From an uncultured bacterium (GTDB lineage: Bacteria; Chloroflexota; UBA5177; JANWHV01): 48,714 nt of DNA. A model generated the notes under the pieces. It was not told the origin of the DNA. It saw only the letters and a program-made list of their open reading frames with translations, and searched no databases. How positions within the stretch are numbered: the first letter of the stretch is position 1; each line of letters starts with the position of its first letter. Below, in pieces: positions 1 through 48,714 of the stretch. The DNA is taken from assembly GCA_963827235.1 (NCBI GenBank), contig CAWHAE010000021.1:1-48714 (forward strand), in the 5' to 3' direction. The translations under genes and the position numbers were made by a program.

Positions 1-1126
1 CCGCCATGTTCAGCCACGATCCGCTGACCGGAGTATACAGGGGCATGATGCCGTGGGCGAACAGCCAGAGCACGAAGTCGACCGTGTAGTGGCCGGTGAG
101 GTTGTCGAGCACCAGCAGCAGGCGCAGGGGCGGCAGATCCTGGGGCAGCGTGATCGGCGCCGTCAGCCCCTCCTGCCAGCGCTGCCAGAAGCGGCGATTC
201 TCCTCCGGCGGCAGCACCAGCGGTTCGGGCAGCGTGGCGAGGATCTGCTCCAGCTCGGCCTCCAGCCAGGGATGCAGCACGGCATTCGTCGTGCGCCGCA
301 CGCCCTTGACCCGCACCTGGCCGCTCGCCGGGCAGAATAGGGTCAGCTGCTTGGCCGTGCCGGCCCGGATGTACTCATGAGGATGGCGCACCGGCTCGCC
401 CTCCGGCTGCCAGTGCTGGCCGGGATACGGCACCGTTTGGAAGGGGCCGGCCTCGTCTTCGGTCCACAGCGGCAGCGCCTGCTGGGTGTAGGCCGCCTCG
501 ATCAAGTTTTTTTTCCGACGGCGTCGGGGTCGTGCACCGCCACCGTGCCCCGTTTGCGCTTGCGCTGTGCCGTGCCTGTCGGGCACCAGCTGCGATCGCG
601 CTGGTAGGTGTAGCCCGCCTCGTGCAGCACGGCGAAGATCGTCTGCGTGCTCACGTGCGGCAGCCCGTCGGGCGCCCGGCGCAGCGCCCGCTGCAGCGTG
701 ACCAACGACCAGCTCGCCGTCCCGTCGGCCTCGCGCTCGGGCGGCCGCTGCACCTCGGCCAGGATCCGCGCCTGCTCCGCCGTCCCGTACTGCCGTGGCG
801 GCCCACCCCGCCACTGGTGCTGCAGCGCCCGCAGCCCCCAGGCGGTTGAAGCGGACCACCAGTTGCGCCACCCCATCGCCACTGCGCCGGCCCCCTGCTC
901 GGGCAGCGTCGGTGAAGCGCTGCCCAGCGGCCACGGCGAGCAGCGCTCTGGCGCGGGCCACCTGGCCCGCCGGCGCACTCTCGGATCGGCTGATGCGCGG
1001 TGAACTCGGCGTGCTCCTCGCTGCTGAGCGGACGCAGCGGTTCCTTCTGATGGCGGGCCATGCGCAGCCTCCAAGCAGACTGGACGCCAGTACAAGCCCT
1101 CCTATCATCGTCCTGCTACTCCTCTA
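1..1126 (-). mobile_element. IS630-family insertion sequence, partial (transposase runs off the window start)
   Basis: The transposase starts at 1061 ([13 protein letters not shown]). The HTH region has [12 protein letters not shown] and ends ...DPDAVGKKT at an A8 tract (T8 at 507-514 on +). The next frame reads LIEAAY...[10 protein letters not shown]...VLDNLTGH...[13 protein letters not shown], the DDE core of IS630. The right boundary is a guess at the TA at 1125-1126. Confidence 0.85.
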
Positions 1127-1295
1127 AGGCAAGCAACATGTCAACCGACCCACTAGTTGCCCCTGCCGACTGAGCCATCCGCCATCCAGGCTATTGACCA
1201 ATCCACTGCGCCATTCTACCGATCTGTAGCATATGTGTATGGCTCATAGGCGGCACGGGACGTAATGCTCCGTCCATCGTCCTGATCGCACCGTC

Positions 1296-2097
1296 TTGCA
1301 GAGGCCGGATGTGCACACCGTTCTCTTGCCCTGTACCCCGACCTCATCATTTACGGACGTGATGGTGCCTGATATAAGTAGGGAGCAACTGATCGAGGCC
1401 GTACGTGCCTATGCCGAGTTCGAGGCCACGCACATCCTCGCGCTCACGACGAAAGCGATGACGATCTGCGCGTGCGCTTGTTGGGGGCAGGCACCCAGGA
1501 CTGGGTGCTCAAGCCCTTCACCGTGGCGGAGCTGATTGCCCGTGCGGGCAACCTGGCCACGATGAAGCGAGTGCGCGACGTGCTTCAGACACAGGTGACC
1601 ACTGGCCGGCACGACCTCGAGGCTCTCGCCCGCGAAGTGGCGGCCCGTAAGCTGGAGGCCGAACGAGCCAATCAGACCAAGGACGAATTCCTGGAGAATG
1701 CCGCACACGAACTCTGCGCACGCCGCTGACCGTCCTCATTGGCACGGCCAAGCTGCGAGCGTCCCACATCGATTCGGCCGCTGGCCGCCACCGGTGCCGA
1801 GCAGAGCCGGCTCACGACGGCGCTCGCTCAGGTGCACAACCTGCAACAGGGAGAGCAGCGCCAGCTCGACGGGCTGGTCCGACTTGCGGCGGGACTGCTG
1901 GATTCAAGGCGCGCTCAGGAAGGTGTGCTGGGCCCGTAGCCCACCCGCTGCGACCTGCCGGCGATCGTGCGCGAGGCAATCCTCGAACAACACCATCTGA
2001 CGCCGCAGCTCGACACCCGGATGGAGCCGGCCGAGGACGAGCTACCGGTAGTGCTCGACGCCGATCGCATCCGTCGCGGGCCTGGGACTACATGATG
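1296..2097 (+). pseudogene. Decayed hybrid response regulator/sensor histidine kinase
   Basis: Receiver remnant (LLGAGTQDWVLKPFTVAELIAR) and HisKA box (ANQTKDEFLENAAHEL/RTPLT) lie in different frames. There is an in-frame TAG at 1937-1939 and the gene ends before any HATPase domain. Confidence 0.7.
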
Positions 2098-2155
2098 AAC
2101 GCCTGAGAATTCGGACCGCCGTCCGGCCCGGTCAAGGAGGGCAGCGCTTGTGCCC

Positions 2156-2431
2156 TCAGCCCGGGCGGACGGTGCGTTCGTCCCGGTCGTCGATCGACTC
2201 GTCGTCCTCCTGGTAGAGGATGTCGTCATAGTGCTCGGACTTGCCGCCCAGCCGGCCGCCGGCATTGCTCACTGCCTGACGAGCCCGGGCGGCGTCTTCC
2301 CGCGCCTTGCCTTCCAACTCCCGATTCTTACCTTCGGCCTCCTTCTCCGGCCTTCCAGCCGTTTTGCCGAGCAACGATTCCGCCTTCCCGACGGCCTGAT
2401 CGGCCGCGCCCTTCAACTCGTCACGATCCAC
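2156..2431 (-). CDS. csbD: CsbD-family general stress protein
   Basis: MDRDELKGAADQAVGKAESLLGKTAG...EAEGKNRELEGKARE is the CsbD pattern; GAGGAG RBS upstream. Confidence 0.8.
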   Translation of the reverse strand: MDRDELKGAADQAVGKAESLLGKTAGRPEKEAEGKNRELEGKAREDAARARQAVSNAGGRLGGKSEHYDDILYQEDDESIDDRDERTVRPG

Positions 2432-2530
2432 GACGGCGTGCTCCTCTCACCTGGTCATGCCATCACCCACGCGTGTAACCACGCCACGCCGGGGTCCGCA
2501 TCTGTCGCCGTTTGATCGGCGCCGCATGTC

Positions 2531-2760
2531 GAAACCCGGCAGTCATGCCGGAGGGCCTCGGGTGCCGGCATCTCGCTGCAGCGGCCATGACCCTCAGCCA
2601 AATACTGCTCATTTGGGCGGAAATCCAGCCGTCCCCAGAACCGGGTCTGTCACGGACATCCCCAAGCCGTCTTGGGCTCGTCTCCGGCCCGCGCTTGTCT
2701 CTCCCTGGTCTCAGCACAAGCACTCCGCGCCTATCGGCGCGTAGTGCCACTCTGGGCCTC
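2531..2760 (-). ncRNA. OLE-like (ornate, large, extremophilic) RNA, 5' half only or compact variant
   Basis: Minus strand reads AGAGUGG (2753-2747); hairpin CGCGCC-GAUA-GGCGCG; AGUGCUUGU-GCUGAGACCAGGGAGAG-ACAAGC; hairpin CCCAAG-ACGG-CUUGGG; and UUCCGCCCAAAUGAGCAGUAUUUGGCUGA. Motifs and their order match the 5' domain of OLE RNA as I recall it. The conserved 3'-half motifs are not recognisable. Ends are approximate. Confidence 0.62.
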
Positions 2761-2818
2761 CGCGAGCCATCGCGCGTCGACCTTTCGGCTCGCCGGTGCC
2801 AGCAAACTGGACTAGTCC

Positions 2819-3660
2819 TCAGGAATAACGCCAGCTCAATGCCTGCAGCATGCCCTTGAGCGCCCCCACGGCCTGGTGGAACCGCTCCGGGCCGCTGAAT
2901 CCGCTGAAGCGGCCGCTCTCGGCGAGGTGCGGCTCGAGCGAGAGGAAGCCCTCGTAGCCGGCGCGCTGCAAGTCGCGCGAGGAACGACGGCCACTCGCCC
3001 AGCCCCTCGCCAACCGGCACGACAGTGCCATCGGCGGTCGCGTCTTTCACATGCACATAGCGCAGCCAGGGCTCCAGGGCCGCAAAGCCGTCCGGGATAT
3101 GGGCGCTGGCCGCACTGGATGAAGTTGGCGGGATCGAACACGGCGCCGAAGTGCGGATCGGCGAGGCTCTCGCAAAGGTCGACGCAGCGCGCAACCGTAT
3201 CGCCGTAGATCTCCTTCTCGTTCTCGTGCAGGAGAACGACGTCGGCGGCACGAGCTCGTGCCGTGAGCTCGCGCAGGCGCCGGAGCACTTCCTCTCGGTG
3301 GAGAGCTATCTCGGGATTCGCCTGCGGATCTTCGGGCGGGTAAAACGAGAAGATCCTGATGAACGGCACATGGAAGAAGCGAGCCACGGTGATCGCCCGC
3401 TCGAAGCGATGGACGTGCGCGTCGAATGACGAATCGACCGCCACCTTGCCGATTGGCGAGCCGATGGCGGAGACTGCGATGCCCGCGCGGCTCGAGCGCC
3501 CTCGCCACGGTCGTGAGCTGCTCGTCGGTCAGGTCGAGCACGTTGGTGCTGCCACACGCTCCTCAGCTCCAGGTGCCCAATGCCCTCCTCGCTGGAGCGC
3601 CGCGATCTGCTCGTTCAGCTCCGCAGAGATCTCGTCGGCGAACGCCGATAGTATCACCAT
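2819..3660 (-). CDS. Sugar phosphate isomerase/epimerase (xylose isomerase-like TIM barrel), frameshifted in the assembly
   Basis: Fragments in several frames: MVILSAFADEIS, FIRIFSFYPP, LLHENEKEIYGD, AVFDPANFIQCG, YVHVKDA, GFLSLEPHL. Confidence 0.85.
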
Positions 3661-4717
3661 CAGACCGCTACCTCCTTGCCCAGTGCGAGCAGACTCGTAG
3701 ATGCTCAGGATCACTTCGACCGCGTGCTTCGCCTCCCGGCCCTCCAGCAGCGGCTTGGCGCCTTCCCGCACGGCCCGGACCATGTCGGCAATCTGCAGGG
3801 CATGGCTTGCGATTCCCACGGCGGCAGGCTCAGACGCGGTTTGCCCGGCTCCGCTCGCCGGACGTGCGCGCTGGAGCGCCGCCGTATGCCCCGGCTTCTT
3901 CGACGTCGTCGCGACGCAGGTGCAGATAAGCCAGGCTGTCGGCCTCGATCACCGCCGATCCGCCGTCGCCCGTACACCTCGATGCGCGTCGTCACACCCG
4001 GATAGGCGGCAGTAGTAGCCGTGATCGTGCCGAGCGGCGCCGCTTGCGAAGCGCAGGGCAGCAGCCGCCACGTCTTCGGTCTCCATGCGATGCGCCAGCG
4101 TATCGGTGTACGCGGTGACGCTCTTCACCGGACCCATCAGCCAGGTCAACAGATCGATGGAATGGATGGACTGGTTCATCAGCACGCCGCCGCCGTCGAG
4201 CGCCCAGGTTCCTCGCCAGGCGCCGCTGTCGTAGTACGACTGCGAGCGCCACCAGGGCACGTGTGCGACGCCGAGCACGAGGCGGCCAAAGGCGACCTTC
4301 GCGCACCAGATCATGCACGCGAACGCTCGCCGGATCGAAGCGGTGTTGGCTGATCACGCCAGCTGCAGGCCGCATGCCTGCTGTACGCGCAGCATCTCGT
4401 CCATCGCCGCACGCGTGATCTCCATTGGCTTCTCCACCAGCACATGCACGCCCGCGCGCAGTGCCGCGCACGCGTGCTCGCCGTGGTATCCGCTCGGCGT
4501 GCAAATGCTGACCAGGTCCAGCCGCTCGCGCGCCAGCATTTCGCCCATATCGTGGTACGCAACGGCGCCAAAACGATCGGCGAGCGTCGGCGGCCCGCTC
4601 GGCAACCACGTCGCACACCGCGACCAGCTCGGCATCGCCCAGCCCGGCGACCGCCTCGGCGTGCGTCGGCCCAATGACGCCGCAACCGATGATGCCGTAT
4701 CTGAGCGGAGTGCTCAT
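3660..4717 (-). CDS. Gfo/Idh/MocA family oxidoreductase, frameshifted in the assembly
   Basis: YGIIGCGVIG, ICTPSGYH, HVLVEKPM, GGGVLMNQSIHSID, ILSIYESARTG, spread over frames. The likely stop overlaps the next start (TGATG). Confidence 0.85.
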
Positions 4718-4729
4718 CGACGACCGTTT

Positions 4730-5709
4730 CTAGGTCCGGAGGACGATCTTGCCGAAGTGGCTCCGAGTGGCCAGCAGCTTGTGGGCTAGGGGTGCATCGG
4801 AAAGCGAGAGCACGCGATCGATCACGGCGTGCAGCCGCTCGTGCGCCACCAGGTCACAGAGCTGCCGGAAGCGGTCAGCCGGCCTGGTAGGGCGGCAGGG
4901 CGCTTGCGTTTAGTCCGATCACACTGATGCCGCGCGACACCAGGTACTGCAGGTCGACGTCGACCGCCGATCCTCCGATCATGCCGACGGAGATCAGACG
5001 CCCGCCCATGGCAAGACACTCCAGGCTGCGATGGAAGACGGTCACCGCCCACCGTGTCGACCATCACGTCCACGCCCCGGTTGTTCGTCATGTGTCGCAC
5101 CTGTGAGGCGAAGTTCGCCTTGGTGTAGTTGATGCCGTGGTCGGCACCGAGCTGCCGTGCCTGCTCGAGCTTCGCATCAGCGCCCGCGGTGGCGATTACC
5201 CTGGCGCCGAGCAGTTTGGCAATCTGAATGGCCGCGACCCCCACGCCGCTACCCGCCGCATGGATGACCACCCACTGACCCGGCTCGATGGCGGCCCGGT
5301 CGACCAGCGCCTGCCAGGCCGTGTACGCGGTCATGCCCAGCGCCGCGGCATCCTCATAGCGCATGTCCCGGGGCATGGGAAAGGCAAGAGAGGTGGGCAC
5401 GACGATAAACTCAGCGTACGTGCCGTCGCGCAACCGGCCCAGCACATCGCCGCTCACGAACACGCGGTCACCCGGACGGGCGTCGCCACCAGAGCCGCGG
5501 ACGACCGCGCCTGCGCCATCCATGCCGAGGATGTGCGGCATGCTCTTGCCTAGAGGAATGACCCCCTCGCGGAGCAGGAGATCCGCTCGACAGACGGCAG
5601 CAGCGCGCAGACGAATCAGCAGCTCGTTGCGGCCGGGCTCCGGCGCCGGTGCTTCCTCGAGCTGCAGGACCTCGGGTCCGCCTGTACTGTGGATACGTAC
5701 TGCCCGCAT
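4730..5709 (-). CDS. NADPH:quinone reductase / zinc-binding dehydrogenase (MDR family), 3' frameshifts
   Basis: MRAVRIHSTGGPEVL, GTYAEF, VIHAAGSGVGVAAIQIAK; C-terminus PVIDRVLSL...HFGKIVL in another frame. Confidence 0.85.
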
Positions 5710-5814
5710 AGCCCTCCTGATCTGCTATAGTCGCTCGACACCCAGCTTGGCACGCAAGCACCACCGCTGGATAGCTTGATGACCTGCCGAACCAAGTGTA
5801 GCAGTGCTACGCGC

Positions 5815-6459
5815 TCACGAGATCTCGGACAGATGCGAGACGTCGTTCAGGCAGATGACTTCGGTCGACGCGAGCTCATATCCGTCTTCCGGCGATCCTA
5901 TTGTCCTGTCCGCGAACTCGATCCTGCTGATGCCGCAGTTGTTCATCCGAAACCAGATCGAGAGCTGGCGCGGCATATGGAGGAGCGCGCGAATCAGATA
6001 GCATCCGAAGGCGCCATGCGTAGCGACCACGACGCGGTCTCCGGCAGCATGCCGGGTGCGCAGAGCGGCAAGCGCCGAGGCACCTCGCTCCAGCGCGGTC
6101 TCATAGGTCTCGCCACCGTGATCCCATCCTGCCGCCTCGAAGCTGTCCTCGAACACGGCCTTAGGGAAGCCGCGCAGTAGCTCGGCCCGCCCGAAGCCCC
6201 GATGCAGCGATCGCCTGTGCTCCTGAAGCTCCGGCCACACCTCGATGCGCTGGATGCCTGTCGCGTCGGCAATCGCCGTGGCCGTGGCGAGGGCCCGCAC
6301 CAGTGGGCTGCTCAGCACGTGGGTAATGCCAGCATGCACTAGGGCTGCTCCGGTGTCCCGCGCCTGCTGCCTACCAAGCGGTGTCAGCTCGCCGTCAGGC
6401 ACGTCGTCGGTCGTGATGTTCCCGGTCGACTGACCGTGGCGGACGATGATCAGCTCCAT
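5815..6459 (-). CDS. Histidine phosphatase (phosphoglycerate mutase family)
   Basis: IVRHGQS, SSPLVRA and VVATHG motifs. Confidence 0.9.
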   Translation of the reverse strand: MELIIVRHGQSTGNITTDDVPDGELTPLGRQQARDTGAALVHAGITHVLSSPLVRALATATAIADATGIQRIEVWPELQEHRRSLHRGFGRAELLRGFPKAVFEDSFEAAGWDHGGETYETALERGASALAALRTRHAAGDRVVVATHGAFGCYLIRALLHMPRQLSIWFRMNNCGISRIEFADRTIGSPEDGYELASTEVICLNDVSHLSEIS

Positions 6460-6468
6460 GCCGGGCCG

Positions 6469-6930
6469 TCAGCGAATCTTTATGATCTTGACTTTGCGCA
6501 CGCCGGCCGGCGCGTTGACCTCAACCTCGTCGCCCGCAGCGTGGTTTAGCAGGGCTCGCCCGATCGGCGACTCGTTGGAGATTCGACCCTTGGTCGGTGC
6601 CGCTTCCAGCGGGCCTACGATCGTGTAGGTGTCCTGATCGCCGTCCTGCTCGATCGTAACCACGGAGCCGAGCTGAATGGTGCCTGTGGCCGGAGCTTCA
6701 ATCAGCACGGCATTGCGGAGGAAGTGCTCGAGCTGAGCTATGCGCCCTTCGAGCAATGCTTGCTCGTCTTTCGCGTGATCGTACGCGGCATTCTCGGACA
6801 AATCGCCATCTTCCGCCGCAGCGCCAATCTGAGCTGCGACTTCAGCGCGTCGCACGTTGATCAGGTGCTGGTACTCCGCTTCGATCTGGGCGCGACCTTC
6901 GGCGGTAAGCGGTATGGGCTTGTCATTCAT
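6469..6930 (-). CDS. greA: Transcription elongation factor GreA
   Basis: GDLSENAAYDHAK and ISNESPIGRALL motifs. Confidence 0.95.
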   Translation of the reverse strand: MNDKPIPLTAEGRAQIEAEYQHLINVRRAEVAAQIGAAAEDGDLSENAAYDHAKDEQALLEGRIAQLEHFLRNAVLIEAPATGTIQLGSVVTIEQDGDQDTYTIVGPLEAAPTKGRISNESPIGRALLNHAAGDEVEVNAPAGVRKVKIIKIR

Positions 6931-6974
6931 CTATCAGTGTTCCATTCCTCACTACTGGCCGAGCCGGACATGCC

Positions 6975-7577
6975 TTAGGAGCTCCTTCGCGTACGAAGTG
7001 TATTCAGCGCCGCAACGACTTGGTTGCGAGTTTCCGCCAAGCTGCCGGAATTGTCAATAATAACATGAACCTGACTACGGTATAGGTCCAGTGAAGGCTG
7101 AACGGCGATTCTGGCCTGCGCGTCCGCTTCGGCCAGCCCGCGCGACCGCACAAGCCGTTCAACCTGCTGCTTTGGATCGGCAGTAACCCACCACACGACG
7201 TCCATCAAGGTGCCCAGGTCTCCTGCCAGGAGCTTCACGGCGTCGACCACGACGGTGCCGTCTGCGGGCAGCGATCCCAGTCTCGTGCGCACGACGGCCC
7301 GAACCGCCGGGTGGACGATGCGCTCCAGTCGCAGCAGCTCCGGAGGCGACGCGAACACGATCCGGCCCAGGGCGCCCCGATCGATACTCCCGCCGCCGTT
7401 GAGCACGGCGGTGCCGAATGCCTCGAGGACCTCCTCGCGCACGCGAGGATCATCCCGCAGCAGGTTGTGCGTCACATGATCGGCGTCGATAATGGTCGCG
7501 CCGGCGAGGTCCTGCATCATAGCGTCGACCGTGGACTTGCCACAGGCGATATTGCCCGTGACGCCTATCTTGAGCAA
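6975..7577 (-). CDS. coaE: Dephospho-CoA kinase
   Basis: IGVTGNIACGKST, IIDAD, IDRGALGRIVF, IVHPAV, IIDNSGS. Confidence 0.93.
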   Translation of the reverse strand: MLKIGVTGNIACGKSTVDAMMQDLAGATIIDADHVTHNLLRDDPRVREEVLEAFGTAVLNGGGSIDRGALGRIVFASPPELLRLERIVHPAVRAVVRTRLGSLPADGTVVVDAVKLLAGDLGTLMDVVWWVTADPKQQVERLVRSRGLAEADAQARIAVQPSLDLYRSQVHVIIDNSGSLAETRNQVVAALNTLRTRRSS

Positions 7578-7604
7578 CGGCGGACCTATTCCCTCGTGAT
7601 CGTC

Positions 7605-7844
7605 TCAGTTCGCGTCGGCCGATTTTCCATTTGCGCCGGGAGAACGGCGCGCCCGGTTCTTCTTGATATAGTCGCGGATCTTGTCTACAGCGTCGGCAAG
7701 CTCAAGAAACTCCGCGTACTCGAAGTCCATCACCATGCTGCGTTCCAGAAAACCGACAGAAACCGTCTCCGTATCAGGATCATCCCATGCAACGAAGAAT
7801 TCGTTGTCCACGATATCCGGATACTGCTCGCTCTTCTGACTCAC
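7605..7844 (-). CDS. Small acidic hypothetical protein (79 aa)
   Basis: GTG start with GGAAGGAG RBS; protein-like sequence (PDIVDNEFFVAWDDPDTETVSVGF...); fills the gap between sucC and coaE. Confidence 0.65.
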   Translation of the reverse strand: MSQKSEQYPDIVDNEFFVAWDDPDTETVSVGFLERSMVMDFEYAEFLELADAVDKIRDYIKKNRARRSPGANGKSADAN

Positions 7845-7890
7845 CTGAAATGCTCCTTCCGGCCGTTGCGCAGGCGCGCCGAGGCTCCGC

Positions 7891-9018
7891 CTACCGGCCA
7901 AGCAACTGCTGAATCGTCTGTGCCGCCTCCTGCACGCCTGCCACTGGCACGAAGCGGCTCCCTTGTAGAAGTTGGCGGCCCTCGGCCTCCTGCGTACCTG
8001 CCAGGCGCACCACGACCGGCACACGAATCTTGAGATCTTGTTCGGCCTGCAGCATGCCCCTGGCTACCTCGTCACAGCGCGTGATGCCGCCGAAGATGTT
8101 GAAGATGATCCCCTTGACATTCGCATCGCTCAGCACCATGTTCACCGCCTTCGCGACCTGAGCCGCCTGGGCGCCGCCCCCGATATCCAGGAAATTAGCA
8201 GGCCGACCACCGCTTGCCGTCACTACGTCGAGCGTGTTCATGACCAGACCCGCCCCATTGCCGATCACGCCGATATCGCCTCCGAGATGGACGTAGGTCA
8301 GCCCTTGCTCGCTGGCCAGCCGATCCATCTCGTTGTCGAACGACCCTTCTCGCCAGGGCATCAGATCAGGATGACGATAGAGAGCATTGTCGTCGATGTC
8401 GACCTTGGCATCCGCTGCCACGACCGCGCCATCCGCGGTAATCGCCAGCGGATTGATCTCAGCCAGGAGACAGTCGTGGCGAACCACCGTCGCATAGAGC
8501 CCCTTGAGCGCAGCACCCAGAGGGCGGAGCTTGCTCTGGTCGAAGCCCGCCTGCTTCATGGCCCGGCGCACGTCGAAGTCGAGCAGGCCGAAGGCAGGGT
8601 CGATCGGCACCTTCACGATGGCCTGTGGGCTGTTCTGCGCCACCTCTTCGATGTCGATGCCTCCCATGGCGCTCAGCATCATGATGAACCGCTTGCTCGC
8701 GCGATCGTTGACGATCCCGGCGTAGTACTCGCTCTCGATGCTCAGAGCCGGCTCGACGAGCACCGTCTCCACCTTGAGCCCCTTGATGCTCATGCCGAGT
8801 ATGGCACCGGCAACCTCACCCGCCTCCGATGGCGAAGCCACCCGCACGCCCCCGGCCTTGCCGCGGCCTCCGGCGTGCACTTGCGCCTTGATCACCACGC
8901 GACCGAATCTCGACGCGATAGCGACAACCTCGGCGGGCGTCTGCGCCACCTCGCCCTGCGGCACCGGCATCCCGGCGGCGCGGAAGAGGTCCTTGCCCTG
9001 ATACTCGTACAGTTTCAC
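7891..9018 (-). CDS. sucC: Succinyl-CoA synthetase (ADP-forming) beta subunit
   Basis: KLYEYQGK, KAQVHAGGRGKAGGV, EINPL, GNGAGL, ANFLDIGGG, NIFGGITRCD. Confidence 0.95.
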   Translation of the reverse strand: MKLYEYQGKDLFRAAGMPVPQGEVAQTPAEVVAIASRFGRVVIKAQVHAGGRGKAGGVRVASPSEAGEVAGAILGMSIKGLKVETVLVEPALSIESEYYAGIVNDRASKRFIMMLSAMGGIDIEEVAQNSPQAIVKVPIDPAFGLLDFDVRRAMKQAGFDQSKLRPLGAALKGLYATVVRHDCLLAEINPLAITADGAVVAADAKVDIDDNALYRHPDLMPWREGSFDNEMDRLASEQGLTYVHLGGDIGVIGNGAGLVMNTLDVVTASGGRPANFLDIGGGAQAAQVAKAVNMVLSDANVKGIIFNIFGGITRCDEVARGMLQAEQDLKIRVPVVVRLAGTQEAEGRQLLQGSRFVPVAGVQEAAQTIQQLLGR

Positions 9019-9032
9019 GGATTGGTGCTCCC

Positions 9033-9860
9033 TTAGAACAGCTCCCGCTGCCTGAAGAGCGACCGCGTGTCCCACTCGACACTCGGTCGATCGCGCTCCG
9101 CTACGAGAAGCTCGAACGGCGGCGTCCGGTGAAGCAGGCTGAAATGGCGGTGCACTGCCGCCAGGGCGATCGAGGGACGGTTGTTCTCCTGGCTCAGGTG
9201 CGCCAGCCACACCCACCGATCGTGACCCGCGTCCGCGAGTTCCTGCAGCAACGCGGCAGTCTGCTCATTGGCGAGATGGCCGTTGTCCCCGGCGATGCGC
9301 TTCTTGAGTATAGCCGAGTATTCGCGATTCGCGGCCAGCCGTCCACGATCGTGATTCGCCTCGATTATAGTGAGGTGCGTATCCTGCAGCGCCTCCCGCA
9401 CGTGCGCCGAGCAATGCCCCAGGTCCGTGGCAATGCCGACGCGCCAGTCTCCATACGCGATGTGGTAACCGACCGGCTCCGACGCGTCATGGGGTACCGG
9501 AAAAGCATACACCTCGAACGGCCCCACGGTGCACACGCTGCCCGGCAGCAGGGGCTGTCTGTTCACCTTGGTACCCAGCCGCATAGCACCGAGCGTACCG
9601 GGTGTAGCGATCAGTGCCGCTCCGGTCTGTCGAGCCAGCACGTCCGCGCCCACGACATGGTCGGAATGCTCGTGCGTAATCAGGATTGCCGTGAGATGCG
9701 ACTGGAACACGCAGTGCTGCCGGAGCAATGCGGCAAGCTGGCGAGCGCTCAGCCCGGCATCAATCAAGAGTGTCGCCGAAGGCGACTCTACCAGAAGGGC
9801 ATTGGCCGAGCTTCCGCTTGCCAAGCACTTCACCCGTAGCGCACCTGCCGTGGCGATCAT
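9033..9860 (-). CDS. MBL-fold metallo-hydrolase (YycJ/WalJ-like)
   Basis: LASGSSAN, IDAG, THEHSDH, VPHD, ATDLG, IEANHD, LAHLSQENN. Confidence 0.9.
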   Translation of the reverse strand: MIATAGALRVKCLASGSSANALLVESPSATLLIDAGLSARQLAALLRQHCVFQSHLTAILITHEHSDHVVGADVLARQTGAALIATPGTLGAMRLGTKVNRQPLLPGSVCTVGPFEVYAFPVPHDASEPVGYHIAYGDWRVGIATDLGHCSAHVREALQDTHLTIIEANHDRGRLAANREYSAILKKRIAGDNGHLANEQTAALLQELADAGHDRWVWLAHLSQENNRPSIALAAVHRHFSLLHRTPPFELLVAERDRPSVEWDTRSLFRQRELF

Positions 9861-9915
9861 CACTGCTTCCCCATCTGGTGTCGGGCCAGTAGACGAGCGC
9901 CGCTCGGTACTCAGA

Positions 9916-10173
9916 TCACCAGGGACGCGTGCCCCGCTGGTGCTCGTGCGTCGCGTGCACATCGCCGGCGTGCGTGCCGCGGCCCGGTGGTTGGCGATCT
10001 GTCTGCGACTGCCGCTCCGCTCGGCGCAATACTGTAGTGTACAACGACCGCACAAACGCATCGCCGCTTCCGTACCGGGCGGGCCCGAAATCTGTGATCC
10101 AGCCCTTTGGTGCGCCGATCCTGGGACCGCGATCGTCTCGATCGCCTACGGACATGCCCGATATGGCGTCCAT
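9916..10173 (-). CDS. Possible small hypothetical protein
   Basis: 85-aa ORF on the same strand as its neighbours; no recognisable motif. Confidence 0.25.
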   Translation of the reverse strand: MDAISGMSVGDRDDRGPRIGAPKGWITDFGPARYGSGDAFVRSLYTTVLRRAERQSQTDRQPPGRGTHAGDVHATHEHQRGTRPW

Positions 10174-10218
10174 CGTCGCGAGACAACAATCCGTTGCGTC
10201 ATAGCGCCCAGGAAGGCC

Positions 10219-11253
10219 CTAGCCCATGCGGCCGGCTCGAGCCCGCTGAAGGCCGGCGTAAAGAAGCGGCTGGTAGACGCGATCGAAAGCACCGCTGTAG
10301 CGCACCACCCTGCCGCCATAGCCTGCCTTGAAGCGGCTGACGCCGGCCAGCGGATCGCGCTCGTCGCCGGTGCTCGCTATGCCAAAGAGATCGTAGCGCG
10401 TCGCTCCGCGCGCCTTGGCCCACAGCATGGCCTCCCATTGCAGGAGCTGCGGCGCCATCACGTTCCGAAACTCCTCCGACGAGGCGCCGTACAGGTACGT
10501 CGCTTCCTCGCCAAACCGATGCACGATCAGGCCGGCCAGAATCCTGTCCTGGTACTCGGCCAGCAGCAAGGCCGACGTGCCTTCACGCCGTCCCAACTGC
10601 AAGAACCGCCGGTAGTAGTCTTCCTGGCGGATGGTGTAGTTATCGCGCCTGGCAGTTTCGCGAAGCAACGCGTACCATCGCGCCAGGTCGTCGGGGTCGC
10701 TCGACTCGCGCACCGTGACGCCATGCCTGCCGGCGAGGCGCGTGTTGTAGCGCCACTTTGGCTTCCACTGTGCCTGTAACTCATCGGCAGGACCGGAGAT
10801 GTCCACGACTCGCGTCGCGCCGTGCTGCACCGGTTTCGCCGGCCGAAGGCCCAACCGCTGCAGACGCGCGCTGAGCAACGGGTCTTCGACTTCAGGCAGC
10901 TCGAGCATGATCGCCACCGCACGCACGTGCGCCGCCAGGCGGTCCAGTGCCTGTAGCATGGCGGCAATCTCTCCGTCGTTCGCGAAGTCGAGCAATGGTC
11001 CGCGCGGCACGTAGCCAAACGTGAAGGGACTGTACGGGATCCGCCTCACCAGTACTTGAGCCGCGGCAGGCACAGCCCTGCCCGTCCTGGGAAGTGCAAT
11101 GCGAAAAGGCGTCCATCCGTAGCCACGCCGGAATCGGCCCCAGAACGACGACTGCATGAATCCGCCGTGGGCATGGCGCATTACGAGCGTATCCCATTCT
11201 CGCGGATCGCGGATGAGGTGTAGAAAGGGTCTTCGCGCGCTGCAAGCTGTCAT
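10219..11253 (-). CDS. FemAB/FemX-family peptidoglycan bridge aminoacyltransferase
   Basis: FMQSSFWG, YVPRGPL, KPKWRYNTRLA, YLYGAS, LLQWEAM, YDLFGI, GVSRFKAGYGG. Confidence 0.9.
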   Translation of the reverse strand: MTACSARRPFLHLIRDPREWDTLVMRHAHGGFMQSSFWGRFRRGYGWTPFRIALPRTGRAVPAAAQVLVRRIPYSPFTFGYVPRGPLLDFANDGEIAAMLQALDRLAAHVRAVAIMLELPEVEDPLLSARLQRLGLRPAKPVQHGATRVVDISGPADELQAQWKPKWRYNTRLAGRHGVTVRESSDPDDLARWYALLRETARRDNYTIRQEDYYRRFLQLGRREGTSALLLAEYQDRILAGLIVHRFGEEATYLYGASSEEFRNVMAPQLLQWEAMLWAKARGATRYDLFGIASTGDERDPLAGVSRFKAGYGGRVVRYSGAFDRVYQPLLYAGLQRARAGRMG

Positions 11254-11826
11254 GTCTGGTGTAGTATAGCGAAATTGGCTATCGCACCCCCTTCCATATT
11301 GCGCAAACTGCGATACAATGCAGGTGGAGATCGTTGTTCTTTCCGCCGGTGCGGTCTGGCCTAGGGTTGGCTGCATTGGGCACGGCGCAGAGAACTCTCT
11401 GACCCCGGCGTGACTGCATGACAGGCCGGTGCGGCGAATAGATCTCACCGCTATGTGTTGCACATGCTGATCGCGACAGCGTGGCCGGCGGGTACGCACT
11501 CAATAGTGGCATAGCTTGGTGACGAGCATGGGAGCTCGGTAGGTCAGGTTATTGCCGATTGATCGTGCACGGTAGTTGCATGGTCTGGCATTGTAACCAA
11601 GCAAGAAGGTCGTCGGATTCCGGATAGCGCCCAGTGCTGGAAACGCACTGCCCTTGACCCTTCGTGTATTCAGCGCGGATGTGACGCCTGCCTTGACCCA
11701 TCCGCAGGTGCGTAAAACGCGTCTAGAAAACGGGATCCGCGTGCGTGTTGCGACTCTATGGCTAACGTATGCCACCCAACCCGGCCGCTACTGGGCACAT
11801 CAGGATGAAAGGAAACATTTCGAGCC

Positions 11827-14478
11827 ATGACAGAGGTACGGCTCCTACATGAAGACGAAGTCGCGCATGTACGTTCAGCGCGGACTCGCGGTGCAAAGGC
11901 CGCCGTCGAAGCTGGCGGAGTGACTCCCGCGACCCAGACTACAGAGCAGGGGCCGGCAAAGGCACGACGCACGCGCTCCCCAAGCGCTGTGCAGCCCGCT
12001 GCCCTGGCACCTGCGGAACCCTCTGTCCATGAATCCAAGACCGCAACGCGGCGCAAGACCGTAGCCAAGACGGCGATTGAGCCGGTGCTCGCGGCAGAAC
12101 CCGTCGCGATCGCCGCGCCGGCAACCCTGCCGAAGTCGCGCGCGAAGGTCCCCAAGGGGACGAGCGACATGGGCAATCTCGCCGTTTCGCCGGCGGAGAC
12201 GTCCGCGCAAGGCAGGTCCTCCCAGAACGGTTTCGCGGCCGAGCCGGGCGCCGCCGCCGAATCCGGCGAGGCCAAGAAGCCCTCGGCACGGAAACGCACC
12301 GCTATCACGAAGTCTGTGCCGGCAGCGCCCGATATCGAGCTCAGGGCCGGCAAGTCTGCTGCGATGTTCGCCGAAGCAGTGCCCGCGCCGATCGTGGTGG
12401 AGGTGGCACAGACGACCAAAGCGGCGGCTGCCGCGCGAGCGCCTCGCTCACGGACCGCGAAGCGTGCCGGGACCTCGCCGAAGCCCCAACCGGCCGTCGA
12501 GACGCAGTTATCCGCACCCGCGGCGCCGATCGTCGAGGCACAGGCACCGGTCGCCGCCGCCCCCGTCGTGGAGACGGGAGCTGCCGCGCCTGCTGCCCCT
12601 GCGATCCAGCAGCACGATACTGCGCTGGTGCGTGCGGAGAGCACAGCGGCGCCCGAGCAGCAAGCAACGGCACCGGTGCGGGAGCGCGCCCGGCGTCCGC
12701 GGCGAAACGCGCCCAGGTCGCAGGTCGATGGCAGTGCAGCCGCCGGTCGCCCGGAGGTTATTACCGGCCAGGCGGTAGCGGCGCCGGATCAGGTCGGCCA
12801 GGCGGCGGACGCTCCAGCCGTGCCACCACAGGAGCCGGTCGCCGCATCTGCCGCTGGCCCCGCCCCGGCTGTCGCCAGCGCCGGCGATACTTCGCCGATC
12901 GCGGCAACCGGCGTCCCGCAGGCTCAAGCGGCGGCGACCTCCGCCGAGACGCTTGCCGCGAGCATGCCGCAGGTGGCACCACAGGTACCGCCCTCCGGCG
13001 CGGCCGGTCCGCAGCAACTCAACGGTCAGGCGGCGGGTCCCGGATTCAGACCGCAGCCAGGAAGGCAGCCCGGTCAGTTCAGGCAGCCGCATCAGCAACG
13101 ACCACAGCAGCCTCCACGAGTGCAGCCGAGCAATCCTCGCGGCCCGATAGGCCAGGGCGCGCAGAGCCAGCCGACCGACTTTGCCGGGAACCAGAACGGC
13201 GACGCGCGGAATCGTCGCCGCCGGCGCCGGCGCGGCCGAGGGCCGGTGCCCGTGACGGGCCAGGGGACCGGCAACGGGACGCCGGCGGTAACCAACCCGG
13301 TGCCGCAGCAGACCTACACGTATGAAGAGCGCCAGCCTGTGGTCGACTACGTGCCGCAGCGCATGCCCGTGTTCGACGTGCACGGCCTGCTGGACTTCGT
13401 GCCGAATGGAGAGGCCTTTCTGCGCGAGGATGACCTTCGCGTGAGGAGCGACGACCCGCTGATCAGCGTGCGCGACGTACGGCGATTCGATCTCCGCAAC
13501 GGCGATATCGTCCGTCTCGAGGCACGTCCTGGACGAGGGCGCGGGCCCGTGACAGTTGAGCGGGTGCTCACCATCAACGACATGCCCTTCGAGCAGATGC
13601 GCACTCGCAAGCGATTCGAGGACCTCACGCCGATCTATCCCGACCGTATGATCCACCTGGAGACGGGGCAGCTGCCGCTCACCACCAGAATGATCGACAT
13701 GATCGCGCCCGTCGGCTTCGGTCAGCGGGCCCTGATCGTCTCGCCGCCCAAGGCCGGCAAGACCACCGTGCTCAAGCACATCGGTCACGGCGTGGTGACG
13801 AATTATCCCGACGCCAGCTTGATCCTCTGCCTCGTGGGTGAACGACCCGAGGAAGTGACCGACCTGCGCATGTCCCTGCCCAAGGCGATCCTCTTCGCCT
13901 CGAGCTTTGACGAGGAAGTAGAGCGTCACGGGCACCTGGCCGAGATGGCCCTGGAACGTGCCAGGCGCCTCGCCGAACAGGGCAAGGACGTCGTCGTGCT
14001 TCTGGACAGCATCACGAGGCTAGCGCGCGCCTATAATCTCGGCGGTGGAAGCGGAGGTCGCACGTTGTCCGGCGGCATGGACGCCAGCGCTCTCACCACG
14101 GCCCGTCGCATCTTCGGCGCCGCCAGGGCCATCGAGCAGGGCGGCAGTCTCACGATCATTGCTACGTGCCTGGTAGACACCGGCAGCCGCCTCGACGACG
14201 TCGTCTACGAGGAGTTTAAGGGCACCGGCAACATGGAGCTGCATCTCGATCGCGGGCTCGCCGAGCGGCGCATCTTTCCGGCTATGGACATCAGCAAGTC
14301 GAGTACCAGGAAGGAAGAGCTGCTGCTCGATCCGCTGACCTTGAAGTGGGTCGTCTTGCTGCGGCGCAGAATGGCCGGAGTACAGGCAATACCGGCCACG
14401 GAGCAGTTCATCGATCGCTTGAGCAAGACGCCCAGCAACAAGGTGTTCCTGGAGCTGCTCTCGCGCACACAGTCGTAG
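11827..14478 (+). CDS. rho: Transcription termination factor Rho with a very long low-complexity N-terminal extension
   Basis: [55 protein letters not shown]; AAAGGA RBS. Confidence 0.95.
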
Positions 14479-14550
14479 CGCCGAGCCGCCGCGAGACTAT
14501 CGGCGCGGCGACACGGTGAGCGCTGAGAGAGTGTGCGGACGGCAGCCGGC

Positions 14551-15477
14551 TTACTGGAGATAGAGGACACCGACCAGCGGAATGATCACAAGCGCTACGA
14601 GGGTACTGAGCAGCACGCCGACCGATACCTTCTCCGGCTCTTCACCCAGGGCGAGGGCGTAGATGATGGTGTTGGCCGAGAGCGGTATGACCGACATGAG
14701 CACCATCACCTTGTGCGCCTCGGTCGAGTAGAAACCGATGAAGCCGCTGTCGGCGGCGACGACGACGATCATGACCAGCGGCCAGACCATGAATCGCGCC
14801 GCGAAGGCCAGGACCACGTACGTCCAATCGAGATGGAACTCTCCCAGCTCGATGGTGGCCAGGCCGAGGCCGATCGTCATCATGCCGAGCACCGAGAATC
14901 CGCCCTTGAAATTCGCTGCCGCGTCCAGAATCGTCTGGCTAACGCCTATGTGAAGCTCGTTGATCACGAGAGCCACGGCCGCCGCGTAGAGCGCGGGAAG
15001 CCTGGACAGCTTGACCAGCGCTTCGGTAGCCGAATAGTTGCCCGTCGCTGCGACGAAGAAGCCCAGCGTGTTCTCGTAGGCAATGAACCCCACTCCCGCC
15101 AGCACGACCAAAACCTGAGCCTGGGGCGGCAGGATGGCCGCGGCCACCGGGATGGCAAAATAGGCGTAGTTGCCAGTGCCGGCCGTCTGCGCGAGGATGT
15201 TCTTCGTCGAGTCCTTCCAGAGGCGCGTGCCGACCGCGAGGAACAACAGGCACATCAGGCAGCACAGAACGAGAAACAGCAGCGGCAGTGAGAGTGACGA
15301 TGGAGTAATCCGCGAGGTGACTATGGCGTTGAAGTAGACGACCGGATAGAAGAAATACAGCAGCAGCGTGCCGATGGTCTCTCGCTGCATGCCGAGAAAG
15401 CGCCCTCCCACGTAGCCTAGAGCCATGTAGACATAGAGGGGGAGGATCTTACCGAGCAGGGTCAAGAAGAGAGACAT
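14551..15477 (-). CDS. AEC (auxin efflux carrier) family transporter
   Basis: Polytopic hydrophobic protein with GTGNYAYFAIPV and VIPLSANTIIYA motifs. Confidence 0.85.
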   Translation of the reverse strand: MSLFLTLLGKILPLYVYMALGYVGGRFLGMQRETIGTLLLYFFYPVVYFNAIVTSRITPSSLSLPLLFLVLCCLMCLLFLAVGTRLWKDSTKNILAQTAGTGNYAYFAIPVAAAILPPQAQVLVVLAGVGFIAYENTLGFFVAATGNYSATEALVKLSRLPALYAAAVALVINELHIGVSQTILDAAANFKGGFSVLGMMTIGLGLATIELGEFHLDWTYVVLAFAARFMVWPLVMIVVVAADSGFIGFYSTEAHKVMVLMSVIPLSANTIIYALALGEEPEKVSVGVLLSTLVALVIIPLVGVLYLQ

Positions 15478-15634
15478 ACACCTGGGACCTGTCCGGCAAA
15501 CGCGCTCATGCCTACCAGCATACCGCCGCGGGCAGGGCTGCACGCACTATATCTCGAGCCAGCCCCGGCCGAGGTCTCGCGGGCGACGATCATCTTTGCG
15601 GGCAGAGTAGATGGGAGTGGGAGCGGAGTGACCA

Positions 15635-15847
15635 ATGAATGACTCGGGCGCGGCGTGTCCCGCGTGCGGCGAGCCGGCGCGGTTGCTTTGCGCAGGCTGC
15701 AATCGGGCGTTCTGCGCGGACCACCTGGAGCGCCGGTTCGCCATGGGCTACATCTACCTCTGTGCGCAATGCCTGCGCGAGCAAAGCTCCGGCAGCGAGA
15801 AAGCCGGTAAGCGCACGCGGCGCGAGAAGGACGCGGACAGGTCCTGA
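15635..15847 (+). CDS. Small Cys/His-rich putative zinc-finger protein
   Basis: CPACG-x6-CAGC-x4-CADH-x12-CAQC followed by a basic tail; GGAG RBS. Confidence 0.65.
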   Translation: MNDSGAACPACGEPARLLCAGCNRAFCADHLERRFAMGYIYLCAQCLREQSSGSEKAGKRTRREKDADRS

Positions 15848-15922
15848 TCGGCAGTCACGGCTCGAATCACGGTTGGTCGTGCGCGTGGCACAGCGCTCAG
15901 GATGCGCCGGGATCGCCGGCGG

Positions 15923-16306
15923 TTACCAGCGCGTGACCTCGATCCTGCGCTGGACGACCATACGGTTGTCGCCGTCCACCAGGCGGCCGATCGCCATGCC
16001 GGCAATCCACATGAGCAGCGAGCCGGCGATACCGGCTCCCCAGCCGCGCACGGTAAAGCCCGCGACCACGTGGCCCACGAAGAGGAGCATACCGGCGTTG
16101 ATCACCAGCAGGAACAGGCCGAGCGTGACGAGGGTAATCGGCAACGTCAGCACGATCAGCACCGGCCGCACGAAGGCGTTCACGACGGCAAGAAGCGCTG
16201 CTGCCACCAGGGCCGAACCGTAGCCGTCGGCATGTATTCCAGGTACCAGTGCGGCCACCGCAAGGAGCGCCGCGGCACTCAACGCCAGGCGCAAGATAAG
16301 ACTCAT
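15923..16306 (-). CDS. YvlD/DUF360 membrane protein (4-TM holin superfamily IV)
   Basis: VNAFVRPVLIVLTLPITLVTLGLFLLVINA signature. Confidence 0.9.
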   Translation of the reverse strand: MSLILRLALSAAALLAVAALVPGIHADGYGSALVAAALLAVVNAFVRPVLIVLTLPITLVTLGLFLLVINAGMLLFVGHVVAGFTVRGWGAGIAGSLLMWIAGMAIGRLVDGDNRMVVQRRIEVTRW

Positions 16307-16585
16307 AGTCTGCGACCTCTCTTCTGCTGCTCGCGGCAGATTGCGCGGCTGCCATGTCACGAGTCCTGCCAACCAGGCACGGCACCGCAACCGTGGCACC
16401 CTCATGGTCTTACTTGCGCGTGAACCTGTCAAGTATCCTGCTATACTCACTGAAGAGTGCCGGAGGCCATGGCCGGATTGGGTGGTCATTATGAGCCCTT
16501 CGGCCCTATTATCATCCTGTGACGGCGCAGATCCTAGAACTGAGCGGTGTCGCCCAGAGAACGCCGCCCAAAGGGGACCGGACGA

Positions 16586-17770
16586 ATGCTAGGTATTACC
16601 AGACTTCTCGGCGGCATACAGACCGCAACCGATCACCTCCGCTTCGGAGAAAACCAGGCAGAGGCCTGGCACCGCCCGGTGGTGGTCTGGACCGCCACCC
16701 GGCGCTGCAATCTGATGTGCGCCCACTGCTACGCGACCGCGCAGTCGACGTCCTTCCCCGGCGAGCTGACGACCAAAGAGGCGCGGCGGATGCTGTCGGA
16801 CTTCGCCGAATTTGGCGTGCCCGTGGTACTGCTCTCCGGAGGCGAGCCTCTCACCCGCATCGATATTCTGGACCTGGCGGTCTACGCCCGCTCGCTCGGA
16901 CTGCGGGTCACGCTCTCGACCAACGGGACGCTGATTACTCCCTATATCGCCAAGCGCATCGCCGAGATCGGTGTGGGCTACGTGGGTATCAGCCTGGACG
17001 GCAAAGAAGCCACGCACGACAAGTTCCGCGGGCAGGCAGGCGCCTTCGAAGCCGCGATGCAGGGACTGCGCAGCTGCGGGGCTGCGGGCGTGAAGACGGG
17101 CCTCCGTCTCACGCTTACGCGCCATACCGTTCAGGATCTCGACGACCTGTTCGAGATTGTGGAGCGGGAAGGCATCGAGCGCGTATGCTTCTACCACCTC
17201 GTCCCTTCCGGACGCGGCCGGTTCCTCCAGGATGACCTGCTCACTCCTCGCGAGACGCGCGAAGCCGTGGACTCCATTATCAGGCGATCCGACGACTACG
17301 TACGGCGTGGCCTGCCGATCGAAGTGCTCACCGTGGACAATCACACGGATGCCGCCTACCTGTATCTCTGGGCATTGCGCGAAAAGGGACCGGAAGTCGC
17401 GGAGCGCATTCGCTCGGAGGCGCGTCGCAGCGGCGGAAACCGCTCCGGTATTGCCATAGCTCACGTGGACTTTCGAGGCCAGGTTCATCCCGATCAATTC
17501 TGGTGGCAGGCCGCGCTCGGCAACGTGCGGCTCAAGCCATTCAGCACCATTTGGTCGGATCCGTCCAACCAGCTCTTGCTCGACTTGCGAAATCGTCAGA
17601 GCCTGCTGAAGGGCCGTTGTCACGATTGCCGGTTTCTCGACGTGTGTAACGGCAACTTCCGGGCCCGCGCGGCCGCACATACGGGCGACCAGTGGGCACC
17701 CGATCCGGCGTGCTATCTGTCGGACGAAGAGATAGCCGTCGCCGAGGCCGTCGTCAGCCATGCATCCTAG
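16586..17770 (+). CDS. Radical SAM/SPASM protein, AhbC/NirJ1-like (alternative haem biosynthesis)
   Basis: RPVVVWTATRRCNLMCAHCY, SGGEPL, YVGISLDG, CFYHLVPSGRG, VLTVDNHTD, GGNRSG, CNGNFRARA, DPACYL. Confidence 0.85.
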   Translation: MLGITRLLGGIQTATDHLRFGENQAEAWHRPVVVWTATRRCNLMCAHCYATAQSTSFPGELTTKEARRMLSDFAEFGVPVVLLSGGEPLTRIDILDLAVYARSLGLRVTLSTNGTLITPYIAKRIAEIGVGYVGISLDGKEATHDKFRGQAGAFEAAMQGLRSCGAAGVKTGLRLTLTRHTVQDLDDLFEIVEREGIERVCFYHLVPSGRGRFLQDDLLTPRETREAVDSIIRRSDDYVRRGLPIEVLTVDNHTDAAYLYLWALREKGPEVAERIRSEARRSGGNRSGIAIAHVDFRGQVHPDQFWWQAALGNVRLKPFSTIWSDPSNQLLLDLRNRQSLLKGRCHDCRFLDVCNGNFRARAAAHTGDQWAPDPACYLSDEEIAVAEAVVSHAS

Positions 17771-18903
17771 CGGCGTGAGCCGCGTAGCCGGCGGGCGTCC
17801 GGGCTACTTCGATGTGGATTTCCACCGGACTCCCTTCGTGGTTGCCTGGGAGACGACGCCGTGCTTGCGCGCTGGCCTGCCGGCATTGCCGTGCCTCGGC
17901 ATTACCTGCCCGCGACGCGGGCGAGCTGACGACCGCCGAGGGTTTCCGGCTGATTGACGACCTGGTCACGATCGGTAAGCCAATCGTCATCCTCACGGGC
18001 GGCGATCCGTTCATGCGTCCCGACCTCCCCGAGCTGGCCGCCTACGGTGTGCAGCGTGGTCTTCGCGTCGCGTTGTCGCCGTCGGCCACCGCACTGGTCA
18101 CGACCTCGCGGTTGAGTCGCCTGCGCGAGATCGGGATTTCGATGGTGCAGGTAAGCCTTGACGGGCTCGAAGCTACGCACGATGCGTTCCGGGGCGTGCC
18201 CGGCTCGTTCGCGCGTACGCTGCAGATCATGCGCGACATCCGCGCGCTCGGTATTCCTCTCCAGGTAGGCACAACCGTCACCGGGCCCAACAGAGAAGAT
18301 CTGCCTGGCCTGGCGGAGCTCCTCGCCGAGCTCGACATCCAGGTGTGGAACGCATTCTTCCTCGTTCCCACCGGGCGCGGACAGCGGTCGGACATGCTGA
18401 ATGCCGTTGAGACCGAAAGCGTGCTTGAGTGGCTGTGGGCTCTGTCCAGGCGGCAGTCCTTTCGCGTGCGGACCACAGCGGCGCAACACTACCGCAGAGT
18501 CGTCATTCAACACGAGCGGATTGAGCGCGGCCTTCAACCGGATCAGCCCGCCTCGGAGGTCACCTGGGAAGCGACGGGAGCCGGCTACGCCTTTCGCGAG
18601 GGAGTGGCTCCCAAGCAGCAAGGCGTCAACGACGGCAACGGCTTTGCGTTCGTCTCGCACACGGGCGATGTCTGCCCCAGCGGTTTCCTGGAGATTCCCG
18701 TGGGCAACGTGCGAGAGACCTCGATCGTCGAGCTCTACCGGCACCATCCACTGTTCCGCCGGCTGCGCGATCCGGGCCAGCTGAAGGGAAAGTGCTCGCG
18801 CTGTGCCTATCGCGCGGTGTGCGGAGGGAGCCGCGCGCGTGCCTGGGCGGTTACCGGCGATCCGATGGCCTCCGATCCCCTGTGTGCCTATCAACCGAGC
18901 TGA
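17760..18903 (+). CDS. Radical SAM/SPASM protein, TIGR04053/AhbD-related, frameshift near 17858
   Basis: PFVVAWETT / ACALACRHCRA, TGGDP, FFLVPTGRG, VNDGNGFAFVSHTGDVCPSGFL, CGGSRARA, DPLC. Confidence 0.85.
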
Positions 18904-19032
18904 TCAGGATGGCGGGCACCGTGCTGCCACGTTCTTGCTCGAGGCAGGTAGCCCCATCGCGTTCATCCACTGCAACGACGTCAGGTACGTGGCTGGAACG
19001 AACCGAGCCACGCCGTGGCAGCCGCCGTGGGC

Positions 19033-20506
19033 TCAGCCGGTGACCACGGTGAAGGAAGTGGAGGCCAGGTTCTGGCCGTTGATTGCGGTTGAGACGCTAT
19101 ACGCTCCGGGCACGCTCGGGGCTAGCTGCGCGTAGGCTATGACCGTGCCTGTGTAGCCGGCGACGATGCTGTTGTCATAGACAGATGTAGTGCCGTCCGG
19201 ATAATGCCAGGTGAACTTTACCGAGTCTCCCTGCACCTTGTTCCGCACCGTCGCTACCGCGTAGACATCGCCTCCACCCACGCGGAAGCGCGATGTCACG
19301 CCGACCGGCAGGTAGCTGCTGTCAACACCCGTTGCGGTGACCAGCGAGATAGTAGCTCCGTGACCAGAGTCCGCCGCTCCAGACAAGATCGTTGACTGGG
19401 CGGCCGCCGCAGTCGTCGCCGTCGCCCCCGGCCGCGATACGGACGAGGTGCCGCCGAAGCGGTCACGAGCGAGGCGCCGCTGCCGCCACGAGCATCACGA
19501 AGAGGAGCAGCAACGCCGGCAGGGTCGTGGAACGGGCACGCCGCTGCCGCTGTGCCGGCAGCGCCACCGGCCTAGGCGCGATCATAGTGCTCTTCGCCGT
19601 GGAGCCTCCCGCAGCCGCTCCCGTCTCCCGGCCTCCCACGGGCATCTGTGTTCGTGCATCGCCCGGCGTCCAGGCCGCCTTGCCCGCGTTCTGCAGCGCG
19701 ACTACCATCTCGTACCCCGAATGGAAGCGCTCGGCAGGGTCTTTTGCCAGGGCTTTGAGAACGACTGCCTCGACCTCGCGCGGCATGCCTGGCACGTGCG
19801 CGGACGGGGGGGTCGGCGGCTGCGTCACCTGCGCCATGGCCACGGCGACAGAGTTCTCGCCGGGGAACGGCACGTGCCCTGTCAGCAATTCGTAGAGCAC
19901 GATACCGGCAGAGTAGAGATCGGATTCCGCGGTCACCGTCCCGCCGCTGAACTGCTCGGGCGAGGCATACGCGGCGGTGCCCAGCACCGTGCCGGCCGTG
20001 GTGCGCACCGCGCTGGCCAGGGCCCGCGCGATGCCGAAGTCGCCGACCTTGACCTCACCTCTGTCCGTCACCAGAATGTTCTCCGGCTTGATGTCGCGAT
20101 GTATCACGCCGTGGGCGTGGGCGAAATCAAGCGCGGCGGCGAGCTGCCGCATGATCGAGGTGGCTCGCTTGACCGACATCGGGGCCTCGCGCGCCACGAC
20201 CTGCCGGAGATTCTGGCCGGAGATGTGCTCCATCACCATGTAGGGATGCCCGTGGTCCTCCCCGAAGTCATACACGCTCACGATGTTCGGGTGCGCCAAT
20301 CCCGCCGCAAGCCGGCCTTCCAGCCTGAACCGCTCTACCACCTGTTTCTCGGCGGCCAACGGCTCGTGCAACATCTTTATCGCGACGGTGCGCTCAAGGC
20401 GCACGTCGAAGGCGCGATACACTCGCGCCATAGCCCCGACGCCGATCTCCCCCTGGGGCTGGTAACGACCGTCATCGAGTGGTTCGTCGGTCATCAACTC
20501 CACCAA
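19033..20506 (-). CDS. Hanks-type Ser/Thr protein kinase (PknB-like) with a TM helix and a probable C-terminal beta-rich domain, frameshifted near 19390-19470
   Basis: VAIKML, HPNIVSVYD, HRDIKPENIL, DFGIARA, GTAAYASPEQ, SDLYSAG, then a hydrophobic helix. ORF 19033-19386 is the likely continuation. Confidence 0.85.
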
Positions 20507-20759
20507 TCACCTGCACGCGCTCTGTCCCGGCGCTCACTCATGTCGGGCTACCGCTCGACACCGCCGGATCGTCGCGCCACCAGGTCCGCTCTGATTTTCG
20601 GGTACTCCGCGGTACGGCGCAATGCATCGCGCCCGCCGAGCCATCCCGCCCTACAGTCCGTGCGCCGGGGGGACAGTCCACCGCCCCTCGAGAATCCGTG
20701 CCATTGACCGCCGTACCGCCATGCACGGCGCCGTGCGCATGTTCACCCCGTCGGGGCGC

Positions 20760-21446
20760 CTAATCCGCACGGAGCAGACGGTCGAGACAGGCGTCAATGG
20801 TCTCGCTACCATGGTAGCCGCGATTGCGGTCGACGGTCAGCAGGCCCATGAACGTGTCCCGATCGTAGAAGTACCAGCTTGGGTGAGCCTCGGAGGCAGA
20901 GCAATGGCGCGGTGCCGGTTCCGCGCTCTGTGCGCCCAACAAACGGCCCAACACGCACACTTTGCGGGCAAACGGCTCACTCTCCGCCTCACCGTGTGCG
21001 ACGCCGAAGACCTCCGGCAAGTCCGCGTCCGTCTGCACGCGCAGCAGCCCTATCTGGGGAAACGACGGGGTCGAAGCCAGCATCTCGTGCAGCAAGCGGA
21101 GCCCGGTGCAGGCCCGACGCATGGCCAGGAGGTCCCGGCTGTCCAGATCGTGCATGGCCAGGAACACTGCCAGATCGCCACGACGCGCCTGCCTGAGCGC
21201 GCGGTCCACGGCGAGAAGCCAGGCATGGTCGGCCGTGAGGTCGCGCCCGGTGCGCTCGATACCGGTATAGGGCGAGGTGAAGTGCCCGCAGACCAGGCAA
21301 TGCGTATCGTCCCAGCGCGATGCCTCCATGTGACCGCCACTTACCTGCAGGCCGAATCCCGTGGAGAATCGCACGCAGAGCCCGAGCGCGGATGGTGCTG
21401 CGCAGTTGGGGTTCGGACAGTCTATCGCTGCTTGCCTGCTACTCAT
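20760..21446 (-). CDS. Hypothetical protein with N-terminal CPxxxC...CxxC
   Basis: 228-aa ORF, ATG with GAGGTG RBS, same strand as the kinase. Confidence 0.55.
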   Translation of the reverse strand: MSSRQAAIDCPNPNCAAPSALGLCVRFSTGFGLQVSGGHMEASRWDDTHCLVCGHFTSPYTGIERTGRDLTADHAWLLAVDRALRQARRGDLAVFLAMHDLDSRDLLAMRRACTGLRLLHEMLASTPSFPQIGLLRVQTDADLPEVFGVAHGEAESEPFARKVCVLGRLLGAQSAEPAPRHCSASEAHPSWYFYDRDTFMGLLTVDRNRGYHGSETIDACLDRLLRAD

Positions 21447-21641
21447 CGCACCATCACCTCGCGTCGATCAGCCCCGACTATGGTGCAACTCTCGCCGTGA
21501 CTCTATTCTCCCGCACGCCGCGGCTCGGCGAAAGGGGCTCATAGGTACTCTATGCCCGAACTGCAGATACAATGCCTTCGGACACTGCCATGAGAATCGT
21601 CGCTCGCACCGGCCTTTGAGCCGAGTAGACTGCTCCGGTCA

Positions 21642-22442
21642 TTGATTTCGCGCTATACGCTGGCCGATCACGCCGCCATGAGCCCGCCCGCGCTGCAGCT
21701 GGGAATCTTCGCGCCGCATGCCCACCTGCTGTCGCACGGCATCTTCACACGGCACGGTGGGGTCAGCGGCGGCGACTTCGCGTCGCTCAACGTGTCGCTG
21801 ATGGTGGGAGATACTGCCGAGAGCGTGGGTGAGAACCGCCGGCGTTGCCTTGCCGCGCTCCACCTCGACGTCGGGTCGCTCACGGTAGCCGGCCTGGTGC
21901 ACGGCGCATCGGTGGCCTCGGTGGAAGCCGTTCACACGACGCCAATGCCGGACGGCAGCCGGGTCGTCGCCGGCGTGGACGCGCTCATCTCGGCCACACG
22001 CAACCGCCCGCTCATGGTCACGGCTGCCGACTGCCTGCAGGTGGTACTCCTGGACCCAATCACGCCCGCGGTGGGCATCGCGCATGCCGGCTGGCGTGGT
22101 CTGGTAGCGGGCAGCATCGGCACCACGATCTCGGCCATGCGTACCGAGTACGGCAGTCGGCCGGGCACCATGCTCGCCGGCATCGGACCGGGACTGGGTC
22201 CATGTTGCGCCGAATTCAGCGATCCTGCACGCGAGCTCCCGGACTCCTTCGTCCCTTTCATCCGCGGTCGTTATGTCGACCTGTGGGCGGCGGCGCGGCA
22301 GCAGCTCGAGGATGCCGGCCTTATGGTCTCGCGGATCGAGCTGTCGGGCATTTGCACGCGTTGCCATAGAGACCAGTTCTTTTCCCACCGCGGCGATCGC
22401 GGGCACACCGGGCGGTTTGCCGCAATCGTCTGCCTTCGCTAG
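21642..22442 (+). CDS. pgeF: YfiH/PgeF family (purine nucleoside phosphorylase / peptidoglycan editing factor)
   Basis: FTRHGGVS, SLN, TAADC, HAGWRG, GIGPGLGPCC, CTRC, FFSHR. Confidence 0.9.
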   Translation: MISRYTLADHAAMSPPALQLGIFAPHAHLLSHGIFTRHGGVSGGDFASLNVSLMVGDTAESVGENRRRCLAALHLDVGSLTVAGLVHGASVASVEAVHTTPMPDGSRVVAGVDALISATRNRPLMVTAADCLQVVLLDPITPAVGIAHAGWRGLVAGSIGTTISAMRTEYGSRPGTMLAGIGPGLGPCCAEFSDPARELPDSFVPFIRGRYVDLWAAARQQLEDAGLMVSRIELSGICTRCHRDQFFSHRGDRGHTGRFAAIVCLR

Positions 22443-22488
22443 ACCTGCGTCGTCCTGAGTTGACGCCACCTGAGAGGATTATTGGGCC

Positions 22489-23556
22489 GTGGATGAGAGG
22501 CAACTGTCGTTCCTGCGCGAGCTGACGGGCGCTCCCGGCGCTTCCGGCTACGAGGGTCCCGTTCGTGCCGTGTGGCGAGCCTCGGCGAAGGAGTTCGCCG
22601 CCGAGACGCTGGTCGACGCTCACGGGAGCGTCTCCGCCGTGGTGCACCCCGAGGGAGCGCCCCGCGTCATGCTTGCCGGCCATATCGACGAGATCGGTCT
22701 GATGGTTAGCACAATTGACGAGCAGGGCTTCCTGTGCGTCGTGCCGATCGGCGGCCACGACCCGGCCGTTCTCGTGGGCCAGCGCGTCCACGTCCACGGA
22801 AGGAGCGGCCCTATCCTGGGCGTGCTCGGGCGCAAGCCGATTCATCTCATGAAATCCGAGGACCGCAAGGCTCCCGTGGAGATCTCGTCGATCTGGGTCG
22901 ACATCGGAGCAGCCGGTTGCTCGGACGCCGAGAGCGTGGTGCGCGTAGGCGACTCGGTCACCTTGTGCGGCACCCTCGAGCATCTGCGCGGCGACCTGCT
23001 GGTGAGCAAGGCCTTCGACGATCGCGTCGGTGCCTACGTGGCGGCCGAGGTGGCGCGAGCCGTTTCGACGGACTCCTTGCAGGCAGCGGTCTACGCGGTC
23101 GGCACCTGCCAGGAAGAGGTCGGTTACCGCGGGGCGATTACCAGTGCCGAGCGTATCAAGCCCGACGTAGCCATCGCCATCGACGTGGGATTCGCCCTCG
23201 ACCACCCACACGTGGACGACGAGAAGAAGCGCCACAACGCGATCGCGCTTGGCAAGGGGCCACTCATCGCGCGCGGTCCGAACGTCAACCCGGTCGTGTT
23301 TGAGCTGCTGATCGCGGCTGCCGAAGCGGAGTCGATACCGTACCAGATCGAGCCTGCACCGGGAGAAAGCGGTACCGACGGCTGGGCGATTCAGGTGGCG
23401 CACCAAGGCGTGGCCACCGGTCTGGTCAGCGTCCCCGTGCGCTACATGCATTCGCCGATCGAGGTGCTGTCAACCTCGGATCTGGATCGAGCGGTCACTC
23501 TGCTCGCCGCGTTCATCCGGCGTCTGCGCCGGGACGACAAGTTCATCGAGCAGTAG
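22489..23556 (+). CDS. M42 family metallopeptidase
   Basis: GASGYE, AGHIDEIG, KAFDDRVG, QEEVGYRGA, GTDG, RYMHSPIE. Confidence 0.93.
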   Translation: MDERQLSFLRELTGAPGASGYEGPVRAVWRASAKEFAAETLVDAHGSVSAVVHPEGAPRVMLAGHIDEIGLMVSTIDEQGFLCVVPIGGHDPAVLVGQRVHVHGRSGPILGVLGRKPIHLMKSEDRKAPVEISSIWVDIGAAGCSDAESVVRVGDSVTLCGTLEHLRGDLLVSKAFDDRVGAYVAAEVARAVSTDSLQAAVYAVGTCQEEVGYRGAITSAERIKPDVAIAIDVGFALDHPHVDDEKKRHNAIALGKGPLIARGPNVNPVVFELLIAAAEAESIPYQIEPAPGESGTDGWAIQVAHQGVATGLVSVPVRYMHSPIEVLSTSDLDRAVTLLAAFIRRLRRDDKFIEQ

Positions 23557-23639
23557 CGGGACCTGTCGCGCTGGCGGGCGGTGCCGCGCTCGCCAGCCCA
23601 CACGCGGGAGAGATCGGTCGGGCTTCGCTCAGGCTACGG

Positions 23640-24035
23640 TCAGTGGGTGCCGCGAAGGTCGCGCAGGCGGGCTGCCGCGTCGGCGGCGACGATCTCGCCG
23701 CGCTCGAGCTGATCCAGCACCTGTTCGCGGCGCTGTCGCAGCTCTGGCTCGGTGAGCGCGGGCGCCAGTTCTCGCTCGAGCCCGGCGGCTTCAAGCGCTT
23801 CCTCGAGCCGGGCGCGGACGGTGGGGTAGGACAGCCCGAGCATGCGCTCCATATCCTTCACGTTGCCCCTGACTCGCAGGAACAGTTCCAGCAGGGAGGC
23901 ATGCGGCTCGTCCAGGCGGGCAAGCCTGCCCAGGCTGAAGGCGCCGGTCACCTCGGTGCCGCAGGCCGGACACGTGAGGCGCGTGATCGAGAGATCGGAG
24001 CGGCACGACGGGCACAACGTGGGCAGGTCACTCAT
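23640..24035 (-). CDS. DUF2089 family protein (Zn ribbon plus HTH)
   Basis: CPSC...CPACGT and RGNVKDMERMLGLSYPTVRARL. Confidence 0.9.
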   Translation of the reverse strand: MSDLPTLCPSCRSDLSITRLTCPACGTEVTGAFSLGRLARLDEPHASLLELFLRVRGNVKDMERMLGLSYPTVRARLEEALEAAGLERELAPALTEPELRQRREQVLDQLERGEIVAADAAARLRDLRGTH

Positions 24036-24225
24036 GGCGTCTGCCTCCCACGCCCATGGGCGCGGCCGGAACCCGGCTGCGACCGCGAGCGAAGCCGCGC
24101 GGCAATCGTGCTGCCGGCTCGCTGGCGCCTTTCCATCGAGCGATATGAGACATTTCCCTCAGTACGAATTTCACGACTTGCGCGTCGCGACATGGACCGC
24201 GAACGCCACTGCAGGTGCTCCTGCA

Positions 24226-24255
24226 TTGACCCGCATTCGACGCGCGACGTATAAT
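24226..24255 (+). promoter_or_regulatory. Sigma70-type promoter, probably for gyrA
   Basis: TTGACC (24226-24231), 18-nt spacer, TATAAT (24250-24255) in an AT-rich island; the -10 is part of the palindrome TATAATTATA. Confidence 0.7.
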
Positions 24256-24412
24256 TATATTGAGCAAGAATTGGACACAATACCAGTCAATAGGGCGGAT
24301 TGCTGCGCCGTTTTCCTCAGGTTCGCCGACGCCCTGACACGCCGGTCGCGCGCGTGGTTCCAGCAAACCGCGCCGCGGCTGTTGCGCGGTATTTCACGAA
24401 AGGCCCTTCTCT

Positions 24413-27000
<2,588 letters not shown>

Positions 27001-27011
<11 letters not shown>

Positions 27012-27936
27012 TACAATACTCTGTATTGACGACGATCCGAACATTCGCGAACTAGTTCAGGCGGCCCTCGATCTCGACGGCTATGACGTTATCCTGGCAT
27101 CGGACGGTGCGGAGGGCATCCAGAAAGCAACGCGCGAACAGCCGCACCTGATCATCCTCGACGTTATGCTGCCCGACATGCGCGGATGGGACGTGCTTGC
27201 CGCACTGAAGGAGCAGCCCAGGACCGAATCTATCCCGGTCATCTTCCTGTCGGCGCTCGACGAGACCGAGCACAGGGTAACGGGCCTGGCTCTCGGCGCG
27301 GACGACTATGTCGGCAAACCCTTCGCCATCCAGGAGCTGCTTGCCCGCGTGCGCACGCAGCTGCGTCACGCCGAGGAACATCTCCTCTCCGAGCTCACCG
27401 GCCTGCCGGGAAACACGCAGATCGAGCGCGTGCTTCGCCAAACCCTGCAGGACGACCGGCGGGACCTCTATGTCCTCTACGTGGACCTCGACAACTTCAA
27501 GTCCTTCAACGACGCCTATGGCTTCATGCGCGGGAACGACCTGATCAAGCTCCTGGCGGGAATCCTGAAGTCCACCATCATGAACTCGCATGAGAGCGCC
27601 TTCGTGGGCCACGTCGGCGGCGACGATTTCGTCGGCATGCTGCGGGGCAGCGACGCCGAGATGCGCAACGTCTGCGAGGCAGTGATCGGCCAGTTCGACG
27701 CGCAGGTACCGGCACTCTACGACCCCGAGGATCGCGAGCGCGGCTACGTCACCACGATGGATCGGCAGGGGGTAAGGCAGGACTTTCCCATTGTGACCGT
27801 GTCGATAGGCGTCGTGACCAACCGTCAACGTGTGCTCAAGACGGAGTACGAGGTGAGCGATATCGCCGCGCAGCTCAAGAAGCAGGCAAAGCTCTCCCCG
27901 GCGAGCGTCTATCTCGTCGACCAGCGCACCGAATAG
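27001..27936 (+). CDS. Response regulator with a GGDEF-family diguanylate cyclase domain
   Basis: REC domain (CIDDD, ILDVMLPD, GADDYVGKPF); LTGLPGN, DLDNFKSFNDAYG, HVGGDDF. Confidence 0.92.
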
Positions 27937-27941
27937 CCGCG

Positions 27942-28604
27942 CTACACCTGCCGGTACACGGCGATGACTTTGCCTTGAATGCGCACGGCCCTGGCGTCCT
28001 TGACGATAGGCGCCAGCTCGGGATTGCGCGGCTGCAGGCGTATTCTGCCGCCCGGTTCGCGGTAGAACCGCTTGAGTGTCGCTTCGCCGCGCTCATTCGT
28101 GCCGTCCGTCAGCAACGCCACCACCGTATCGCCGTTATTGGCAGTCTGCTGCCGGCGCACGATCACGATGTCCCCGTCGTCGATATGGTCCTCGATCATC
28201 GATGTACCCTTGACGCGCAGGGCAAAGACGTCGTCGTCGCCAGCGAACCCGTCCGCCAGGTCGATGTAATCGTCGGGGATCTCCGATGCCTCGATCGCGG
28301 TACCCGCGGCAATCTGGCCCACCAGACGAACGCGGACAGGCGAAAACGGTATAGGCGCGTCCGCCAGCACCTGTCCGTGCCGCAATAGCGTAATGCCGCG
28401 GCTCTTTCGCGGCTCGTGTCCGATAATTCCCTGATCACGCATCAGCCTGAGATGATAATCTATGTGACCGGTCGACTTGGCGGTTTCTCCCCCCACCCGA
28501 GCACCGATCTCCCGGTTGGTGGGAGGCCGGCCATGCTCGGCCGTGAGCTCAGCGATCGCCTGCTCGATACGCTGCCGCATGACTTCTCCACTGTGGCGTG
28601 GCAT
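27942..28604 (-). CDS. lexA: SOS repressor LexA
   Basis: PPTNREIG wHTH, IAAG cleavage site, VKGTSMI, ATLKRF. Confidence 0.93.
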   Translation of the reverse strand: MPRHSGEVMRQRIEQAIAELTAEHGRPPTNREIGARVGGETAKSTGHIDYHLRLMRDQGIIGHEPRKSRGITLLRHGQVLADAPIPFSPVRVRLVGQIAAGTAIEASEIPDDYIDLADGFAGDDDVFALRVKGTSMIEDHIDDGDIVIVRRQQTANNGDTVVALLTDGTNERGEATLKRFYREPGGRIRLQPRNPELAPIVKDARAVRIQGKVIAVYRQV

Positions 28605-28626
28605 GGCCCATCCTCCGCGGGCTATA

Positions 28627-28638
28627 GAACGTCTGTTC
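28627..28638. promoter_or_regulatory. LexA operator (GAAC-N4-GTTC SOS box)
   Basis: GAACGTCTGTTC lies 22 nt upstream of the lexA ATG, just downstream of the -10. Confidence 0.85.
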
Positions 28639-28644
28639 AAGCAC

Positions 28645-28674
28645 ATACTACCAGGCTGCGCCGAGCGATGTCAA
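28645..28674 (-). promoter_or_regulatory. lexA promoter
   Basis: Minus strand TTGACA (28674-28669), 18-nt spacer ending TGG, TAGTAT (28650-28645). Confidence 0.75.
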
Positions 28675-28702
28675 CCGCTATCGAGAAATGGGCGGTGCCG
28701 GG

Positions 28703-31081
28703 CTAGTCCGCGGGCTCCAGAGACGCCACGGCAAGGCTGAATTCGAACGTCGATCCGTGGCCGACGTCGCTCTTCACCGTAACTACGCCGCCCATCGCCT
28801 TGACCAGGTGTTGGCAGATGTAGAGACCGAGCCCGCTGCCGCTGAGTCCTTCTCGCGGCGTGTGGCCGAGTCGCGCGAAGCGGCCGAACAGCCGGCTGAT
28901 CTGGTCGGACGAGATGCCGGGGCCTTCGTCGTGAACCCAGAACCTGGTCACGCCGTCCCTGCCTTCCACACCGACCCCGACCGGACTCGCCTCCGGGCTG
29001 TACTTGATGGCGTTGTCCAGCAGATTCACGAGCACCTGCGCAAGACGCTCGCTGTCCGCGGTGGTCAGCAGCGAGTGGCGGGGCACGGTGACCTCCACGG
29101 CCTGCCCGGGATACTTGGCCCGAATCTCGTCGACCACCTGCCTCACCACGGCACAGGCATCGACGGTCTCTAGGCGCAGCGAGAACGTCGCGTCCTCCAG
29201 GCGCGAAGCCAGCAGGATGTCGCGCACCAAGCGGTCAAGCCGCTGCGCCGATCGCTGCATCTTCCGCACGGAGTTGAGGCGCCGCTCATTGGACAGCTGA
29301 TCCCAGTAGTGCGTCAACGTGTCCGCGAAGCCGATGATGCCGGTGAGCGGTGTGCGCAGCTCGTGCGACACAGTGGCCAGAAACTCTCGCCGAAGAGCAT
29401 CTACTTCTTCCAGATGCCGAGTTCTGCCGCGCTCGATGTCGTAGAGGCGCGCCTTCTCCAGCGCGCTCCCGGCCTGAGTGGCCATCGCACCGGCAAGATC
29501 GACCTCGTCGCTCGCGATGTCGGAGGCGGCCCTGCCGACGTAGTTCACGTACAGGGCCCCTCGCACGCAGCGCACGCCGTCGTGGTCGCACAGCACCGGG
29601 ACGAGAATACGCGATGAGTACTCGAGCTCCGTGCCGGCCGATGGGCTCGGCGAGGACGATTCCGCACCGTCGATGATCACGGGCAGCAGTGTCCGCAGCA
29701 TTTCGCTCTCCGATTCGACCATGTGCTGGGATATCGGCGATGCGCCGTGGTCGTCTTGCTCGGCGATTGGCTGGGGACCGTAACCGTCAGTGAAGTGGGC
29801 AACCGTGTTCCTTGCCGTGTCGTCGTAGAGATAAATGTCGCATGTTCGCGAGCGCAACGCCTTACGCGTCTCGCGCGCCACGACGCGCATCACCTCGTGC
29901 GTGTCAATAGACTCGTTCATGGCCTGGTTGGCCTTCAGGAGCGCCTCGGCCCGTGCGCGTGCTTCCGCCTCGGCCTCCGTGAGGCGTGCATTCTCCAGCG
30001 CGGCACCCACGACCTGGGCAAAGGTGACGAGCACCTCCGCCCGGCTTTCCGGCAGAGGCCGGCCGGAGAGCAGATTGTCGACCGAGATCATGCCTGCGAG
30101 ATTCTCCCCCCGCCGGATGGCTACGACCAGCTGCTCGCGCATGCGGCCGTGCAGGCGACCGCGATAGCGGGGATCGGTCACCGACCAGCGGTCATGGCAG
30201 TAGTAGTAGGGCGCGCCGGCAAGCAAGCGCGCCACGTCGGGGGCAGCGTCCTGCAGGTTTGAGTCGTCCAGCTTCAGCACCGAGCCGCCGCTGTACGCAT
30301 CGCCTTTCTCGCCCGTACCCACCATGATGCGCAGCACCGGCCCGCCGGCATCCACGGCGGCCAGAAAGACGCTGACCCGGTCGAAGCCCAAGGCGAAACG
30401 CACGGAGCGGTATGTGGCGTCGATCACATCTCCCACGCTGCGGCACGCCGCGAGAGAGGAAGTAGCGCCGCGCAGCCATTCCTGCTCCAGGGTCAGACGG
30501 CGCAGATCCATTCCCAGATCGTCGACGCGGCCGTCTCGCTCGGAGCGCAATCGCAATACCTGCAGCTGCAGGGCCAGGATGTCCATGAGCTGCGCCACGA
30601 GGACAGCGTCGCCGGGAGCCTCCCCGGTTCGCGCACTGACATCGACGACCACCGCCCCCACTACCTCCGGCCCGGCCCGAAGCGACAGCCAGAGAGCATG
30701 CTGGATTTGCGATGAAAGCGGCCAGTTGTCGCGTGCCGGGCCGCTCTCCTTCCACATGCTTCCCGAGCCCGACGGGCCCAGCTCCGATCCGTACATCCAC
30801 GATCGCAGGGGTGAGCCGGGTATGAACGACCTGCCCTCGCACGGCGAGTACGCGGCGGCACCATTCACCACGCAGGCTGCCACGTCCAACAACTCACGCT
30901 CGGGCCTCACCAGGAGCAGCACCAACTCGCGAGCACGCAATCGCTCCGCCGCCAGGCGGCAGGCGGTGTCGATGAGCGCACTCTCGGTGGCACAGGCCGT
31001 GAGCGCCCGAGTGCAGGTGCCAAGCCACTGCAGATCGGCGTCGCCCGAGGACTGGATTACGCGCTGCAAGCTGGAAATCAC
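28703..31081 (-). CDS. Multi-GAF sensor histidine kinase
   Basis: Three GAF-like repeats; FLATVSHELRTPLT, NLLDNAIKYS, DEGPGI, GSGLGL. Confidence 0.92.
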   Translation of the reverse strand: MISSLQRVIQSSGDADLQWLGTCTRALTACATESALIDTACRLAAERLRARELVLLLVRPERELLDVAACVVNGAAAYSPCEGRSFIPGSPLRSWMYGSELGPSGSGSMWKESGPARDNWPLSSQIQHALWLSLRAGPEVVGAVVVDVSARTGEAPGDAVLVAQLMDILALQLQVLRLRSERDGRVDDLGMDLRRLTLEQEWLRGATSSLAACRSVGDVIDATYRSVRFALGFDRVSVFLAAVDAGGPVLRIMVGTGEKGDAYSGGSVLKLDDSNLQDAAPDVARLLAGAPYYYCHDRWSVTDPRYRGRLHGRMREQLVVAIRRGENLAGMISVDNLLSGRPLPESRAEVLVTFAQVVGAALENARLTEAEAEARARAEALLKANQAMNESIDTHEVMRVVARETRKALRSRTCDIYLYDDTARNTVAHFTDGYGPQPIAEQDDHGASPISQHMVESESEMLRTLLPVIIDGAESSSPSPSAGTELEYSSRILVPVLCDHDGVRCVRGALYVNYVGRAASDIASDEVDLAGAMATQAGSALEKARLYDIERGRTRHLEEVDALRREFLATVSHELRTPLTGIIGFADTLTHYWDQLSNERRLNSVRKMQRSAQRLDRLVRDILLASRLEDATFSLRLETVDACAVVRQVVDEIRAKYPGQAVEVTVPRHSLLTTADSERLAQVLVNLLDNAIKYSPEASPVGVGVEGRDGVTRFWVHDEGPGISSDQISRLFGRFARLGHTPREGLSGSGLGLYICQHLVKAMGGVVTVKSDVGHGSTFEFSLAVASLEPAD

Positions 31082-31273
31082 CTCGTATGTCTCTCTGCCC
31101 CGTCACAGAGTGAGCACTAGGCAGGTGCCGTCGCGCGCGAGAGCTCGGAAGGTGAATCCAGCCCGCTCTGGAGTGCTATCCAGCGGCCAAGCCGTGAATG
31201 CTGCCCGCCGGACTGCCGTCGCCCACGTTCGCGCCCAACCCATGTACGCTACGGTCCAGTGCCATCATAGCCG

Positions 31274-32084
31274 CTAGTACTCCGCGAGTGTATGCCCTAT
31301 AGGTCCCTGTCCGCCGCCGATCTCCAGAGAGACCTTCAGACACGCGGTGACGTACGCCTTGCTCATGCGCACCGCTTGCACCAGCGAGGCTCCCCAGGCG
31401 AGTCGACAGGCAATGGCCGCCGCGAGCGTGTCCCCCGCACCGAGCACGGCCGTCGTGGCCACGCGCGGTGTGTCCAGCCATTCTCGAATACCGGTCTCCA
31501 AGGCAAGCAGATCGGGGCTCCGGTCGGTACCAATGCGGCCTCCCTTGACGAGCACGGCATGGGCACCCTGTTCCAGCAGCGCCTCGGCAGCCGCCTCCAT
31601 ATCGCGTTCGCCTCTGACCGGCAATCCGGTGAGCACCGAGGCCTCCGCTGCGTTCGGCGTGACGATAATCGCGCGTGGCAGCAGCACGCTCTTGATCGCC
31701 GCCACCACCGCGTCGCTCAAGAATCGGCTTGCCATGTTTGTCGACACATACCGGATCCACGACCAGCGGAGGCAGCGCGCCGGACGCCACTTCCATCTCT
31801 ATGGCATCGATTGCCTCAATGCCCGCGAGGTACCCCGTCTTCACGACTTCCGGCGCCAGATCGTCGAGGACGGCCCGTATTTGCGCGCGAATGATCTCAA
31901 ACGGCATCGCCTTCATCGCACGGATACCCAGCGTATTCTGTGCAGTCACACAGGTCACTGCTGTCGCGCCGTGCACGCGGTGACTGAGGAACGTCTTGAG
32001 ATCGGCCTGCAGACCGGCGCCTCCTCCACTGTCGGAGCCGGCAACTGCCAGGACACAGCGAACCTCAGACCGGCTAAGCGGCAT
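31274..32084 (-). CDS. thiD: Hydroxymethylpyrimidine/phosphomethylpyrimidine kinase, frameshift near 31720
   Basis: AGSDSGGGAGLQADLKT, TAQNT, VVDPV, TPNAAEA, LVKGG, GAGDTLAAAIA. Confidence 0.9.
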
Positions 32085-32263
32085 ACATCCTCCATACTGC
32101 CGGGATCTGCGGCCACGCCGGAGCAGGGCGCTGGACGCCCCGACACCGGCCACGGGATCGCAGGCGTGAAGCGTCGCAGAACGGCAAGAGCGCCGAGCCG
32201 GCGCGAATATGCGCGTATTTGGCCCCTCGGTATACTTCTGGTACAGCTACCAGGAGGCGGCCC

Positions 32264-33190
32264 ATGGCTACGAGTTTCGCGGATTTCGTCAAGGCGCGCA
32301 AGGAACAGGAGAACGGCAGGCACCCGGCAGAGCCGGTGCTCTATGCGCATCCGACTGACTCCACCGTGCAGCGCCTGCTCAGTCGCGTCGGTTTGCAGGG
32401 CAGCGTGGAGGCAATCATCAACGCCTACGTCCGCGTGGCGTTCGGCACGTTCTTGCACGATTCGGTGCAGGTTACGCCCCGGCAATTCCCGGAGATCTAC
32501 GCCCTGCTCACCGAGTGCGCCGACCGCCTGGCCATCCCGGTGCCCAGGTTGCTGATCGGTCCCGGCACCGGCGGCATGGAGCTCAACGCATACACCTTCG
32601 GGACGGACGAGCACTGCTTCATTCACATGACCTCGTTCCTGGCCCTGCAGCTTTCGCCTGAGGAGTTGCGCTTCGTGCTCGGGCACGAGTGCGGGCATAT
32701 CCACAACCAGCATGTCACCTACCTCACCCTGGCGTACGTGCTGCACTACCAACTCTTCAGCAAGTTCTGGCATAATCCCGACGCCTTCAAGTTCCCCATG
32801 CTCGCCACCAAGGTGCCCTTGGCCACCTGGCAGCGCCGGGCAGAGGTCACCGCCGACCGCGCGGGCGCCATCTGCGCGCAGGACACGGAAGTCGGCTGCC
32901 GCGCGCTGATCAAGCTGCGTCTCGGCTTCGCTTCGCTGGCCAAGGACGTAGACGTCGACGCCTACCTTGAGCAGGGAGACGACCTTCGCAAGTCCGGCTT
33001 CTTCGTGCGAGGTCAGGAGCTCACCTACACGCATCCGCTGGTCGTCAAGCGCATCAAGTTGCTGCGCATGTTCGCGCGGTCGGACCTGTTCTACACCTGC
33101 AGCGGGTTGCCGCGTCCCGCCGATGACCTCAGCCTGCTGCAACGGACCGATCTCGAGCGCGAGACGGAGCAGCTGGTGAAGGTATTGTGA
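32264..33190 (+). CDS. M48-family zinc metallopeptidase
   Basis: NAYTFG, ELRFVLGHECGH (HExxH), RRAEVTADRAG, THP..VKRI; AGGAGG RBS. Confidence 0.9.
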   Translation: MATSFADFVKARKEQENGRHPAEPVLYAHPTDSTVQRLLSRVGLQGSVEAIINAYVRVAFGTFLHDSVQVTPRQFPEIYALLTECADRLAIPVPRLLIGPGTGGMELNAYTFGTDEHCFIHMTSFLALQLSPEELRFVLGHECGHIHNQHVTYLTLAYVLHYQLFSKFWHNPDAFKFPMLATKVPLATWQRRAEVTADRAGAICAQDTEVGCRALIKLRLGFASLAKDVDVDAYLEQGDDLRKSGFFVRGQELTYTHPLVVKRIKLLRMFARSDLFYTCSGLPRPADDLSLLQRTDLERETEQLVKVL

Positions 33191-34824
33191 CTACAGTCTT
33201 CTCGCAGCCAACGCCCGAGCTGGCCCTGCGCGGCATTTTGAGCAAGCTGCGCGAGGAAGCAGGAGCGACGTCGGCGACCGACGTGGCCCGCGCGCTCGAC
33301 GCGCTCGATGAGCGGCTTCGTTCCCGCCGCCTGCTGGTTGCCGTGGTGGGCGAGCACAATCGCGGCAAATCCACGCTGGTCAACAGCCTGATCGGCGAGG
33401 CATGGCTGCCCATGGGACAAGGCGCCCCGACGCTGCCGCCCGTGTACGTGTACAGCGGGTCACGAGAACACGTGGAGCTCGTGTATGCCGACGGCAACAG
33501 CGTCGAGTGCACCCGCTCGGATCTGCTCGCGCTCGAGACCGACGACGCCGAGAGCGTCAGCCACGCGCGCGTCGCCATCCCGAGCGACGATCTGCGCGGA
33601 CTCACGCTGGTCGATACGCCCGGTCTGAACGACCCCGACACGGCGCGGCTGGCGCAGACCGTCTATGGGCTGCTGCCGCAGAGCGACCTGGCCCTCCTGG
33701 TACTGGACAGCACGCAGGCCTTCGGCGCCAGCGAGCGAGAGCTTCTCACGCGGCGAATCGCGCAGGCCGGGCTGCATCGGCTCGTGGTCATCCTCAATCA
33801 CGATGACGCTCTCGACGACGAGGATCAACGCGCCGAAGTCCGAGCGCGCGTGCTGCGACTGTTCGCGGAGACTCTTGGCCGGGAACCCGACGTGCTGCCC
33901 TATGCTGCGCGGGTCGCTCTGCGAGCTCGGGAACGCGTCGACGACCGCCTGCTGGCGCGCTCGGGCTATCCAGAGCTCTGCAGGCTCCTCAGCGAGTACG
34001 CGGAAAAGCGCGCCGGCGTGCTCCGCCAGACCGTCGCCCGCAGGGCTGTGGACCTCGCACACGTGCTTCTCGGACTGCTCTCGGCTCCCGTGCCTCCTCC
34101 CGCGCCGGCCGTGGCAGACGACGGCCGCCGCCAGCAGGCTGAGAGCGCCTGCCGGGACGTCGAAGCCATCCGGGACGAGCTCAAGCTGCAGCTCCAGGAC
34201 TTCACGCTTGCATTGCGCGACCGCCTACCGGATGAGACCGCGGAAACGGCAATTGACGATATCCGCCGCTTCCTGCCGTTCTACATCCAACAGCAATTCG
34301 GCGGCTTCCTGCGCGAGCACGACGAGCCGGTGCGGGAACGGGTACAGGAGGTCGTGAAGAAGACGGGGGTTGCGGGATGGCAGACCCGGAGCTTACCGGC
34401 CAGCGCGCCGGCCCCCGGCCTCCATCCCTATGTCGAGCCGGACTTTCTCGAAGACAGCATCCTGCTGACCACCTTCATGACCGTGATCGGGCTTGCCATG
34501 AAGCCGATCGTGGCCGGCGCCATGATGACTATCGGCCCAATCCTGCGCATGCTCACGCGCGGGATGTACGATCAGACTACGAAGGGCGCACTGGTGCAGG
34601 CGGCAATGGCGGCGACGATGGAGGCAGGCCAGGCACTTGAGAGCCAGATCGAGGGCTCATTCGCAGAGCTTACCCGGGGCATCCGCGACGGCGGTCCGGA
34701 GCCCGCACGACCGGTGGCGATCGCGCTCGACGACTCGTCTCGCATCGCGGCGCGCGACCGCATCGCCGCGCTGATCGACGGGCTGGCGGGGCACGCTTCC
34801 GGGCCGGGCGACGGCCGGACATAG
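33187..34824 (+). CDS. Bacterial dynamin-like GTPase 1
   Basis: VVGEHNRGKSTLVNSLIG, LVDTPGLND, VILNHDD; C-terminal hydrophobic hairpin; the GTG start overlaps the M48 stop. Confidence 0.85.
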   Translation: MTTVFSQPTPELALRGILSKLREEAGATSATDVARALDALDERLRSRRLLVAVVGEHNRGKSTLVNSLIGEAWLPMGQGAPTLPPVYVYSGSREHVELVYADGNSVECTRSDLLALETDDAESVSHARVAIPSDDLRGLTLVDTPGLNDPDTARLAQTVYGLLPQSDLALLVLDSTQAFGASERELLTRRIAQAGLHRLVVILNHDDALDDEDQRAEVRARVLRLFAETLGREPDVLPYAARVALRARERVDDRLLARSGYPELCRLLSEYAEKRAGVLRQTVARRAVDLAHVLLGLLSAPVPPPAPAVADDGRRQQAESACRDVEAIRDELKLQLQDFTLALRDRLPDETAETAIDDIRRFLPFYIQQQFGGFLREHDEPVRERVQEVVKKTGVAGWQTRSLPASAPAPGLHPYVEPDFLEDSILLTTFMTVIGLAMKPIVAGAMMTIGPILRMLTRGMYDQTTKGALVQAAMAATMEAGQALESQIEGSFAELTRGIRDGGPEPARPVAIALDDSSRIAARDRIAALIDGLAGHASGPGDGRT

Positions 34825-34935
34825 AGTATCCCCTTGTGGTGGGTGGGACATGGCGGCGGAGCAGAGCTGCCGGAGCAGGACGAGTGTGAACCTACATCGA
34901 ATGACGGCGCAGACTACGCCGATGAGAGGACGAGG

Positions 34936-36900
34936 ATGACCGGACAGGTTGAGGGCTACCGGGACTTTGCGGCAGTACGAAGCGAAGTCGTCTCGGAGCT
35001 GCGAGAACTAGCCACGTTCAACCGTGGCCTGGGCATGGAGGACGGTGCCCTCCAGCTGCAGGAGCTCGCCGACCGCGTGCAGGCCGGCGTCTTCCGCGTG
35101 CTGGTCCTGGGCGAATTCAAGCGCGGCAAATCCACGCTGATCAACGCCCTGCTCGGCGCCAATCTACTGCCGGCCAACGTCACGCCGACTACCGCGCTGC
35201 TCACCCTGATCAAGTACGGGCCGGAGGTCACCATCGATCTCATCCCGTTCCGCGGGGAACCCGAGCGGGTCAGCGTGGAGCAGCTCGCGCAGACGCTCAG
35301 CCTGTCGACCGATGAAGAGGAGAATCACCGGCGCCAGGCTACCTACAAGATCGTCGAGGTGCATTATCCCTCGCCGCTCTGCGAGAACAACGTGGAGATC
35401 GTCGACTCGCCCGGCCTGAACGAATCAGCCATTCGCACGGAGATCACGAGCGGCTACGTTCGCCAGTCGGACGCGGCAATATTCGTGCTGTCGGCTACGA
35501 ACTTCGCCAGCCTGACGGAGCTCGAATATCTCAACACGCACATCCTGGGCAAGGGCCTGACCCACATCTTCTTCGCCATCAACCAGTACGACCGCGTGCT
35601 CGACGACGCCGACGATCCGGCGCGCGAGGCGCGCGACCTGACCGCCCTGGCCGAGCAACGCCTAGGCCCGCTGACTCGCGTCAACGGGCGTGACTACGGG
35701 CGCGAGCGCATCTACTTCGTCAGCGCCAAGCCCGCGCTCCGCGCCCGTCTTGCCGCCGACAGCCACGGCCTGGAGCAATCGCGCTTGCCCGCGCTGGAAG
35801 GGTCACTCGAGCGCTTTCTGGCTCGCGAGCGCGGGCGGGTGGCGCTGGAACGTCCCCTGGCCCAGGCCGCGCAGGCCGTCGGTGATGCTCGCGACGCCCT
35901 GGCATTCCGCCGCTCGACCATGGAGATCGACCTTGCCACGCTCGAGAACCGGGTCAAGGAGGTGCAGCCCAAGTTCGATCAGCTGCAGGAGCATCGCCGG
36001 CGAATCCTCCGCACCATAGAGTCGTCGGAGCAGCTCGTGCAGAAGTCGGTCGAGCTGAGCTTCAGGCAGCGCGTGGCCACCATGGAAGACGGCATGCTGG
36101 AAGCGGCAATGGCCCTCAAAGTCTCGCCGCAGTGGAATCCCCAGCGGCTCCGCAAAGAGATGGCGGAGGGCATCAATAAGTACATCGAGCGCGAGCTGCA
36201 GACCTGGTCGGATCAGACCGGCCACGACATCGAGGAGCGGCTCACACAGCTCACGCAGGACATAGGCGAGGACGCCGCCAGCATCGATGCTACGCTCAAG
36301 CGCATACGAATCCAGGTGGCAGGCGGCGTGCTGCCGGAAATCGACGAGGTCGCGGGAGATTCGCGACGCGTGCTGGAGACCATCCTGGCCTACGGCGGCG
36401 GCATGCTGGGCGACTTCGGCGTGGTCTTGAAAGGCGGCAGCGGCTGGCTGCAGAGTGCGTTGCGCGTCATTGCCCTGCAGATCGCGGCCACCGTGCTCCT
36501 TGCCGCCATCGGCTGGGCTACCAGCCCGCTCTTCGTGGTCGGCACCGTGGCCAGCGCCGTGACCATCGGCATCATCAATCGCCGCAACACCATGGAACGC
36601 AACATGAAAGAGAAGATTGCCGAGACGGCCCGCGGCGAGCTGCACAAGCTGCCGGCCAAGGCACTCCCCAACATGTTGCAGGAGGTGCACAAGTCGTTCG
36701 AGGCCTTCTCGACCTCGATTGCCCGCGGCATCGACGTGATGATCGCCAACGTGCGCGACAGCATCGACGCGGCAATCGCCGATCGGCGCCGCCTGGAGGG
36801 TGAGCAGGCCCCGGAGCTGGAGCGTCTGTCCGGTATCGAGCGCGGGCTCGATGAGCTCGAACAGCGCATGGCCGCCAGCCGCGCGCGCTTCGGCGACTGA
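34936..36900 (+). CDS. Bacterial dynamin-like GTPase 2
   Basis: VLGEFKRGKSTLINALLG, LPANVTPTTA, IVDSPGLNE, FVSAK; helical stalk and a hydrophobic hairpin. Confidence 0.92.
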   Translation: MTGQVEGYRDFAAVRSEVVSELRELATFNRGLGMEDGALQLQELADRVQAGVFRVLVLGEFKRGKSTLINALLGANLLPANVTPTTALLTLIKYGPEVTIDLIPFRGEPERVSVEQLAQTLSLSTDEEENHRRQATYKIVEVHYPSPLCENNVEIVDSPGLNESAIRTEITSGYVRQSDAAIFVLSATNFASLTELEYLNTHILGKGLTHIFFAINQYDRVLDDADDPAREARDLTALAEQRLGPLTRVNGRDYGRERIYFVSAKPALRARLAADSHGLEQSRLPALEGSLERFLARERGRVALERPLAQAAQAVGDARDALAFRRSTMEIDLATLENRVKEVQPKFDQLQEHRRRILRTIESSEQLVQKSVELSFRQRVATMEDGMLEAAMALKVSPQWNPQRLRKEMAEGINKYIERELQTWSDQTGHDIEERLTQLTQDIGEDAASIDATLKRIRIQVAGGVLPEIDEVAGDSRRVLETILAYGGGMLGDFGVVLKGGSGWLQSALRVIALQIAATVLLAAIGWATSPLFVVGTVASAVTIGIINRRNTMERNMKEKIAETARGELHKLPAKALPNMLQEVHKSFEAFSTSIARGIDVMIANVRDSIDAAIADRRRLEGEQAPELERLSGIERGLDELEQRMAASRARFGD

Positions 36901-36976
36901 GGCCACCCGCGCCTGCTGCTCGCGTGGCGTGCCGGTGCACCAGGAATGCCGGCATCGCCGGCGACGGCTCTGCCCG

Positions 36977-38209
36977 CTATCCGCGGGACCGCACGTCAGA
37001 GTCCCCGGCGCGGCATCGTGCTGCGCCACGGGACGGCGGAGCGACCCGCCATAGCAACACAAGCGCCGCGAGCATGGCAATCGCGGCAAAGTGCAGGCGG
37101 ATGTACACCACGAGGGTCGGTGCCACGTACAGCGCAACCGTCACGGGCACGACCCAGCGGTCGAGCTCCTCCCGGCCGCTGGGTCGCTGCACAAACGAGC
37201 AAAGCACCGCGATGGGCACGAGCAGAAGGACCAGATCGTCGGTGTGCGCGTAGGGCGCCGCCAGGAGATCCACCAGGACCACTGCCGCCCAGCCGCACGC
37301 GAACTGAGCGCTCGACGGCTGCCAGGCACCGCGCCAGGAGCGCGCCAGTGCGACAACGAGCAGGCCGCTCAGCAGATAGGCCGCGCCACCGGCGACGGCA
37401 CTGCCGGGCCATGCCTGCAGGAACATGGCGTGGAGACCGGGGATATCGCGCACCCAGAGACTCAAGGAGCCCGCGCCACTATCGGTGCTGCGCAGAGTTC
37501 TGAAGAACCCGAGGAACGTGTCCGTGCCCAACACGGGTAGCGAGATCAGCATCGCCGTGCAGCCAAGCGCAGTAAACGCCGCTGCCGCTCTCCACCGCCG
37601 CTTATAGAGCAGAAGGGGCAGGGTGAGAAAGGCGAGCTGAGGCTTGACCAGCGCACCGGCGCAGAGGGAGCCGCCGCCGAGCACATCCTTGTCCCGTGTG
37701 AAACACCAGATGGCCGCCGCGTAGCTCAGCACGACAGGCGCAGTGGAGTTGCTGGAGGTCGGAATCAACAGCATCGTGGGCGTGGACAGAGCGATCAGTG
37801 CCCCGCCCTGGGCCACCGCGCCGGCGCCGAGCCGTATGCGCAGCGCGTCGCACATGATGTAGCCGGCCGCAAGCAGCATGAGCAGCGACGCCGCGCACCA
37901 GATGACCCTGGACGGCATGTAGCCGAGCGGCAGGGCAAGGCGAGCCAGCAGCAGAAAGGAGGGAGGATTGAGGAATTGGCCGACACCGAAATAGGGATCG
38001 CCCCCGTGCAGCGACCGCTCGGCCGCCTGGTAGTACACGAGCCAGTCCGAATCGTGGAAGCCATGGTTGACGCGATTCCAGGTGCGCAGAATCGACAGGT
38101 CGATCAGGGCCGACGACGCGACGAGGGCAGCGCCCAGCATGCCCAACCCGGCAAGCCGGACAGGCCGCGCGGCATCGGCACTTCGTGGTGATGCGGAGTC
38201 TGTGACCAT
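36977..38209 (-). CDS. GT87/DUF2029 membrane glycosyltransferase (GT-C fold)
   Basis: DWLVYYQAA...GGDPY...FLNPP, LVKPQLA, PYAHTDDLVLL; polytopic. Confidence 0.85.
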   Translation of the reverse strand: MVTDSASPRSADAARPVRLAGLGMLGAALVASSALIDLSILRTWNRVNHGFHDSDWLVYYQAAERSLHGGDPYFGVGQFLNPPSFLLLARLALPLGYMPSRVIWCAASLLMLLAAGYIMCDALRIRLGAGAVAQGGALIALSTPTMLLIPTSSNSTAPVVLSYAAAIWCFTRDKDVLGGGSLCAGALVKPQLAFLTLPLLLYKRRWRAAAAFTALGCTAMLISLPVLGTDTFLGFFRTLRSTDSGAGSLSLWVRDIPGLHAMFLQAWPGSAVAGGAAYLLSGLLVVALARSWRGAWQPSSAQFACGWAAVVLVDLLAAPYAHTDDLVLLLVPIAVLCSFVQRPSGREELDRWVVPVTVALYVAPTLVVYIRLHFAAIAMLAALVLLWRVAPPSRGAARCRAGDSDVRSRG

Positions 38210-38518
38210 CCCGGCTCTCAGTCTGAAGGGCCTCCGGTCGCCGCGCAAGTCCCCAAAGAGCACATCGATAGATGCTGAACAGGCCCCTGCCTTCCTCTGT
38301 GCGCCGATAGACCTCGACACGCTGGTACTCCGTGGCGACGAGCACGAATTCCTGCAGGGACGGGCAGCGCCGATAATCGTCCCACTTGCGGCACCGATGG
38401 TACTGGTCGACAGGGGCACGGTATCGCTGTATCTTTTGGTTGCACCGTGGCGTCGATGCGTACCGGCGGGCCGGTGCCCGGCAACCGCGGTCCGCGTTCT
38501 ATCGGCGGGAGAAGTGCG

Positions 38519-39307
38519 ATGAAGGGCATAGTGCTGGCCGGCGGACGAGCAACGCGACTCCGCCCGCTCACGAAGATCACGTCCAAGCAGCTGCTCCCCG
38601 TGTACGACAGGCCGATGATCTACTACCCCATCGACACCCTGCAGCGCATGGGTATTCGCGACATACTGATCATCATCGCGCCCGAGTACTCGGGGCACTT
38701 TCTCAACTTGCTCGGCTCGGGCAAGGACTTCGGCCTGAGATTCACCTACGAGATCCAGGAGGAGCCGCGCGGCTTGGCCGACGCGTTCTTGATCGGCGAG
38801 CAGTTCATCGCCGGCGACGACGTGACGCTGATCCTGGGAGACAACATCTTCGATGAGGACTTCTCTTCCATCGTGGACGGCTTCCAGTCCGGTGCGACTA
38901 TTTTCGGCAAGGAGGTCCCGGACCCACAGCGCTACGGCGTCGTGGAGCTCGATCGGGAAGACAACGTGCTGTCCATCGCCGAGAAGCCTCAGCAGCCCAA
39001 GAGCAATGTGGCGATGGTCGGCCTCTACGTTTGCGACAACCGGGCCAGCGACTTCGCTCGGCGCGTGCGCCCATCCGTACGCGGTGAGCTGGAGATTGCC
39101 GACGTTATGAGCCAGTACCGCGATCTGGGACAGCTGCGCCTGCAACGCGTAGACGGCGTCTGGGAAGATGCAGGAACCTTTGAGAGCCTCTTGCGCATAA
39201 GCAACTACATGGCCGAGAAGCGCCGCAGTGCGAACGGAAATGACGATGGACGTGTCACAGCTCTTGCCGGAAGCGCGCGACCGCTTTCAGGTGCAGTCGT
39301 ACGCTAA
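38519..39307 (+). CDS. rfbA: Glucose-1-phosphate thymidylyltransferase
   Basis: MKGIVLAGGRATRLRPLT, SKQLLPVYD, LILGDN, RGELEI, WEDAGT. Confidence 0.93.
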   Translation: MKGIVLAGGRATRLRPLTKITSKQLLPVYDRPMIYYPIDTLQRMGIRDILIIIAPEYSGHFLNLLGSGKDFGLRFTYEIQEEPRGLADAFLIGEQFIAGDDVTLILGDNIFDEDFSSIVDGFQSGATIFGKEVPDPQRYGVVELDREDNVLSIAEKPQQPKSNVAMVGLYVCDNRASDFARRVRPSVRGELEIADVMSQYRDLGQLRLQRVDGVWEDAGTFESLLRISNYMAEKRRSANGNDDGRVTALAGSARPLSGAVVR

Positions 39308-39785
39308 AGGACCGGCTATCGATGGCGTCTCGCTGATCGATCTCCGCTGCTTTGTGGACGATGGTGGATACTTCCTCGAGTTGTCGCGGCTGGCTGCGGG
39401 AATGTCGCAGCACTTCGCCGGCTTCGAGGCCAAGCAGGTCAACTATTCGCAGGTGCTGCCCGGCACCGTCAAGGCCTTTCACCTGCACCTGCACCAGGAA
39501 GACGTGTGGTTCGTGGCACCGCATGAGCGGCTGCTCGTCGTGCTCTCCGACCAGCGGAGCGACTCACCATCGTCCGGGGTAGCAATGCGGATGGTACTGG
39601 GTGGGGGTAGGGCGCAGTTGCTGTACGTCCCGCGTGGAGTGGCGCACGGGGCGGCGAACCCCTGGACGGTGCCTGCCTCGATCATCTATTTCGTCAACCA
39701 GCAGTTCTGCGCGGAGCAGCCGGACGAGGGCCGTCTGCCCTGGGATTTCCTGGGGACGGCAATATGGGACGTGGCAAAGGGGTAA
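39240..39785 (+). CDS. rfbC: dTDP-4-dehydrorhamnose 3,5-epimerase family
   Basis: DDGGYFLE, QVNYS, VKAFHLH, LYVPRGVAHG; position in the rml operon. Confidence 0.85.
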   Translation: MTMDVSQLLPEARDRFQVQSYAKGPAIDGVSLIDLRCFVDDGGYFLELSRLAAGMSQHFAGFEAKQVNYSQVLPGTVKAFHLHLHQEDVWFVAPHERLLVVLSDQRSDSPSSGVAMRMVLGGGRAQLLYVPRGVAHGAANPWTVPASIIYFVNQQFCAEQPDEGRLPWDFLGTAIWDVAKG

Positions 39786-39786
39786 C

Positions 39787-40779
39787 GTGAGACTGCTCGT
39801 AACCGGCGGGGCCGGGTTCATCGGCTCCAATTTCGTGCGCTACTGGCTTGCCCACCATCCGGCGGACGAGGTGGTCAACCTGGACAAGCTCACCTATGCC
39901 GGCAACCTGGCGAGCCTGCAGGATGTCTCCGGCGATCCTCGCTACACCTTCGTCCAGGGCGACATATGCGACGGCGCCGTCGTGGACGCCGTCATGGAGC
40001 ACGCCGACGTCGTGGTGCACTTCGCCGCTGAGTCGCACGTCGATCGGTCGATCGCCAATCCGGCCCAGTTCGTGCAGACCAACGTGCTGGGCACGGGCGT
40101 CCTGCTCGACGGGGCGCTGCGGCACGGACTGAAAAGATTCCACCATGTATCGACCGACGAAGTGTTCGGTGCCCTCTCGCTGGAAAGCGCGGACAAGTTC
40201 AGGCCCGACACTGCCTACGCCCCGCGCAGCCCGTACGCGGCCAGTAAGGCGGGCTCGGACCATCTGGTGCGGGCTTATCACGTCACCTACGGCCTGCCGG
40301 TGAGTATCACCAATTGCTCCAACAATTTCGGCCCCTACCAGTATCCCGAGAAATACATTGCCATGGCGATCACCAACCTGCTGGAGGACCGGAAGATTCC
40401 CGTGTACGGCGACGGTCGTTACGTGCGTGACTGGCTGTACGTCGAGGATCATTGCCGCGCTATCGAGGCGGTACTGGAGCGAGGCCGCGTGGGGGCAACG
40501 TACCTCGTCGGCGGCATGACCGAGCTCTACTCGAACCTTGAGGTTGCCAGAAAGCTTCTGGCACTGCTCGGCAAGGACGAGAGCTACATCGAGCACGTGA
40601 AAGATCGTCCCGGCCACGATCGGCGCTACGACGTGGACTGGACGAAGACCGAGGCCGAGCTGGGCTGGAAGCCGCGGCATGCCTTCGACGACTGGTTGGC
40701 TCGCACCGTCGAGTGGTATGAAACGCACCCGGCCTGGTGGAAGCCCCTCAAGCCCGGAGCCGGCGCGGGACTCCATTGA
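39787..40779 (+). CDS. rfbB: dTDP-glucose 4,6-dehydratase
   Basis: LVTGGAGFIGSN, DKLTYAGN, HFAAESHVDRSI, VSTDEV, PYAASKA, DRPGHDRRY. Confidence 0.96.
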   Translation: MRLLVTGGAGFIGSNFVRYWLAHHPADEVVNLDKLTYAGNLASLQDVSGDPRYTFVQGDICDGAVVDAVMEHADVVVHFAAESHVDRSIANPAQFVQTNVLGTGVLLDGALRHGLKRFHHVSTDEVFGALSLESADKFRPDTAYAPRSPYAASKAGSDHLVRAYHVTYGLPVSITNCSNNFGPYQYPEKYIAMAITNLLEDRKIPVYGDGRYVRDWLYVEDHCRAIEAVLERGRVGATYLVGGMTELYSNLEVARKLLALLGKDESYIEHVKDRPGHDRRYDVDWTKTEAELGWKPRHAFDDWLARTVEWYETHPAWWKPLKPGAGAGLH

Positions 40780-40815
40780 CAGCGGCCTCCTTCTAGGGTC
40801 TTCGCCGAAATCCAC

Positions 40816-40856
40816 TGGACAACGGCCATGGAATACGGGAGAATACTCAAGAGTAC
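40816..40856 (+). promoter_or_regulatory. Toxin-antitoxin promoter/operator
   Basis: TGGACA-17-GAGAAT; GAATAC/GAATAC/GAGTAC repeats with a 10-bp period (40831, 40841, 40851); palindrome TACTC-AA-GAGTA (40844-40855). Confidence 0.6.
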
Positions 40857-40869
40857 AGGAGGACTCGCT

Positions 40870-41163
40870 ATGTCGACCGTCGCGACAACCATCCGCATTC
40901 CCGATCATCTGCAGGAACGCTACGACAAGCTTGCCAAGGCAACCGGAAGGACACGGAACTACCTGATGGCCGAGGCACTGGAGCTCTTCATCACGCGCGA
41001 AGAGTGGCAACTGAGCGAGACGCTGGCCACCCTCGCCAAACTGGAGGCAGGAGCACTGCCGCTGATACCGGCCGAGGAGCTGATGGCTCGCTATCTCGCG
41101 GAGGGCAAAGTGACGCGGGAAGGGCTGGATGCGGCTGCCAGGCACTACGGCGATGAGGCCTAA
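40870..41163 (+). CDS. CopG/ribbon-helix-helix antitoxin
   Basis: TTIRIPDHLQERYDKLAKATGRTRNYLMAEAL; AGGAGG RBS; TAATG overlap with the toxin. Confidence 0.88.
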   Translation: MSTVATTIRIPDHLQERYDKLAKATGRTRNYLMAEALELFITREEWQLSETLATLAKLEAGALPLIPAEELMARYLAEGKVTREGLDAAARHYGDEA

Positions 41164-41435
41164 TGCGTCTCGCCTACAGTGCCGACGCGGCCAGAGACCT
41201 TGACCAGATCTGGGTCTTCCTGGCCCCGCGAAGCACGGGCGAGGCGCAGCATGTGCTTGAAGCCATTCAGGCCGCCGCACAACGATTGCAGCGCTTCCCC
41301 GAGCTGGGCCGTCCGGGACAAGATGTTCGCACGCGCGAGCTCGTACTACCCGATTATCCGTATCTCCTCGTCTATAGGGTCGAGGGTGTGACGTTGATCA
41401 TCCTGCGCGTCTACCACACTGCGCGGGACCGCTAG
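41163..41435 (+). CDS. RelE/ParE family type II toxin
   Basis: YSADAARDLDQI, FPELGRPG, TRELV, YLLVYRV, ILRVYHTARD. Confidence 0.92.
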   Translation: MRLAYSADAARDLDQIWVFLAPRSTGEAQHVLEAIQAAAQRLQRFPELGRPGQDVRTRELVLPDYPYLLVYRVEGVTLIILRVYHTARDR

Positions 41436-41450
41436 AAATGGAGCACGTCG

Positions 41451-42368
41451 ATGCCAGGCCCGACGGAAAGCGCGAGCACAAGACGGATCGTGATCATCGG
41501 CAGCAACGGCCAGCTGGGCAGCGATCTCGTCGCGCTGTGCGGCGAACGCGATCTGCCCTGCACGCGGCTCACGCACGCCGACCTGGACATTGCCGATGCG
41601 GCGAGCCTGGAGCGCGCCCTTGGGGGGTTGCAGGCACCGATCGTGATAAGCACCGCCTCCTGCCACGGAACGCGCGTGGACCCAGCAGCCAATCCGGAGG
41701 TCTATTATCGGGTCAACGTGCTGGGTGCCGGTAACCTGGCCCGGTGGTGCCGAGCAAACAGCGCCGTGCTCGTGCACTACAGCACCGACTATGTGTTTGG
41801 CCTGGAGACCAGCCGCGACGAGCCGTACACCGAGGAGGACGCCCCCTGCCCGGTCAACGTCTATGGCCGCTCCAAGCTGGATGGCGAGCAGGCGGTGCTG
41901 GCGGAGTGCAATACGTCCTACGTGATTCGCGTGGCCGGGCTCTATGGACGGGTGGGCAGCCGGGCCAAGAGCGGCGCCAACTTCGTGCACACCATGCTCG
42001 ACAAGGCTCGAAAGGGCGAGACCCTGCGCGTCACCACGGACCAGCTCATGAGCCCCACCTGGACGCGGCCGGTGGCCGTCAAGACGCTGGAGCTGGTGCA
42101 AGCAGGTGCCGCCTTCGGCCTCTATCACATGGCGGGAAGCGGCTCATGCACGTGGCACGCATTCGCCGCGGAGATCCTGCGCCTGGCCGGGCTGCACGCG
42201 CCGATCGAGCGCGCCCCGGACCCTCCGCGCAATCTCGGCTCCCCGGTTGCGCGTCCGGCCTACACCGCCCTCGACAACGCCCGCCTGCGCCTAGCCGGCC
42301 TGCGCGATCTCCCGCCCTGGCAAGAGGCGCTTGCCGAGTATATGCAGCGGGATGGTAGGGACATGTAG
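41451..42368 (+). CDS. rfbD: dTDP-4-dehydrorhamnose reductase
   Basis: IGSNGQLG, HYSTDYVF, PVNVYGRSKLDGE, DQLMSPT. Confidence 0.92.
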   Translation: MPGPTESASTRRIVIIGSNGQLGSDLVALCGERDLPCTRLTHADLDIADAASLERALGGLQAPIVISTASCHGTRVDPAANPEVYYRVNVLGAGNLARWCRANSAVLVHYSTDYVFGLETSRDEPYTEEDAPCPVNVYGRSKLDGEQAVLAECNTSYVIRVAGLYGRVGSRAKSGANFVHTMLDKARKGETLRVTTDQLMSPTWTRPVAVKTLELVQAGAAFGLYHMAGSGSCTWHAFAAEILRLAGLHAPIERAPDPPRNLGSPVARPAYTALDNARLRLAGLRDLPPWQEALAEYMQRDGRDM

Positions 42369-42474
42369 CGTCGGCAGGGGACTGACGCTCAGGTCGACGC
42401 TCACGACATGCGACCGTGTCCCGACGCAACAGTGACTCGGAGACCGGACCATCCAATCTGCGGCCTTCGACAGA

Positions 42475-43792
42475 CTACTGGATTAGCGAACTAGCCCGTC
42501 GAGGTTCGGCCGTGCCGACGCGGAGGTATTGAATCCCTGCTTCCTGAAGAGAGCGTTGCTGCGCTGCGCTCAGTGCACCACGGCCATCCAGCAGGAGTCG
42601 CAAGCCCGGGAACGACCCAATATCGATATCGCGATACACGCTGTGGTAGGCCTGGACGATCACGACGTCCACCCGTGGCCGAGGCTCAAGATCGACCGGC
42701 TCAAGGTTCATGGCCTGCTGTTCCTTCGAGGTGAGCAGGGGATCGTGCCCGAGTACCCGCGCGCCCCTGTTGGTCAGTTCCTCGCATAGCTTCCTGGCAC
42801 TCGTGTTTGCCGTTTCCCTCACGTTTTCGCGATAGGTCAGCCCCAGAATAAGCACCACGAGATTGTCAAGAGGCCCCAGGGCACGCTCGATGAGGTCGAC
42901 GCCGTGAGCTGCCATGCCGTCGTTGATTCCGCGTGCTAGAGGCGGCAAGCGAAAGCCGCCCCATGATCGAAACAGGAAATATGGGTAGACGGGGATACAA
43001 TGCCCGCCGACTCCGACGCTAGGTGAGTGCACGTGCGAGAACGGCTGCGTGTTCGCGGCGGCGATCACCTCGGCGATATCCAGGCCCAGGTGTTCGGCGA
43101 ACAAAGCGTACTCGTTTGCCAGGGCAATGTTCACGTCACGATACGTCGTCTCTACGAGCTTTACGTACTCCGCGGCCTCGACCGAGGACATCTCCATGAC
43201 GGGGGCATCGAGCACCGTTCGATAGAAGGCGGCGGCGCGCTCCGTACTCTTGCCATCTACACCGCCAACGACCTTGGGGTACGAAGCCAGGTCGCTGAAG
43301 ATCCGGCCCGAGTACACTCGCTCGGGGCTAAAGGCAAGCGAGAAATCATTGCCGACCACCAGGCCGGATCCGCTTTCGAGCCGCGACCCGATGCGCCGGC
43401 GGGTTGTACCCACCGGAACAGTGGTCTCGTAGACCACAAGCGTGCCGGGGCGAAGGCCGGCGCCAACCGCCGACGTGGCATTGTCGAGATGTTGGAAGTC
43501 GACTTCCTTTGCATCGTTCAGCGCCACCGGCACGACGATGAGAATGACGTCGGCTTCGCCGCAAGCCGCGGACGTGTCTGTCGTGGCGATGAACGCTCCA
43601 GATCGTGACCGCGTGCCGTAGCGCGTCCTCAAGACCTGGTTCGGAGACGAACGAGGCAACTCCGTTATTGACCTCTCGCACGACATTTGGGTTGGCATCG
43701 CATCCGGTGACTCGAACGCCTTCCTTGCCGGCGCACTGGAGTGCCAGCGGCAATCCGATCTTGCCGAGCCCGACCACGCACACTCTAAGCAT
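42475..43792 (-). CDS. UDP-N-acetylhexosamine 6-dehydrogenase (WbpA/WecC-like), frameshift near 43605
   Basis: VVGLGKIGLP, ETTVPVGTT, AFSPER, KLVETTYRDVNIALANE, GVGGHCIP. Confidence 0.9.
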
Positions 43793-43856
43793 CGTTACCA
43801 CACCGCCAGAATCATTTCGCTCGCATGCTACTCAGTCACCTGAGCTCAGCCGGCGA

Positions 43857-44879
43857 CTACGCCGCGACCACTGTGCCTGTCCGCCCGGAAGCCACCATCA
43901 GCGTTGCTAGCCTGAGCGCCTCCACACCATCCTGAGCAGATACCGGCAGTTGCCCACAGCTGGCCGGCTGAGTCGAGCCCGCTCTGCGCGCGGTCACGGC
44001 ACTTGTGAAGCTTTCCAGCTCCACGCGAAGCGGCTCCCGCTTCTTGATAAGGTACTTGATCATGCTGCCTTCGCTGACGCCTGTAAGCACGCGCAATGCT
44101 TCCCAGGGCATCTTCGCGTAATCATTGGCAAAGAACATGAGATCCTGGGTCAGGTAGTCGACGACAAACATGCCTCGCTCACCGGTGAGGGTTAGCGTGC
44201 GGACCTTCGTCGGGGTCAGCCAGTTGATGTCGAGAGAAGCCACAACTCCGTTGCGGAATCTCAGCGTACCGCTGACCATGTCCTCGTGCTCGGTATTGAT
44301 CTTCCGCTCGGTCTCCATGAAAACGCGCTCGACCGGGCTATCGAGCAGATAGCGGAGCACATCGATGTCATGGGGTGCAAGGTCCAGAACTACGCCCACA
44401 TCTCGCACTCTCTCTGGAAACGGTCCCAGCCGCCGTACGCTTGCTTGAAAGACCCTGCCCAGCTCGCCCGCGTCCAGTCTGCGCTTCACTTCAGATATGG
44501 CAGGATTGAAGTGCTCGACATGCCCGACGGCCAGCACCACCCCGGTCTCCTGCGCTCGCCGCGACAGTACTTCGCCCTCGTCGATAGTAGACGTGATGGG
44601 CTTCTCCACGAGAGTGTCGACGCCACGCAAGAGGGCGTCCATGGCGACGGTGAAATGCGCGAGCGTGGGCACCGCCACGACCACGCAGTCCGGGCACGCC
44701 TCCTCCAGCATTTCCACGTGCGAGCTGAAGGCGCGCACGCCGTATTTCTTCGGCAGGTCCGTGAGTCGACGCGGATCTTCATCTGCGACCGCCACGAGAT
44801 CCACATCAGGAAGGTCGGACAGTACGCGCAAGTGATTGCGGCCCATCGTGCCGCACCCGACGACCGCTGCTCTCAGCAT
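43857..44879 (-). CDS. Gfo/Idh/MocA sugar 3-dehydrogenase (WbpB/WlbA-like)
   Basis: VVGCGTMGRNH, LVEKPI, VGHVEHFNPA, DVGVVLDLAPHD; gene context. Confidence 0.88.
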   Translation of the reverse strand: MLRAAVVGCGTMGRNHLRVLSDLPDVDLVAVADEDPRRLTDLPKKYGVRAFSSHVEMLEEACPDCVVVAVPTLAHFTVAMDALLRGVDTLVEKPITSTIDEGEVLSRRAQETGVVLAVGHVEHFNPAISEVKRRLDAGELGRVFQASVRRLGPFPERVRDVGVVLDLAPHDIDVLRYLLDSPVERVFMETERKINTEHEDMVSGTLRFRNGVVASLDINWLTPTKVRTLTLTGERGMFVVDYLTQDLMFFANDYAKMPWEALRVLTGVSEGSMIKYLIKKREPLRVELESFTSAVTARRAGSTQPASCGQLPVSAQDGVEALRLATLMVASGRTGTVVAA

Positions 44880-45946
44880 AGCGCGCGCACCTCCTGCACG
44901 ATCTTGTCCAGGTCCTCCGTGGTCAAGCTTGGATGCACCGGAAGGCACAAGGCTTCGCGAGCTGCCTGTTCGGCATGCGGCAACGAATCGGCGTAGCCAA
45001 GACTCTGGTACAAGGGCTGCTGATGTACAGGAATCGGGTAGTGCACTGCTGAGCCGACACCACGCTCACGAAGACCGGCCGCGACCGCATCTCGCCGGCC
45101 GCCCGGTATCCGAACCGTGTATTGGTGGAAGACGTGGCTGTAACCTTCCGGTACCGCCGGCGTCGTCACCACGTCGCGGAGGCCTTTGGTGAGAAACTGC
45201 GCGTTGAACTGACGCTTCGCCGTCCACTCGGCCAGCCGGCCGAGCTGCGCCAGTCCGACCGCGGCGTGAATGTCCGTCATCCGAAGGTTGAATCCCAGTA
45301 TTTCGTGGCGGTATCGCTCCGTCTGGCCGTGGTTGCGCAATTGCCTCACTCTGCCGGCCAGCCGTTCATCGGACGTCGTCAGCATACCGCCCTCGACCGA
45401 GGTGATGTTCTTCGTGGGGTAAAGAGAGAAATTGCCGACGCCGAAAGTACCGACTGCCTTGGCCCCGATAGAAGCACCGTGGGCTTGGGCTGCGTCTTCG
45501 ATGACAGCCAGTCCATGCCTCTGCGCGATCTCGCAAATGCGCGTCATGTTCGCGGGACACCCGTAGAGGTGTACCGGCAGAATCGCCTTCGTTCTTGGTG
45601 TGATCTTCGCTTCGATAGCAGCCGGATCGATGTTGAAGGTGATGGGATCGATGTCCGCAAAGACGGGCCGCGCGCCGACGTACAGCATCACGTTGGCCGA
45701 AGCGATGAACGTGAACGGCGACGTGATCACTTCGTCGTCCTTGCCGATACCGAGCGCAAGCAGGCTCAGGTGCAGCGAGGCCGTCCCTGACGAAGATGCG
45801 ACGGCAAACGGCGAGCCGATCAGTGCTGCAAAACGCCGCTCGAACTCTTCCACTCGCGCTCCTTGCGCGATCTGGCCGGATCTCAGTGCCGCGAGCACTG
45901 CGTCCTCTTCCTCTTTGCCGATGATCGGCCTTGCTACCGGAATCAC
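44873..45946 (-). CDS. DegT/DnrJ/EryC1/StrS aminotransferase (WbpE/WlbC-like)
   Basis: SSGTASLH, PVHLYG, EDAAQAHGA, FSLYPTKN..EGG. Confidence 0.92.
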   Translation of the reverse strand: MIPVARPIIGKEEEDAVLAALRSGQIAQGARVEEFERRFAALIGSPFAVASSSGTASLHLSLLALGIGKDDEVITSPFTFIASANVMLYVGARPVFADIDPITFNIDPAAIEAKITPRTKAILPVHLYGCPANMTRICEIAQRHGLAVIEDAAQAHGASIGAKAVGTFGVGNFSLYPTKNITSVEGGMLTTSDERLAGRVRQLRNHGQTERYRHEILGFNLRMTDIHAAVGLAQLGRLAEWTAKRQFNAQFLTKGLRDVVTTPAVPEGYSHVFHQYTVRIPGGRRDAVAAGLRERGVGSAVHYPIPVHQQPLYQSLGYADSLPHAEQAAREALCLPVHPSLTTEDLDKIVQEVRALC

Positions 45947-46013
45947 AGAGTCACCTCCTCCGAGGCTACAAAACACGACATCTGGTGACGGAGCCGGGAG
46001 CTCACGGTTGTGC

Positions 46014-46676
46014 CTAGCGGCCTCGCGGATTCATCACTTGAGGCACGACAGTGAGATCGCCGCAGCGCGCGCAGATCATGCTCGCGGTTGGCTGAACGTC
46101 GACTTCGCCCGACTGCACTGCGTTTCCGGCAACTTGCTTCTCTGTGGGGTCGACGACGAAAGCCAGTCGACCACCACATGCGCAAACATAGCCCACGAGT
46201 CGCGCCGGGTTCCCCACGACCAGGCCATGGTCCGGCACGTCGCGCGTGACGACCGCGCCCGAGCCAACCATCGCGAAACGACCGACGGTCACGCCCGGAA
46301 GGATGACTGAGGCTGCGCCAATCGAGGAGCCATATCTCAAGGTGATCGGACCGACCTCCCAATCGTCGTTCCCCTTGAGCTCTCCGTTCGGCGAGATCGC
46401 CCTCGGGATACGATCATTGGTGAAGCACACGTGCGGCCCGATGAATACGCCGTCCTCGAGCGTGGCGCCGTGGAATACGCTGACGTTGTTCTGGATCTTG
46501 CAGCGGTCGCCGATATGGACGCCGAAGTCGACGTAGACGTTCTTGCCGACGATGCACTGGCAGCCGATAACCACATCCTCACGGATCTGCACGCCATGCC
46601 AAATGCGGGATCCGGCACCGATGGACGCCGAAGATGCGAATTCCGCCGAAGGGTGAATTCTTGCTGGTCCTAACAT
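46014..46676 (-). CDS. Hexapeptide-repeat N-acetyltransferase (WbpD/WlbB-like)
   Basis: KIQNNVSVF, VFIGPHVCFTND, GAVVTRDVP, VGNPAR, C-terminal CACG...CARCG. Confidence 0.9.
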   Translation of the reverse strand: MLGPARIHPSAEFASSASIGAGSRIWHGVQIREDVVIGCQCIVGKNVYVDFGVHIGDRCKIQNNVSVFHGATLEDGVFIGPHVCFTNDRIPRAISPNGELKGNDDWEVGPITLRYGSSIGAASVILPGVTVGRFAMVGSGAVVTRDVPDHGLVVGNPARLVGYVCACGGRLAFVVDPTEKQVAGNAVQSGEVDVQPTASMICARCGDLTVVPQVMNPRGR

Positions 46677-46683
46677 GCCACAA

Positions 46684-48714
46684 CTATAGCATCGCCACAT
46701 CGCCTGGCAATGAACCAAATGGGCCTGCCTGTAGCTTCCGCCGAACCTTGTCTCGCCGGTCATCGCACAACAGACGCTCGCAGTGCGACGCGATCGGCAT
46801 CCGAGCTGCACTATGCCGTGGGACAGCTCGTCGATGTCGCCTCAGTTCAGCGGGCCTCCGCGGCGGCCCGGCAGGGTCAAGGAACATGCGCGCCCAGAGC
46901 TCCACATTCACCACGCGCCAGATCAGGTCCTGGCGTTGATCTCGCCGGCCAGATGGCGGTTGAACACGTCCAGTACCTGCGCGGCATCGACGAATCCGCG
47001 GCATGCAGGGCTGGCGAGACTCGATGAAGCTCCTTGACCCATCCGCGAAGAGACGTCCTGAACCACGTATCTTCCGGCGTGCTCAATCCTTTCTTGTCGA
47101 GTCGCGTGCGCACTTTCTCCGGCAGACACGCCGCGATGGCGTCCCGCAAGAGGACCTTCGTCAGACCGTGCTCGATGAACGCGGCATTCGGCAGCGGCGC
47201 CATGAACTCGGCGATGCGATAGTCGAGGAACGGCGTGCGCGCCTCGATCGAGAAGGCCATGAGTTGCGATCCTCGTAGTGCAGGAGCGCAGGCAGGCTCG
47301 TCGACGCAATGTGGTTGTAGAGCAGCGTCTTGAGCTTGCCGGCCCGAGATCGTGCCACATGTCGCTCGGCCGATAGCCGGCAGCGGTCTCGCTATTGAGC
47401 ACGCGAGCGCCGAGCCGTCGTGACCGGTAGAGGTTTCGCAGGCCTTGCAGGGCGGCAGTAGACGGCGGCAAGAGCGCGTTGACCAGCAGCGCAGCCGGTG
47501 CCGGCCAGCCTGGAGCGTGATATCGCCGATAGAACCGGAGGTCGCGCGCGAGCTGGCCGGGCGGAACGACAGCAGGTCGTCGGCAAGGGCCGCCGAAGTA
47601 GTAGTGGTACCCGGCCAGCAGCTCATCTGCCCCCTGTCCATCGAGCAGCACGTGACGCCTCGGCGGTGTGCCGCCTCCATGACGTGCCACTGCGCCAGGT
47701 GCTGGTCGAGCCGAAGGCTCATCCTGGTGCCGGATCGCCTGCGGAATGAGCTCCTCCAGTGAGGCGTGCTTGCCCGGGAACATGAAGTTGGCCTCGGCCC
47801 CGGTGGCGTCAAGGACGGCCTGTATGAACGTCCGCTCGTCGTGACGTTCGTCGTCGTAACAGGCCGAGAACGTCTTCTGCCGCTGGCCGCGTTCGTGCCA
47901 CTGGAGCCCGGCATCGTCGTTGAAGAGCAGCCGGTTTGCCAGGCAGACGATGGTCGATGAATCGAGGCCACCGCTGAGACACGTGCCGACCGGCACGTCG
48001 GCCTGCAGCCGCAGCCGCACCGAGTCCTCCAGCAGATCGCGGAGATCGGCGGCCCAACGCCTGCGTTCGCTCGCACACGGCTGCGCCTTGGTCTCGCACG
48101 TATCTGGTAGAACGTCCCAGTAGCGGTGCAGGTCGTCTTGCCTCGCTCAAGCACCAGGTAGTGCGCGGCGGGCAGTTGCATGACGCCTTCGAAGCACGTC
48201 TGATCCGTGTGGTCAAGGAGACCGATGGACAAGAAGTCCAGGATCATCTGCCGGTTGGCACGCCGCGGCACCACCGGATCCTGGAGCAGAGCCTTGATCT
48301 CCGAGGCAAAGACGAAGTCACCGGTGTGTTCACCATGCACATAGTAGAGCGGCTTGACGCCGAAGCGGTCGCGCGCGCAGAACAGCCTCTCGCGCTCTGC
48401 CGTCCCAGAGGGCAAACGCGAACATGCCGTTGAAGCGATGGACGCACTCCACTCCCCACTCCTCATAGGCGTGAATGATGGTCTCCGTATCGGTACGCGA
48501 CCGAAAGGCGTGGCCGCGCGCCTTCAGCTCCGACACGAGCGGCTGATAGTTGTAGATCTCGCCGTTGAACACCAGCCAGATCGTGCCGTCCTCGTTTGAC
48601 ATGGGCTGGTGCCCGGCTGGGGAGAGGTCAACAATGGCAAGACGACAGAAGCCGAGCTGGATGGCGCCCTCAACATGTATGCCGCGGTCATCGGGTCCGC
48701 GGTGCTCCAATACC
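46684..48714 (-). CDS. asnB: Asparagine synthase (glutamine-hydrolysing)-like amidotransferase, 5' partial, multiple frameshifts
   Basis: HRGPDD, RLAIVDLS, FNGEIYNY, RDRFGVKPLYY, LSGGLDSS, DGQGADEL, EARTPFLDY. The 3' end is uncertain. Confidence 0.88.

Follow-up and report, generated by a model that had tools for sequence, protein, structure and literature searches.

A candidate M48 peptidase regulator encoded with paired dynamin-like GTPases in Chloroflexota and other bacterial phyla

A gene for a zinc metallopeptidase of family M48 was found to be locked to the first of two dynamin-like protein (DLP) genes across bacterial phyla, and its product may be a dedicated, DLP1-bound regulator which, where catalytic, proteolytically gates dynamin assembly, a reading to which we give a probability of about 0.4. 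The cellular roles of bacterial DLPs and the switching of their assembly are still largely open, even with structures available since 2006, and to our knowledge no dedicated regulator of bacterial dynamins has been recognized. In the openly accessible literature that was searched, no operon joining an M48 gene to a bacterial dynamin was found. The module was identified in a contig of an uncultured member of the Chloroflexota, and the whole 48,714-nt stretch that was analyzed is referred to here as the window.

Organization of the Locus

Three intact genes encoding the M48 peptidase, DLP1 and DLP2 occupy positions 32264-36900 on the plus strand of the window, as the original prediction had described. 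The M48 gene (32264..33190, 308 aa, ATG start) is preceded at a distance of 6 nt by a Shine-Dalgarno-like AGGAGG (32252..32257), and its TGA stop codon is overlapped by the GTG start codon of DLP1 (33187..34824, 545 aa), so that the GTGA junction expected between the two genes was read directly at 33187..33190. DLP2 (654 aa) extends over 34936..36900, with the ATG at 34936 as its likely start; a TTG at 34834 was set aside as a start codon because the orthologues align from residue 1 of the 34936 form.

The module had also been described as bounded by thiD and GT87 genes on the opposite strand. Both neighbors were located, the GT87 gene at 36977-39145 (E 7e-15), and one correction applies to the thiD-like gene, which is split over two reading frames with its N-terminal half within 31176-32153 and its C-terminal half within 31274-31747. 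Within the window, the module is flanked by housekeeping and envelope-sugar genes, and the upstream order of gyrA-like, RR-GGDEF, LexA and thiD genes is kept in relatives with 74 % M48 identity. Identity among close relatives is uneven along the module, at 74-81 % for M48, 54-62 % for DLP1 and 83-90 % for DLP2. Scans of positions 31900-37200 for sigma-70 promoters and intrinsic terminators, which are uninformative for this phylum, returned 0 sites of either kind.

The 8 Mb source genome encodes only five Dynamin_N proteins and a single representative of this M48 family, which scores 436 bits and adjoins the DLP pair; its other M48 genes scored 53.5 and 51.7 bits, and no protease gene neighbors the remaining three DLP genes. 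With so few dynamin genes and the one family member placed beside the pair, the arrangement lies far beyond chance. The three genes would form one operon encoding a membrane-remodelling machine together with its own regulator.

The M48 Peptidase

Membership of the first gene product in Pfam PF01435 (Peptidase_M48) is clear, with E 3.5e-23, a score of 82.8 bits where 20.3 is required, and coverage of profile positions 2-183 of 186. The two motifs noted in the original prediction are intact on the plus strand, namely the zinc-binding and catalytic HECGH (32684..32698; H141, E142 and H145), invariant in alignment A1, and EVTAD (32843..32857), whose residues E194, T196 and D198 are invariant across 20 relatives; E194 is presumed to be the third zinc ligand, as in the M48 family generally. 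Additional conserved elements on the same strand are an N-terminal family motif, YAHPTD (32342..32359), whose Y27 and D32 are kept by all 20 relatives, and HPLVVKR (33032..33052), with H257, P258 and R263 invariant in A1, which aligns to the C-terminal HP motif of Ste24. The combination of HExxH, ExxxD and C-terminal HP motifs is likewise invariant in the 20 relatives, and the roles of HExxH, of the downstream Glu in ExxxD and of the HP motif are those presumed from the family in general. The catalytic H-E-H-E residues are invariant in A1 and intact in 120 of the 134 unique M48 homologues.

A Ste24/HtpX-like fold was supported by an AF2 model (pLDDT 86.7), for which the best Foldseek match was ZMPSTE24 (4aw6; E 3.1e-4, probability 1.00, TMq 0.49), with a TMt of 0.69 to the HtpX domain 3cqb. 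Hydropathy analysis of the protein gave no transmembrane helix, as the maximum KD19 was 1.12 and no segment reached the level of the DLP paddles. We propose that M48 is a soluble, cytoplasmic zinc metallopeptidase that would be made in step with DLP1.

The Two Dynamin-Like GTPases

Assignment of DLP1 to the dynamin superfamily was based on its Dynamin_N domain (E 2e-17; 64.2 bits, cut-off 27) and on intact G1 and G3 motifs, the P-loop GEHNRGKS (33349..33372), conserved in alignment A3, and DTPG (33613..33624). Its best relatives of solved structure in the PDB were IniA (E 8e-11, residues 25-358) and a Campylobacter jejuni DLP (1.2e-9). DLP2 carries the domain set of the BDLP type, with Dynamin_N (PF00350; E 2.1e-25, 90.1 bits) and the helical domain of bacterial DLPs, PF21808 (E 1.9e-25, 90.3 bits), each exceeding its cut-off, together with the P-loop GEFKRGKS (35110..35133) and the G3 motif DSPG (35404..35415). 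It is similar over its full length to a solved BDLP, that of Nostoc (2j68, E 1.3e-56), and likewise carries a membrane paddle.

Hydrophobic hairpins, expected at the C-termini of both dynamins, are present in each on the plus strand, at residues 425-453 of DLP1 (34459..34545, KD19 up to 1.87) and residues 508-547 of DLP2 (36457..36576, KD19 up to 2.04), and are positioned in the C-terminal third of the proteins rather than at the extreme end. DLP1 and DLP2 would act as a heterotypic pair, each subunit anchored in the cytoplasmic membrane by its hairpin.

Linkage of M48 to Dynamin Genes in Other Genomes

The original prediction depended on the M48 gene being linked to these dynamins in other genomes. 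A forward census was made with the best 80 of 558 confirmed M48 relatives, 71 of which continued downstream for 1500 nt or more, and a DLP gene on the same strand was detected downstream in 70 of these 71 loci. The DLP start lay within 1500 nt of M48 in 60 loci and at 1504-2140 nt in the other 10, and a diverged DLP1-like ORF fills the gap in 7 of those 10. In the reverse census of the best 80 of 545 DLP1 relatives, 77 of which had enough upstream DNA, M48 was directly upstream of DLP1 and no more than 352 nt away in 69 loci, and about 0.7-1 kb upstream in 2 more; the M48 and DLP1 locus sets share contigs, and their sequences come mostly from MAGs. With linkage in 70/71 loci in the forward direction and 69/77 in the reverse, the gene set is a conserved module, and the lack of linkage that would have refuted the original prediction was clearly not observed.

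Record titles of the linked loci name Chloroflexota, Myxococcota, Bacillota and Cyanobacteriota, and Lujinxingia vulgaris TMQ2 is a carrier that has been cultured; the cyanobacterial loci found with a Microcoleus M48 query numbered only 3, two of them contig fragments. A 4-nt overlap of start codon and M48 stop could be placed at 23 of 61 junctions in related loci and a 1-nt overlap at 5 of the 61. Apparent M48-DLP fusions returned by a naive longest-ORF caller were ruled out, as stop codons or a change of reading frame lay between the two genes.

By genome sample, the module occurred in 8 of 16 genomes of the same class and in none of the 40 sampled from elsewhere in the phylum. Every one of the 4 further genomes of the genus carried it as a single copy, as did 41 of the 81 genomes of a Myxococcota order. 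Several lineages have a kinase or FHA gene directly upstream of the module, and STAND genes are neighbors in some. The module was almost absent from plasmid and phage collections, which yielded only distant M48 relatives on two Thermus plasmids (33.6 % identity) and in one unannotated phage-labelled record (25.6 %). On the Thermus plasmids, the distant M48 relative adjoins HNH and Swt1-HEPN genes.

Catalytically Degenerate Variants and a Fusion

Catalytic or zinc-binding residues have been lost in 14 of the 134 unique M48 homologues, and all 14 of the corresponding genes are directly upstream of DLP1; 10 of these dead sequences constitute one clade. Degeneration was also observed on the dynamin side, since DLP1 lacks the P-loop lysine and the DTPG motif in 7 of 22 aligned systems and is still coupled to M48. 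Because catalytically dead versions of M48 stay linked, these sequence patterns indicate that partnership, and not cleavage alone, is probably the conserved core of the module. The dead-protease clade also shows that some lineages can do without proteolysis, and dynamin cleavage thus cannot be a universal mechanism. Such pseudo-protease and pseudo-GTPase variants represent natural experiments on which of the activities are essential.

An exhaustive profile search, in which roughly 1086 clusters of the family reached E <= 1e-30, identified one fusion of 906 aa, P0127, in which M48, Dynamin_N and a helical domain are combined. The fusion was met only once, on a single metagenome contig, and the DLP's own methionine is kept at the junction, so it could be an artefact of sequencing or of stop loss. 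Fused M48 relatives of greater length were also sought with a word index, which gave none at E <= 1e-20; owing to the method, this is weak evidence.

Proposed Mechanism and Alternative Explanations

In the mechanism that we tentatively favor, M48 would bind DLP1 and set the assembly state of the dynamin pair, and a catalytically competent M48, as encoded in the window, would cleave a dynamin subunit or a component of the lattice. Cleavage would render assembly, disassembly or activation irreversible, and would thereby constitute a protease-gated switch. Physical binding, the role of the dynamins as substrate and the direction of the switch are inferred. The fuller version of this model is held with slightly less confidence; in it, a dedicated, co-inherited M48-fold regulator would gate dynamin assembly through DLP1, acting as a protease in most lineages and only as a binding partner in those with a degenerate catalytic site. 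Complex predictions for DLP1 and M48 (alignments A2 and A1), run without controls, gave scores of 0.24 and 0.22, below the mark of 0.32, and speak neither for nor against binding. Neither a cleavage site nor a conserved extension was identified on either DLP. The kinase or FHA genes placed directly upstream in several lineages imply that regulation could run through phosphorylation instead.

Transmembrane helices place HtpX, Ste24 and OMA1 in the membrane. An M48 protein devoid of such helices (maximum KD19 1.12) needs a targeting partner, and this leads to an alternative which we consider unlikely, in which M48 is a quality-control protease recruited by a DLP pair to sites of membrane damage or high curvature, which the pair would sense or bind. 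Its substrates would then not be the dynamins but other proteins, for instance misfolded or pore-forming ones of the membrane, in the manner of HtpX beside FtsH with the dynamins providing the targeting. The strong linkage to membrane-anchored DLPs is in line with such a role, as are the matches in fold and sequence to Ste24 and to the HtpX catalytic domain, the retention of catalytic residues in 120/134 unique homologues and the part in membrane surveillance that the literature assigns to Bacillus subtilis DynA. However, the 10-member clade of dead M48 proteins stays linked, which is hard to square with a sole job of degrading other proteins, and the neighborhood contains no conserved substrate candidate.

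A role in defence had been offered as one branch of the original prediction, with an Eleos/Leo-like dynamin pair sensing phage-induced membrane events and M48 acting as effector or activator of an anti-phage or abortive-infection system. Two-gene dynamin systems and DynA are reported to protect against phages (bioRxiv 10.1101/2022.05.11.491447; PMC8844932), and both DLPs of the window match the PADLOC LeoA and LeoBC models (8.9e-18 and 1.4e-24). The patchy distribution above the genus level (8/16 in the same class, 0/40 in the rest of the phylum sample), the fast evolution of DLP1, the STAND, kinase and FHA neighbors in some lineages and the HNH and Swt1-HEPN genes beside the distant Thermus plasmid relative would all suit such a system. 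However, these DLP matches to the Leo models are weak, PADLOC has no match for M48, and the LeoA/HP0731 family cut-off (NF041922) was missed by a wide interval in DLP2 (30.7 against 325 bits), with no match at all for DLP1. A defence-island context did not emerge either, since the 114 ORFs flanking 16 loci included no restriction, CRISPR, CBASS or similar hallmark genes, the matches being to generic kinase models (7), further DLPs (3), mad2 (2) and mad3, PDC-M21C and TPR (1 each). For comparison, Eleos was co-localized with known defence systems in about 60 % of cases according to its original description, and the two-gene dynamin system occurs in about 1 % of genomes (bioRxiv 10.1101/2022.05.11.491447), a prevalence much lower than that of the M48-DLP module in the sampled clades, where it is single-copy in 4/4 other genomes of the genus and 41/81 of the Myxococcota order. 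Given also the conserved housekeeping synteny (gyrA-like, RR-GGDEF, LexA, thiD) and the near absence from phage and plasmid collections, the defence reading found no support here and appears improbable.

Mere co-regulation, in which M48 and the dynamins would be independent envelope-stress proteins under a common promoter and without interplay, has the precedent that stress-response genes are often co-transcribed but is very improbable, as M48 precedes DLP1 in fixed order with overlapping or tight junctions under at least four phylum-level labels, the linkage singles out one M48 family and one DLP1 lineage, either partner stays in place even as a dead enzyme and one fusion protein (P0127) exists.

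Altogether, a protease gene, or in some lineages a pseudo-protease gene, with so firm a tie to the first dynamin gene in different phyla offers a concrete handle on dynamin control. If M48 does gate the dynamin pair as we propose, it would be the first protease known to regulate a dynamin in prokaryotes.

Comparison with Known Systems

Among M48 peptidases, HtpX (M48B) shares the catalytic core with the window protein, as seen in the match of the HExxH region to 3cqb (E 8.6e-12) and in partial NCBIfam HtpX matches. The best of these matches reached 43.3 bits against the equivalog cut-off of 412, the membrane-anchoring helices of HtpX are absent, and the family is distinguished from HtpX by its own signature (HECGH, YAHPxD) and by its dedicated linkage to DLPs.

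Paired DLPs in an operon are also known from mycobacterial IniA/IniC, to which the similarity is distant; the window has no iniB-like gene and carries the protease gene in its stead. DynA of Bacillus is a two-headed, fused DLP, whereas the window has two separate genes, and the DynA model NF052648 scored 42.1 against 1600 bits. The C. jejuni DLP1/DLP2 pair (5owv) resembles the window pair as two different DLPs in tandem, probably forming a hetero-oligomer, with matches of low similarity that are confined to the G domain (E 2e-11 and 7.6e-11 for the window DLP2, 1.2e-9 for DLP1); the accessible part of its description mentions no protease partner (PMC6104087).

DLP2 resembles the Nostoc punctiforme BDLP (2j68, 2j69, 2w6d), which aligns over the full length (residues 75-678 against 58-680) and has the same domains, Dynamin_N and PF21808, and a hydrophobic paddle. 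The Nostoc gene is described as belonging to an operon with four BDLP genes, for which the accessible portions of the sources mention no protease (bioRxiv 10.1101/2025.05.27.656310; PMC5827413), in contrast to the window pair, which is headed by an M48 gene. Eleos/LeoABC also comprises tandem dynamin-like GTPases, and its PADLOC Leo models are matched by both DLPs; the window differs by its extra M48 gene, which is foreign to PADLOC, by the missed NCBIfam cut-off and by flanks in which no defence-island context was seen.

The mitochondrial OMA1-OPA1 axis is similar in concept, and the parallel stays an analogy. OMA1, an M48 protease and integral inner-membrane protein, cleaves the dynamin-related OPA1 under stress (PMC11885689), and in the module, as in that axis, an M48-fold zinc peptidase appears tied to a membrane-anchored GTPase of the dynamin superfamily, the tie here being drawn from gene linkage. 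Both would share the notion that proteolysis switches membrane remodelling irreversibly, with cleavage in the bacterial case being our proposal. The two systems differ in that the window M48 has no transmembrane helix, which argues against membership in the OMA1 group (M48C), and in that the partners of the module are BDLP/mitofusin-like rather than OPA1-like. Opa1 is described as having co-evolved with Oma1 within Metazoa or Holozoa (PMC11885689), so that any likeness to the bacterial M48-DLP module would be convergent. If the proposed mechanism holds, Myxococcota, Chloroflexota, Bacillota and Cyanobacteriota would possess in this module a convergent counterpart to OMA1-OPA1, and the coupling of M48 proteins to dynamin-superfamily GTPases would have arisen independently in bacteria and mitochondria.

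Operon structure and genomic surroundings

The window is one contig (C21) of a genome comprising 8.0 Mb in 21 contigs; GC content is ~65 %, and contigs related to it are labelled Chloroflexota. As originally predicted, three ORFs were found on the + strand at 32264-36900. The first, with AGGAGG preceding its ATG start, encodes a 308-aa M48 peptidase (PF01435 Peptidase_M48, E 3.5e-23) in which HECGH, EVTAD and HPLVVKR are all present. The second encodes a 545-aa dynamin-like protein, DLP1 (Dynamin_N E 2e-17; GEHNRGKS, DTPG), and its GTG start overlaps the M48 stop as GTGA, consistent with the coupling originally proposed. The third ORF encodes DLP2 (654 aa; Dynamin_N 2.1e-25; PF21808 1.9e-25), most likely starting from the ATG at 34936. 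The predicted hydrophobic hairpins (paddles) were located in the C-terminal third of both DLPs, with KD19 hydrophobicity scores of 1.87 for DLP1 and 2.04 for DLP2, and no segment of this kind was present in the M48 protein (maximum KD19 1.12).

The module is flanked on the opposite strand by a thiD-like gene upstream and GT87 downstream, also as described. The thiD-like gene lies in two frames, 31176-32153 (-) and 31274-31747 (-), with ~50 nt of overlap; one frame matches positions 1-106 of the Phos_pyr_kin profile (N-half) and the other 97-245 (C-half). Both halves share a single frame in the related locus L007, and the split stems from a frameshift (pseudogene) or from faulty assembly. Other neighbors include a GyrA-like gene, a response-regulator diguanylate cyclase (RR-GGDEF), LexA, a GAF histidine kinase and dTDP-sugar genes. 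A ParD-like (RHH) and ParE toxin-antitoxin pair at 40828-41435 (+) sits between an RmlB-like dehydratase and RmlD, all within a sugar-nucleotide gene cluster. The 792-aa triple-GAF histidine kinase at 28703-31081 (-), between LexA and thiD, looks like an insertion in the window genome; in relatives L008 and L009 it is missing and LexA abuts thiD. Relatives with a 74 %-identical M48 share the gene order GyrA-like, RR-GGDEF, LexA, thiD, M48, DLP1 and DLP2, so that the operon is inherited vertically at a stable position.

In 10 of the 19 loci inspected, M48 is immediately preceded on its own strand by a gene of one of four kinds, namely a Ser/Thr kinase (four loci, two with LRR_5), an APH-fold kinase (four loci, Polyangiaceae-type), an FHA protein (one) or a STAND-TPR-LuxR protein (one). 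These genes lie at L011:5327-6799, L018:5362-6849, L057:3397-5445, L086:3891-6344, L053:5923-6879, L069:5935-6906, L071:5942-6889, L080:5967-6935, L033:5657-6976 and L015:4284-6863; the window has no upstream gene of this sort. Together with P0173, a singleton 559-aa protein in which Pkinase is fused to an M48 of this family, the upstream kinase and FHA genes suggest that the module may be phospho-regulated in some lineages.

Identity of the M48 and dynamin-like proteins

An AF2 model of the window M48 built on 20 sequences (pLDDT 86.7, pTM 0.87) gave ZMPSTE24/Ste24 as its top structural match (E 3.1e-4, TMq 0.49), with the HtpX catalytic domain next. In profile searches against solved structures, the HtpX domain 3cqb was matched at 8.6e-12 and Ste24 at 2.3e-5. 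Though part of family M48, the protein is not HtpX itself, because it scored 43 bits against equivalog cut-offs >400 and transmembrane helices are missing. It falls in a separate family of ~300-aa proteins that share invariant HECGH, W..RR.E.T.DR and HP....R motifs and an invariant N-terminal Y-A-x-x-x-D motif, for which an exhaustive profile search returned 1086 clusters (50 % identity) at E <= 1e-30. Remoter members carry fused zinc-ribbon, TerB, DnaJ or TPR domains, and a distant relative on a Thermus thermophilus plasmid (L175; NZ_AP025611.1, 30536-31459; 33.6 % identity over 71 %) follows an HNH endonuclease gene near a Swt1-family HEPN gene, without a DLP. Partners other than DLPs thus exist in the wider family.

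DLP2 belongs to the Nostoc BDLP type: it matches structure 2j68 at full length (E 1.3e-56) and mitofusins, C. jejuni DLPs and IniA more weakly, and every BDLP-type feature tested is present in it. DLP1 is more distant from solved structures (IniA 8e-11; C. jejuni DLP 1.2e-9). The genome's sole M48 of this family (436 bits; two other M48 proteins score 53.5 and 51.7) adjoins the window DLP pair. A second tandem DLP pair (739 and 670 aa; G000:C12:336180-340401, corresponding to L093:5180-9401, - strand) lies after a glycosyltransferase and directly upstream of ParA and ParB genes, without a protease, and a single further DLP sits among molybdopterin genes, also without a protease neighbor.

Linkage across genomes

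The original prediction hinged on the M48 gene being linked to dynamins in other genomes. By scanning one genome per species, 558 M48 relatives were confirmed; amongst the best 80 loci, 71 had at least 1500 nt of downstream DNA (the other nine were left out), and a same-strand DLP followed M48 in 70 of these, the exception being L079. The DLP started <=1500 nt from the M48 end in 60 of the 70 linked loci and 1504-2140 nt away in 10. The gap in seven of these 10 holds a 548-585-aa ORF with full-length alignment to DLP1 and a decayed G domain; of the other three, L016 has an ORF without a Pfam match, L054 a DLP that is greatly extended at its N-terminus, and L033 an unresolved gap. Starting from DLP1 instead, the best 80 loci from its 545 relatives included 77 with enough upstream DNA; the M48 family was directly upstream in 69 (gap <=352 nt) and ~0.7-1 kb upstream in two more, in a locus set that shares contigs with the forward set and is not independent of it. 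The six loci with no M48 upstream were on two Paenibacillus, one Pirellulaceae, one Enterobacterales-labelled and two Myxococcota-type contigs.

By record title, linked loci include Chloroflexota, Chloroflexia and Ktedonobacterales (13 loci of the first set), many Myxococcota lineages, Bradymonadales among them, four Bacillota (Lachnospiraceae, Ruminiclostridium, Acutalibacteraceae, Anaerotignum) and one Cyanobacteriota contig (L099). A DLP start could be placed with a 4-nt overlap of the M48 stop in 23/61 loci and with a 1-nt overlap in 5/61, by a nearest-start rule that favors overlap calls. The M48-DLP association is real, and few linkages obtainable from comparative genomics are stronger.

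Minimal, pseudo-enzyme and fused variants

Within the 7 kb fetched, a single DLP cluster follows M48 in 46/70 linked loci. Because most Myxococcota loci have only one DLP there, the conserved core is M48 + DLP1, to which Chloroflexota, Ktedonobacterales and Bacillota add the BDLP-type DLP2. In some Myxococcota, extra ORFs follow M48-DLP1 (L023:6336-10072, L025:5160-8873, L055:7448-10054): a 237-255-aa ORF without a Pfam match in L023 and L025, and in all three an 868-989-aa protein, with an N-terminal TPR array fused to Dynamin_N in those scanned (L023, L055).

DLP1 is a pseudo-GTPase in 7/22 aligned systems from Ktedonobacterales/Chloroflexota and Bacillota (L015:7909-9645, L026:7888-9639, L011:7927-9684, L012:7864-9591, L046:7901-9658, L057:7639-9309, L072:7838-9484). 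The P-loop lysine (GSGRS and similar) and DTPG are lost, position, length and paddle are kept, and one or two DLPs with intact G domains come after.

The catalytic tetrad was checked in 149 of 151 loci with a near-complete M48 homologue, representing 134 unique sequences. H-E-H-E was intact in 120, and at least one of the four residues was replaced in 14, of which 13 lose His or Glu of HExxH (e.g., RECGR, SALGR, HACGH) and one has only E to D. All 14 altered homologues (L097, L098, L101, L102, L104, L107, L108, L116, L125, L129, L144, L158, L162, L169; M48 just before position ~4000 or the DLP1 start) are immediately followed by a DLP1; a quick midpoint-rooted FastTree groups ten of them into a single clade and leaves four as scattered singletons. 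Finally, the predicted 906-aa protein P0127 joins M48 (residues 4-295), Dynamin_N (351-512) and the DLP helical domain. This singleton comes from a single 14.4-kb metagenome contig, and since the DLP's own methionine is kept at the junction, a lost stop codon or sequencing error is possible.

Proposed mechanism and alternatives

A soluble, apparently active M48 is encoded ahead of a membrane-anchored DLP in an invariable order, frequently with overlapping or tight junctions, and the two stay associated where either enzyme activity has been lost. The mechanism that we favor from these sequence data, at a probability of about 40 %, is that M48 binds DLP1, would reach the membrane through the DLP, lacking an anchor itself, and, where catalytic, may cut a component of the dynamin assembly and so fix its assembly state.

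It is rather doubtful that M48 is instead a dynamin-targeted quality-control protease acting on substrates other than dynamins; the dead-protease clade fits protease gating better, because a pseudo-protease can bind or hold a partner and cannot degrade third parties. A role in defence, as the original prediction also offered, appears unlikely, and is kept alive by the fast evolution of DLP1 (54-62 % identity vs 83-90 % for DLP2) and by a distribution that is patchy beyond the genus. Members of the M48 family occur once per genome in 4/4 other genomes of the genus, in 8/16 same-class genomes, in 0/40 from the rest of the phylum sample, and once per genome in 41/81 genomes, of unreported completeness, of the order of L053. 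PADLOC analysis of 114 flanking ORFs from 16 loci, however, revealed no defence-island signature, because the only matches were generic Ser/Thr-kinase models (7 ORFs), further DLPs (3), mad2 (2), and mad3, PDC-M21C and TPR (one each), the M48 protein had no PADLOC match, and the DLPs matched Leo models weakly and missed the NCBIfam LeoA family cut-off. Co-regulation alone of M48 and dynamins is very unlikely, as a dead protease, and elsewhere a dead GTPase, has been retained with the arrangement unchanged, which argues for the two proteins working as partners.

Comparison with known systems

A search of openly available full texts, covering main articles, returned no description of an M48 peptidase in a bacterial dynamin operon. 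In passages from related papers, cyanobacterial DLP neighbors include KGK, HSR1 and DnaK (PMC5827413), the gene for Nostoc BDLP belongs to a four-gene operon (bioRxiv 10.1101/2025.05.27.656310), and a two-gene dynamin defence system is described (bioRxiv 10.1101/2022.05.11.491447). Amongst proteases, such passages mention HtpX only as a candidate protease for DgcE (PMC6510439), an unrelated M48 gene that neighbors a Type I restriction system (PMC12255303), and only leader peptidase (PMC4159319). What is found here is tandem bacterial dynamins with a dedicated M48 partner. The window pair is similar to the tandem DLPs known from Nostoc, Campylobacter, mycobacteria and Leo/Eleos, but falls outside both the Leo family cut-off and a defence context; DynA has a fused architecture that the pair lacks, and the parallel between OMA1-OPA1 and M48-DLP is functional only.
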